From positions 12,772,001-12,836,000 of the forward strand of contig OZ241833.1 of NCBI GenBank assembly GCA_965202585.1: a DNA stretch of 64,000 nt. The letters are read 5' to 3'. Below are positions 1 to 64,000 of the stretch, piece by piece; position 1 is the stretch's first letter, and each line of letters begins with the position of its first letter. The notes below the pieces were generated by a model. It was given only the letters and a program-made list of their open reading frames with translations, did not search any database and was not told where the DNA came from. The position numbers were made by a program, and so were the translations under genes. The stretch is from Thalia democratica (taxonomy: Eukaryota).

Positions 1-3000
1 TCCCTCCGAATTAGTTCCCACCAGAATCAATTCCCCCCGAATCAATTCCCACCCGATCAGCTTCCACCTGAATCATTTCCCAACCGAATCAATTCCAACC
101 AGACCAATTCCCACCCGATTAATTACCACCTGAATAAATTCCTACCCGAATCTGTTCAACCTTTTTTTATGTTATCCGTTTAGTCAAATCAATAGTTTCT
201 GCATTAGTTCTAATCAATTAAATTTTTCTGTATTTAACGTTAATGAAAAAGTTTATTTTTAATTTAAGTCAAGTTTTATAAACAGTAACCTGCCAGCTAG
301 GTTCAAACTGCAAGTATGGTACGAACTTTTTAGCTTAAAAACGCTATGTTCAACATGATTAGTTTGAAAAGAAAAGTAGTAAATAAAAAAATTGTATTTC
401 AAATAAAATTATACTGTATGATATTTAAATAAACTAAATCAAAATGAACCAATAAATAAGTTATGAACTTACAAATTTTAGATCAAATAAAATATTTAAA
501 ACAAACACATTACAGTTTATTAAATGAAAATAACGAACAGTGCAATTTGAATTTACATTCGTAATGATTAAAACATTGGAATAAAAAATACTTTAAAAGT
601 CGTACAAACTTTAGATAAACAAAAAAATTGTTTTGTGCAATATGAAATATCTAAAAATATTATCAAAAAAAAATGTTTCATAAAACTTAGACAAAAAACA
701 TAATAAACAGTGCAATTTACATTTACTTAACCCATAATTGTAACATAAACGTAAAAAACACAGAAAAAACAAAAAATATTCTAAATAATAATTAATAACA
801 GTATATATTTCGTGTTTAACTCTTCAGTTGTTCACTAAGCAATGAACATAAAGTTTCAAGTCCAGCTTAGATAGTCAAAAGGTAATTAATATAAAAGTAA
901 AAATAATGAACAAAGGGTAATTAGCAATACATATGTAGTTTTAATTACAATGAAACTAAAAATAAATAATACATACGTAACAACTTATAAAAATATTTAT
1001 GAAACAAAGAAACAGTATATTCAAAATCTTTATGTTTACACAACTTAGGTTTTCTTAATAAAATACATATAGCCTCAAGTTTGATTAAATCAAAAATGCT
1101 ATAAAAGTTTTTAATAAATTAAATCTTTTCAAATTATAAGTACTTGCATAACAAGGTTTTGACAAACTTGGTTGTGCCATCAATAATCTCGTACATTTTA
1201 GTTAAGAAATATGATTAATCCACAATAACACAACCATTTCCTTTACCTGCTCTAGAAATTATCACTGTATCATCCTTTTTCAAGTTTCTAATTACATTTC
1301 TTACCTCAGACACATTTAGTAACTCACTATTATTTGGCTTTAATTTGCAGTAATTATGGGCTAACGCAGTAAGGTTAACCTTCGTTGCTATTTCCTCTGA
1401 ATGTGATCTCGGTTGTAGTCTAATAAGCATTTTTAAAAACCTAAGTAAACTGATTTTTTGTCAAGTTGTTTTGCCGGCAGGGAGAAATTAAGGCCTAAAC
1501 TTAAAGCAAAACTTTTCTGTTCGGATACTTCTTTTATAGAAAGATTAAATACGCAATATTAGCAAGGGTTCCATATTTTAAAGCTATTCGTTTTTCAAGT
1601 TTGTTTTTATTTTTTATACTTAATCTATCCTTGTGTTTGCTGGTAACACATTTTATATATTCCTAAAAAAAATGTAAAGTTTTCAGATTAAATTTTATTT
1701 TCCACTTCATTGGTCAAATATTTAGTTACAAAACTTAAGTACTTAACAGTCTTCTCTATTTTACTGCTTTCACACTTCAAAAACTAATTTTTAACTTTAC
1801 TAGACATTTTTAGTTTCGAACTTCTGATTCTAAACAAGATCCACGTTGGTATAACTAACTTGAGGCTAAATTGTTGTAACATTTCTATTCATAAACTTTT
1901 TTAGCAATTTTGCACTGAGTAATCATTAGCTTATTACAAAGCTTAACTACATACATGTCAGAGTTTCTTCTGTCATACGGTACTTGGTTTTAAAGCTAAG
2001 ACTTGAATAAATGCTTCTTTTAAAAACAAATATGTTCTTAGCTTGATCTGGATTAAACTTTAGTAACAAGGGTAGCATTTTACTAGTAAAAGACCATTTT
2101 TCCTATAAAAAGCTGATCGTGGTCGTTAATAATTTAAAATTGATGTTAAAACCAAAATACTATTTCGAATAATAAATTAATTATTAATTGTTTAAAACTG
2201 TTTTAATACATGTTTAATGTACTGTTTTAAACAAGAAATAAAAATTAGTAATAAAGTATTCAGTTTACAAAAGTTCCACTTAAAAGAAAACTGTTTTGTA
2301 CAAAAATAGTTTCTATAGTTGTTACAAAAGTAGATTTTATATGACACAAATCTATACCATAGAAAATTTTATTACAAAAAATAGTTGTAATAGTAAAAAC
2401 TTAAAGTTGCTTAAAACCTTATATAGATTTTATATAAGTAGCTATAAAAGCCTTTTACAAGAAACTGGTCAATTTTCTGCTGTCTGCGAGCCGTAATTAC
2501 TTAAAACTACTGTGTAAATCAACAAAGAAAACCTACATTAAACTAAAACACGATAAAATATGTAATAATAACAATTTTATTTTCAAAAACTTTAGTTAAA
2601 GGAATGATGCTTTACACCGCAAAACTTATTTTTTAATTGTCTTTATAAAGAATAAAAACTACAATTTTAATGTGAATTCCTTTCGTATAAGACTTTTCAA
2701 ACCGTTCAAGAATAAATTTAATGTGAGTTCTTTTGGTATCAAATTTTTTAACTCGTGCAACAATAAATTAAATCAAACTTGATATTTGATTGGGAATTGA
2801 ACCGGGTGGGAATTGAGCGGGTGGAAAATGATTCGAGTGGGAATTGATCCGGGTGAAAATTGAGCGGATGGGATTTTATCGGGTGGATTTGATGCAGGTG
2901 GGAAATGATTGATTTCCCATGTTGGAATTGATCGGGTTGGAATTGATCGGGTGGGAATCGTGCGGGTGGGAATTGCGCGCGGTTGGGAAATGTCAGTATA

Positions 3001-3002
3001 CC
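1..3002. mobile_element. TIR DNA element with subterminal ~17-bp tandem arrays (Mutator/Foldback-like); left end lies outside the window
   Basis: Array of AATTCCCACCCGATC-like units at 1-155 is the reverse complement of the GGGTGGGAATTGATC-like array at ~2787-2990, which ends in ...GGAAATGTCAGTATACC (3002). Superfamily is inferred from architecture only. Confidence 0.6.
1215..2110 (-). mobile_element. Degenerate Penelope-like element N-terminal fragment nested in the TIR element
   Basis: Minus-strand translations: NLSIKEVSEQKSFALSLGLNFSLP (~1470-1550) and LKKDDTVIISRAGKGNGCVIVD (1215-1280). These match the PLE pre-RT motifs NLS...L.KGLNF and IxPADKGN.VVI.D. Confidence 0.7.
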
Positions 3003-3100
3003 AAAATCCGATATCGGAAATTAAAAAAAAATACGGTAGTTTACTAGTTTAACTGCTACTGTTAAGATAGTTATATCGAATGAATTTTGAACTATAATAC

Positions 3101-3258
3101 CACTAGAATTTAAAGTCAATAACAACAAATTTTTACAGTACTCTTTCTTTATTTAACTAACTTACTAACACATGTTAACTTGTTAACACACATAAACATG
3201 TGTTAATTAAATAAAGAAAGAGTACTGTTTAAATTTGTTACTATTTAATATTCTAGTG
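3101..3258. repeat. Imperfect palindrome / tiny MITE with CACTAG...CTAGTG termini
   Basis: Arms ACAGTACTCTTTCTTTATTTAA and TTAAATAAAGAAAGAGTACTGT; termini CACTAGAAT and ATTCTAGTG. Confidence 0.6.
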
Positions 3259-4139
3259 AACTTGTTTCGCTAGGATCATTATTAGCAAACGATTAACTTT
3301 AAATTTTGAATAGTTAAATAAGTTTAAATAATTAACCTCAGTTCGTGCTTTAGTGCATTGATATATGTAGTTGTTCTGTTTTAGTTTAAAGAAAACACTT
3401 TTATCCACATATTTATTTGGACTGAATACACTTAAAAGTTAAAAAAAGGAAATAGTTAGAGAAGTTTTTGAAAAGTTGGTGTAATTTAACATATTACGAA
3501 CTTAAAAATTTAAAGCCATACGAACTTTGAAGTGTTGTAAGTTTTTGTAAATATATAATAAGTCAAATAATAAAACAATTTAAACACTTTTATTAATTTA
3601 TGTCATTAGTTAAATTGTGTTGAAAAGTTAAAATGTCATTATAGTCTCTTACGGATTTTTTTTGCGTGTTACGGCTAAAAACACAGTATAGATATTTTGA
3701 CTTACTAGTAAAGAAATGAAGAATACCAAAATAAAATAGAAAACTCTGAAAAGAAAAGCTATAAAGTTCAAAATTTTGTTTCTTAAATCGTGTTTTTAAA
3801 TCTTTATTTTTAGATTTCAATTAAATATCAATCGAAGTTTAAATTTCTTTTACTTATAATTAAGCTTTAATTATGATAAAAAAAACTTTTAGCTTAAGTT
3901 TTGTTTAACTCTTACTGACGTTTATTTTAATTATAGGCTATTTTATGTTTAATTTCAAATTTTAATAACTATTTGTTTTTACTTTATTCTTATAAGCTTG
4001 GTTTTACTCTAGTTTCACAAAAGTCAACCACATACAAAAACAATGTCTTGTAAAAGTAATACTACGTTCAAGTATAAAACCCGTTAAATGAGCATATGTG
4101 AAACCGTTTAAAAGTGACAACTCGTATAAAAATGACATC

Positions 4140-4320
4140 CAAGATTTAATTCAAATGGGAATTAAAGAAAATTAGAAACAATTTAGGTAGAAATTAAACG
4201 GATGGGACTAAATTTAGATCGCAACTTAACTCGTTGGAATTGATCAGGTAACAATTAATTTTGATTGAAAATTTTTGAGGTAAAAGTAATTCAATTTAGA
4301 ATTGAACGGGTGAAAACTAT
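4140..4320. repeat. Degenerate copy of the ~17-bp subterminal array
   Basis: Units such as GGGAATTAAAG, TTGGAATTGATCAGGT and AGAATTGAACGGGTGAAA resemble the 2787-2990 array. Confidence 0.45.
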
Positions 4321-4468
4321 TTTTTAATAAATTAATTTAAACTAAATTTGCTAGGATTGGAGCTAATAGTTCTATTTATAACAGACAATATTTTTAATTT
4401 TTTTAAATACGTAACAAAAACATAAGAGCTTTTTCTTACTCGTATTAAGTTAATTAATGTATTAAATT

Positions 4469-4983
4469 TGTAATGAAATTAACATTTCATTTTGATATTT
4501 TAAAGCTCGTGAATAAATATGGAATTTTTTGTAACAATATAAGCAATTTTCATTATTCTCAAAACAAGCTTTTCCAAAACAATTTTTATAACTCACAAAA
4601 CAATTTTCTTAAAACAATAAACAATATTGTTTACTTAAAGGAGTTACATTTATTTCAGTGCTTATAAAACCGAATTTTACTTGCATTTACTTGCAGTATC
4701 GGTTAGTGTTTGGTGAAGCTCGTAATGTTGTATTATAAAATGTTTAATTTAAGTTTGAAATGCTTCGTTTTCTTTGGTTTAAGATACTTCTTGTTACTTG
4801 TGTTCAGTTGTATTTTTAGTTAGTGTGTGGTGTGATTATTTTATGTTTGTAAATAAACTTTTGTTGACTTTTAAGTATCTTAGTTGTATTTATCTTATCT
4901 AACCATATCTATCCCCATTTAGTTACCCCTAGCAATTTAGATTGGTTACAATAGACACAACAACGGGTACTCTTATCGGGATA
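4469..4983. repeat. LTR-like direct repeat, copy 1
   Basis: High similarity to 7587-8108. Starts TGTAA (4469) and contains GGTTACA (ends 4950), with similarity continuing ~33 bp further. Confidence 0.7.
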
Positions 4984-7129
4984 ATTAGAGACCATGAGTG
5001 GCCTGAACTTTAGGAATTTTCTAATAGGAATCAGGTGCCTTATCAATTAAAAAACGCAGCGGAAAAAAAAACTTTAGTTTATTACTAAACAAATTTTTAA
5101 CAAGTTTAAAATTTTGACAGTATAATTTGCGATAATACTTTACTTTGCGACATTTTAATATGATTATAGTAAGAAAAATTGTGTGAAAAACTTTGTACTT
5201 TGAAACAGCAAGTCTACAATTATAATGTAGTCCTCCAGGGCCTGAGGTAGGAACTACCTTTAATTGGGGGAAGTCCCCTTTTTTGTGGTAAACTCTTAAC
5301 GCGTTTAGCTCTTAAGGTTTTTACTGAATTTACCTTACTCATTAGGTTTAACTTAGTAATTATTAAATATGTAATAAGCTTAATATATATAATTTCTTTA
5401 ATGAAGTGAGTTTATTGAAAACGTGATGTTAATGTGAAAATTAGGAAGTAGAAATAATAAAGCAGCTAATTTATCAGTAGAACAAAACTGCGAATATAAA
5501 CACAACAAGTAAACACCAAACTCTACAAACTAAAATGTCTTAATAATGTTTTTAAAGTGTCTTAATGACACAATCTTAAGCACAAAATAGGTCTTACTAA
5601 AAATACTACTAATAATACAGAGTCTTAATATATGTCGTGCTTCATGCACAACGATGGCTAAACTAAGCACAATATAATAAGATCATGCAAATAAGCTTCA
5701 AGATCTTATAAAACAAAAATAATATAACAGTTCTTATAATGAGTTCGTGTGCATCTCGCACGGTCTTATGGCTTAATTGAGTACATTACAATACAGTTAT
5801 ACAAATAAAGATAAAGTTCTTATAAAATGACAATCATATCAAAGTTCTTAAATTCAATCAGTGTCTTAAGTTCTTAAAATTAGTGTGCTTTTTGCACGAT
5901 CTTATGGCTAACTGAGCCAAAAACAAAATAACGAACAACATATCGAGCTGCGCGTAGTGCGCAAGCTAGGGCCTAATGAGCAATTTCTTATCGTTATCTT
6001 GAAATAAGTACATAATTTCGGCTGACTATAGCGCCAACTGGCGGAAAAGTATAAAATAACGAAATCGAAAATGGAATTCGTTACAATAATACAAGTGTGT
6101 AGTAGTGGTTTATTGAGTTTTATTAAAAGAGAAGCTAGATGTCAGGGATGTTTTGCTTAAAATACTATATGATTTTTGCGGTTATTTCTACTTATCCTTT
6201 TGTATATTCTTTTTAGTGCTTAGGTGCACAGTTTATTTGCTAACGAGCACAATATTTCTTTTTCTAAGTGCACAATATATGTTGCAACTAACATAAGTCG
6301 CATGGGGGCGCAGTATTTCGATCATAAAAAGCACAGTCTTTTTACTCAATTGCACAATGTTCTTTTGAACATGTTGCAATTTACATAAGTCGTCAGGGGA
6401 CGCAGTATTTTAGTGCAAAATTGCATTTTATAAGTTGCCAAGAGAGCGCATTTATAATATTTTTCTAAGCATAGAAACGTAAAATAATAACCGCATTAAA
6501 TTTACAACAGCAGAATAGTTGTTCTCAGTAACGTCTGAGTTTTAGCTGATAAAACAAATTTTTCTATGTGTTTACTACTACTAGTTTATAGTTTTGATCT
6601 GCTGATTGATTGTTCTAAAGTTTAGATTTTATTTGTTTTAAACCAGAATGTTGCTGAAATTCAAAAATATGTTTGAATGATGTTTCATCTTTATTAGTCG
6701 TAAAATGGCATTTCATATACCACATTTTATTACTCGTTTCAAGTTCAAGTATACAATTTTGTTAAAGTTTTCCCTTTGAAAGAAATATATGCAAGGATTA
6801 TTTCCTTTGAAAGAAATCAAAAATAAACTCCCCTTAAATTTAGCAGTCGTCGCTTGTTAAATAAATTGTTGCGTTTGTATCTTTTTGAACGTTGTTTAAA
6901 GCAAATGTTTGATTGTCGTTTAAGCACAGCTTTTAAGCACACCTAACTACTGCATACAACTTTAAAAGTTTTTTTTGTTTTTAAGTACCACAATAGACAA
7001 GAGAAATAATCAAGATTTTGTGTTTATATTATGACGTCACAATCAAAAATTCCTGCTGTCATTATTTCCAAAGCCAATCAATGTGGTGTTTGCTGATTCT
7101 ACAAACCAGCTAGAAGACAGAAAGTCAAA

Positions 7130-7230
7130 AAAGATAAAGAAGCCCGAGGACAGGAAGCCTGAAGACAGGAAGCCCGAGGACAAGAAGCCCGAGGAAAAAA
7201 GCCCGAGGACAAGAAGCCGGAAGACAGCTA
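7130..7230 (+). repeat. 15-bp tandem repeat (AAGCCCGAGGACA(A/G)G)n
   Basis: About six units; they translate as EARGQ or KPED(R/K) repeats depending on frame. Confidence 0.8.
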
Positions 7231-7586
7231 AATGACTATCATTGTTACTTTGTCCTTATGTTGTGTTTTATCTTAGTTTTTGTAAGTTATGTAATTTTTG
7301 AGATAATAAGTAATACAGTTTCTTTTTCTTACTTTTTTTTGACCCGGAATTTTAACACTGACATAAAAATTTAAAGATAAGTAGGGTTTTAAGGATTTAA
7401 ATTATTTAAAACCAAGCTTTAAACACTTATTTGAAAAAATAAAATCAAATAATGTAATAAAATTAATATTTCATTTTAATAAATAAAAACAAATTATACA
7501 GTAATCTTCCTTCATTCTACCGACATATGTTTCTGTGTGTCAACGAATCAACACACTTCAACTGGGTTCTGTAAAAAAATAATTAC

Positions 7587-8108
7587 TGTAATGAGAGAAT
7601 AGAAGCATATTTCATTTTAATATTTTAAAGCGCGTGAATAAATATGGAATTTTTTGTAACAATAAAAGCAATTTTCATTATTTTCAAAACAAGCTTTTCC
7701 AAAACAATTTTTTTACTCTCAAAACCATTTTCTTAAAACAATAAACAATATTGTTTACTTAAAGGAGTTACATTTATTTCAGTGCTTATAAAACGGAATT
7801 TTACTTGCATTTACTTGCAGTATCGGTTAGTGTTTGGTGAAGCTCGTAATGTTGTATTATAAAATGTTTAAATTCAAGTTTGAAATGCTTCGTTTTCTTT
7901 AGTTTAAGGTACTTCTTGTTACTTGTGTTCAATTGTATTTTTAGTTAGTGTGTCGTGTGGTTACTTTATATTTGAAACTAAGCTTTTGTTGACTTTTAAG
8001 TATCTTAGATGTATTTATCTTATCTAACCATATCTATCCCCATTTAATTACCCCTAGCAATTTAGGTTGGTTACATTAGACACCACGACGGGTTATCATA
8101 TCGGGATA
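7587..8108. repeat. LTR-like direct repeat, copy 2
   Basis: Aligns with 4469-4983. TGTAA at 7587 and GGTTACA ending at 8075. Confidence 0.7.
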
Positions 8109-8586
8109 AAGTGATAACATGAGTAGGAAGTAGTTGTTTAAGCTTCAAGTAGCTCAAAAATACTATCAAAAATTAGTTATGCGATGTTTGATTTATCTAC
8201 ACAAGGTCCATTGACCAGAGCTGTAACCTTATTTTTATTATTTTTTGTTATTGCATATTTTACAAATAAAGTTAAGAGGTCTATATCCTAAAGTTTCAGA
8301 AACACCAAAACGGAGCGAACCATCGTAAACTGAATAAATTATTTGCGTACAAAAAAGATTTTTTTATAACAACATAGATGTATTGCAGTATTTAAAATTC
8401 TTATATAATGTAAATAAAGTTGTTACTAGAAGTTGAAACTATTGTAACACTTTTCATTAAGTAGTAACAAAAGTTTATTCTGCGGCACGGTTAATTATTT
8501 ATACTTGGAATGTAATCTATTTATTAAAAATATTAGACATCTGCATAAGAATGCACCACACAGTTATCAATATATATATATATATA

Positions 8587-10819
8587 AGATGTAACGTTAA
8601 AAGGCGTTAAATCTGGGGAGATCCTGATAATCTAAGCTTATCGGAATATATACCACATATGTTCTTGTGTTCAAACTTCATTTCAACTAACAGCATTTCA
8701 CTGCTCTCAAATAAATTTAAGAACAGATCTACGGAGTCTATAAAATATTAACACACATTAGAAAACAAGCAGAAAAAGCATGTATAATTATGTATAGTGT
8801 TTATGTAGGTAGTAACTATAAATGAACTTTATGGTTTAAAAACAAAGTTTGGGATAAAGACATAAAATTATAAAATTGTCTACAAAAAATACAAATTTAA
8901 TAAAAGTAGGCACTAACCTCAAAAAGCTCTAAGAATAGGCAAGTTTTTAAAATGAAAATTAAATTGAGTTGTGCAGAAATGTTACGTCATAATAAATTTA
9001 ACAAATTGGTCAATAATTTATACAGCTTAAAATCATGAAGTATTAAACTTGCAAGTGTTTTCGATTGTAATGTGAGTGTTGTGAAATAAATTAGTACATA
9101 AGTAGACAGAGTTATTTAAAGTAGAATCGTCGGTTGTGGGGACAAATATTCGATAAATCTTGCCGTTTATTCAGAAGTAGGTCTTTATCTTCTGCTGCAA
9201 TTACTGCTCTTTCTGTATTGCAAGTTGGGCAAATTCTACCTACTCCGTTGGATGCATGTTTGATCTTTGAAACAACACTCCACTCCATGTTTGGCCTTAT
9301 ACCGTACCTGTGAAAGAAGCTCCAGACATAATCTGATAAACGCGTGCTTTGTTTTTTACTTATATTTTTAAAAGTATGTTTATGGTTAGAATATCTATTC
9401 TTGAAACTACCTGCTGTACTATTGATATAAATTTCATCTGGGCCCTTACTTTCAAATTCAAATTTATAAATTCCATTTTTAATTAAACAATTACCTTATA
9501 ATGGGCAGTTATTTTTATTTATTTTACGGAAATTACATGTTTTAGGCATATTACTTACTTATTACTATTAGGGTTAGTTGGTTTTGAATATTTATTTGTA
9601 GTTTTATTGTTATGCATTTTGCTTATACTTTTAGCGCTATTATTTATTACTTGTTCTAAGTTTTCTTTTATCATTTTAGAAATACTTCTAGTTATACGTT
9701 GATTATTATAATCTACACTATTATTAGTATTATTGATGTGGATATTTACATTGGCATTAATATTAAAGTTATCATTACAGCTTATATCTTTAATGTTTAA
9801 AGTTTTAATATGTTTTACATTATTGTTATCATAATTTAAATTTTTACTATTAGGATTATCATTATTATTACTGTTATTATTACTATTATTTTTATTATTA
9901 CTGTTATTTATAATATGATTAGTATAATTAGAAATACTGTACATATCTGCGTTATTACTAACTTTATTACTAGCACTATTATTTGTATTAGCTTTGATAT
10001 GTCTATTTTTAAAGTTTGAAATTATTGTTTTGTTGTGCGATTGAATTAAAGTTTTAACATTACTCATGCAACTATAAGAAATTTTAACAGTCTTTCTATT
10101 AAAAATTTTATTATAAAAGTGGCTATCGGGGAAGTGTTTATTGACTAGCTTTAAAAATTCTTTACCTAAGTTTATACTAACTGAATAGCAATATGGAGGA
10201 TTATACCACATTATATGTCGGTTACGCGTTTTTTTTGCGTTTTTTATCTACATCTAATTTTTCATACTTTAATTTAAATTTAATACCTCAGTTTTTTAAT
10301 TCATTTTCGTACGGTGCTTTTATTTCGTTAAATATCTTTTCATTCGAAGAGAGGGTACTTAAACGTTTTTGTGTCATTACCGGGAGGCATTTTTTTAAAT
10401 GATAAGGGTGGTCAGAATTAATATTAATAAAGTTTAATAAAGAATTCGGTTTACGGTACGGACGGTAAGTATTATTAGATAAATTTAAAGTAACATCTAA
10501 AAAATTCGTTATTTGCGCTCCTATTTCTATAGTTATTTTAAAACCGATATCAGACATCAATCTAAACATTGACTTTTTAATCTTTTCGTAAACAAGAGGC
10601 TTTTCGTAAATGCCTACTTTTATTAAATTTGTATTTTTGTAGACAATTTTATAATTTTATGTTTTTATCCCAAACTTTGTTTTTAAACCATAAAGTTCAT
10701 TTATAGTTACTACCTACATAAACACTATACATAATTATACATGCTTTTTATGCTTTTTTTCTAATGGAGCAGTGAAATGCCGTTAGTTGAAATAAAGTTT
10801 TAACACAAGAACATCTGTG
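8587..10819 (-). mobile_element. 5'-truncated Penelope-like element (RT C-terminus, linker, GIY-YIG) with inverted pseudo-LTR, flanked by (TA)n
   Basis: RT thumb NFLDVTLNL...YRKPN...HP (10288-10569); WYNPPY...KISYSCMSN (9555-10211); CPL*GNCLIKNGIYK...YINSTAGSFKNRYSNHK...ICPTCNTEK...CPH to stop at 9112. Inverted arms 8654-8912 and 10611-10819. (TA)n at 8571-8586 and 10820-10840. One frameshift and one stop. Confidence 0.9.
8685..8738 (-). ncRNA. Degenerate minimal hammerhead ribozyme in the PLE pseudo-LTR
   Basis: GACT-CCGTAGA-T-CTGTTCTTAAAT/ATTTGAGAGCAG-T-GAAA-TGCTGT-T-AGTT. Stems I and II form, but the CUGANGA core is mutated. Confidence 0.5.
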
Positions 10820-10928
10820 ATATATATATATATATATATAATAAGGTTAATATTCAAACTTGAACACCTTCTACTGAGCCGACTTGAAGGGCTTTTAAAT
10901 AATTTATTGAAATGGCGATTTTAAAAGT

Positions 10929-10983
10929 ACTGGAACATATATTTCATAAAGACAAAAAAAATTGTCTTTAATCTTCAGCCAGT
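10929..10983 (-). ncRNA. Minimal type I hammerhead ribozyme (3' pseudo-LTR copy)
   Basis: ACTGG-CTGAAGA-T-TAAAGAC(loop)GTCTTTA-T-GAAA-TATATGT-T-CCAGT. Confidence 0.75.
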
Positions 10984-11912
10984 TCAAATTTAAAATAAAA
11001 AGCACTTTGGTAAACAAAGATGCAAAAGTTTACAAAAAAACAAATACAATATGACGTAAGAATTGAACATTGTACTTAACAAATATTCAGTACAAAAATC
11101 TATCTACCATCTTATTAATCAGACAACTAAAATTAACGAAAACAACAGGTAATTGACTATAAAATACTTCAAAATTTGTTGTATTTGAAGAGGAGCTTTT
11201 TCATATGTCGACAAGACGATATGAATTCGCTCCTCTTATATAAACAACCTTGCTTTTTTAACGCATACATAACGGCTGTTGATTCTTTTAAGCACAGCCT
11301 ACAAACATGGTTGTCACCATCTGCTATTGGCTGTGCCCTTTTTATCACCTCCCAAGTTAATTTAAAATCAATGTTTTTACGCTTAAGGCCGCAAACATAC
11401 TTCGAAAGCTCAGTTTCATTTTCGTATACACCACCTTTAAAGGATTTTTTATGGTTAGCATACCGAAATCTGAATTGAGTGAAGCATAAGCCGATGTAGA
11501 ACTTCTTTTCAAGGTCAGAGTTAACTGTTGCCTTGTAAATAATGTTCTCTGACCGGCAATTGCCCCCTTCAAATTATATTTAAAGCCACCAGCGCAATTA
11601 CACTGATTTTTGATTAAATTACTTTTGTTTAAAATCCTTTGATTATGTGACTTAATTAATCTCTCCAAATTCGCCATACATGAATAACTGATTCGCATAT
11701 TATTTTTGTTAAATATCTTTGATAATGGATTATTTTTGTTAAAATGTTTTTTTACTATATTTATAAATTCTCTACCGATGTTTGTTTTAAGTTTAACTGA
11801 AGTACAGAATGGGGGATTATACCAAATTATATTTCGCTTTCTTTTACTTTTGTTGTTTTTTTGTAAACTTTTGCATCTTTGTTTACCAAAATGCTTTTTA
11901 TTTTAAATTTGA

Positions 11913-11967
11913 ACTGGCTGAAGATTAAAGACAACTTTTTTTGTCTTTATGAAACATATGTTCCAGT
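11913..11967 (+). ncRNA. Minimal type I hammerhead ribozyme (inverted pseudo-LTR copy)
   Basis: ACTGG-CTGAAGA-T-TAAAGAC(loop)GTCTTTA-T-GAAA-CATATGT-T-CCAGT; palindromic stem III ACATATGT. Confidence 0.8.
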
Positions 11968-12770
11968 ATTTTTAAAATCGTCATTTCAATAAATTATATA
12001 TATATATATATATTGCGTTTGATTCTACTAGTTTTTAATTATCATTAGGGAGCTCCTGTAACAGTCGTATAATACCGCATAAAGTAATATTTAAAAAATA
12101 GTAATAAGAGTTCTTGTAAAGCAATCAGCTCTGGGTACTGTTGTAATGAAATTACTCCTTTTGCATGTATTCCATTATGTGAAGATTGAATTATTTAAAA
12201 CAATTCAATCGGAACGCATCTCTAATGCAACTTTAAATTAGTTGCACAGGAAATTTACGTAGATAACGTAACAAGTAGAGTAACAATAAATACTGCTTGA
12301 CGCAACATTTTATATGTAACGGAGAACTATATTAATATATTTTAAATTTGAGTTGAGCATTCAAGTCAACACTTCCTGCATATCCTATTATACTGTTTCA
12401 GTTCTTAAACATTTTATTGTTTTCTTTCTTTAAATCAAGTTCATTTTAGTTAGAAAATATTTATTGGCTATGAACCTTTTTGATTTAAGTCCAAATGCTT
12501 ATAATTTTTAACTCACTGTATAGACTTCTTAAACTTGTTTTTAACTAATGTTTAATTTGTTTGTTAAATTTTTGATTTAATAAAAGTTCTAAATAAAGTA
12601 TAATTTGTATATTTAAAGCAAACTATAAAAAAATTTTTGTGTTTAGTTCTTTTTAATAAAGAAACACTTATTCACTTGATGTGTCTAGCTTTAATAATTT
12701 GGTAATATTAGACTCATAACTAACTATGAGTAATAGTTTAAGTCATAAAGATAATGTATTTGTTCTTCAG

Positions 12771-13138
12771 ACCGTAAATAGACACGCCCTAGGGCGTAGA
12801 GTGACAGACCATCTGCAGAAAAAGCGTATAGAAGTAGGTCTGGGAGACAGTCTGGCCCCAGATATTCTACGAGAACAAACTAGACCTTTGGATATTGAGC
12901 CACCAACACTGTCAAAAAATTGAAGACACAACTAAATTATCACAACTCTTCTTCTGAGGCGTCGTCTGCTTCAACGAAAGATTATGGTTAGTAGAAGAGA
13001 CTACTTCTGACTGATTAGTTTTAATAAGAACGTAATCAGATCCTAATCTATCGCGTGAACTGTTGTTGATGTATACGCGGTTCGGTTTAGTGCCAATTAC
13101 AGTAGATAAGATACGCACTTTAAGTGGTATGCACCTGC
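12771..13138 (+). other. GC-richer exon-like segment of unknown gene
   Basis: Acceptor TTGTTCTTCAG before 12771 and donor GTAAGT after 13138, but no single open frame across it. Confidence 0.25.
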
Positions 13139-13633
13139 GTAAGTTACGTTTTAGAAATAAAAAAATGAGTGGAACCAAATATATTAAAAAAAAATCGAGT
13201 AAATTCATATGACGCTTTTTGTCGAAAGAATAATACGCTTTTTGTGTGACTTTTTACGGTATTACTTCGTTTATTCTGTTTATACCTGCAATTTTCTTCG
13301 TTTTTTCCATTAAAACTTTCAGAAGTATTAATTTAGCTGAATGTTTAGTGTGTACTTGATTGCAAACAACTTTTACTTTTCTTACATGTGACTTCTTTGC
13401 TTATTTGTTTTAATTCTTAAAGAGTCCTTTTTATATAAATGTATTCATAAATTAAATTTATTTTATAATAAGCTACTAAAATGATTAAATGATAAACAAC
13501 AAAATAAAATAATAGTTTTTACAAATATTATCAGATTAGTTACTTTGATTAAGATTCTAGAATAAGCTGGAATAGATCGTACATTTACTAAAAATAAGTA
13601 GATATTACTAAATAATTTCTTTTCGGTACTAAA

Positions 13634-13826
13634 TTTATATAAAAATTTGAGACAACAATTCATTTTGCAGTATATTTTATTTTTTGTTAACTAAAAATTT
13701 TTCAATCTACCCTTTTCAATAGTTTTTGTAACAAAAACTATTGAAAAGGGTAGATTGAAAAATTTTTAGTTAACAAAAAATAAAATATACTGCAAAATGA
13801 ATTGTTGTCTCAAATTTTTATATAAA
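13634..13826. repeat. Perfect palindrome, 96-bp arms, 1-nt spacer
   Basis: 13634-13729 is the exact reverse complement of 13731-13826. Confidence 0.95.
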
Positions 13827-14195
13827 GTAGATATTAGTTATTAAATTAGTAGATGATTTTTTGTATTGAAACAGTAAAGTACGCATTTCACGTAAGATAA
13901 GCACTACATATTGGGTAGTTTTAAGGTGCGTACGTTGTTCAAGTCCCTACTGTATATAAATATGAAAAAAGTTTAATATACGCTGAAAACCATTAATTTT
14001 CAGCCTATAAGTTTGAGCTACTTAGAAACGGAAAACTAAAAGTTCTGAAAAGCATTATGACTTAATGACGTATATAATTTAAAATAATAATAATATAAAT
14101 TGTTAAAAATTTAATTTTATAACTATTTAGTTTTATATGTTTGTATTCAATGTCAATTTTTTTTTGTTTATATAAATGTATTTTTAAAAACTGAA

Positions 14196-14257
14196 ATGAG
14201 TACTCAAAACTTTAAAATCTGTAAAAGTTTGATTTCAATTCAAGGAGAAAAGAAAAG
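14196..14257 (+). CDS. Exon 1 of ~936-aa low-complexity basic protein gene
   Basis: ATG, MSTQNFKICKSLISIQGEKK, phase-2 donor AG|GTTAGT matching the exon 2 acceptor. Confidence 0.55.
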
Positions 14258-14817
14258 GTTAGTTTTAACAAATAAGAAATTAACTTAAAACAGTAAAAAA
14301 AACGTTTATAATAGTTACTGGCAATAAATGTTTCTTAATAAAACTAAATTCCATACAATATCAAAATTTATAAATAAGTAGAGAGTACAATAGCAGCTTT
14401 ATTTGATATTTTTTTTAACTTGTACAAAAGTTTTGGTTTATATTGAAAGAGTGGTATTAAAAATCATTTTAAAGTTATTCCGTTATATTTTGTATCAGGT
14501 ATAAAGTAATAAAGCCTTAAATCCTAGAGATTCAAACAAGCAATGCCCCTCGGAAAGTTATAAGTCTAAAAAAGTTTTTGGCTACAAAAATAGCTGCTTT
14601 CTTTAGTCATGTTTAAATGTTTTTTTATGAAATTATTATTTGTAAGAGCAAGTATGTTTTAATTAAAACTACTATACTAGATTTGTTAAAATATAATGGT
14701 TTAGTAAGGTATTAAAATGATGTATTATCATTACAAAAAGAGACTTATTTAACTAAATGTAGAACTTTTTCTATACACAATCTTAAAATTTTACTGCAAT
14801 AACACTTTTTATATGCT

Positions 14818-15746
14818 ATAGTTACAAAAAATCAAATGATGGTTTAAAAAATCTACGAGTTTAGTACAAAAGTACTTGTTTAGTTCAAAACGTTTTCAGA
14901 CAACAGTCCGTCTTCAGTGAACTTATGTTAAACTAAAAGCACTGAAACACATTCATGCAACTAAGTGAATAAAAGTGTAAAATATATTATTACGTAGTAA
15001 TTCAAAACTGTGTATAACACTAAATTTGTAAAAACCAAAATATTTTTTAAATTATAATGATATTTTGTATGTAAAAGTAAATCCAAATAAAATGAATATA
15101 AAAACAAACACTTTTGCGATATAAACTTTAAATCAAAATCTACCTTAGTAAGGAACTGTTTGATGTAAGTTATTGTCAATAAATATTGTCTGCTATCGGT
15201 GAAATTAAGAAAAAAAACTTTTCTCAAACACTACTTAAAGTAATTACAAAAACCTATATTAATAAAAAACTGTATCTTACAAATTTCTTATCTTAAAGAA
15301 ATAGTATTATCGATGAATAAAAATAACTTTTTTGAAACAAAATCTAAGTAAAAAAAAATTAATTCACTGATAACAGTAACTATTTATCAAAAATAACTTA
15401 CACCAAACAGTTCCTTATTAAGATAGTTTTTGATTTAAAGTTTATACCGGGAAAGTGTTTGTTTTTATATTCATTTCATTCGGATTTACTTTTACATATA
15501 AAAAATCATTATAATGTAAAAAATCTTCTAGCTTTTAAACATTTAGTGTTATACACAGTTTTGAGTTACTACGTTATATTATATTTTTTTCACTTTTATT
15601 TACTTAGTTGCATGAATGTGCTTCAGTTTATTTAGTTTAACATAAGTTAACTGAAAACTGACTGTTGTCTAAAAGCGTTTTGAACTAAACTTGTATGCAT
15701 TAAACTTGTAGATTTTTCAAACCATCGTTTGAATTTTTGTAACTAT
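14818..15746. mobile_element. Foldback/MITE-like element with ~400-bp imperfect inverted arms (intron 1)
   Basis: ~14818-15215 is the reverse complement of ~15350-15746, e.g. AAAACTGTGTATAACACTAAAT / ATTTAGTGTTATACACAGTTTT. Confidence 0.8.
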
Positions 15747-16369
15747 TGAAGCATGGGGAAAAATTACAAGTAATAAATTGACTGTGTCCTGGACTGATTT
15801 TTAAATTTTATATAAATCTTGTTTCATATGCTATAGCTATGTTAAATTAAAGTTTCCATTTTATTTATTGTGTGTACAATTAAAATAAGGTACACTTTAA
15901 GATAAAATTAATTCCAACCATATACTTCAATATTTAACCTTAACCAAAAATTAAATTCAAGCATAAAAAGTAGCTGTGATATCTAATTTAAAAAAAAAAA
16001 AGTAAAACGCATATTAACTATTTCCGAGTAAGCTACTTATTTTACTATAAAAGCAATAAAGTTCTGTTTTTATACCAATATATTTTTAAAGCTACGTTCT
16101 TAAACTAAAAAATTACTTAAGGTAATTCTTTGTTAATGATGTCTTGTAGTTTCATTCTTCAGTAAAATTAGAGGCATAGTTTTATTTAAGAAATATTAGT
16201 AAGGTTCAAATCAGCACCTTATTTAACTTTATAACAACTTTCTACTTATCAGTTTATTTTCAAATTGTAGTAAGTTATACTAACTTATAGTAATTTATAA
16301 AGTTGAACAAATTAAAAATTTCCTACTACAATTTATTTTTTCTTATAAACTCAACTATTTTTCTGTTAG

Positions 16370-16452
16370 GGTATTACTCCCTTCTAAAGGAAACTTTGAT
16401 GAGTATGATGAAGAAGGGGAAATAATTAAAGAAGTTAGTATCGGCGGAAAAG
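16370..16452 (+). CDS. Exon 2 of ~936-aa protein gene
   Basis: Acceptor TTTTCTGTTAG; VLLPSKGNFDEYDEEGEIIKEVSIGGK; phase-1 donor AAG|GTAGGG joining to 17945. Confidence 0.7.
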
Positions 16453-17404
16453 GTAGGGTAAATATGGAAAAGACTAAAAGTTGTTTTTTAAATAACGTGG
16501 CAATTTACATCAAGTATTACTTCAGTAATTTCTATATAATTCAAAAAAAAATCAAGCAGTAGCAGGCTAAGCATAAAACTGTTAAAAAGTGTTTTGATAG
16601 CGGATTTGTAATCCAGCTTGGCCTGGAGGTAGAAGCTACTGTTAATTATTAGAATAGTAACGTTAATACCACTACTTGTTAAAGGAGATACCATTTTATT
16701 GATATTTGTAGGTAGATTATTATATCTTAGTATAAAGGTATATTTTAAACTAGGTATTAACTTGCCATGACCTAAGTTATTCCGACACATTAGATTTAGT
16801 TACAAAAGATTAAGACAAAATAATCTTATTAATCAAGTAAGTTAGTGAGAAAGTACAATTCAACTATGTTTTATTGCCAATAATATTAACAAAATAATAA
16901 ATAAAAATCACCATACTATAGACATATGTAAACTAAAACACAGTTTAAAAACAAAATATGATGTGCTTTGTGCACAAGTTGACGGATAACAGGGCGCGTA
17001 CAGCGAAAAAGTTAAAGACTAATAAGCTAAAAGTTTAATAAGACAAATGAGCTAAAACATTACATTGTTTAATTTTGTTTTGATAAATAATCTTATAGCG
17101 CCCATGGCGGTTATTTAAAAACCAGCAAAATGTGTGTTTGTTTTGTTACAGATTAAGCTTTAGACAAACTTAATTTTAATCTAATATTTTGAAGCTTTAT
17201 ACATTTATAAAATTAACTTAAAAAAAATTTTCTAATAAGGAAATAAAACTGCATAAATACTTCACACAAAACACAAGGGTCAGAAAACTGTAGATCGCGG
17301 GCCGAATGCGTCCCTAAAAGCAAAAACCTACGGTTTACAATAAACTTTTCAGCTAAAAACATACTTAATTTAAAAGAATGGTTGATAACTGACTAAACTA
17401 TGAC

Positions 17405-17582
17405 TAAAAGTTTTTCGGTTGTGACTGACTGATGAGTCCTAATAAGGACGAAACCGGTCTCAGTCTACCGAAACTTGTGGTCTGATGATCGAATTGGCAT
17501 GATCAACCCTTTTGTTAAACTTGAGCTTGTCTCACGGCAAACGAAAGTCCGGACTTCTGTTCTGCAGACTTTCGCCGATGTT
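17405..17582 (+). mobile_element. ~180-200-nt hammerhead-containing short element, copy 1
   Basis: Shares sequence with 34750-34872 (+), 54301-54480 (-) and 54790-54897 (+). Confidence 0.8.
17423..17465 (+). ncRNA. Minimal type I hammerhead ribozyme
   Basis: GACTGA-CTGATGA-GTCC-TAATAA-GGAC-GAAA-CCGGT-C-TCAGTC. 6-bp stem I, 4-bp stem II, palindromic stem III ACCGGT, GUC cleavage triplet. Confidence 0.9.
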
Positions 17583-17944
17583 TTTTGTTAGTTTAAAAGA
17601 ATTAAAAATTTTGCATAAAAACATACAATTAGGATCTCAACTTAACAATTACATAACTATTGCTTTGTTATTGTTATTTTCATATTGTTAGTTTAAAATA
17701 GTGTTTACTATTGATTACTATAGGTGGTTTAAGTAATTGCGTCCATTAGAAGACTATTTTCTGTAAAGTAGGACCCACGAGCAATTTATTTGGGGGAAAT
17801 TGTTCTTTTGCTTATAAAAGCTGCTGACCCATGTACTAATACATTTAAAACTTATGAAATACTAAATATATGAAACTCAAAAGTTTTTTATTAGTTTACA
17901 AATGCATTTGTAAAGAGTTTGCTTTAAATCGTAATATTGTACAG

Positions 17945-20610
17945 ATGGAACAAGATCGGAATCAAAAAAATCAAATAAAGGCTCGAAAAAAATAGATCCA
18001 TGTGTAGAGTTTGCAAGAAGTGGGCTTACTAAAAGGGAGTTTGAACGAAGAAAAAAAGGCGAGAACGCAGGACCGAGTTGTCAGAATCGTGGTCGAACGG
18101 AAACAAAGCAGGCTTGTACTTCAAAAGATAACAGAAGTAAAAGCTGCAAAAGTCAAAAGTCTACAAAAAGTGTCAAAAGCAGCAAGAATCAGAATTCTAA
18201 CATACCTGTTAAAAGCAATAAAAATCAAAACAAAAGGAATACTAGAAATAGTGAGAAATCGAGTTGTCATAATCGGGGTCGGTCTACGACAAGGCAAGTT
18301 AGTAAATTAAAAGACGATAGAAGCAACAGCTGTAGAAGTCAAAAGACTATAAAAAGTAACAAAAGTTGTAACAGTCAAAAAGAAAAAAAAAACACTTGCA
18401 GTTCAAAAAACAGCCAAAAAATAACAAAAAGTAAAAATTCAAAAAAAGGGGAAAACAATGCTAACAATTTAAACAACTCCAAAAGTATTATAAAAAATCT
18501 TGAAGCAAATTGTACACCTTCAGTATTTAACTCAAGTAGTGCTGAGTTCGAAATTGATAAAAATAATTCTTCTCAGTCGAAAACACACAATACATTTTTA
18601 GACTTTTTAAAAGTTAAACCTTCAACTTCAACAAGTAGTCAGTTTAAAACTAAATCTTCAACATTGATGGAACTAAAAAAACCTACTTATATACCTATTT
18701 CTAAAGACCCGAACAATGAAAATAAAAAAAGCAAGCTTTCAAGCACGTTTCTAAATTTATTCAAAGTGAAATCATCGAGATCGGTTAAAGTAGTCCATCA
18801 AAGTTGTTCTAAGAACCAAAAGTTTTTAACAGCTGACAATGTTGTACCTTTAAAAGATTCTTCTTCTCAAACGAGAGAATCAAACAATTTTATCAAACTT
18901 TTTAAAGTAAAGTCTTCAAACTCTGTTAAAATGCACGAAAATATATCTGAACAAAATAAAATTTGTTCAAATGGTCAACTGAATAAAACGCCTCAAAGCA
19001 GTCTATCTAATTCTAATATAGCAAATACCTTTTTAAACTTTTTTAAAGTTCAGTCCTCCAAGTCAAAAGACTCTATACTACATTCTCAAAACAACGTTCA
19101 ACCATTGGTAAATGTCCAACTTACTAATAAAAAAAGTGATAGAAGTGTATCTTCAAAAAGAAAACCAGACATTTGCGTTGAGTATTCTAGCAGTAATTTA
19201 TCAAAAAGGAAATTTGATGCACTTCAAAAACAACAGGCTCAACAAGATGCTCTATCGTATGAAAAAATTGGAAACAAAGTTGCTTGTGTAAGCAGAAGTG
19301 AACTTAGTGTTAAGCAACATCAAAACAAGCAAAAGAAGAAAAGAGAAGATGAATCATCCGCCTATGACATATGGAACATTTTTACTCGTCTAGCAACTTC
19401 TAGCAAGTCTGAAATTAAGAACAACTCTATAAAAAAACAAAACAAAAAGATGATAGAAACAGGAAAATCTGTAGATGATAATACAATACTTACAAAAAAA
19501 GCAAAAAGTGATCGATCCTACTCAAAACAATGTAAAAATAATGCTTCAAACTTGATTATCAAAACACCAAAAGTGAAAACTTCTAAATCAACTCTTACTA
19601 AAAAAACTAAGTCTAGAACTTCATGTTTAACAATCAACAGTCGCACGACGATTTTAAAAAATAAATCTGCACTATCTACCACTAAAACAGAACAAAATGA
19701 TAATAACTGTACAACAGATAAAGAAGAGCATAAACAGTCATATGGTGAAAAATTACAAAGATTAATTTCAAGCATTACTATTAAAATACCTAATGATAAT
19801 AGTGCAAAACTTAACGAAAATACATGTATAAAAACTAAAAAAACAAGTTCAACAAACAACAGCTGTAGAACAATAAAAAGACCACAACTGTCTTGCAAAC
19901 AAAAAAATGAAACAAAAAATGAAGAGAAAAATAAAAATAAGTCGAAAACATCTGTAGTTGATAATATATGCACAACAAGTAAGGTAGAAAAAAGAAGTCC
20001 TTCTAATAAAAACACTCAAAAAACAGTTTCTAACCTAACTCTTATGATATCATGTGAAAAACTGACCAGTCCTTCTGTAAAAAAAGAAATAACAACTAAC
20101 AGTTGCAGAACAAAAGTATCAAACTCAAAAACTAACAGTTGCAAAAAACAACAAATATCAGAACAGTCTTGCCTAAAACCAAAGAAAACAAACAACGATG
20201 ATATGCAGAAATTTACCTCATGTATAAAAAAAGAGGAACCAAACTGTACCCTATCAAAGCCATCACCAGTTATTATTTGTTCTTCTAATACTATTGTTTC
20301 ACCATTTATAGCTTTTTCTCCTCCTATAAAAAGTTTAGAAAACTGTGTGCCAACGTTAAAAGTAAAAGAAGATTCGAGTAACGTAAAATGTGAGAGAAAA
20401 CCTTCAAAGCAATCGTGTATGTCAGAAGCTAGTAAATACTATACAGCGGTACAATGTCCAACTAACTTATTTATCAAACTAAAAAACTGCATGAGTGATT
20501 TAAGCTCAGTTAAATGCAATCCAAACAGGAAATGCAAAGATAAAAATAAAACCAAAGAAAAAGAAGATGATGAAAGCGAATGTCCTTTTGTTTTTACACT
20601 AGGCCCATAA
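17945..20610 (+). CDS. Exon 3 (terminal, 2666 nt) of ~936-aa K/S/T/N/C-rich uncharacterised protein
   Basis: Frame is open from acceptor TGTACAG|AT (17945) through the listed 18664-20610 ORF to TAA. Total CDS 62+83+2666=2811 nt. AATAAA near 20753. Confidence 0.85.
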
Positions 20611-22080
20611 AGCTTTGTTTATACCTTTGCCTACTTTCGTCAAACTAATTATTAACAAAAAAACTAATTTTTATTTTTAAAAGAGCCCCAACTTTTACTT
20701 TCAAATATTAAAAACAATTTGATTTGTTTATGTACTTAATGGTAATTGAATCAATAAATGTCTAAAAGTTAACTAATTGTCTTCTTATTTACACAACTGA
20801 AAAACATAACATCCTAGACTTATTATTGAAGCAAAAATAAAAACTAACTTAACAATGGTAAACACGTTTTAAACTTGTATTAAAGCAACGAGTATTATTT
20901 TATTTATGTTTTAGAAATAAATATGCGCTGCTATTAGCTAGTTGCAATACTTCAGCTATCTTCAGCAAAATTGTACTATATTTTTCGCGATTATGTTTGC
21001 CAGATGGGTTCTAATTAGAACATAGCCGTCTCTGATTCTTTTTTTTTGATGGTCGTGTATTGAAGTCTAGTGCTTATTTTTATTATTAGCCTTTATTTAA
21101 ATGTTTATACTCTACTTTTATAGTGCCGTTATTCGTTCAAGTATATACTTACAGGTGTTTTTATTTTTGAAATCCGAAGCATAGCTGAGAAGATTTTTAC
21201 TAAATTCATATTTTTAACTTTGAAAAATAACAAGTTTCTATTTTATATTTTTTCTAGTTGTTTTTAATTTTTTGATTAAAATAAGTTTTTAAATTTTTTC
21301 GTTCTTTTCTACAAAAAAAATTCTAAAAATTACTTAGAGTTTTTCCTCTAATAAATACATAAATCCTAAATAACTGTTCAAAATATAAATTTAATTGTTT
21401 GTTAACATAAGTGTTGTTTTACTTTTTATTTACAATAGATTACATATAACTTTTTAAAATTAAAGCGCTCTGCTACTTTTTCTAAACATAAGTAATATAT
21501 CATCTAACTGTGTAGTTTAAAACAACTAGCTAGTCCTAATGTTCATATATATCGTGACGTAATTATTAGATACATTTTTTTCAATGATTAGTAACCAGTA
21601 AATATTTAGTAGTTCCTTCATTTTGATGGAAGTAGTTTATATTATTATTTGTATCTTATTTTGTATTTTACTTTAATTTATTTAATTTAAACTTGATAAT
21701 TAAAAATATTATATTGTTTTATAACAGTCGGATTTAACATTAAGTACTTTATTTATTATTAACCTATAAAATATATAGCAATTATTTTTATGTTTAGTGG
21801 ACACATGTATATACCTACTTTAGCTTCTATTCTTTCCTTACAGTATATATTTTTTACAGAGCTCAGTTGAAGTGTGTTGACTTGTTTAACACACAGAAAC
21901 ATATGTCAGTTTAATAAAAGAAGGACACTGTATAATTTGTTTTTTTAAATCACAAGTATTCGTTTAAAATTTTTGTGTAAACCAAAGTATTACAGTTTGA
22001 TAAAATCGTTTTCACACTAGTTTTGTTTTAAAACTTTTATAATTTCTAAGGTTTAGCACTTTCTTACTACCCTTTCTTAC

Positions 22081-22149
22081 CCTCCTCAATAAGTTGTAGA
22101 CTGGCTTGAACCATGAATTCATTTCTTAAAGAAGTTAAAAGTTTCTGCA
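22081..22149 (-). CDS. Candidate isolated phase 1-1 exon (xQKLLTSLRNEFMVQASLQLIEE)
   Basis: Acceptor TTTAACAG, donor GTAAGA, open frame; partner exons not found. Confidence 0.3.
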
Positions 22150-25100
22150 CTGTTAAACACCTTGTTCGGCAACGTCGTTTAAAAAACTCATTTTATTTAC
22201 TATTGCCTTACGTCTGTGTAATATTTATCATTTATCTATCGTTCTGCTGGTTTAACAAGAAAAAAGAACAGCGGCCTATAATTAAAATAAAAACATTGAA
22301 CTATTACCAACAAAGTTTGTTAGGTTTCTCTTCTCTCGTGACTTGTGACTTATCATTAAAACGTGGGAATGTATCCTAAGTTGAACCCATCTTTATCTTA
22401 TAGCAAGATACTTCTAGTACTCTTTAAAAATTATACTATGATACTTAAGTAAACTAAAATGCATAATAGTTAGTCGACTTCAGATAAAAAACATAAATAA
22501 ATTTTAATTTTGTTTGAAAAAAAAAATATTTAAAACAACAAAAAAACTTTACAAAAAATAAGTATTACAACTGAATATAAAACTGAATTTGTTTCATTTT
22601 AAACAGTTGTGCTGCTGATTTGACTTGCATTAACTAATTTAGAGTTAAATAATCAATTTTTTGATTGATCGATTTTCTTCAGTTCCTTTTATTTTGTCTA
22701 TTTTGAGCTATTTTCTTCAGTTCGACATTTAAGCGAACAAAATAAACTTACACAAAAAAAACAAAATTAATTCATTAACAAAAACAAATCCCCTTTATTT
22801 TCTAGTGAGAAGAAAAGTTTGTATCTTGCTTTTTTATTTGGTTCTTTCCTAGAAATAAATTGAATTTTAATATTTACTTGTTTATTAAAAAATAAGGCTC
22901 TTATGAAGTAAATGTTAAATCAATTCATAACTTGGATAAGCTTTTGCAAAATAACACTAACATATGAAAAAAAAAATAAACGTCCTTCTTTAAAATTAAA
23001 AAATACCGGTAGAACAAAATTATCAAACGTCATCTGCTCAACTTTGGTGAAAGCTAGAAAGCTATTTTTTGTCTTGCCTTTTTACATGGTTTGTTATGCT
23101 CTAAAGATTTTTCACTGCAAAACTTTAAGGTCGGGGTACCAGATTGATCCAATAAAAAGTTCTGACTGTATATGTTATGCGTACCATATAACTTTAGACA
23201 AAACTACTCTATTCACAACAAACGATGATAAAATATCTACTTGTTTTAAGTAAAACTTATATTTAATCAAGCTTTTTAGAAATACTTGAGTTAATAAAAA
23301 ATGTATTTGTATTATTCTTGCGTAAACATATAAAGATTAGGTTTTTGCAAGTTTAGCTTGATTCGTAGAATAAAATACCATGAAACTTTTGGTCCAAAAC
23401 ATTTTTTAGGTTTAGTGCGTTTCATTTAAAGTACCTACCTTAACTACTGCCTTATTGTAGTTAAAACCACTCGATCAGTTTTTATGAATTAATACAGTGT
23501 AACAGGGACGTAGCTAGCTCAAAAAAATTACGAACCTGCAAAAAAAAATCAAGAATTATGTGTGATGACGTCATAGCGGGAATAGAGTAGTTTTAACTAC
23601 CTTTAATTTTATATGTTAGTGTGCAGTTTTGTTAAAAATTTAAAAATAATTTGAATATTGAAGTATAATGAATAACTGATTACAAGGCAATTTGTACTGC
23701 TTTTGACCCCCTATAATTCTTTATGTGTTTCAACTTTTATGAACTCATAAAACCTTTCATTTGAAATAAAAATATTAATTAAGAATTTAATTTTTATAGT
23801 ATTACTGATAGGCCTAAAATATATAACTTTGAAAACAGTTTCCCCAATTCAGAAAACATTTTCAAAAATTAGATAAAAATCATAAACTTTAGAAGTTAAA
23901 TAAAAAACAAAAGAGATATAAAATAAAAAAGTTCACAACATTAGATAAAATTCAGATGTACAATTACTTTATTATTGTCAACAACAATTCATAAAGAAAT
24001 GAAGAGTACACGTCTTTGTAAATGTTATTTCTAGCTTTGGTAGCATTAAGATTTAAGCTGTAAAAATGAATGAAACATTTTCTTACTTAAAAAATTTGTT
24101 AAATAAAAGCTGTAAAAAATAAATCAAACTCTTATTTTTACAAAACAAATTTGTTAAATAAAACAACTTAGTTAAATAATTGCAAACTTTGAATATAAAA
24201 CATCAATATTTGAAAATGAAGAATTATAACTTTTTTCTATATCATTGAAATAAGACTAATTTTTCAAATTTATCAAAGTTTTTTTTATAAAATTGGTTAT
24301 AAAAAAAAGTTTATTAAAACTAGCTAGCAAAATCTCATTCAAATCTAGAAAACATCTGTTCTGATATTATTAACAAACCTAAAAAGATCCTTGGTTTTCA
24401 TAAATAAAACAAAACTATACTGAGTCAGTCTGAGTTCAAAAATAAAACTGTAAATATCCTAGAGTTATCCAGAATACTTTGAGTGTGTGGCAACAATGTA
24501 AACTTTAAATCCTTCAACTTTGCTAAAAAATGCAGTAAAAACTTTAACTAAGGTTAGCATTTATAAAATCTTTAAAACAAGTTTTAGTTAAAAAATAAAG
24601 TTTTAAAATACAATAAAAAAACAACAATTTGTTTATATTAATCTTGAAAATATAAAAACTTTAACTAACCTAAGCATTTATAAAATCTTTGAAACAAATT
24701 TTAACTAAAAAATAAAGTTATAAAAAAAAAAAAAAAACTATAATTAGTTTATATTATTCTTAAAAAAATGTTCATATTTTTGAGTTTTTTTTAGTTTGTC
24801 TTCTTGTTGCAAGCTATTTGTCTTATTGTGTTATTTTTTCTGATTTAATAGATTCTAATATTTTAGATAAAACTTCAGGAAATGATATTATCATCACTGT
24901 TTAAAACGTTTTTCATTTTTGTATATTTGTCAACCACAGGTATTTTATCTTAAAACATTCAAATCAGAGAGTCAATTTGATTTAAAACAAAAGTTAATTC
25001 TTTATGTTAGTTTACTTTGAGGTTCATCTACTTTAAAATTCATCTTGTTATATATTTTCTATCTGTATTTGCTCTTTTGTAACACAAAAAAATGTAAATT

Positions 25101-28059
25101 TCAAAAAAATATTAAGTTCTTTTTGACTCACTACAAACATTTCAATAGTACAAGATCCTCTCTCACACTTACTTTTTTTATTCTCTCACACCATTTTAAC
25201 CAAATCTACAGCTTCTAAATGGTTTTTTTTTACAATAATTTGCTATTTGATAACAGAAATCTACACCAACCAATTTTTATACAATTTAGATGTATTCAAT
25301 TTGTTCAATATTTACGACACTAAAAGTGCTAGAGAGTACAGTTAATGTAAAAATTATCTCTCAGGAGTGCAAAACTAAATATAAACGAATACTGAAAGCT
25401 AAAGAAACAAGATCTTAAAAGCTGAATAATATGCGAGTTTTTTCGCACAAATGTTTACGTTTCTGTAGATTTGCAGAAACGTACTAAGCTACACTTACTA
25501 TAAATTATGAAGTATTTTATTTAAAAAATACTAAATGCTGTTGTACAAAACTAGTGAAGTCTGGGCATCGCACTTAAACAATCTAGAGCCATCGCTCTAT
25601 GTACCCACAATATGACTTCAGTGATTTTGTTACTGTATTTTACTACCAATTAATTTAAATTATTTAAATTATATCAGATATAGCATATGCTTGTTCAACT
25701 GTTAGTTGCTAATAGTATTCGATAGTAAAAGTTTTGTATGAAACAAGCTCGTAAAATAATAAAACAATAATTTTAAAATAGTCAAAGTATTAAAAAGTTA
25801 CGTTTTTTGCACTAGAGTATTAGAAAAACTTATATAATTGAACATGAAAAAGTTATTCATTACTTTGTTATTTAAATCAGTAATAGTCTATAACAAGTTA
25901 ATAATTGTATATATTAAATAATAAAACTCACTAACTTTATAAAGCAGCTAGATGTACTAAGCGATCCTTAATTAGCTCCTGTAATGATTAATCTTAAACT
26001 AACAGTATAGTTTAGCCTATAGTCTTAAAAATGTTTTTAATTTAATCTGACTAAACTTTTTTTTTGTTTTGATTGAGTTTTGCAAAAACTGTTTGAAAAG
26101 CTTAAAAGAAGTGGCAGTTTTAAAGTTTCTAGTAGTCGCAGTTTTTAAGAATCCGTAGTAAGAGTATTTGCACGCTTTTTGACTTCGTCGACTAGCGGGC
26201 ATTCCAAGTTTTACTAAGTGAAATACACTTCACTGTTTAGAACCGTGGTCCAGATTTTGCGGCAAATCTGAATAAAAAACGTTTCGCAAGCACGTTATAA
26301 TAAGTTCCTTTTGCTAAAATTTTGAATACTAATTGGCAGTTCTCACCGTTGATTAAACTGTACAATCGAATTCGGAAACTTTCAGTTTCCGTCTGTTCGG
26401 TATAAACAACGTAGTGTCGTTTGGTGAGCAACTTCTGCCAGCCCAAGCAATTTAAGTCGTTATACGTGAAGCAATTGCTCCCTTCCAAACCATTTGTTTC
26501 AGAACGAGCAATCAGGAAACACAAGTCAACAAAGTTTATTAACGCCCGTTTAATTCTAAAAACTGTTTAAGTGTGAGTATTCTTTTTTATCGTTGTTTTG
26601 TTTACCTTGTTTAATAAATATTGATTTCTTAATCGTTAATTGATAACAACTACTTATAGACTAGGTTAGCTAAATAACAAGTTATATTCTTAATACTTAC
26701 CTAATAGCCTAGCCTATAGTAATCGCAATAATTAAGACAAATTTAGTTTCAGAGGATTTTATTGTGAATCTGTAATGGTTTACTTGCTGTTTCATTGTTT
26801 TGAATGCCGAGTAATGTTTAGTCAGTCAACCAGACCGGATTTCTAATGTAACTCAAGTAAGGTTACAATTAAAAGCAAATTAAGAGCAAGAGTAGAGTTA
26901 ATTTACAAAATCTGATGTAACGTTTTATGCGCAATGTACTGTACATACTCGTTAGAATTGGAGCTAGGGATTCGAGTCAAAACTTTCAAGCATGCAGTTC
27001 CAGTGAGATAATGTGGTTCTAGTATTTGAACTTATTACTCTTTCATTCTTTTATAAAAAATTATATAAAAATGTTCATTTTTTATAATTTTTTTATGGTT
27101 TTAAAGTTCAAGTAGTTTATATGATTTACGATTTGAAAATTCGTTCTTAATTTATAACCAATACGGAACCATAGCTGTAAAAAATAGTATAAACTTATTA
27201 CTAAGATATTCATTATTACAAACAAACAAACAAATAATATTTTAAGTATTCTTATTCAAAGTTTTAACATATAAAAATGATGCTGTAAATTTAAAAATAT
27301 TTACAAAAAACTTACAACTTTTCAGACTACAAGTTTTAAAATCTTTAAAAATATCTTTTAAATCACTACGTTGCCTAAATGTACCAGTTGTATCACATTA
27401 ACACAATTTTGTTAGACTAGCGTAGTAGTCTCATCTGACTGTAGTTTCTTTATACTTTTCAAAAAAAAAAGCTTACAGTTTTACCGCTATAGAATAGTAG
27501 TTAATAGTTTTGTGATAGAGCGCAAAAAATGATTGTACAAGATCGGCTTCGCTGACTAATATTAATAGTTAAAATTTATATAACAAAAAATAATTAAATC
27601 TTTCTCACTGCATAATTAACACTTATTGCAAACGGCTCATCAATACCTATTGAGTTTTCTTAATTTTGTTTTTTACAATTTAATTGATTATCAGACTTTA
27701 CTTTTTTTTTTCAAAAAAGAGTTAAAAAAAAATATTTTTTAAGTTTGTTTGAGTATTTTCAAGTATGGCTTTTCAAAAATTGTATCTTATTAAATTAAAC
27801 TGAATTGAAATTAAAATAAAACTATATTGTAGTTAGAACGTTAAAGTTTTAAAAATACAAAATCACTTCATAATCAAGTGTAAACTAAAAAATAAACTAG
27901 ATGCTAATACTAAATAACTTTGCTAAATACTTATAAAACTTGTTAGAGTAAAATCAAACTAAAACAAACCAACGATAAAAACTGTCAATAAAAACTACAC
28001 ATTTTAAAGATATTTAAGGAACAAACTACTATAAAATTATTTAATATAAATATTAAGAA

Positions 28060-28500
28060 AGTTCAGTCTGATATACAAACATTTTCTGCTTACATAAACT
28101 GGGCCTTAAATATTGAATTCACAAGGCTTCCATAATAAGTAGCTGAAAAGAGTTCTCCGCTCTCATTAAAACTAAAAAGTTCTCTTCTTTATACTTTCTC
28201 GCACCTAATGATTGTCCAAAAATTTTTGTTTTTTCGCAGGTTTTTTCGAACGTCCATCAAATTAGCTTTTAAAGATTTTTGGAACATTTTGCTTTTCTTC
28301 TCCCTGATAGTTTGAAGGCGAGTTGAAAAAACTTCAAAATACTATCCTTTCCCTTGGTTATCCAGGTAACTGATGTAAGAAGTTTAACAGTATTAAAAAT
28401 GATTGGTTTTCAGAAGTGTCCAGTGTACTTAAAACTTCCGTACCTTGGCAATATTTTTAAGAAGTTTTTTTTTTTTTTAATCTGAGGAAGTAAACCAGGT
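28060..28500 (-). mobile_element. Highly degenerate Penelope-like GIY-YIG C-terminal fragment
   Basis: ENFLVLMRAENSFQLLIMEAL*IQYLRPSLCKQK resembles the PLE endonuclease C-terminus (...E.L.I...KPSL..Q). Confidence 0.5.
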
Positions 28501-29510
28501 GTAATACTCTAATGCGGTTAGCGGTAGAGTGTCGTCTTTTTTCATTCTCTTCTCTCAAATTATTTCATTTGTTTTAATGAGGTTGTTGTTGTAGTTACTT
28601 TTGCTTTTATTTTAGCTTTGTGTTTGTTTCTTATGACCAACCATGCATATTTATTAAACATCGTTACTAGCGTAACTGTCAATTGTTTTTAATTTAGGCT
28701 GTTAAGCAAAAGTATTTTATTTCCTACTATTTTGCTACTACAGTTTGTTGTATTTTTTCGCACATTTAATCATTGTAAATACATTCTCAACTTACAGACT
28801 CGATTTCAGTTGTATAAGTAGTATAATTTATCTGCAACCTTATAAACCAACGTTAGTTAAACATTCGTATAAGTTCAAATAACACTTTTAAACCTACTAT
28901 ATTAATTAGCTAAGTCAGTCTAAACATTAGCTTTAGAACGAACTTAGGATCCACTTTATATTAGCGCCTATATATATAGTCAGTTACCGCCAGGCCCGCG
29001 TTACATAAATAGCAAAGCACAATAAAAATTGGTTTACAGGTTTTCGGCTCTCTTCGTTTAAGAAAATTTTATATACTGATCGACCTCTAAGTTGTATTTA
29101 AAAAGATATTTGAAAAAAGTAATACTATCTTTAAGTTTAGTTGTCACTGTGGTAGTGACTACGTGTAAATGACACCTCAAAGGTTTCACGTAAGAATCGA
29201 TCAGCATGTTCCGAAAATCTTGTTTGATGGATTCTAACTACAGTAAAACGTTATTACAATTTCAATTCAGCTTTATTTATTAAGGCAAAGATTTTGATAA
29301 GCCTTACTTGAAAGTACTCAAATAAATTTTTTTAAATGAAATGTGTTTTGTAAAATATTTTGAATAAGTTATGCACCGAAAAAAAATTCTTAAAAGATTT
29401 TATTTCATAAAAAATAAAAGTTTTCAATGTTATTTATTGATTGACTTAATTAAAATAATATGATTCTTTTGTTAGTAAATTCCAACAATTTCTATATAGT
29501 TCTACTCCTT

Positions 29511-29661
29511 TTAGAATTTTCGTCCTATGTACAAGTCAAACATGCATGGCTTTAGTCTAGCACGGATGTTGTCTCTCAGATCCAACTGTTTGTCAGGATA
29601 ATGCTTGTGGTATCTTTTATGAGCCATTGTCTTAAAAGGAACTCCCAAGCGGTGTTGAACT
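29511..29661 (-). CDS. Terminal exon 6 of uncharacterised minus-strand gene
   Basis: Acceptor CTTATTTTTTAG; VQHRLGVPFKTMAHKRYHKHYPDKQLDLRDNIRARLKPCMFDLYIGRKF*. Confidence 0.65.
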
Positions 29662-29773
29662 CTAAAAAATAAGTATGAGCTTTTAAAGACAAACTTTTGT
29701 GCTTTGTTAGTTTAATGAACGACAAAAACAGAAGCTCAAAATATTTGGTTCAAGGACCTGGTGCACGAAGAAC

Positions 29774-29844
29774 CTTTCGGTTATCGAGTCACACACATCT
29801 TGTAAACCTTTTCAATTAAAAATCAGTTTTGTGACTGTCTTGTG
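29774..29844 (-). CDS. Putative exon 5 of the minus-strand gene (contains in-frame TGA at 29812-29814)
   Basis: Acceptor TTTTTAATCATTAG; HKTVTKLIFN*KGLQDVCDSITER; phase 0 to 2 fits neighbours; donor GTTCTT is weak. Confidence 0.35.
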
Positions 29845-30599
29845 CTAATGATTAAAAAGCATTTATTGTTATATAAAAATCATAAAAAATTACTTTTTTC
29901 CATCATATGTTAAACATTCCCACAATGGAACTGATTTTGACTTGACTTCATCAACTACAATGTTTAATTTCTAAAAAAAATACAATAATTGTAGTATAAA
30001 AGTAAGCAACTATTTTTGGTAACTGTTTTCATAAATTTTAATAAAGTAAAAAATATTCTGTATTAAACTATTTTAAATAGTATATTCAGCATACTCTTAC
30101 TCCAAAAGTTTTAGAGAAGTAAAAACTTATAGAAGATTGGCAAGCTAAATGTTAAATATTAAAACTCGACATTTGTTGCACAGCGATTAACAATGTTATT
30201 TTATTCAATAATAAGGAAACATTTAACGCTAGTTCAAAAGAAAAAAAAAACTTAACTGCAGTAAAAAACAAACTACTCAAAGATCTATTGTAAATGTTAA
30301 ACTAGTGTAGCCATTAGTATAAGAAAATTTTGTCTGCATATTCTATAACTCTTTCTAAAATAATATTTGAAGTTGTTTCGTTATTTTTAAAGTATTTTCT
30401 CTAAACATGCAAAGCAATGATATTAGGTGTAAAAATAAACGAGCAATAATAATTTTGTTTTCAACTTTCACTAATTTTAATAAAAACTTTTTTTTTGTTG
30501 TAAAAAAATTAACAATAAAATACTATCTAAATAATTTAGATACATAGAATATTACCTAACTAAAAGTAATAAATTTAACGTTTTAAAATTAATGTAAAC

Positions 30600-30707
30600 T
30601 TTTTGCTTTTCAACTTGAGCAATTTTTTCTTGGGGGCTAAGATCTTTAACACATGGTTCATTAGAAAGTTTGTACGACTCTGTGTCACGAAAAAAGTTAC
30701 GAGGAAG
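30600..30707 (-). CDS. Exon 4 of the minus-strand gene
   Basis: Acceptor ACTTTTCAG; LPRNFFRDTESYKLSNEPCVKDLSPQEKIAQVEKQK; donor GTTTAC. Confidence 0.55.
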
Positions 30708-30984
30708 CTGAAAAGTTTTAAGTTTGAAAATTTAATGTCATATAAAATAATACCTAAGTTTTAAGAATATATATACACAAAAATCTACACTTTTCTATTA
30801 AAATTATTTGATATATTTTTTTAAAACTTAGTATACATGTTAAAAATATATTTTTTAACAACAAATTTCATTTAACAGTTGTAGAGAAGTTAACTATTAA
30901 AATTCTTTTCGTATTTAAACATTGTAAGATCTCTTATAATTTGCTATATAAATATAAAATTGTGCTTTTTTTTTGTCTACATAC

Positions 30985-31281
30985 TTTTCCACGTTGGAAC
31001 TTAGACCCTCTTCTCATTTTGTTAAAATTTTGTTCATTTGGTCTGACTTCCATTACTTTGTCGTTTTCATTTTCTATATTATCAACGGAAACTTGATCAT
31101 TATTCTTCAACGTCATTGCCTCAAAAGTAGCTGCAAATGATTTTCTTCTTTCTTGTAATGTTTCACCTTGACTTTTGAAAACTTCATTGTTACAACTAGC
31201 TATTTCACTACCACAGCTAACTTTTTTAGACTGTGTCGTTACAACTTGTTGAAAATAAAGCTTATTTTTGATTCTTTTAGA
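30985..31281 (-). CDS. Exon 3 of the minus-strand gene
   Basis: Acceptor CTTTTGTTTAAG; 99 open codons ending RRGSKFQRGK; donor GTATGT. Confidence 0.65.
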
Positions 31282-31708
31282 CTTAAACAAAAGCCCATGT
31301 CTATAAACATTTTTTTAAAGTTTTCTAAAAGTTAACATTTATCAGAATATTGACTCATAAACCATGTGAGAGTGTTGAAACGTTTATTAATAATTTTTAG
31401 AGCTTCCTAGCTTAAACAGTTTTTATAAAACTTTCATTATAATTAATGATATAAAAATATATTTATATAATATTATGATTAATTATTATAATAATATTAA
31501 TAATATTATAATAATAACATTATAATCATATAAACTTAGTTATAACTAAAATTATTTTTTTATTAAAATGTTTATAAAAAACAAACTGAATTGTTTATTA
31601 TACTTTTATCCGATATTTTTTGTTACTAATTTCGGAAAGCAGATCAAACTATTTTAAATATTTAATTAAAGCAACGAAAAAAAACTTCTATAATGTTTTT
31701 TAAATGTA

Positions 31709-32715
31709 CAGTAACCTCTCGCATCTTTACGCACTCGTGGCGTTACGAAATCTCGTTTAGTTACGCACTTTAGAATTCTAAAAAATTCTAAAAATCAAAA
31801 TTTTAATTTGTTTAAATATTGCACAAATTAGCTTTATTGTACATTTTTAATTTTAAATATGTTTATATATGCTAACTCACCTCTCTATATCTTTAAACTT
31901 TGTAAACTTGTGTTCCTTGTCTAATTGATAAACACTTAGTTATACCTCAATATATCAGAAATGTTGTTAACAATAAGAGATTAAGTTAAAATTATGAAAG
32001 AAATATTACTGTGTTAAATAATAAAAGTATAATCAAATAATGAGAGTTTCAAACACAAATAAATATTACAGCACTCTTGCCCTACATATAAATAAATATC
32101 CAAAAAAGAAATCTATTGAAACTTCCTAGCAAAAAGTAGCAGTGATACTTTATAAATATAGAGCTTACACTTAACACAAATCTCAATTTTTTTTAGTAAA
32201 CATATCACTAGTTTTTCATATCACTAATTAATCAAAAGAAAAATCTTTTAAGGCACCAAAAGAATATTTTTGTAAAAGGCTATAGAAACAAATTTTTATA
32301 TAGACACCACACCATTTCTTGATTGTAAGCAAATGCTTAACTATAAATTGAGTTTGCTAAGTAGAATAAGATATAAATTAAAGTATCATATAAGTCACAT
32401 ATAAATAAAGATAAAGATGAAACCTCCTTATTATTAAAATTAGTAAAAATTTTCTACAAGTACTATCATTTTATATAAATTTAAATCCTTTTTTTAATAT
32501 ATTTATAGTTTTATCTTTTGTTTTTATATTTATGATTAAAGTAAACAAGTTGTTAAAGGTGAGAAAGTCCCCAATCTGCTTTTATCTAGAAGCAATATCA
32601 AAAAACAGCCATTATAGTAAGTATATTTGGTACCTCTCGTATTTTTACGATCTCTCGTATCTTTACGCATTTTTTTCTGTGGACACAATGAGCGTAAATA
32701 AGCGAGAGGTTACTG
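31709..32715. mobile_element. pogo/Tigger-like (Tc1/mariner) MITE
   Basis: TIRs CAGTAACCTCTCG / CGAGAGGTTACTG; TA on both flanks; subterminal CTCTCGTATCTTTACG repeats. Confidence 0.9.
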
Positions 32716-32869
32716 TAAGTGTTTAGTATCTAATTAGTTTTAGTTATAGCATTCACAAACATACAGACAGTACGTTTTGTGAAACAGTAGGTACAAAATT
32801 ACAGTATTCAAGGTTATATTTTCGAAGTTTATCTTTCACTTTTTAATATACCATTTGCAACGGTGCAAT

Positions 32870-33377
32870 GACGAAGGGTCAATTTTACACGAAGATACTT
32901 TTGCTTGAAGACAAATTTGCATGAGGGGACAAAATTACACGAAGACAGTTTTGCACGAGTTACAATTTTGCACGGAGCGTAATTTTTACACGAGAGTAAA
33001 AAAAACAGAAAAAAAACTAAAAAATAAATTAATTAAAAAGAAAAAAGTACTGACCGAGGGTAAGAGTTAGGGGTATAAGTGATAGTAAAAATAAAAATAT
33101 GAAATAACTAAGGGTTAGGGGTAACAGTGATAGTAAAAAATAAATAAATAAATAATTAAATAAGTTACCGACCGAGGGTAAAGGTTAGGGGTAACAGTGA
33201 TAGTAAAATGAAATAAATTAATTAATAATTAATGAAAAAAAGAATTAATAAAACTAATAAAATTATTAATATTAAAAGAATTTAATCCGTGCAGAAGTGT
33301 CTTTGTGCAATTTTGTTATCGTGCAATTTAGTCCCCTCGTGCAATTTTGTCCGCTCGTGCAAATTTGACACCTACCC
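32870..33377. mobile_element. Mutator-like MITE with TTTTGCACGA subterminal repeats
   Basis: Ends TTTGACACCTACCC; same family as 52389-53868; internal GGGTAACAGTGATAGT repeats. Confidence 0.7.
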
Positions 33378-33391
33378 ATATATACATAGTA

Positions 33392-34545
33392 TAATAAGGT
33401 TAAACTTTAAGCATCAATTTTAGATAAAAGATGAGATGTATAAAGGTTGAAAACTTATTTATTTCATTATAATATATATATAGCTTAGAACGTAATAACA
33501 TATAAAGATTTCAAAATCCTCTTATTTAAATATAGCTGAGACTGAGCTTTCTAGGTATGTTCGCGGCCTAAAGCGCAAAAACATTGATTTTAAAGTAACT
33601 TGGGAGGTGATATAAAGAGCACAGCCAATTGTAACAACCCTGTTTGTCCGCTAGTTGGCTTGCTTTTCTCTGCCTCTCTCGTATTTTATAATAACAACAT
33701 AAGAAATCAAGACTAATGATTCAGTTTGTGTGGGCGCTTTGGCGTCAACTTACAGTTTCATTTCTACCTTTCTTGGTTTTAACTTAGTTTTTTATATTGA
33801 GTAGTTATGTTTATTTTGTTTAATAAATGTGTTTGTGTACTTTGTATAAGTTAAACTCATTAAAGCAACCAATCTAAAAACACACCTTCTTTACTTAAGA
33901 GAAATAATTATAGATAAGATTTAATAGTATTTAATAGCAGCCTTGATTCAAGTCCTCTTAAATCTTCGGTTTGTTAAAACTAATCAAGCTAAAATCAATG
34001 AAATGTAGAACACATAGTTAAAACAGGGTAGGTGTCAAAAAAGCACGTCGTCGCTTTAGTACGGAGTGACATTTTTGCATGGAAATTTTTTCTAATTTTT
34101 AAAAACTGTTCACTTTAATAATGATTAATTATTTTGTAGTTATTAAGTTAACAAACAATTAAATGTGACAATTAGTTCTAACACTTTTGAAAGTATCGTA
34201 TTTAAAAAATTATAAATGATGTTTTAAACTAGGAGCACTTTAAATTAAGCTGTTTTTTTTAGTTCCAAAACTATAAAAACAACTAAAAATCTAAACGGGT
34301 AGAAGTGTTGTTAAACTTAAATTAAGTTTATTTACATTTGAGAAGTCTATTTATGATTTTTAAAACACATAGATAAGCATAAAAAAAGTTGCGAGATGCG
34401 TGCATTTAGAAATAAGAGGATTTTGAAACCTTTAAATGTTATTACGTTCAAAGCTATATATATTTTATAATGAAATAAATAAGTTTTAAACCTTTTTACA
34501 TCTCACCTTTTATCTAAAATTTACGCTTAAAGTTTAATCTTATTA
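33392..34545. mobile_element. Disrupted Penelope-like insertion with inverted termini
   Basis: Inverted arms 33392-33527 and 34410-34545. The + strand piece 33537-33660 (ETELSRYVRGLKRKNIDFKVTWEVI*RAQPI) closely resembles the GIY-YIG of the 10841-11997 element. A further GGGTAGGTGTCAAA TIR starts at 34026. Confidence 0.6.
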
Positions 34546-34749
34546 CAATCAATTCAAGCTTTTTAAAAAGGTTTTAAGAATCCTAAAGCATGTATATTAA
34601 GCTTTATAAAAAAGGTATTATGTAGAAAACTTTATAGTAAAAGTATCAAAACAATTTAATTTAAAACTACATAGTAAAATAAATTAATAAAGTTTGTAAA
34701 TTTAGTTTTGTTTTAGTTTTAATTAAAGCTTAAACTTTTAACTCCTACT

Positions 34750-34872
34750 AAGTCTACAGAAAGCTTGTGGTCTGATGATCGAAGTGGTATGATTAAACTT
34801 TATGCTAACTTGAGCTTGTCTTACGGCATACGGAAGCCCAGGCTTAGGCTCTCTAGACTTTCGCCGATATTT
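34750..34872 (+). mobile_element. 5'-truncated copy of the hammerhead-bearing short element (ribozyme core missing)
   Basis: AGTCTAC..GCTTGTGGTCTGATGATCGAA...TTGAGCTTGTCTTACGGC...GACTTTCGCCGAT. Confidence 0.75.
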
Positions 34873-35509
34873 TCTTTGATCGTTTTTAAAACGAGCTTAG
34901 TGGACAATGTATTAAACGTTGCACGGCAAAAGACAAAGCTGACGTCACCGATCATGCCAGCTTTGTTTGTGGTTATCAGTTTAAACGAATAGAAAAACTA
35001 TAAGATAACTTTACTTTTGGTTGTATCTGGAAACTATAAAAATAACCTACTATATAAGAAACAAAGCGACTAAATAACAACTAAGTGGTCACAGAAATAA
35101 TTAATTTTGATAACATAAGTTATTATTATCTTTACAGAGTTTTATACTTGAAGCTTACTTAAATATTAAGTAAAAAAAAAACACTTATAACAAATTTCCG
35201 GTTAAACGTAGTGTGATACAAATAATGGTAAAATTTAAAATAATCAAAAATATTTTAGTTTGAAATATCTTATCGACTAAAAATAGATACTACGTAAAAA
35301 TACTTATAAATATACTTCATTGATTTACAAAGTACATTTTATAACTCAAATAGTTTTCAAAATTTTTGTTTGACTAAATAATAATTTCAAAAATAAAGTA
35401 AAAGTAAAAACCTTCGTAGTTCTCGGTAGTTGTAACTCATGTATGGTGGTTTGCAATGAATCGGAGTAAGCGCTTTTGGATTTAATCCTCCAAACTTTTC
35501 ATAGCTTAC

Positions 35510-35591
35510 CCCGATAGTTTTCAATTTTTCTGGTGGGTGGGCTTTCACTCTAGAAATTTCGTGTCTAGCTTTGTTGTTGTCCTCAGTATTT
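35510..35591 (-). CDS. Exon 2 of the minus-strand gene
   Basis: Acceptor TTTTAAAAAG (phase 2); NTEDNNKARHEISRVKAHPPEKLKTIG; donor GGG|GTAAGC. Confidence 0.55.
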
Positions 35592-36732
35592 CTTTTTAAA
35601 ACACATAGAGTTAGAAGTAAATAAAATAAACTTTGAAAAATTAACAAACTAGACAGCTCTAAGTTATTGTAGTAGAAAAAAAAGCCTTCGAGTATAAACT
35701 ATATCTAATTGTTAACTGGTTGAGTGCACGACTATTTAAATTCGGATAATCTAAATTTTAACAATTTTGTGTTATTGTTTGTATCTCTTTTAATAAATAT
35801 TAGATAACAAAAATACTTTATCATCATAATCTTAACAACTAGACCTGCATGCACAGCACATTTTTACTTCTAAAAGTTTTAACCATTTCTTTAGATATGG
35901 CTAAAACAAAACTTAAAGTTTAGTAATTTTTAACCCTTTTGAAATTTCACTTTTAGCAAAAATTATTTTAAACTTTTTTTTATCATAAGCTTCTTAGTTA
36001 CAAGAACTTTTTGTATATATATTTTTAAATATGTATTGCTTTTTAGATGTGACCTCTTAAAAATAATTTTAAGAGTTTTAATTGTTGGAATTTGAATTGT
36101 AATGTAAACATGCTGGTTTCATACTCAAATTAATAGATACTTTTAACTTTGGAAAAAAATATAATAATAAAACTAAATGCTTAAACATGTTTGTCATTTG
36201 ATAAAAAGTAAAATTTTTGTAGAATTTCAAACTAAACTACTAACTTTTTAAGCAAATTAGAATTTTTTTTTAATTATTTAAAACTAAAATAAAAACTTTA
36301 GATAAAAAAACGAATTATTTCACCTTTAATAATTGATTATAAGTGTTTTTCAAAATTCATAACTGTTTAAAACTTGAAAAACTAGTCAAACACATAAAAA
36401 CAGTAAAGAAAACAAAGTTTGTTTAAATTTATAAATAACAACAAAATTACTTGACATATTGTTTATAGATACTTAAAAAGTATTTAAGCTTTTATTTTCT
36501 ATAATTAATTAACAGCTAAATTATATTTTTTTATATTAAACTAACGCTTGCTGAAAACTTTAGTAAAATTAATTGCATATTAACAACATAAACTTATCTC
36601 AAGTAAATTCGTCTCAAAAACAAAACTTTTACCTTTTGCACAAGTAATCATTTTACCAATTGTTTCAGATACACTTTAAAAAAAAAATAGGTGATTTATT
36701 TTTTTTCTAACTTTATACAATTTTTCACTTAC

Positions 36733-36902
36733 TTAAATAAAGCATTAGCTTTAACAAGAGACCATCGTCTCGTGTTGTTATGAATTTCATCAAAACTAGT
36801 TGGTTTTCGTATATAATGATAGTCCAAAGAGCTTCTTGGATGGAGGTTTTGGTAGTACCAAGACTTATCTGTGGTTGTTTGGTTCACAACTCTTGCGTAC
36901 AT
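36733..36902 (-). CDS. Exon 1 of the minus-strand gene
   Basis: MYARVVNQTTTDKSWYYQNLHPRSSLDYHYIRKPTSFDEIHNNTRRWSLVKANALF; phase-2 donor AA|GTAAGT. Confidence 0.6.
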
Positions 36903-37114
36903 TTTGAATTTTAGCTTAAGCACAAAATTAATAGAAGATTTTAGCCATCTTATTATGTGTGAGTTTTTTGTATAATAATGACGTTTGTCAAAAAATTGTA
37001 TCAAACTAGTTTCATAATTATGACATCTGTTAGTATCTTGACAACAACTATTATAATGATAATAAACAAGTAAGCTGCTTGTTCTGTAGAAATTATATCG
37101 TCTTTTTTTAACTC

Positions 37115-37839
37115 TAAGAGTCGGCATGCTTTTATAGGTGACGGGCTAATTTTCTTAGAAAAGTTGTTCGTGTACCGTACTGTATAGAAAAAAGTCTTTA
37201 GCAGGCCGCATTTATTTCAAAAAGTTGTTGCAACCAATAAAAAATACTATTCTAAACAATACTATAAAATATGTAATATTAAAGCACTACTAATTAGTAT
37301 TAATTAAAGTTAACCGCTTAGTTGTAAGTTTTAAACCCAAAAACTTTTTTTAATGCATGTTTTTCGCTAAAAAGTATATCGCGGGCAACATGACTTGGTT
37401 TTGTGGGCTTCAGTATACCGATACCTGTTCTAGCTTATAAACTTGAATTAATAAAGGTTAAGAGAGATAAAGATTAAACAACATCAGCTTTATACTGAAA
37501 AAGGTAAACAGACTCTTTGACTAGTTGTTTACCTACTAGTAGTTAAAGTTAAGTTAAGTTTCTGTTTTCAGATCTATTCTGAACAATACTTTCTATTCTG
37601 TTAAAAAGAAGTATTCTACAATTTTACAGCTTAAAAGTTTTTAAAAGTGCGTTCGGAGACAAAGCAAAAAGTATATAATCTTTAAATTTTGTATAAACGT
37701 TTTAATAATATATACTACAATGTAAGTTTCGATAATATGTAGTAAAAATCTAATTCCTTATGTTATAGAAAATATTAACTTGATTGTTGACTTATTTTGT
37801 ATAAACGTTTGTTCCCGCAGGCCGCGTTACTAACTCCTA
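37115..37839. mobile_element. Degenerate hAT (Buster/Charlie-type) MITE
   Basis: Ends TAAGAGTCGGCA and CCCGCAGGCCGCGTTACTAACTCCTA resemble the 52910-53259 family; TSD not preserved. A similar right end lies near 39035-39095. Confidence 0.4.
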
Positions 37840-38029
37840 CAATAGAGTCTCTAATAACTTTTAAAAATAACGCTAACAAGCAATCAATTTTGTACTAGTT
37901 AAATAAATATTTATATAAAGATAATTAGTCTTGATGTTGTTTCTCTTTAAACGAGTGTGATCTTGAACAAAACTAAAAACATTATTTCAGAAAAACTAAA
38001 AGAAAATATACATGAATAGTACATCAATA

Positions 38030-38260
38030 GTTTGTTACATTACCTACTTTAAGCTTTTTCAGTATGGCTTAATTTTTATAAACAAGTAGACGGAGTAAGT
38101 ACTCCCTAACCCCAACAATGGCGAGCTTCTACATAGGTTCTTAAGAAAATAATCTTTCTAATGGAGACAAAGACCTTTCTGTTTTATACTGACGGTATGT
38201 AGCGATTTTTCTTAATTTTCAGAAAGACTGTAAATTTAAAAAACTTTCACAAAAGACTCA
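38030..38260 (+). mobile_element. Degenerate Penelope-like RT fragment
   Basis: FYKQVDGVS...MASFYIG...Y*RYV(DD)IFLIF with stops and frameshifts. Confidence 0.65.
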
Positions 38261-40498
38261 AAAAATTAACCATTTTATTTTCTTGCCATATTAATTTGAT
38301 AAATTTTTAAAAGTTTCCCGGTTTTTAAACTGTTTACTAAACCTTGTATTGTTTTGTTTCACAAGAAGGCTTTAATAACGTTAGTTTCTAATTTTTTTCG
38401 ACATGCGTTTAAAATTTAAAAGTCTTTTACAGTTATCCTTTTATGTTTACAAAGAAAACTTTTATAAATAACTTTTGAATAATAATATATTTGGTTTGCA
38501 AAATAAATTTATGAGAAAGTTAAAATATTTTTGTTCTCATTCCGAAATAAAACGATCGTTATTCTTTTTTTATATAACCAAATCTACATTATATTTTTTA
38601 ATATTATAATAGTGAAGAGAAGTTTTTTATGCTTCATACAAAAACAACAAAAATTGTATAACACTAATCATAAACTTAAAATAATCGAATTAACTTTAAT
38701 TAATTTACATTTTGCTAATGTATAAAAACTATATAATTTTTTATTCGAAGGTAATTATCGATATAAAGCTAATTTTACGTTTTATAAAAGTTTTATTAAA
38801 TAATCTTTGTTCTTGGACTGCACTTTATTGAAAAACGTTTTGGTGGGACGTAGTTGTTTTAAAATAACTGTAGTAATCGCTAAACAATACTATTTTAAAC
38901 TAAAAAAATCAAAATATAAGTGTTAATAGTGCACTGCTAGTAAGTAAAAACAAAACAAAGAGTTTATCTGCAATTTTTTACTACAGAAACTTTTATTTTT
39001 GTTGTTTTTTTTTAATTTTCAGCTAAAATGTACCTCGCGGGCCGCAATTTTAGCTTTACGGGCCAAATTTTACCCGCAGGTTTGCTAACTCCTTTTTTAA
39101 TTAGAAAGTAAACCAATAGTCGAAATAAAGTTTTAGTATAGTCTTTTTCTCTCTTTTTTTCTGAAAAATAACGTTTTAATTGATGCTTATTTTGAAAAAA
39201 TATATATAGAAATTTACTTTTTTAGTCAAAACAATTAGCTTTAGAAAACTTTAAGTATTAAAAGTATGGAAATTTTCGTAGTAGCTATTGAAACAATACA
39301 TAAAAAACAGCTAAGCTATTTAAACTAACTGCTTAAAATCTGCTCAAATGCTAACTTTAAACTGGATTTTTACAGCTTTTAAGTAACTAAAGTAAACTTT
39401 TTTTTTTTAATTTTTTTCTCTTACTTTATTTATAATAACACTTTTTGCGATATTTAAGACGACTTAAAGAAAGTTTCACCAAGGTGCTTCTTAATTATTT
39501 TTTAACATAAAGTTAATAAAAAACTATACAAAGTAACAGAAAATCGAAAATTTCTTCGTGAAACTTTCTTCAAATCCTTTTAAATTCTGCACATTTTGTT
39601 GTTGTGATAGTTGCCATATGTAAAATAATTTTCAGCTTAAAACTCTAAGGTCGCATTTTTTGGGTCCCATACAATTTACATTAGGGTTGTTTTCAACAAA
39701 TCAAAAATAGCCTTTATGTTGGTTTTACCAAATTGCTAATATTTTGCTTAAGTATTTTTTTGATAATTTCCACATAAAAACAACTTTTAGCTGAAAACTA
39801 AAAAGTCAAACATTTTATAAAAACTTTAGTTTTTTAATAAACAACTAATAAACAAAATCTATATTTAAATACAATATACTATATAAAAAATTTGCAAATA
39901 TGATTCAAAGTTACTTTTAGAACTTGAAAATTTTAACAAAACGTAAATATTTATTTGCCTAAAATTAACAGTGTTTTTATTTTTCAGAGTTGAAAAATAA
40001 AGAAACAGCTTTCTTTTATTATTATGTTAAATAAAAATAGCCAGTCAGTGTTCAATCATAAATAGTTCTTTATACATAACTTTTACTCTTTGCAAAAAAT
40101 ATATGTTGTTGATACATAAACCGATGGTTTCTAGTACATTATGTTATTTGAATGAAATATTTTCTTCCTTTTTTAATCGATTATTTTTCTTCTTTTTTTT
40201 CAACCTCTTAAATAATAGTTGTAACAAATCTAAGTATTAATATATAAAAATTAAACATATCTTAAAAATTTGAATTATTAAATATTTTAAATCAAATCAT
40301 TTTAAATCTCTAACTTTTAAATAAGATCTACTCATTAAAGTTTATATTTTTTATTTTTACAAACGAGAAAAAAGAGTAAAGCATTTCTTTGCATACTTCT
40401 TATTTGTTCTTTTTCTAAAATAAATTGTTAAAAGTATATCGTGATAGTACAATAGTTATAATAAGTAGTTATATTACAATATTTTTTATATAAAAAAT

Positions 40499-40597
40499 TT
40501 AGTTATTTTTGACTTTTGCATATTTTTTCCAATTATCTGATCCTGTTTTCATTCTCGACAATAGCATTTTGTTAGTAGCAAACCTAAAAGTAGTAGC
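40499..40597 (-). CDS. SDR exon 7 (terminal)
   Basis: Acceptor TACTTTTTACAG; ATTFRFATNKMLLSRMKTGSDNWKKYAKVKNN*. Confidence 0.75.
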   Translation of the reverse strand, partial: ATTFRFATNKMLLSRMKTGSDNWKKYAKVKNN

Positions 40598-43500
40598 CTG
40601 TAAAAAGTACTCAGAATAAATAATAACGCATATTGAAGTAGAAGTTATATAAAAATTATATTTTTGACTAACTTCTACAAACTTATTGAATTTGTGTTTA
40701 TAGTTAAAACCTATTAAGTGTTTAAAACAAGTATTTAAATTGTTTTTAATAATTTTCAAAATAAAACCAGAAACAGCTTTTATGTTCTGTAGTAAAAAAA
40801 TGCGAACTAACATGAAGCTCGTGAACAAAGCAACCGAATGTAGCCGTAATTTGTTTTCCAACTGTAGCAAGTGCGGACTTTGCAAAGTGCTCTGAGGACA
40901 CAAAGAAAAACCCACCGTTCTTATTATGAGTCATATTTGTTATTACAAAAGATGGTTTGATGCTCTATGATGTTTTTAAGTTATTAAAATACAAGCAAAA
41001 CGTGCTTTTGCTTTGTTATAGTCAAACAATGTGCATAAGATGTTTTAAAATAAAAATTTAATGTTCCTTTCCATGAATATTTGTTAAAATTACAGTTTAC
41101 ATTTCCAATATTACAAAAAAATACCTTGACACCGCAAAATTAGTTTTAATATAAAACGGTTAGTATAAAACTGTGTTTTTTTGCATTAGCAAGTGTGTTA
41201 TTCTAAAAAACATGGATTGTAACGCTGTTCGCTAACTCTAGTTATTGAGATTGCCGAGTTATTGTGTACATATAAAAAGTTAAAAGCAGTTAAATTAGTT
41301 AGAATATGTCGTGTGAACTGTGTTAGTGCGCTATTGTAACTTGTGTTTATTTTTGCGTTATTCATTTTTCTGCACCTTTCTTATATTATTTCATTGTAGA
41401 AAAAAGTTAATCAATTATTTGTATTAAAAATACTATACTCTTATAATAAAAATCTTAATAAAAAACCCGTTATCAGCCGGGATCGGCTATGCGTAATTGT
41501 GCATAGAGAATAAAAATAAATGATAATAATAAACTTAAAAGCACAGTGGTGCAATAAACAAAACAAACATATAGTACATAAAAAATACAAATAAATAAAA
41601 TTAAATGGAATAAAACTTATTCTGCTCTCATTTGTTCATCTTTTTCGGTTTTTTTCCCTTTCTTTCAGTCTTTTGTGTAAAGTAGATCTCCATTTGGTGC
41701 GGTCATTTGCAAGCAACTCTAACTCATCAGACCTTATATTTAAGCTTTTCAGGTCGCGCTTGCATACGTCTTTAAAACGTAATTTTGGACGATCTCGGTT
41801 GCGTTTGCCAACGACCAACTCGCCATACAATAGAGACATTGGAATTCGCTCAGCACCCATCCTCAGAACTTGACCGAGCCAGCGAAGCCTGCGCTGACTG
41901 AGGGAAAAGTACATGGTGGTAAGACTAGTACGTCTAAGCACTTCTTCGTTGGTGATCTTTTGTTGCTATACAATTCTAAGGATGCGACGAAGGTTTCGTA
42001 TCTGAAGAGTATTAGTTTTCTTCTTCTGCATACCAGACAACATCCATGCTTCACTACCGTATAGCAGAGTACTGCATACACAGGAATGATAAATAATAGC
42101 CTTTGTTCGAATGTTTAACTTTTGGTTGTCCCAAACTCTTGCAGTCAAACAAGCGAAAGTGCCTGAGGCTTTAATTTTTGATATCCTTGCCATTGATTTT
42201 GATTGATGGTAAAATATATGTTCCTTGACTTAGAACTTTAGTCTTCTTAAGACTCATAGTAATGCCGAAATCCGAGCATGCCGATGAAAACTGACTTAGT
42301 AGTGTCTGCAGGTCTTGGGCAGAGTAAGCCACGAGTGCAGCATCATCAGCAAGTAGAAAATCACGAATTGCAAGATTGAAAACTCGTCAATAAGTTCTTG
42401 TATGGACCTTGATACCAAATGTTGACGAACCAAAAGCATGCTTTAATAGCATTAAAAAGAATATTCCAAACAGAGATAGAGCAAGTACGCAGCCTTGTTT
42501 TACTGTTTTTTGATTAAAACTACCATTATATTCCACGGTTTTCCTTGTGTTTGTGTGAAAAGACTTCCAACATTAAAAAAATTTTGAGGACATCCAATCT
42601 TCTGAAGTATAGCAAACAGTCCTTCTCTACTCACTAGTCAAATGCTTTAATAAGGTCAACAAAAGCGATGTATAAAGGCAAGTTCTGTTCATTACACTTC
42701 TCTTGTAACTGGCGTACAGATAATATCATGTCAGTGGTACATCGTTAAGACCTAAACCCACATTGAGACTCAGGGTATACTAATTCAGTCAGATTCTGGA
42801 GTCGAGGAAGAAATACTTTTGCAAAAGCTTTACCAACAATCGCAAAAAGATAAACTCCCCTGTAATATTGTTTCAAAATTTTATAACAGTTTATAAAATT
42901 TTAAAACAACATTATCCAAAATCAAGAAAACACTTAAATTTGTCTAATGTCAATTTAAGTAACTTGGTTTTAAAAAAGTCAATAAAATTTCATAAATAGT
43001 GTTATAAAATTTTAACTAGCACACAGGAAAAGGTAAATCTACTGTACGACAATCAACTCCACTCCAAATCTTTCCTCAGATTCCTGTCTCTCACAATGAC
43101 TCTGCTGACAGTAGTAATTCCTCAAAGTGATTACAGTTATTATAGCAACAATTTCAAACTTTTTGTAGTATAATTTGTCAACATCTTATTTGTTGTTGTT
43201 TATAGCTTGCCCAACAACAAAGTGTTTTCAATTTAAAAATGGAAAATTGTAATTAAATAACGTTCCGTTACACTATCCTTCCTCACTTTTCTTTTAAAAA
43301 AACATGCACCCATCTCATAAATGTATTGTTTTAAAAAAAAAGTATAAAAACAACGCTATTAAAGATATGCAGTAACATCCCACTTTCCTTCCTCACTCTC
43401 TTCAAAGAAATAAACGAATGCATAAGTAGCCAAAAAAAATATATATATAAATAACATCACACTAAGATTATCGAAAAATTAAAAAATAACAAATAATAAT

Positions 43501-46500
43501 CATGGCGACAAAACCCATAAAAATTACATAGCATTACAGTCATGTAAAATGTCAAATCTCTAAACATAAATCAAAAACAATTCCATAGAACAGCAATTAA
43601 TAATCAATTCATTTTTTGAGTTGTGTATTAGGGAATTTTTTTAATGTTTACAATTATTATTAAATTTGCTTGGTTACTTTAAATTACACAAGCAAGATTT
43701 CATTAACTATTTAAACTTCCCAACACGATACAAACCAACAGAAATTAGTTTTCTTATAAAATAAAATGTTAGAATAAATTTTGATTTTTTGATGTGTTTT
43801 TTTTTCTCTTGTGTTAATAAAATAGTCTCAAAGCAAAATTTTAGGATTTTGTTTCAAAACTTGTCTTAAATTTAATAAGCAACAATTGCATCTAAGTTTT
43901 TAACCCAGATACAAAAAATCATACATAAATAAAATAAAAAAATCTGAAAGATGATTTGATAAATGCTGCCTGCCATAAGTTTTTTATTTAATTTTTTAGA
44001 GTTATTTAGATAAACAAATCAACTCAAAAACAAATCACTTTAAAAAACACAGAAAAAATAAAAAATGAATAAACAATCTATCCCAACTTATATATAATTG
44101 GTTTAAAACATTTAAAAATAGTTATAAGGATAAAATAGATCAAAAAAAAATGTTTATAAAAATGGATATTAAAAAAAAAATATTCTTTACAGTCCAAACC
44201 CAAAATAATCCATTATACCATTAAACATATCTTACTCTTCTGAAATATGGGTCTCTGCATAATTAACTGGCCCATGTGGCCTTAAATTATAACTATTATT
44301 ACCTTCCACTTCATCAGTAAGATTTAAAGGGCCAACATAAGCTTTAACATTTCTAATTGATACTTTCACAACATGGCAATTTTTTATTATGTACAAAGAA
44401 TGTTCTGTTGATTTACTTTGTCGCTATCAACAAAAGGTTTCTACTTATACACTATTATTGGCCTGGTTTAAAACGCAACGTGCGCTCTAACTTGTAAAGA
44501 AGATGCCCCCAAGATAACGCTTAAATTATAGTTGACTTAAATAAACTAATATGAATTACTTACTATTTACTAAAGGTTTAATAAATCAGTTACTTATACT
44601 AATTTAAACTTAGTTCGAATCTGTGATAATGATTATATTTACAATGAATTTGCGAAACGAAAAGATGGTAAAATACTGCACAACATTACACTAATAAACC
44701 AAATTATCAATTCTTTTAAAAGACGACAATACTCGAATAAAAGAAACTAAAAACTAAATGTTTAAACCAAACTCAATAGGTATTCTAAAACCGAAATCAA
44801 TTCGACAACAAGATTGAAACCATTAAAACTTAAGTGCAGCGAAAAGCTGCACTGAGTTCAGACCGCTTCAATGAAGTAGAAACTAAAAGAACTGAACTGT
44901 AAATTACTCGAGACTATTGAATTTATACTCGCTTGAGAAAAAAGAAGAAAGTAAAAAAGAGACAATTACCGCGTAAGCGGTACAACTTCTTACCACTTTG
45001 TATGGTCCTTCATACAACTTACCTAGCTTTTTCCTATTATGTTTTATCAGCCAAACATACTTACAATTAAAAAGGCCTGGCTGATAAAAAGGTGCATAAT
45101 TTTTAGTTTTTTTTTAATTTGCAGCTGATATCTGCCATGGAATTCACAAAGACCGCACATTCAAAAGGAGATGGTCTGGTGATTTGATTAATTTCATCAA
45201 CTTCGTCAAAAAGGACTCGGCCACTTAAATTTAAAGAGCATCCAAATGCATACTGGGCCGGGGTGTAGGGGGAACCTTCAATAAATGAGTTGTTAATGGT
45301 GCAAGTAATTAATGGGAGGTGGAGAGCCCAATTTGTTTTGTCTTCAAGTGACCGAAAAGCCACATTGATTGTTCTATTTTCTCTTTCAACATAACCATTT
45401 GTCTGTGGCGTAAACCTTTGCTCAATTAGTAAACCAAGAGGTGAACCTTTGCTCAATTTCCAACTGTTTACACGCCTCTTATAATAAATAATTTTTAAAT
45501 TATTTGCCGTTATCTGACAGAACAACCTGAGGTACTCCATAATGCCCTACCCAGTATTGTATAAATGCATTCCTAACAGTTATTGCTGTTTTATCTGGTA
45601 TGGAAGCCGTAACCAATAACCCAGTTGCTCTATTTTTTATCATTAGAACATATTGATAGTTAACTGACTTATCCAATAGACCTATAAGGTCTAAATGTAA
45701 AAATTAGAAGCGTTGGGTGTTATTGGGAAAAAAAACTATGTTTAGCCTGTTATGGTTAGAAACTTTTGTCTGCTGACACGTGGCGCAGTTATTAACCCAA
45801 TGGCTGACGTAATCCCTTAACTTAGGCCACCAGAAAGTTCTCGCTATGGCTTCTATGGACTTCTCAATACCCAATTGAAGCCTGTTATGGGCTGCGTTGT
45901 ACGCAGTCAGACGTAACGGCTCAGGCACTATGACACGTTTAATTCAATCCTCTATAATAAAAGCCATGCTTTCGTATGTTGTGAACTGGACTTCTTTTTT
46001 TAATAGGCGTGCTTGGTCAATAAGTCCTGGCTCCCTCCTTTGTTTGGAAAATTGCAATTGCCTCCATATCCAAAGTTTTAGGGCTAACAGATTCTACATC
46101 TGAGCTTGACATATCCAAATTATAAACTTCTGGAGTTATTAATTGCTCAGTGTTATCATAAACATCTATGTCCAGCTCGCTGTCACTAGACTCAGATTCC
46201 GAACTACACGAGTAATCCTGTATGTGTCAGGTGTAACTTACTTTCCCCGACTATTGTTTGTACATTGTTAATACCATTTTTAGTAAATAAAATATTGTTC
46301 TGAGTAGAGATGGCCAAATCTGAATTTGGTGAAAAACATGGGTCAATTTGATTGGTATGGTAAGACCCACTTAAACTTATGTTAGGCTCATTTGACTGAC
46401 CAAAAGGTCGTTATTCTTTTTTACTGAGGACGCCAATGATACCAGAGGAGGTTGGCACGCCAACTTCCAAGCGTTTGTTTAGAAGGGGTTAAATGGTTGA

Positions 46501-49500
46501 CTCATGGCTCAGAGGTTTTTGGCTCTGAATGCGAGCACTCTTAGCCCGAGTTTGAATCATAGTGTCTGGAATACACTGTGGATTTGGACTGACTCGGGAC
46601 AATAAATATATATAAAGCTAAGTTCAACATATATCACTTTCGGATTTTGAATGAGCTTAAATAATTTAAGTTAAACACACTTTGCATCTGTCCAACAAAA
46701 AATAAATGTCCTCTCAATAACAAATACTTAGTTGAAAATGCCATATATAAAGCAATAATCAGATCGGAAAACAAACAAAAAACTATTTTGCTCAACGGGT
46801 GGGACTTTCAAAAAAAGATGGTACAAACGTATCAGTGATTTTAAAAATTACAAATAAAACGGCACAGAAATATCGAAATACATCTGGAAACTTAAAATTT
46901 ACAATATTTATTATAAAACAGACTGAGAAATAAACCACTATATTGGTAAAACCAAAAACCCACAAAGTATTTGAAGTATTTGCATACTAAAAAAAGTCGC
47001 GATTGCCAAAGCCGACAGAAGATAAATTAAATAAACGGTACGAGCTCTTTTGTTCCTGCCCGCACTTCAAAATTTAAGTCTTAAGTTGTTCGTAATTTAT
47101 GCATGCTCTTAAAAAGTTTTTTTGTAGCTACTATTTTCTTGAAACTAAAATTTTTAATAAAAGCATTCAAGCAAAATTCAAAATTTTCATAGTCATTATA
47201 AGCATAAAATTCTTTAAATCTTCGATAGTTACGTCACCATAAAAATTAGCTACATTAAATGTATCTCAACTCAAAGCTCATTTACTACTATCAACTACAT
47301 TTTTATTTAAGCAATGTTAATTTTGAAAACTCACTAGAAGAAAAAAGAAACCTACATATAGATTCTTTTTATTATATTTTTTTGTATATTGATTTCGAAA
47401 CTTAACTAAAATTTAAACTTTACCCTAAATTCAACCATATGACTAAAATTTAATTTGTTTTTATTTATAAATTTATCTTTATTTAATTTATTAAATACTA
47501 TTTTCCATGACTGTTTCATACTTTTTTAGATTTTTTGTTTAAGCACTGACGAGGTCTTTGACCGAAACTTAGTTTGCATAATAAATTCTTGAAAGAATAA
47601 ATATATTTTTATTCATCTTAAAATAGTTCTACGGAGTTTTCATAGACTAATAGTAGTACTACTATCGATTTTATGAAAACTCTGTAGAACTGTGTTATTA
47701 ATTCAACAAATAAAAAGGTCGTTAATTACAAAAAATAAACTAAGTATGTGCTTTTCTAATTGTTGTTGTTTTATTCCAGGAAACGCCTGCTTTTTAAAAG
47801 AAGCGAGCCAATTATCCTAGAAAAAGTTGCTTGCGGACCGCCTTGTAAAAAAAGTCTTCTGCGGGCTGAAGTCAATTAAAATTGTTGTAGTAAAATAAGA
47901 AAACATTCTTTGTAAACCAAAAATACGAAAAAATAAGCAATAATAGAGCATGAATTAAGATGATTATTAAAATAACAGACTAACTTTAATTATTTACAAT
48001 TGTTCTCGTTGTTTTTAAAAAAAATGATTCAAGCTAAATGATACCTGTAAAGTTAAAAAATTTATCTTAAAATAAATTTAGTACCCAACAATAATTTCTA
48101 CTGACTCAGCTTATCTTGAAATACATATCAGTTACTAATCGTGCAAAAAATATTTCTCAGTATATTCTTTTATATAATAATATTTAATGAATAATCACTC
48201 AAACTAGTTATATAATATAACCTTGTAAACATTGCGTACTTAGTAGTTACTTTTTGGCTTTTAACTTTTTGTTTACAATAACTGATAGAAAAAAAAAACT
48301 AATGAATAGTATGTATTTACACAACGATTTTTAAAAAGTTCATGTTAAATTAACTAAATAATTTTTTTGGTGTTAAAAAAAGTTAGATAAAACAACAGAC
48401 AATATAAATGTTATTCAAAACCAACAACTAAGAAACATAGCAAAGTTTTTTTATTCTATTAGTCCAATTAGTTTAAAGAAAAAAAACCGTGCTAAAGTGA
48501 CCAACTGTAAATGTTACAATTTTTTCAACAATGTGGACATTGCTAAATAATACTCTGTACAAACAGAAAACTAACTCTTTAACTATATAAGTTTAAAACA
48601 GTATTGTGATAAACCGTTCAAACTAATTACCTACTTTAAACTCAAAGGTCAACTTTTTTATCTAGTTCTAAAAATTTATTATTATTGATTGTTATTATAT
48701 GCTTAGCAAATCAAACTTTTCACCATTATCTCAACACCACTCGTTCTATTTTCAATCTCAATTGCTTGTGAAAAGTAGTTCAGGAAACTTTTAGTTGCAC
48801 CATAAATTGACATGTAAGGAATTGGTCTAAACGAACTAATTGATGAAATATTGAGTATAAGTCCTTTTTTGTTTTTCTTCATCACTGGAAGTAACATTTG
48901 TGTCATCTGTTTTTTAGTTGTTAAAATTTTGTTATGAATAAATAGATGTTTTGATTTTTGAAACTTATTGTAAATTACTTTTGTAACATACATATGTATA
49001 ATTTCTTATATAAAACAAAATCTCTTTGCAGAGATTTCAACGTTCTTAAACTAACTCTGAGTTGAGCCAGTATGTTGACATTAACCATGTCATGACAAGC
49101 TGTAGAAAGATCATCAATCTCAGTAAACATGTCTAAACTATGCATCATTCCAACATTGTTAATTAAAATACCTATGTCAGAAAATTTAGATAAAAATTTT
49201 GAAATATTATCATACTGTTCCTTACGACTATCCTTGAAATCAACTTAAAGCGTTTCAGTTACAACATTATGTGCTTTTCTAATTGTTGTTGTTTTATTCC
49301 AGGAAACGCCTGCTTTTTAAAAGAAGCGAGCCAATTATCCTAGAAAAAGTTGCTTGCGGACCGCCTTGTAAAAAAAGTCTTCTGCGGGCTGAAGTCAATT
49401 AAAATTGTTGTAGTAAAATAAGAAAACATTCTTTGTAAACCAAAAATACGAAAAAATAAGCAATAATAGAGCATGAATTAAGATGATTATTAAAATAACA

Positions 49501-52500
49501 GACTAACTTTAATTATTTACAATTGTTCTCGTTGTTTTTAAAAAAAATGATTCAAGCTAAATGATACCTGTAAAGTTAAAAAATTTATCTTAAAATAAAT
49601 TTAGTACCCAACAATAATTTCTACTGACTCAGCTTATCTTGAAATACATATCAGTTACTAATCGTGCAAAAAATATTTCTCAGTATATTCTTTTATATAA
49701 TAATATTTAATGAATAATCACTCAAACTAGTTATATAATATAACCTTGTAAACATTGCGTACTTAGTAGTTACTTTTTGGCTTTTAACTTTTTGTTTACA
49801 ATAACTGATAGAAAAAAAAAACTAATGAATAGTATGTATTTACACAACGATTTTTAAAAAGTTCATGTTAAATTAACTAAATAATTTTTTTGGTGTTAAA
49901 AAAAGTTAGATAAAACAACAGACAATATAAATGTTATTCAAAACCAACAACTAAGAAACATAGCAAAGTTTTTTTATTCTATTAGTCCAATTAGTTTAAA
50001 GAAAAAAAACCGTGCTAAAGTGACCAACTGTAAATGTTACAATTTTTTCAACAATGTGGACATTGCTAAATAATACTCTGTACAAACAGAAAACTAACTC
50101 TTTAACTATATAAGTTTAAAACAGTATTGTGATAAACCGTTCAAACTAATTACCTACTTTAAACTCAAAGGTCAACTTTTTTATCTAGTTCTAAAAATTT
50201 ATTATTATTGATTGTTATTATATGCTTAGCAAATCAAACTTTTCACCATTATCTCAACACCACTCGTTCTATTTTCAATCTCAATTGCTTGTGAAAAGTA
50301 GTTCAGGAAACTTTTAGTTGCACCATAAATTGACATGTAAGGAATTGGTCTAAACGAACTAATTGATGAAATATTGAGTATAAGTCCTTTTTTGTTTTTC
50401 TTCATCACTGGAAGTAACATTTGTGTCATCTGTTTTTTAGTTGTTAAAATTTTGTTATGAATAAATAGATGTTTTGATTTTTGAAACTTATTGTAAATTA
50501 CTTTTGTAACATACATATGTATAATTTCTTATATAAAACAAAATCTCTTTGCAGAGATTTCAACGTTCTTAAACTAACTCTGAGTTGAGCCAGTATGTTG
50601 ACATTAACCATGTCATGACAAGCTGTAGAAAGATCATCAATCTCAGTAAACATGTCTAAACTATGCATCATTCCAACATTGTTAATTAAAATACCTATGT
50701 CAGAAAATTTAGATAAAAATTTTGAAATATTATCATACTGTTCCTTACGACTATCCTTGAAATCAACTTAAAGCGTTTCAGTTTCAACGTTATATTTTCT
50801 TTCTGTTTTTTAAGGAATTTATATTGTTTTTATAGTTTTAGTGCATTAGTTTCTGAGCCGTTTTATATCATTTATTATCACTATTTAATTTTAAATGAGC
50901 GGCTTTCCATTATTTTAAATCTAGTTAGCTTTATAAATTTTTCTTATTTGTTACAAATAGCTAAAGTTCTAAGGCGCATATGCTAACATTTACAAGTACT
51001 TAGAGTACATAAAAGTTATTAAAGTAAATTAAACAATCTTAAAAAACACTTGATAAGGTACTCTGCCACCTTCAAACCAGTTTTTCTCTAAAATAAGTTG
51101 TAAAATTGCTTTTAAATAAAATATTTTTTTATGCTCGAACAAAGTTAAAAAAAGTGTTTGTAAAATATTAAAGACTTTGAAAAGTTTCTAGTCTGTTTTA
51201 TAGAGTTCAAGCTTGATGAAAATATTTTAAGTGATTTTATACTTGTAAAGGAAAAAGGCATACGTCTTAAAATTTTTGAGTTAATTGTACGTTGTACTTT
51301 ATTGAAAAGAGTCCGTAAAATATAAGTTTAAGAAAACAAGTTAACATGCTTTACTAAAGTTTATTTTTCAATAGTCCTTTTTTACTCCATACCAAAGTGA
51401 AAAAAATTATAGCAAAGTATAGTTGTTTTTTAATACTTATAACAAATCTATTTTAATTCAGATTAAAACAATTTATCAACATTTTGAATAGTTATAATAA
51501 GATGCTTAACTTCTACCATGTTAACTTAGTGTTAAAAAACATTATTTTCAGTAAACTAACTGATTTCAGTGGCTGTTTGTTTTAGTTTAGAATTGTCTCT
51601 ACTGATGATTATTAAATTTACACCTTTTGAAGCAAGCTGTGTTTAATAAAAAATATACCTTTTAAAACGCTAAAAAAAGTTAATTAGGTTATAATTAATC
51701 ACTTTCATTTATAAACATTTAATAAATATAATTATTAAAGTAGTTTTAATAATGAAGAAAATCTATATAGTTATTTTTCTTAACTAAAAAAGATTGCTTA
51801 ATTTACTGAAATGTAAAGAGCTTATTTAAATAAAGAAGAAAATCTAAAAAAGTCTAAAAATTCCTTAAATTTTCTCAGTATTATAAAACAAAACTAAACC
51901 CGTAAGTTAATATCTTTCTTAAGATATATTCCAGATAATTTTCAAAATATATTTGAAACTTACACATACAACTTGAATGTCGTTTTCAAATTGAAACTGT
52001 TTAACTTGTATTAATACTGTAATCTTAACTTTATTAAGTATAAGTTTTAGTTGTTTAAAAGTAAAATTATTACTCAAAAAAAAAAATTTTAGAAGAGACA
52101 CATTATTTGAGTTTCATTGTTAACTATTTTTATAAAAAGTCTCTATTTAAGATTTAAAATAAAATATTGAGAATAGTTATGAGTTGCAGAGCTTTAAGTT
52201 TAACTAATTAAAATTTTACAGATTTTTTTTTACCTATCAGATTAACTTTCATAAACCATTATAAAAGCGGCAATTAGGTTAATACAAATTGTAAGTTTTT
52301 AAAACTTTTTTTTTTGAAATAATAAGAGCTTTAAAGTACAAAAACGTTTTTCAAAACTATATAGAATTTTATCATGGCATGTTAAAACGGCTAGGAGTCT
52401 AATATGCACGAAGGGATACTTTTGCAAGAAGGTTCAAATATGCACAAAGACGCTTTTGCACGAAGACACTTTTGAACGGCGTCAATTTTGCATGATGGGT

Positions 52501-55500
52501 CACTTTTGCATAATGACACTTTTGCACAAAAGGTCACTTTTGCACAAAGACACTTTTGAACGGATTGAATTTTTTTTTTAATTTCTTGTATTTTTTTTTA
52601 CTATCACTGTTACCCCAAACCCTTACCTTCGGTTTATATTGTTTTTTTTTATAAATAATTTTTTGTAAATTTATTTTTTTTTATAGTTTTTTGAATCATT
52701 AAACTTTATTAGGTTATATATATTTCTTTTGGGTAGGTGTCAAATTTGCACGAGGGGACTAAAAATCACGAAGATACTTTTGCACGCGGGGACTAAATTG
52801 CACGTATACAATTTTGCACGGAGACCTTTTGCACAGGTTGAACTTTTTATTTTTTTTATTAATTTAGTTTTTTGTTTATTTTATTTTACTATTACTGTTA
52901 TTCCTAACTCAGAGATCGGTAAACTGCGGCCCGCGGACCAAAAGCGGCCCTTTAAGTCAAAATATGCGGCCCGCGAGCTTCTTTTTAGCCAAAAATATAT
53001 TTTTTTAAAACAAAAAAAATTAAAGGTTTCGTAATAAAAATTTACAGTTAGGCTTGTAATTTAATAAATACTGTTTATTAGTGCTCTAATATTGCTTAAT
53101 TTATTATATCTTTGATTTCAAATAAAACTTTTTACTGACAACTTTAACTTTTTTCTAATAAATGCGGCCTTCAAAGCTTTTTTTTCTAAATAGTGCGGCC
53201 CCTGAGCAATTTTTCTTAGAAAAATACATAGGTTATATACATAAGGCTGCCGACCCCTGTCCTAACCTTTACTTTCGGTTGGTAGCTTTTTTTTTTTCTT
53301 TTAATTAATTTGTTTTTATTTAATTTTGAAAACTTTATGGAAAGCTATGATTCCACAAAAAAATCTCAACTGAATAGAGCAAACAAACATTAATTAGACA
53401 ATTTGAAATTGAGAATTATAGTCACTTTATAGAGTTTTTAAATCGTTATCATTGCATTCGCATGAAACACTGTGTAGAATAAAAACTTTCAATTTGAAAT
53501 TGTCTAATTAATGTTTGTTTTTATTTATTCTTTTTTTTTTATTAATAATAATTTTTTAAGTTTTTTATTTTTAGTTTTACTATCACTCTTACACCTAACT
53601 CTTACCCTCGGTCGGTAACTTTTTTTTCTTTTTTGTTTTTTTTTTAGTTTGTTATTTTATTACTTTTTTTATTGTTTTGTTATTTTTTCTTTATTTTTTT
53701 TTACTTTACTGTTACCCCTAACCCTTACCTTCGATCAGGTAACTTTTTTTTTCACAACTTATTTATTTTATTTTTTTTACTCTCGTGCAAAATTGACCCC
53801 TCATTAAAAAGTAACCCTTCGTAGTTTCTTCGTGCACAAATGTCTTCGTGCATATTAGACCCGTTCCCTGTTAGAACAACTTTATAATTTTTTAGAGCGG
53901 AAAGATATATTTTACAAGTGCACAAATATAACTTATGAAAAATAAAACATTTATAAAAACCTATTAAATAAAAAAAAAGTAGTTAGTTTCAAAAATAAAC
54001 GTTTTTTTACGTTTAAAGGTTGTAGTTTGTTTAAATTTCAGTTTTAAAACATTCACGAAGCTTTAAAATATAAAATTACTTTAAAAACTTAACATTTTTA
54101 TTTTTCAGATGGGTTATGTTAAAACAGCTTTGTAATCTTTTAAATCAAATAGATACATTTAGGTTACAAAAGTAGAAGTATAGATTTTTCAAGTAAAACA
54201 ACCATTTTAAAAGTCTTTATTTAAAAATAATTGGTAAAAAAATAACAATTGAGAGGTAAGTTAACTTTAAAAACTAGCTTAAACACAAACACCATCAACA
54301 AAAAAATCGGCGAAAGTCTACAGAGCAGAAGCCTGGACTTTCGTTTGCCGTGAGACAAGCTCAGGTTTAAAAAAGCGTTAACCATGCCAGTTCGATCATC
54401 AGACCACAAGCTTCCGGTAGACTGAGACAGGTTTCGTCTTTATTAAGACTCATCAGTCAGTCACAACCGAAAAACTTTCAGTTGCCAATCTACAAACGGT
54501 TTATCATGCTTTCACATGAAGAAACTATTTGCTGGTACTAATTAGAAAACTATAATAAAATAACTGCAAATTATTTTCTCAAGCCCTGTAAATTACTTTG
54601 AACACAGCCCAAAAGTATGTGCCTAAGAAGTACTAGTCTAATTTACACTTTAAACACAACTTTTTTGCTCAAAAGTTCGTTTTCAAGAAAAAAATTACCG
54701 TATAAAATCATGGAGGGCGATTTGTTAAAGTTTATGAAAAGGGGGCGACTTAGTGAATTAGTTTTGGAAATCCTGGTATAGACTGAAGACTGCAAGTTTT
54801 TCGTTTGAAACTAACTGATGAGTCCTAATAAAGACGAAAGTGGTCGCAGTCTACCGAAGGCTTGTGGTCTGATGATCGAATTGGCATGATCAACCCTTTA
54901 ACTACTACAACAAATAAAAATATTTTAGCATGAAATTTTTTTTTTTAATTTGACTGTGATTAAAATAACAATAATAATATCTAAAAGATTCAAATTTTTA
55001 TTTAAGTAGATAAAAAAGATGTTTATTATTTACATAAGTAGTGCTTAAGCTAAGTAACAACTATTCTGTAGAGAAAAAAATTATTCGACTACTGTTGTTT
55101 CTCTTGTCAAAAAATATGAACACTATTCAGCTTATTTACCATCTATACAAAGTCTACAATATCAACTATAAAGGTGTAAATATCTATAGTTAGAAACATA
55201 GCTTAACATATTAATTTTAATTTTTTTCAACTGAAAATTTTTTACCAACACATTCAAATAAATAAAGATGTGTAAATTGAAAATATTATTTACAACCAGG
55301 TTTCGGTGACAAAAAAATTGCGACCTTTTCAAGATTGTCACCGTATTTTTTTTGTCACCGAAACCTGGTTGTAAATAAAATATTCAGTTTGCACATCTTC
55401 ATTTGAATAAGCTCTTTACATTTCAGTAAATTAAGCAATCTTTTTTAGTTAAGATAAGTAACTATGTACCAACACATTCAAAAATTATACAGATAGTGGA

Positions 55501-58500
55501 TAGTGGCATTATGGATAACCCTCTGCCAAAACTTTTTTATTTTTTAAAGTTACCTGCTTTATACAATCGATGGTAGACCTATTTATACCTAAAGCTATGT
55601 AGACGTTCTTCCAAGATGTTAATTTAAAAAATTTATAATGACTTTTTTTTTTAATTTTCATGTAAACTTAATAACTTACACAGCTTCTATTATATGAACG
55701 TAGAATCGAGTTGAAATAAATTAAATGTTTGATTGAAAAGTTTAACTAAGAAAAGTTATACCATCTGAGTTTAAAAATTAGTTACTTAGTTACTTGTAGC
55801 TTATTTCTAGATTTTCAAGTAAATAAAAAATTCATCGTACTTATTTACAGCTAATGTAAATAATCTTGTCTAAAAACATTAGTTAATGTAAAGAAATTTG
55901 ATAGTTACACTAAAAATTTACAGAAATAATTAATCAGTTTAAGTTGTAAATTACGTAACTAATAACTCTGTAAGCTAAAATAAAAACAAGCAGTAACAAA
56001 GGAAAACTAAACTATAAAACCATTATAAAAGTAAAATATATTAGAAAATAGAAAATTGTTTACAAAAATAAAATCTATAAATTGCTCTCAGAACATTTAA
56101 AAAAACTAGAAATAAAATTTACAGCAACAAACTAGGTAAATACTTCAACATAAAGGATTAAATATTACACGAGCTGAAATGTTATTTAGTCTATAAGTTT
56201 AAGTGTTTTGAAGAAAAAGGCGTTTAGTATAATAAAATTACTTTTTAATTATTACCTGAACGATTAAATAACACAATATTTACAAAACAACAAATATTTA
56301 TAATATGGAAAATTGTAAGGTTATTAAAATATACATAATTTAATAGTTTTTGATATATCGCTTATACATTATACTACATTTTATAACCTTATAAAACAAC
56401 TATTTCTGCAATTACCTTTGTATATTCTAAATAATATTTGCAGCTACCTTTATTTCAGTTAAACTTGAAGTTGAAAATTATTATTTATTTTAATAAATTT
56501 TTTAATCACAGTCAAATTTATAAAATTATTAGTTAGTATTGTTATTTTTTTAGTTACAGTAGTCTACTTTCTGTGATTGAAAATTAATGAGGGAAAGTTG
56601 CAAGTAAACGACGGCATGAAAAAAACTTTGTAACTTTTTGTTTTTAAACTGATTCTCAATTACTTTTGAATTGTAAAACAGAAGTTGTAAACGTTATTTT
56701 AAGGTTTAGGTACACTTATACGTTAGTTAGAATGTATTAACTACTTAAGTACTTAAAAAACCGAAATAATATTGTACAGTAGACTACCGCTTAAGTACGC
56801 ACTTTTTTTGGTACGCACCTCACCTTAAGTACGCACTTACCTAGAAAGACAAAAAAATTCTAAATTTTCTTAGACTTAGATTTTTTCTAAAGATTTGTTC
56901 CATAGAGTCATTTTCTGACGCTTTCAATCCATTTTTCTAAATTTCTCTAAACTTTTCTAAAATTTATAAAAAATTTTTATTCAAAAACTTTTAGAATATC
57001 TGCAATAGAAAGGCTAATTTAAATGTGACATAATACAAAACTAGTTAACCACAAAAACTAGTTACAATTTTTATAAAGTCAAAATAAACATATAAAAAAA
57101 AGAAACAACAACAAAAAACTAAGTTTAAAAAAAGTTAATAAGCACCTTATCATTGTGCACTTATACTATAAATGTTTCTACTGATATAAAATTTCTTACA
57201 AAAACAGTCCTGAAACGTTTTTCTTTCAAATAAAATAAAATCAAGGTTTTTTTAGCTAACGGAAAAATATAATAAATGTATTAACTAAACTAAACTTAGC
57301 TTGACTAGCATTATGTAGAAACTTTTTATAGAAAAAATAAATCATTTTAAAATCTAATAAAAAATTTTGCAGATTAGAATTATGTATCAAATGCTATTTA
57401 AAATAAAAAGACTTGTTTATTTGGCTTAATTATTTGGTGGCTAGTTGTAAAGAGAAAACAAATAACTAAATTTCATATTATACTATGTCGTCAAAAAGTA
57501 CGCACTACCCGTGCTAAGTACGCACTTTTTGGTCGGGTTCAATTTGCGTACTTAAGCGGTAGTCTACTGTAATTTAAAAATAAGTATAACAGACAAAACT
57601 TTATTTTTGCTTTGCAATTACTTTCAAACAAACTAAGTATCAGTGAGGCTCTATATAGACTATGGAAATTATTTTATGTTTTATGTCCATTTCCAACTAA
57701 CTCTATTCTTTAGAAAATCACTTGTTGCTTTTTTATTTAAAGTAACAAAAGTATTAAACACTTTGTAATATTTTTTAGTCTTTAATTTAAAAATATTTAC
57801 TTAGAAACTTTAATAATCTTATTTCAAACAATTGTAACATATAAACTTAGAAAAGTATAATAGAACTTTAATAATAATTACAAATTTATGTTATAGTGCA
57901 ATAGATTGTGCATAACTAATTGAAACAATTTACTTGATGTGCTATAGCTTTTCCAATTCCATTTGTTCCGCCAGTGACAACTAAAGTTTTAAATTAAATT
58001 ACTTTAAATATTTACACTTGTATCAGATGTCCACTTGTTTTATCAATTAGTCAATGTATTAGAAAAATCGATCTTAAAATCATTTAAGTGTATATAATAT
58101 AAAAGAAAAAATCAGTTTTATTCATAGTTAAAAACTTTAAAACAAAACAAATCATTATGAATTTATATCAAAAAAAAGAAAGTTTAAGATATAAAAGTTT
58201 TATTTATTTTATCTGAAAAGTAGTTATAACTTAGCGAGTATTTATTTCTATTTATAAATTTTATTTAGATTCTTTACTAGTATATAAATTTTACAAGTCT
58301 TTTAATCAAAAAAACAGAGTACTCAATTGAAAACGAACAAGCTACTATATTTATGATATAGGAGGCTGTAGAAAATAAAATATTCTAATGTAAATTCGTT
58401 TATTTTCTTAAATCGGTGTTAAAATTAAGCTATATTTTAAACATAACGTCTTACCTGCCCAACTTCCATACTTTTTAAATTCAACGTAACTTTTGAAGCC

Positions 58501-58617
58501 GAAAGTTAGTAACAAATAAAATATATACTTGAGTATGCGGTAAAAATAAAACAACAAATATACTCCTCCAACAACAGAAAGAACAAACTTTGATTGTTCA
58601 AAATCTGAAAGTTTCAT
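40499..58617 (-). CDS. HSD17B12: HSD17B12/KAR-like very-long-chain 3-oxoacyl-CoA reductase (SDR), 7 exons, ~314 codons, in-frame TAA at codon 107 (possible pseudogene or alternatively spliced)
   Basis: Exons 58617-58455, 57980-57934, 51636-51561, 50802-50579, 50429-50247, 40964-40812 and 40597-40499 total 945 nt and are phase-consistent. N-terminal TM segment, WAVVTGGTNGIGK, LINNVG, NISS, YGATK, P.FV.T.M, and C-terminal KxKxx. The symbol means family-level similarity. Confidence 0.85.
40812..40964 (-). CDS. SDR exon 6
   Basis: SIKPSFVITNMT...VSSEHFAKSALATVGKQITATFGCFVHELH; donor GTTAGT. Confidence 0.85.
41590..42875 (-). mobile_element. 5'-truncated, degenerate RTE-clade LINE (RT + C-terminal region)
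   Basis: ESQCGF, IAFVDLIKAFD, KQGCVLA, LLADDAAL, STLLYGSEAW, QRRLRWLGQVLRM, GKRNRDRPKLRFKDVCKRDLK. Confidence 0.9.
44225..46640 (-). mobile_element. Degenerate Gypsy-type (or Ginger) integrase / pol remnant
   Basis: QTRAK linker; zinc-binding AH...LG...FWWPKL...CATCQQTK; core HLDLIG, SDNG, NGYVERENRT; GPY motif KLYEGPYKVV; C-terminal VSIRNVKAY...YNLRP. Many stops and frameshifts; small 15-bp direct duplication at 45413-45427 / 45444-45458. Confidence 0.85.
44419..44964. mobile_element. Solo-LTR-like insertion interrupting the integrase C-terminus
   Basis: TGTC...GACA termini; removing it rejoins the reading frame (AYAVI|SKSTEHSLY); no clear TSD. Confidence 0.5.
46620..47620 (+). mobile_element. 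Degenerate Penelope-like GIY-YIG + 3' UTR / pseudo-LTR
   Basis: LCICPTKNKCPLNNK...AIYKA...GTFKKRWY...EISKYIWKLK...SICIL...NKRYEL..SCPH, followed by a hammerhead and AATAAA. Confidence 0.8.
47543..47577 (+). ncRNA. Minimal type I hammerhead ribozyme
   Basis: GCA-CTGACGA-GGTC-TTT-GACC-GAAA-CTTAGT-T-TGC. Confidence 0.8.
47625..47691. repeat. Near-perfect 67-nt hairpin
   Basis: AGTTCTACGGAGTTTTCATA / TATGAAAACTCTGTAGAACT arms enclosing the palindrome ATAGTAGTACTACTAT. Confidence 0.8.
48724..48906 (-). CDS. Duplicated SDR exon 5 (contains YGATK)
   Basis: Copy of 50247-50429 with both splice sites intact. Confidence 0.75.
49056..49267 (-). pseudogene. Duplicated partial SDR exon 4 lacking its normal acceptor
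   Basis: Copy of 50579-50790, including the TAA (49245-49247). Confidence 0.75.
50247..50429 (-). CDS. SDR exon 5
   Basis: MTQMLLPVMKKNKKGLILNISSISSFRPIPYMSIYGATKSFLNYFSQAIEIENRTSGVEIM; donor GTGAAA. Confidence 0.9.
50579..50802 (-). CDS. SDR exon 4 with in-frame TAA (50768-50770)
   Basis: KRKYNVETETL*VDFKD...IGILINNVGM...NVNILAQLR; donor GTTAGT. Confidence 0.85.
51561..51636 (-). CDS. SDR exon 3
   Basis: LASKGVNLIIISRDNSKLKQTATEI. Confidence 0.9.
52389..53868. mobile_element. Mutator-like (MULE) composite MITE
   Basis: Terminal GTCTAATATGCACGAAG / CTTCGTGCATATTAGAC; 9-bp flanks TGTTAAAAC / TGTTAGAAC (8/9); ~17-bp TTTTGCAC subterminal repeats; an extra internal TIR at 52731. Confidence 0.8.
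52910..53259. mobile_element. hAT (Buster/Charlie-type) MITE nested in the MULE
   Basis: CAGAGATCGGTAA ... CTGCCGACCCCTG; 8-bp TSD TCCTAACT / TCCTAACC with central TA; GCGGCCCGCG subterminal motifs. Confidence 0.85.
54301..54480 (-). mobile_element. Hammerhead-bearing short element, full copy
   Basis: Reverse complement aligns along its length with 17405-17582. Confidence 0.85.
54420..54462 (-). ncRNA. Minimal type I hammerhead ribozyme
   Basis: GACTGA-CTGATGA-GTCT-TAATAA-AGAC-GAAA-CCTGT-C-TCAGTC. Confidence 0.85.
54790..54897 (+). mobile_element. 3'-truncated hammerhead-bearing short element with degenerate ribozyme (54809-54851)
   Basis: CTGATGA-GTCC-TAATAA-AGAC-GAAA-GTGGT-C-GCAGTC followed by TACCGAAGGCTTGTGGTCTGATGATCGAATTGGCATGATCAACCC. 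Confidence 0.75.
55253..55407. mobile_element. Small palindromic element; core 55293-55371 is a TA-flanked mini-MITE
   Basis: 31-bp perfect arms TATTTACAACCAGGTTTCGGTGACAAAAAAA (55287-55317) and 55347-55377, with imperfect outer arms. Confidence 0.75.
56777..57569. mobile_element. pogo/Tigger-like MITE
   Basis: 25-bp TIR CAGTAGACTACCGCTTAAGTACGCA; TA on both flanks; AAGTACGCAC subterminal repeats. Confidence 0.92.
57934..57980 (-). CDS. SDR exon 2 (TGxxxGIG NAD(P)-binding motif)
   Basis: VVTGGTNGIGKAIAHQ. Confidence 0.92.
58455..58617 (-). CDS. SDR exon 1 (N-terminal hydrophobic segment)
   Basis: MKLSDFEQSKFVLSVVGGVYLLFYFYRILKY...KKYGSWA; phase-1 donor GTAAGA. Confidence 0.88.
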
Positions 58618-59495
58618 ATTTACAAATACTAATTGTTTTCAGTATCTAAAAGTTAATACTCGACTACTAAGTACAAATTATTTACAATCGAACTTTCTTT
58701 CAGTATTACTTTGGTAGTTAATTTTTAATTAAATTTACGACTATACCTCAAAAGACTTTGTATAAACAAAGTCTGTTTGAAATGTAAATAAGTTTAACTT
58801 TGTTAGCTTAGTTTAACCTCTAACAAGTTTTAAAGTAAAAAACTATATAAAAAAAATTTGTAAAAAGTTTTTTATCTAACACAAATATGAAATAAAAAGA
58901 AGATTAATGATTATTATACATGAGAAACTTTTTGAGTAAAAATAAGTAGCACAATAATGTAATAAAGTTGTTATGACAAGTTGTAACCTTTTTAGATTGT
59001 TTGTTTTTCTTTAGAAAATTTTTGTTATGCTTTACTCTAACTTGGTTTGGAGGTTATTGTTAGCAATATAAAAAAAAATTTAAACAATAATTACTAATAA
59101 TTAGACAACTTAAAGTTTTATTTAATTTTTATCTGAAACGATTTACTATTATATATTTATGTTAAATAGATACACAATGCGTTCTAATTTTATATAGTCA
59201 AACTATTTACTTTAAACAAATTAAAAAGCAATAACTTAAATTATTAGCAAGCGAAATAAAACATTAGACACTAGTAAATTTATTGAAATTGACAAATTAA
59301 AACAAGTTTTAGTTAATACGCCACGATATGAAATTTTGCAAAATTTTAAGAATTCGCTAAATAAAATTCATTTTGTATTGATTTAGTTGCAAGTAGCCCC
59401 GAAACATTTGGCAGCAAAATCGAAAATAGTGGTTTTTATCTTAATATGTGATTACAAATTTAAACAGTACTCTTTTTTTTATTATACTAAACATG

Positions 59496-61453
59496 CACAG
59501 TGGGCTGAAAACGGGGATCAAGCGGCCATCAACATAAAACTGTCATAAGAAGCACTATAATACAATTTAAAGTTGCACTTAGTGTTACAATCAGAATAAT
59601 GTTTGTTTTTATTAAAAATAGTATAAATTTTAATTTTTAATGAAACTTTAAAGAAAGAAACTTAGAAAAAAAGAAAATTATAATTGGCTACCTCAAGAGA
59701 GTCACATTTACTTCCATTTTAGTTTAAATATGAATGAATTTTCAATATCAAGCCGGGTGAAACTATACTCTAAATACAATTTATTTTTAACTTAATGATG
59801 ATCTTTGTATATCAAAGTTTGTATTATTAATAACGTTACATTTGTACTAGTTTATCAAAAGAAAAAAAACCGTAAACATTTTGAACAATAAAAACATTTA
59901 TTTGTTGCAAAACAGTGCAAAAAACAAAATAATTTAGCCTGTGATTAAAAAAAAGCACTTTAAAGTTACTAGAAAACATAATTCAAACAGTAAGTTCTTA
60001 AAACTTCTTTGAAATTAAGTTTCTCAAATAAATAAAACATTCTATTCAGTAGCACAAAGCATATGTAAAACGTTTCCAATTCTGATATACATGATGAAAT
60101 TTTTTCATTTAGCTGCAAACAACTTCGCGCAGTATGTCCGACTTTTTTACAATAAGTGCAATTCAGTCTGTCTAAAGTGTTGTTAACATCGTAGTCACTC
60201 TTGTCCCATAATCGATTTAAACAGTCTGTTAAATTTTCATACTGAGAAGTTTTCCTTGAAAAGTTCATTCTGTACTGTCTTAGAAACTTGTTGTTAGCTT
60301 CCAATCCACTTTCGGTGTAATTTAGCAAACCTCTACCGTTGTTTTGCTCAATTAGTTCAGCACTATGTGCAAGAACAGTATGCGCATTTGGAGTAAAGCG
60401 AATCCATTTAACCGACATGACCAGCATCATTGTTTTTTGAAATAAAACTGAGTATTTCTCTAAATTAATCTTTCTGTTAGAATTTATAGGCCATAAAATA
60501 ATGGAAACATACAAAATAATTTTGTTAATGTTTTCTTTTAAACTAACATCAGAAATATGTTCGTCAGCAGAGTCCTATTATTGGTGTTTGGCAAAGTTTT
60601 GACTGCGTTACCTGTTGTAGAAGTTCCACCATGGCCTGTGGGATACGGTTTTTCAAGAAAACCTTTAATTAGCTAAAATAGTTTAAAAAAAACTATTTCA
60701 ATAACTAAAACATATACTAAGCTACCATGTTTTGACCAATACTAACTGTTCTCATGATCTGTAAACAAAAGTAAGTGAATCTATACACATTAAGAACCTT
60801 CTATAAGATACAAAATGGTCTTTTTTGTCACAGTGAAAAACCAGGGATAGAATATTATATCAATTTTTTTAACAGAAATATCGCTTGTAAAAACCTAAAA
60901 AAATAGTTATATTCCACATGATAGATTTGTCTGTAAATTTGTATATAGATTCCTTGTCATTTTTACTAAATTATTAAAAGAGAAATTATGTTGGTTCTAC
61001 AGTGGCGAATTGAGAAAATTAACCCTGAAGAACACCCTAAATTGCCAGAAATTATCAATAAATTTTCGGCAAGAATAGAAGATTTTAAAATTAGAAATAA
61101 TATACTTTTACATTTAAATATTCAAAGAATTTTGACTTTTTGCAATTAACATTAAACCAAAGTAATGAAAAAACTTAAAAAAAAGTATTTGTATAAAAGC
61201 TTATAAGGTGTTTTTTAAGAGTAGATGTAGACCTTAATTTTGAAAAAAATTTAAGCATTTTTCGAGGCTTTTTTAAACTTAAAAAAGCAAACTTTGGCTA
61301 CATTTAAGCTTACATAACTTTTAGTATACTTTAAGCAGCAGAAACAAACCCAGTTTTTAAAAGACGAAACCCCTCTCTAAACAATTAAATAACAATCTTG
61401 CTATAACTGTTTAGTCGCGAAAATAGTCAATGGCCACTTGCCAGCCCACTGTG
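59496..61453 (-). mobile_element. Internally deleted Transib / RAG1-like DNA transposon
   Basis: 12-bp perfect TIR CACAGTGGGCTG; perfect 5-bp TSD ACATG (59491-59495, 61454-61458); minus-strand transposase remnant. Confidence 0.92.
59969..60760 (-). pseudogene. C-terminal fragment of Transib/RAG1-like transposase
   Basis: PTGHGGTSTTGNA; TPNAHTVLAHSAELIE (cf. RAG1 HKTLAHVPEIIE); YTESGLEANNKFLRQYRMNFSRKTS (cf. RAG1 [22 protein letters not shown]); tail CTYCKKVGHTARSC. Confidence 0.85.
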
Positions 61454-61779
61454 ACATGTTTCCGTGTGATAACAAGTTTACATACTTCAACGGAGCTCTA
61501 TAAAAAATAAATACTGTAAGAAAATAATAGAAACTAAAGTAGGTGTATATATGTGTTTATTAAAAATAAGAATAAGTTCTATAGATTATTGTAGATTAAT
61601 GGTTAATAATAAATAAAATATAAAATGTTAAATCCAACTGTTATAAAACTATAAAATATTAGTAATTATTAAATTTAAATTATGATTAAGTAAAGTAAAA
61701 TACAAAATAAAATAACAGGTCTAAATATAACGTACTCATATAAAAGTAGTTGTAAAAATATTGATTCATAAGACTAAAC

Positions 61780-61890
61780 CAGGGGTCGGTAAACTGCGGC
61801 CCGCGAGCACGTTTTTTTCTTTAAATGGAACGCGGCCCGCGAAAGAAAATTATGCGGCTCGCGAGTGTGTAAATGTGGCCCGCTAAACTA
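61780..61890 (+). mobile_element. hAT MITE left end
   Basis: CAGGGGTCGGTAAACTGCGGCCCGCG plus repeated GCGGCCCGCG motifs; matching right end not identified. Confidence 0.65.
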
Positions 61891-62532
61891 ATATATTTAA
61901 AAAAAATATTTTTCGGTTATTTAGATTAATTTGATTAATTTCGTTTTAAGTACCTGTATAACATTTTAAAACAATAAAACGACTTTACTGATTTGGCTTA
62001 AAAATGTGAAAAAGACAGATTAGCATTCGAGCAGTGTTTTTTTCTCAGTTTCATAAAAACTTTCTTCTTAAAATAGCAATTTCTGATCTGAAAAAAGAGT
62101 GTTAAAAAAAACTTGCCTCCGTAAGTTATTTATATAATACCTATTTAGTAAATATACTAGTTTCAAATGTTTTCCATTGTGTACAAAAATTATGCACAGT
62201 AATTAACTAAATTGTCATTTCTTTACAGTTTAGTTATTTTGTTTAACATTTAATTTATACGTAAGTTTCTCTTATAGATACTTTATCACTATGTGTTATT
62301 TTTGAGTGTACATAAAAACATTTTAAATAACATAATGATAAGAAATAAGGTCTGTTTTGGTTTTGACACATTTCAATTGCTTTAAAAGTTTTCTGTACAC
62401 TTTAAATTAATTCCTATGCACACCAATGTACAAATATGCTCATTTTTAAACCACTTTTTTATTTAATACTTAGATAAAGTGTAGTTTAAGCATAGTAGTC
62501 TATTGTAATTGTTTCTACATATAATATCTAAG

Positions 62533-62600
62533 TCAGGGGTCGGCAGGCAGTTTCTGCTCGCGGGCCAAATTTCAAGTTTTCAAAATCTTCGCGGGCCATA
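62533..62600 (+). mobile_element. hAT MITE left end (second)
   Basis: CAGGGGTCGGCA...CGCGGGCCAAAT...CGCGGGCCA; matching right end not identified. Confidence 0.55.
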
Positions 62601-64000
62601 ATTTTAGTGATGTTTTAGTAATCTTTTGGCTTTAGCTTTGGTCACACCAGAGATAGTTTTACTTTTATTCACTTAATTACTTTAAATGACTTTTAGCTAT
62701 ACATAGAATGCCTATTTAATATATAAATATCTATTGTAATAGATTTTACACTGTTTAATATACTTAAGCATTAATAAAATATGTGCTTTCTTAAATACTT
62801 AATAAGTTAAAATTAATAAAATATGTTTATTATTTTACTTACAACCTAACTCTGTATAAAAACCGAGGTATAAAAAACATTTATGGGTCACTTTTATACA
62901 TTTTTTATATTATGAATCACCTTTTAATAATTAAAAAAATGTTAACTTTAGAAATTGTTTTTGCGTCTTAGATAGTTTACACTGTTAATTCAGTAATTAG
63001 TTAATTAAATAAAATAAATACCTATTTATACTGTAGATAAGCTAAATCAAAAGTTTTTAGCATAGTTCATGCTGGAATACTTTAATAAAATACCTTATTA
63101 GTAATTAATTAGTCTTTTACACGGTTGCCACTTTAAAAGCAAAAATTTCTAAATTATATTAAAAGTTTACTAAAAGTTAAAAAATCGAAAAACTTTCTGT
63201 TAATCAAGCTTAAATACATAACTAAAACATCATTATTATAAAAAGCACAATATGTAAATAGACAAAAATTACAATTAGTAAACTACACTACAGTCATAAA
63301 AACTATTCTGAAAATTCGAAGATTTATTCAAAGTGTTTGAAATAAAAGTTTTAGATAGACCTGAGTTTTATTAAAATTTCTTAATCAGCTTTAACCTAGT
63401 CTGAATTTAAAAAAAGTTTAAACTAGCCTGTTTGTTTGGCAACCCTGTTTAAGATAAAGTTCACAAAATAAAGAAATACCAAAGTTTATTAACAATTAAT
63501 TAATTATATAACTAAATTAATTATTGCAATTCAGCTTGAATGGACTATTAAGTTTTTAAACATTTTTAACAAATGTATAAAAATTTATTAAACTATAAAT
63601 GAATTAGAAAAACCTGTTTTTTTGTTGAGCAATATAGCAATTCTTTATCTGCAATAAAGATATTGCATTTAAAAAGAGCAAATTTAAATTATAAGACCAG
63701 CTATAAGAGTTATAATACGTTAGTTTGAAGTTATTGCAAGAAACAAAAAAAAAATCGCTTAAGTCAGTTTTAACAACGCACATATTTATTTTCAGTTACT
63801 ACAGACTGATCAGAAAAAACTATTTAGGCAAGTTATAAAGTAGCAAAAGTGATTAGTAAAAAAAGATACCGTTGAAAGTTGAAAACTTTTTTAAATAAAT
63901 TGTGTTTGAAATTTGCATTAGTAAAATTAATTTAGCTAAAAAATAATTTGCCAAAAAACCTTGAATTCCGGAAGAACTTGGAGTTTGACAATTTAGGCTA

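Follow-up and report, generated by a model that had tools for sequence, protein, structure and literature searches.

The window, by which we mean the whole 64-kb stretch of DNA that was analysed, is AT-rich (G+C 23–33%, about 27% overall), and no conserved host gene was found among its long open reading frames. At 59496–61453 it carries an element of 1958 bp, which, by direct reading of the sequence, is flanked on either side by a perfect target-site duplication (TSD) of 5 bp, ACATG. Both ends of the element bear the same terminal sequence, CACAGTGGGCTG, on opposite strands (12/12 identical), and this sequence has only two matches in the 64-kb window, these being the two ends themselves. Further in, each end carries a second block, CAAGCGGCCATCAAC at the left and CAAGTGGCCATTGAC at the right (the latter reverse-complemented), with 12/15 identity between them and, again, only two matches in the window, one for each end of the element. 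The spacer between terminus and inner block is 11 nt long on the left and 1 nt long on the right, giving an offset of 10 bp. The initial annotation had described termini of CACAGTG followed by GGCTG within a perfect ACATG duplication, as well as a second shared block of 12/15 identity at spacings of 11 and 1 nt. When the coordinates and the 12/12 identity were read again, and the spacings were read directly, these descriptions were confirmed. The coordinates of all features are collected in Table 1.

Table 1. Features of the element and its immediate flanks. Positions within an end (nt) take the first C of the heptamer as nt 1.
Feature	Position	Strand	Remark
TSD, left copy, ACATG	59491..59495	.	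Identical to 61454–61458
3' TIR terminus: heptamer CACAGTG (59496–59502) + GGCTG	59496..59507	+	CACAGTGGGCT kept in all related families
3'-end-specific segment, AAAACGGGGAT	59508..59518	+	10 of its 11 nt equal the end-length difference; in the 5' end, a lone G takes its place
3' TIR inner block, nt 24–38 of end	59519..59533	+	Two private substitutions at 59530–59531
Last transposase exon, remnant	59969..60562	-	Matches to HzTransib, BbRAG1L, Pfam RAG1 and L006 exon 2
C-x2-C-x3-G-H-x4-C knuckle, encoded as CTYCKKVGHTARSC	60119–60160	-	Motif search
Catalytic E codon, within last-exon remnant	60299–60301	-	
Non-coding 5' part of deleted element	60563..61425	-	Aligned to other ~2-kb family copies
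5' TIR inner block, nt 14–28 of end	61426..61440	-	Direct reading
5' TIR single-nucleotide spacer	61441..61441	-	Same in L005 and L001
5' TIR terminus: heptamer (61447–61453) + GGCTG	61442..61453	-	Direct reading
TSD, right copy, ACATG	61454..61458	.	Direct reading

The coding remnant inside the element was compared with known transposases and recombinases. Its minus-strand frame matches HzTransib (PDB 6pqn residues 350–466, E 1.1e-6) and the amphioxus RAG1L protein, BbRAG1L (E 9.7e-6), as well as the end of the Pfam RAG1 model (positions 556–617). Against exon 2 of L006, one of the full-length relatives described below, the frame shows 52% identity over 165 aa, and it is the counterpart of the entire last exon of these relatives. 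The third catalytic residue is present, within TESGLEANNK. No trace of the first exon, which bears the two catalytic aspartates, was detected in the element when a relative's exon 1 was used in tblastn, and the non-coding 5' part likewise showed no similarity to the first exon of the relatives. As the last exon is the sole survivor, the element is an internally deleted, non-autonomous Transib. The proposal of a Transib/RAG1-like transposon in the initial annotation is thus upheld, with three features confirming the identification as Transib, namely a TSD of 5 bp, termini of CACAGTG and a RAG1-core-like exon. Since the exon lies on the minus strand, the right end, with its 1-nt spacer, is the 5' end of the element, and the left end, with its 11-nt spacer, is the 3' end. 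Among the ~2-kb copies of the family, the exon gives pN/pS values of ~0.4–1.2 and is interrupted by stops in some copies, and should thus be considered a decaying remnant. On the same grounds, the possibility that the ~2-kb element encodes a conserved truncated protein was rejected. Taken by itself, the copy in the window is an unremarkable non-autonomous insertion that is decaying.

Other copies of the family, ~93–96% identical, were obtained from marine metagenome contigs (L002–L005). Contig depth, summed over the element in two runs of the host organism(s), exceeded the depth of the unique left flank by a factor of a few hundred, which puts the family at roughly hundreds of copies in the host, although such depth should be taken as a rough guide and not as a copy number. 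When contigs from public runs were compared with the window, no empty-site allele was found; two joints, from 59475 to 61480 and from 59478 to 61471, were considered as candidates but were rejected, as their sides were short, the intervening letters were wrong and neither presented a site with a single ACATG. Where the ends of other copies could be read, the spacing was that of the window copy, namely 1 nt at the 5' end of L005 and 11 nt at the 3' ends of L003 and L005, and no indel inside either TIR appears among the listed differences of the public-run contigs. It should be noted, however, that the ~2-kb copies share descent, so that their agreement on the offset says little by itself.

Scans for the end pattern outside the family returned two further sequences. 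In the metagenome scan, a single contig (L001) carries a 25-nt end of the 5' type, but its interior is unrelated and it lacks a second end; since a pattern of this kind should turn up about once by chance, L001 is a weak supporting case. In the scan of viral contigs, the one match (L015) has an 11-nt spacing but is not accompanied by a Transib protein, and was judged to be a chance match.

Taken alone, the inner block of the window copy exceeds chance only moderately. The best 15-mer match between the two ends, at 12/15, has P ~0.08 relative to random AT-rich pieces of the window and P 0.008 relative to shuffles. Two of the mismatching letters are, however, private to this copy. The window's C,A at 59530/59531 is replaced by T,G in virtually every other copy (~37–42 contigs per run, in four public runs), as well as in L003 and L005 at the equivalent positions. 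With T,G in place, the two inner blocks of the family are 14/15 identical (P ~0.001).

To consider the offset beyond a single family, further families were sought through the transposase protein and the contigs encoding it. The offset argument rests on five families, comprising that of the window and four further ones, two of which (L006 and that of Caligus) are fairly close, with 79% identity in exon 2. The spacing was measured from the CACAGTGGGCT-like terminus to the CAAG block. In the autonomous marine metagenome elements L006–L010, with exons of 533 and 183 aa, it is 2 nt at the 5' end and 12 nt at the 3' end. The same values, 2 and 12 nt, were found in L011, a 3997-bp element of the sea louse Caligus rogercresseyi with a perfect TSD (CAGTA), and in L014, a 3953-bp element with a perfect TSD (CCCTA) and an intact, intronless ORF of 711 aa. 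L012, a fragment containing only the 3' end, also gives 12 nt. In the MAFFT alignment, a single gap of 10 columns separates all 5'-type from all 3'-type ends. The initial annotation had asked for a 10-bp offset fixed among copies, and it was indeed invariant in all copies and related families retrieved, with no variation in the spacer seen.

This constancy of spacing is set in otherwise divergent sequence. The last-exon protein of the window family is about 51–58% identical to those of the other families, and the sequence just inside the TIRs cannot be aligned between families, yet the spacing within the TIRs is exact. The GGCT adjoining the heptamer is invariant across the related families. 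The inner block has the core CAAGYRGMMAT across families, CAAGYGGCCATTGAC in the window family, and within each family it is matched at both ends, the letters being GGCCAT for the window family and AGACAT for L006, with Caligus and L014 both having GGACAT. The 3'-specific segment has the same length in the five families and is partly conserved in sequence (A..A..GGG..T), while the 5' ends have, at the corresponding position, 2 nt that vary. As the geometry remains constant while the transposase diverges to ~50% identity and the inner block changes in step at the two ends, we conclude that the geometry is under functional constraint. Judged from these alignments, the asymmetry is real and constrained. 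A more distant relative (36% identity), from Mnemiopsis leidyi, also presents a 10-bp offset, with spacings of 0 and 10 nt and a quite different inner block, although degenerate heptamers and the lack of a TSD leave the boundaries of this copy uncertain and the offset there tentative. The polarity is opposite in Mnemiopsis, where it is the long end that is found 5' of the gene.

The geometry of the ends can be compared with that of the RSSs used in V(D)J recombination, where spacers measure 12±1 and 23±1 bp, such that the nonamer occupies nt 20–28 of a 12-RSS and nt 31–39 of a 23-RSS. The outer limits of the inner block seen here, nt 28 and nt 38, are those of RSSs with spacers of 12 and 22 bp. 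The spacer lengths depend on how one counts, as the conserved block begins 6 and 16 nt past the heptamer, and spacers of 12 and 22 are obtained when just the final 9 nt of the block stand in for the nonamer. The two systems share an identical consensus heptamer, CACAGTG, and partners that differ by about one helical turn, with the second element ending at nt 28/38 here and at 28/39 in RSSs. They differ in that the inner block has no A run and there is no A-rich, ACAAAAACC-like nonamer, in that conservation here extends to the sequence adjoining the heptamer and to part of the 'spacer', and in that the present sites are the ends of a transposon rather than the flanks of gene segments. A non-nonamer inner site had been proposed at the outset, and the lack of an A run in the block, CAAGYGGCCATTGAC in the window family, agrees with that proposal.

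The transposase of the full-length relatives was analyzed by sequence and by structure prediction. In sequence searches, these proteins match HzTransib (E 2e-22) and BbRAG1L (E 1e-13). The C-x2-C-x3-G-H-x4-C motif encoded in the window is also found in L006 and L011, while the tail of L014 presents a C-x2-C-x4-H-x4-C variant that lacks the G. No RAG2-like gene was found, as L014 has a single long ORF between its TIRs, and only transposase exons were called in L006 and L011. An AlphaFold model of an intact relative (P0067), built from an alignment of 24 sequences, has a mean pLDDT of 80. Residues 91–681 of this model align to mouse RAG1 393–1008 (Z ~29), with the NBD included (model residues 91–157), whereas all HzTransib chains, and chains without the NBD, align only from model residue ~157 onwards. 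The model accordingly predicts, for this clade, an extra three-helix domain at the position of the RAG1 NBD, together with ~90 further N-terminal residues. When folded alone, the isolated domain gave a pLDDT of 87, and its best PDB matches were RAG1 chains and the crystal structure of the RAG1 NBD bound to DNA (3gna), with TM 0.52–0.58 and an rmsd of 2.8 Å over 61 columns. As these matches are statistically non-significant (Foldseek E ~2), the resemblance of the modelled domain to the RAG1 NBD should be considered suggestive. The domain opens with a conserved K-R-P-L, followed by an R-rich RQQRRR, and a motif search found the GRPR/K motif to be absent from the full-length relatives.

Considering these results together, we find it likely that the element is a non-autonomous, deleted Transib of the CCGHC/Subgroup I type, with bipartite ends that are unequal by one helical turn, have a constrained geometry and are joined in an asymmetric paired complex. 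Such an element would have been inserted by cut-and-paste with duplication of 5 bp of target, using transposase that an autonomous relative provides in trans, and the copy would now be decaying. Each end would consist of a terminal block (CACAGTG plus GGCT), followed by an inner block of 11–15 bp. By analogy with RAG and BbRAGL (10.1101/2023.08.20.553239, PMC8289069), the catalytic core and the CCGHC tail would hold the heptamer and the adjacent conserved bases, and an N-terminal, RAG1-NBD-like domain, probably dimeric, would hold the inner blocks. With an offset of one turn, the inner blocks of the two ends would look out from the same face of the helix, at different distances, and the paired complex would then be intrinsically asymmetric and could tell the 5' end from the 3' end.

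Three other readings need to be weighed. In the strictest, cleavage in this RAG2-less Transib would follow a 12/23-like rule, taking place only when one short (5') end is paired with one long (3') end. We regard such a rule as possible but rather unlikely. An offset that is invariant across five families speaks for it, as do inner-block limits at nt 28 and 38 that mirror RSSs with 12- and 22-bp spacers, and the NBD-like domain predicted in the relatives points in the same direction, given that in RAG it is the NBD dimer that enforces the 12/23 rule (10.1101/2023.08.20.553239). ProtoRAG, however, shows a preference for unequal ends and not a strict requirement (PMC8289069), and its cleavage was reported to be uncoupled (10.1101/2023.08.20.553239). 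Alternatively, the two ends may differ in content, with the extra 10–11 bp being a 3'-specific recognition or regulatory site, contacted, for example, by the CCGHC tail or by a host factor. Because the 3'-specific segment is partly conserved, it may indeed be a binding site of its own and not a spacer, as A, A, GGG and T are found at fixed positions across the five families, whereas the 5' counterpart consists of 2 variable nt. Yet the length of the segment is exact and close to one helical turn, as phasing predicts but as an independent site does not need, and the spacers of RSSs and of ProtoRAG are also partly conserved (PMC8289069), such that partial conservation is compatible with a spacer role. 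We thus hold a separate 3' site to be doubtful.

The asymmetry could also be a neutral legacy, that is, an ancestral 10-bp indel in one end that was passed on without serving transposition. Since all of these families are related, a common indel could stem from shared ancestry, just as the ~2-kb family copies certainly share the offset by descent. This is, nonetheless, very improbable, as the spacing is exact even though the sequence inside the TIRs has diverged beyond alignment, as the changes in the inner block run parallel at the two ends, and as the 36%-identical ctenophore relative has a 10-bp offset with a completely different inner block. Asymmetry is, moreover, described as universal in the Transib subgroup (PMC9435367). 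A more far-reaching reading can also be put forward, albeit tentatively and with little expectation that it is correct. A RAG2-less Transib transposase with a RAG1-like NBD and a CCGHC tail may alone enforce a one-turn pairing rule, under which a short 5' end is joined to nothing but a long 3' end, in which case the 12/23 rule would predate both the capture of RAG2 and the A-rich nonamer.

The element bears on the origin of the 12/23 rule, within the account that leads from a transposon to the V(D)J recombinase. Its contribution lies in a marine clade that is well sampled, an offset that is conserved exactly, an inner block that is not A-rich, and candidate active autonomous copies. This clade unites an exact one-turn offset kept over ~50% protein divergence, a predicted NBD-like domain together with a CCGHC tail, and apparently intact autonomous members with perfect TSDs. 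With these three features combined, the pairing question can be tested directly in a RAG2-less enzyme, and the window copy is of interest mainly as a pointer to this experimental system.

Unequal ends have already been published for Transib elements, and the present family is thus a solid new example but not a new principle. The existence of unequal, bipartite Transib ends in the literature, on which the initial annotation had drawn, is borne out for Transib by PMC1131882 and PMC9435367, and for ProtoRAG by PMC8289069. Kapitonov and Jurka (2005) described Transib families with RSS12-like 5' ends and RSS23-like 3' ends, such as Transib5 of D. melanogaster and Transib2_AG and TransibN1–N3_AG of A. 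gambiae, and concluded that the 12/23 rule could be derived from Transib ends (PMC1131882); the description of RSS12/RSS23-like Transib ends was restated by Yakovenko et al. (PMC8355894). The family studied here resembles those in its 5-bp TSD, its CAC-heptamer termini, a second block that, in one of the two ends, is shifted inwards by about one helical turn, and the same polarity, with a short 5' end and a long 3' end. In those families, however, the second block is A-rich and nonamer-like, whereas that of the present family is CAAGYGGCCATTGAC-like and contains no A run; the ends differ by 11 bp there and by 10 bp here; and the hosts there are insects, while here the host is an AT-rich marine animal, with relatives in a copepod.

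Within Transib, Subgroup I is a further close counterpart. This subgroup has the CTT1/CCGHC tail, with representatives in Mnemiopsis and Hydra (Transib-9), and Tao et al. (2022) report asymmetric TIRs in all of its Transibs (PMC9435367). The CTT1 tail, the asymmetric TIRs and an NBD-equivalent region are all shared with the present clade. Outside this clade, the nearest named relative is a Mnemiopsis leidyi protein of ~36% identity, and from this match and the tail motif we infer a placement in Subgroup I. HzTransib of Helicoverpa zea (PDB 6pqn), a functional Transib of solved structure, has a homologous catalytic core, a 5-bp TSD and a heptamer terminus in common with the clade. Unlike the proteins of the clade, its chains lack the N-terminal ~156 residues, with the NBD-like domain included. 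Its TIRs are described as symmetric and as having no nonamer-like element (PMC8289069), and its tail as being of another type (PMC9435367).

Among the RAGL transposons, ProtoRAG (27/31), AanRAGL and PflRAGL-A also combine a terminal element, a fixed unequal spacer and a second element, with a CCGHC tail in RAG1L. They differ from the present clade in possessing a RAG2-like gene, whereas the autonomous relatives here have no second long ORF. Of the invertebrate relatives with unequal ends, only ProtoRAG has been tested, and it prefers the asymmetric 5'/3' pair but does not strictly require it (PMC8289069). The AanRAGL end, made up of a 13-bp element, spacers of 4/13 bp and a 10-bp element (PMC9435367), is very close in layout to the present ends, with their 11/12-bp terminus and spacing of 2/12 nt, and the invariant GGCT beside the heptamer resembles the TR2 or 13-bp terminal elements of RAGL. 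Martin et al. found a length asymmetry of 10 bp in PflRAGL-A and consider asymmetric TIRs, the CCGHC tail and the NBD to be ancestral features that were already present in Transibs (10.1101/2023.08.20.553239).

The inner blocks at the two ends of the window element were compared with those of other family copies. C and A stand at window 59530-59531, where essentially all other copies carry T and G, and the apparent inner-block identity between the ends of 12/15 is due to these two private substitutions, without which it would be 14/15. The remnant of the last transposase exon is still open as a reading frame in this copy. Its pN/pS among copies is, however, about 0.4-1.2 and stops are present in other family copies, so nothing suggests that a truncated protein encoded by this remnant has been conserved.

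A repeat of very high copy number follows directly on the right side of the element, with a summed contig depth of 1e5-2e5 as compared to about 100 in the unique flank. It starts with CAGGGGTCGGTAAACTGCGGCCCGCGAG and looks like a MITE-type element of a superfamily other than Transib.

Coordinates of the features considered
Feature	Location	Size or number	Remark
Autonomous Transib relative, apparently intact	L014:3962-7914	3953 bp	Within 4.8-Mb ENA contig
Its transposase ORF	L014:5001-7136	711 aa	Intronless
Ends of Mnemiopsis leidyi Transib-like gene	L013:5316-5347 and 9177-9208		10-bp offset
End-pattern match, IMG/VR viral contig	L015:833-865		Spacing 11 nt
Last-exon remnant	window 59969-60562 (-)		Open frame
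High-copy repeat	window 61782-62250		Extends to about 62500
GCGGCCCGCGA-like motifs in this repeat	window 61796-61885	4	

Scanning for the end pattern also matched a viral contig in which no Transib-like protein is encoded; chance alone would give about one match of this kind. In Mnemiopsis leidyi, the Transib-like gene sits within a kinesin gene of the opposite strand, with the longer end 5' of the Transib-like gene. Its heptamers are degenerate and it lacks a TSD; the copy is possibly old or domesticated.

The full-length relative (L014) is bounded by a perfect TSD, CCCTA, and shares the end geometry of the window element, with inner blocks starting at nucleotides 14 and 24; it is a candidate active element. 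Split and intronless transposase genes both occur inside one clade: one intron separates exons of 533 and 183 aa in the marine-metagenome family (L006, L007 and L008) and in the sea louse Caligus (L011), while L014 and several metagenome proteins, of about 704-715 aa, have none.

Follow-up and report, generated by a model that had tools for sequence, protein, structure and literature searches.

The zinc knuckle encoded in the 64-kb stretch of Thalia democratica DNA analysed here (the window) is very probably the native tail of the transposase of a Transib-superfamily transposon, of the type known as Subgroup I and not of the RAGL type, and the copy that carries it is a dead derivative. The motif, CTYCKKVGHTARSC, has the form C-x2-C-x3-G-H-x4-C, is 14 residues long (60160..60119, minus strand) and lies in an open reading frame (60514..59969, minus strand) whose translation contains AHTVLAHSAELIEQNNGRGLLNYTESGLEANNKFLRQYRMNFSRKTS and then LNCTYCKKVGHTARSCLQL / RLNCTYCKKVGHTARSCLQL. 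It stands in frame with RAG1-type ZnH2 histidines and a catalytic-glutamate motif, within the last ~190 residues of the transposase.

The preliminary description gave this motif as a feature of RAG1L tails that is missing from jawed-vertebrate RAG1, and in this the literature bears it out. The CCGHC motif defines the CTT* of BbeRAG1L and is found in essentially all invertebrate RAG1L (Martin 2020, PMC7204232), while jawed-vertebrate RAG1, with its acidic tail, does not have it (Martin 2023, 10.1101/2023.08.20.553239). Its use as a marker of the RAG1L lineage does not stand, since the tail is the usual form in a very large clade of Transibs and had already been identified in Transibs (Martin 2023, 10.1101/2023.08.20.553239; Tao 2022, PMC9435367). 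For the same reason, a CCGHC tail taken alone does not indicate a RAG1L/RAG2L element.

Anatomy of the relic

The host element occupies 59496-61453 (1958 bp) and has CACAGTG-type ends, both termini reading CACAGTGGGCTG (on the plus strand from 59496 and on the minus strand from 61453). It is bounded by an identical 5-bp target-site duplication, ACATG, with the left copy at 59491..59495 and the right copy at 61454..61458. In the 3' terminal inverted repeat (TIR; 59496..59529, plus strand), box 1 (CACAGTGGGCTG, 59496-59507) and box 2 (TCAAGCGGCCAT, 59518-59529), both read on the plus strand, are separated by a 10-nt spacer (59508-59517), while in the 5' TIR (61430..61453, minus strand) box 1 (CACAGTGGGCTG, 61453..61442) abuts box 2 (GCAAGTGGCCAT, 61441..61430) with no spacer. 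The asymmetry between the two ends, 0 nt at the 5' end versus 10 nt at the 3' end, thus equals one helical turn. Both arrangements recur among the relatives described below: the 3' ends of L001 and L002 show box 1 and box 2 at a distance of 10 nt, and the boxes are adjacent at the 5' ends of L001 and L009.

The main transposase remnant (59969..60574, minus strand) is made of a stop-free frame (59972-60574) and its stop codon (59969-59971), and contains the ZnH2 histidines (AHTVLAHS), the catalytic-E motif TESGLEANNK, the C-terminal domain, the knuckle (60119..60160) and a tail. Its segment 60562..60092 is homologous to P0020, a sequence comprising the last 339 aa of a close relative. The native end of the gene (60042..60071, minus strand) now lies in another frame: compared with the marine metagenome contig L003 (95% identical), one nucleotide near 60069 is deleted, and the reading frame changes after ...ISELET. 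As L003 shows, the original protein ended in ...LLHMLCATE, with its stop at about 60044-60042, some 20 residues past the knuckle. Upstream, a frameshift near 60560 splits the main remnant from a second transposase fragment in a different frame (GHGGTSTTGNAVKTL, 60541..60672, minus strand), the counterpart of MNGNFARKL in RAG1.

Searching with full-length relatives (tblastn) shows that only the last ~190 residues of the transposase are retained, in two pieces (60657..60092). The 5' part of the element (60673..61429, minus strand) has no transposase coding, and the N-terminal pieces of L001, L002 and P0041 found no tblastn match in it. An internal deletion joins this 5' part to the transposase at residue ~151, counted within the C-terminal 339 aa, and this position of the junction means that ~500 codons are missing. 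The N-terminal ~70% of the transposase has been deleted, and among the catalytic and zinc residues the copy keeps only the His pair and the E motif. With its internal deletion, the frameshift near 60560, the 1-nt deletion near 60069 and its intact ends, the window copy is a dead deletion derivative. It would make no enzyme, and could be mobile only in trans, given the transposase of a full-length copy.

Outside the element, the 198 bp by its 5' end (61456-61653) are 82% identical to positions 21712-21902 of the window, and the relic therefore lies within or beside another repeat.

Relatives of the element and distribution of the knuckle

With the window fragment as query, a word search brought up 39 fragment proteins that share 45-89% identity with it, along with a few weaker matches; owing to a length filter, this search covers short fragment proteins only. 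Entries from Caligus rogercresseyi are among them, with the UniRef label 'CCHC-type domain-containing', and all intact fragment homologues keep C-x2-C-x3-GH-x4-C followed by a short conserved ending. Because the word search is blind to the full-length kin of a 200-aa fragment, an exhaustive search was run with P0020 as the query. It yielded 1723 proteins at E <= 1e-3, and those that span both ends, among the matches listed, measure 670-794 aa. A profile word search with a 28-sequence family profile gave 14 matches. The nearest database look-alikes come mostly from arthropods, rotifers and marine metagenomes, the nearest ESM Atlas clusters being 'hypothetical proteins' of ~700-740 aa, mostly from arthropods and rotifers, and the element is present in marine metagenome runs.

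The full-length copies come from contigs of other organisms and are 52-58% identical, or less, over the shared C-terminal part. Two contigs carry copies that are full-length but frameshifted. In one of them, L001, the element measures 3990 bp from TIR to TIR, is flanked by a CCGCC duplication, has the 0/10-nt asymmetry of its ends and ~700 transposase codons, and on both strands contains no further ORF of at least 90 aa. An intact, knuckle-bearing transposase of 774 aa (P0195) is encoded by a 4324-bp element found in three marine metagenome contigs, L006-L008 (L006:57-4380, ends CACAGTGGGCCC), with flanks that differ between L006 and L007. The ends of the L006 copy are asymmetric, with a comparable difference of ~10 nt, and the 1.1-kb 3' part of the element in L006-L008 holds no ORF above 60 aa. 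The flanking 5-mers of L006-L008 do not match as a target duplication, perhaps as a result of assembly chimeras; the element may be active.

The exact 24-nt 5' TIR of the window element was also scanned against the JGI metagenomes, and was found in one contig, L010. In this contig, which has 37% GC, positions L010:3425-3449 match the 5' terminus of the window element over exactly 25 nt, comprising the 24-nt query and one additional base. L010 has no other similarity to the window element and no transposase, and is possibly a non-autonomous relative in another organism.

Judging from these relatives, a full-length element would be about 4 kb long and carry one gene, encoding a DDE (RNase-H-fold) transposase of ~720-790 aa. 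The protein would comprise an NBD-like region, the catalytic D-D-E, a ZnC2/ZnH2 site, a RAG1-like insert after ZnC2 and a C-terminal domain, with a single C-x2-C-x4-H-x4-C knuckle ~20 residues before its end. By analogy with RAG1, RAG1L and HzTransib, it would bind CACAGTG-type ends, pair two unequal ends, cut by a nick-hairpin reaction and insert with a 5-bp duplication. If it works like the CTT* of amphioxus RAG1L, the knuckle would bind one zinc ion and clamp the end DNA just inside the heptamer, and the NBD-like region would presumably read box 2.

The knuckle is common in the family, but it is not universal. It is intact in about half of the 36 matches of at least 560 aa, where it lies 19-43 residues from the C-terminus (with one outlier at 86), and some of the rest have a degenerate knuckle or a basic stretch instead. 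Aligned C-terminal halves contain an intact CCHC in 28-31 of 50 cases, a count that varies with the pattern window, and the exact GH form in 21 of the 50; across 35 aligned homologous tails, the zinc ligands C, C, H, C are invariant. On an unrooted tree of the family, from which the tail columns were omitted, the knuckle is found in every major clade, and its state changes 11 times, at least 6 of these changes being forced by well-supported branches. This distribution suggests a knuckle that is ancestral and was repeatedly decayed or lost, the direction of change being read from an unrooted tree.

The same number of changes, at least 6 to 11, could also be taken to mean that the knuckle is not homologous to the CTT* of RAG1L, and that a generic CCHC was gained independently, for instance from a retroelement Gag. 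The tail profile lends itself to this interpretation: against the PDB it matches generic zf-CCHC knuckles of the nucleic-acid-binding type (TUT7, Air2, retroviral/HIV NC), and the BbRAG1L chain is not among its sequence matches. The motif has the canonical form C-x2-C-x4-H-x4-C, and retroviral-type zf-CCHC (PF00098) shares both its ligand spacing and the G before the H, although in our family there is a single knuckle, on a DNA transposase, presumably for transposon-end DNA and not for RNA. Position argues against an independent gain, as both tails occupy the identical place, directly after the C-terminal domain. So does the presence of the knuckle in all the major clades of a very diverse family, and so does the comparison of structures described below, where BbRAG1L alone among the RAG1/RAG1L rows spans to the last residue of the model (1-339 to 807-1121) and thus includes the knuckle. 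Also, the knuckle tails of Transib and RAG1L have been treated as one domain type, CTT1 (Tao 2022, PMC9435367). We therefore regard an independent origin as unlikely.

Relationship to Transib, RAG1L and RAG1

The preliminary description held that the element is nearer the RAG1L lineage than a minimal insect Transib. This is only partly so. In sequence, the family has more in common with HzTransib than with BbRAG1L: P0020 alone scores 59.9 bits against the former versus 24.8 against the latter, and with the 28-sequence family profile the scores are 264.5 bits for HzTransib, 215 for BbRAG1L and ~150 for RAG1. The window fragment behaves in the same way, its best PDB sequence match being HzTransib (E 4.3e-7), followed by amphioxus RAG1L (1.2e-5) and vertebrate RAG1 (~0.06-0.1). 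Its Pfam matches are weak and sub-threshold, both to zf-CCHC (15.6 bits) and to RAG1 (PF12940, 18.7 bits). The catalytic and zinc-site residues are common to all: in the family profile D, D, E, CxxC and HxxxxH align with HzTransib, BbRAG1L and RAG1. In full-length relatives the catalytic residues align to D600, D708 and E962 of RAG1, and the Cys2 and His2 to its zinc ligands, and the NBD-like region aligns to the RAG1 NBD (3gna, E 0.0014).

The part of the claim that stands rests on architecture. Besides the knuckle at the position of the RAG1L CTT*, the family shares with RAG1/RAG1L an insert of ~40 residues after ZnC2, and HzTransib is without both. Profile positions 413-467, which immediately follow the ZnC2 cysteines, can be aligned to RAG1 and BbRAG1L without a break, whereas HzTransib has only ~14 residues to match them. 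From its position, we infer that this insert is alpha11-12; it is seen in the relatives, the window copy having lost it. We also compared an AlphaFold model of P0020 (pLDDT 91.3) with solved structures. The matches to RAG1 have a VIA Z of 20-22 over 279-290 residues, with an rmsd of 3.4-3.8 Å in the top rows; BbRAG1L has a Z of 20.3 over 302 residues (rmsd 5.7 Å), and HzTransib a Z of 13.5-17.4 over 174-261 residues (rmsd 2.9-6.6 Å). The predicted C-terminal half thus superposes better on RAG1 and BbRAG1L than on HzTransib.

Set beside the family, HzTransib (Helicoverpa zea; PDB 6pqn and related) has DDE, ZnC2 and ZnH2 residues that align and likewise no RAG2 partner, but it differs in lacking the CCHC knuckle, its tail being of the 'CTT2' type (Tao 2022, PMC9435367), as well as in the residues missing after ZnC2 and in its lower structural overlap with the model. 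Amphioxus ProtoRAG BbeRAG1L (PDB 6b40) and invertebrate RAG1L share with the family a CCGHC tail that follows the C-terminal domain, a ZnB segment, heptamer-like TIRs and a 5-bp duplication. Unlike the family, which has neither, they are accompanied by a RAG2L gene in convergent orientation and have a long zinc-finger/RING region at the N-terminus, and their sequence similarity to it is lower than that of HzTransib.

These features are those of a Transib type that has already been described. Transibs split into two subgroups (Tao 2022, PMC9435367). Members of Subgroup I carry the CTT1 knuckle, have TIRs that are always asymmetric and possess, within the zinc-binding domain, an equivalent of alpha11-alpha12; this subgroup stands closer to RAG1L. 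In Subgroup II, to which HzTransib belongs, the tail is of another kind and the alpha11-alpha12 equivalent has been lost (PMC9435367). Our family has the general features of Transibs, namely a RAG1-core-like DDE with ZnC2 and ZnH2 (family profile), 5'-CACAGTG TIRs with a 5-bp duplication (ACATG in the window, CCGCC in L001) and a single gene with no RAG2-like partner (L001, 3990 bp; L006-L008, 4324 bp). It also has those of Subgroup I: the CTT1 motif C-x2-C-x3-G-H-x4-C, found at 60160..60119 of the window and conserved among the relatives, the segment corresponding to RAG1 alpha11-alpha12 (the RAG2-contact segment) in the relatives, its identity deduced from position, and asymmetric TIRs in the window and in L001, with L006 comparable. 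The family thus fits Subgroup I, an assignment made by shared features and not by placement in a tree. Known Subgroup I Transibs (Hydra Transib-9_HM, ctenophore and bacterial elements; PMC9435367) have, like the family, one transposase gene and no RAG2L, a CTT1 tail, a RAG1-like post-ZnC2 segment, asymmetric CACAGTG TIRs and a 5-bp duplication, and differ as full elements from the window copy, a 1958-bp deletion derivative. The relic is accordingly another case of a published Transib type, and its combination of features is not new.

It had also been proposed that the internal deletion could have removed N-terminal domains or a RAG2-like partner. The loss of most of the N-terminal part of the transposase agrees with the first half of this proposal; as for the domains and the partner, the full-length relatives have no RAG2-like ORF and no Pfam match to the N-terminal zinc fingers of RAG1. 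A decayed RAGL (RAG1L-RAG2L) transposon, deprived by the deletion of its RAG2-like gene and of the N-terminal domains of RAG1L, would account for the tail, present in virtually all invertebrate RAG1L, for the RAG1-like ZnB insert and for the better superposition on RAG1/RAG1L than on HzTransib. Yet the relatives are 4.0-4.3 kb long with one long ORF of ~700-790 aa, and a search between their TIRs (L001, L006-L008) for the RAG2L that the preliminary description had envisaged found no kelch or PHD match in the other ORFs. RAGL elements are recognised by a convergent RAG2L (kelch with or without PHD) between the TIRs, which the relatives lack, and by a protein of ~900 aa or more with N-terminal RING/ZDD and C1-C3 fingers. 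The relatives have 670-794 aa, and in seven full-length or N-terminal ones there was no Pfam match to RING, zf-RAG1 or RAG1_imp_bd (importin-binding). A third mark of RAGL, a PF12940 (RAG1 core) score above the gathering cut-off of 25 bits, is found in P0087 (33.7) and P0195 (26.0) only, most relatives scoring 15-26 bits. The fourth, the CCGHC tail (CTT*), is present but is not diagnostic, because it is common to Subgroup I Transibs. Together with the closer sequence similarity to HzTransib, this leaves a RAGL origin largely refuted already and very improbable. What the preliminary description had named as telling against its reading is largely what we found: ordinary Transib clades commonly bear the knuckle, with no second ORF.

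That the motif arose by chance within an AT-rich reading frame in decay, as the frameshifted and non-functional state of the window copy might suggest, has practically no probability left and is already refuted: it lies in frame with the conserved core, the six-frame translation of the window contains the strict motif a single time and 0/200 composition-preserving block shuffles contain it (a loose motif giving a mean of 0.02 matches across the 200 shuffles), and it is kept, with invariant ligands, in dozens of homologues, which confirms the zinc-knuckle tail claimed after the RAG1-like core.

Wider reading and other features of the window

Taken by itself, the window copy is an unremarkable relic. 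The family to which it belongs is a well-populated case of the 'Subgroup I' architecture, the proposed stock of RAGL transposons and ultimately of the vertebrate V(D)J recombinase, and its intact marine-metagenome members could serve for testing the knuckle and the asymmetric ends in a context without RAG2. Intact ORFs of 774-794 aa with good ends are present in several marine metagenome contigs. It is conceivable, though on balance we consider it rather doubtful, that the family represents a widespread and possibly active Transib lineage of marine invertebrates that has all the modules of the RAG1 core and no RAG2 partner; these modules would be the NBD-like region, the ZnB segment (which contacts RAG2 in RAG1), the CCGHC clamp and the ends that are asymmetric by one turn. 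If so, the family would offer a natural proxy for the hypothetical ancestor that preceded RAG2, and a tractable means of studying the role of the 'RAG2-binding' segment before RAG2. Alternatively, the family may depend on a partner encoded elsewhere.

Several other features of the window deserve mention. An inverted pair, 56498-56521 / 59929-59952, is 88% complementary (CACAGT / CCTGTG), with its arms ~3.4 kb apart and lying just outside the transposase stop. As it does not bound the transposase remnant, we rejected it as the ends of the Transib element; it is probably due to chance, or may represent the ends of a different, second Transib-like element. A perfect 27-nt inverted repeat, TACAGTAGACTACCGCTTAAGTACGCA (56775-56801 / 57545-57571, arms 743 nt apart), resembles the termini of a small non-autonomous DNA transposon. 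By visual inspection, the minus-strand ORF 41636-41941 is similar to the C-terminal tail of a protein from a non-LTR retrotransposon, and the minus-strand ORF 45103-45540 to the core of a retroelement integrase; on this visual basis, both would be other decayed mobile elements. Two identical 96-aa ORFs (48703-48993 / 50226-50516, minus strand), ~1.5 kb apart and containing YGATKSFLNYFSQAIEIE, have the appearance of a fragment, duplicated in tandem, from a gene of the short-chain dehydrogenase-like kind.
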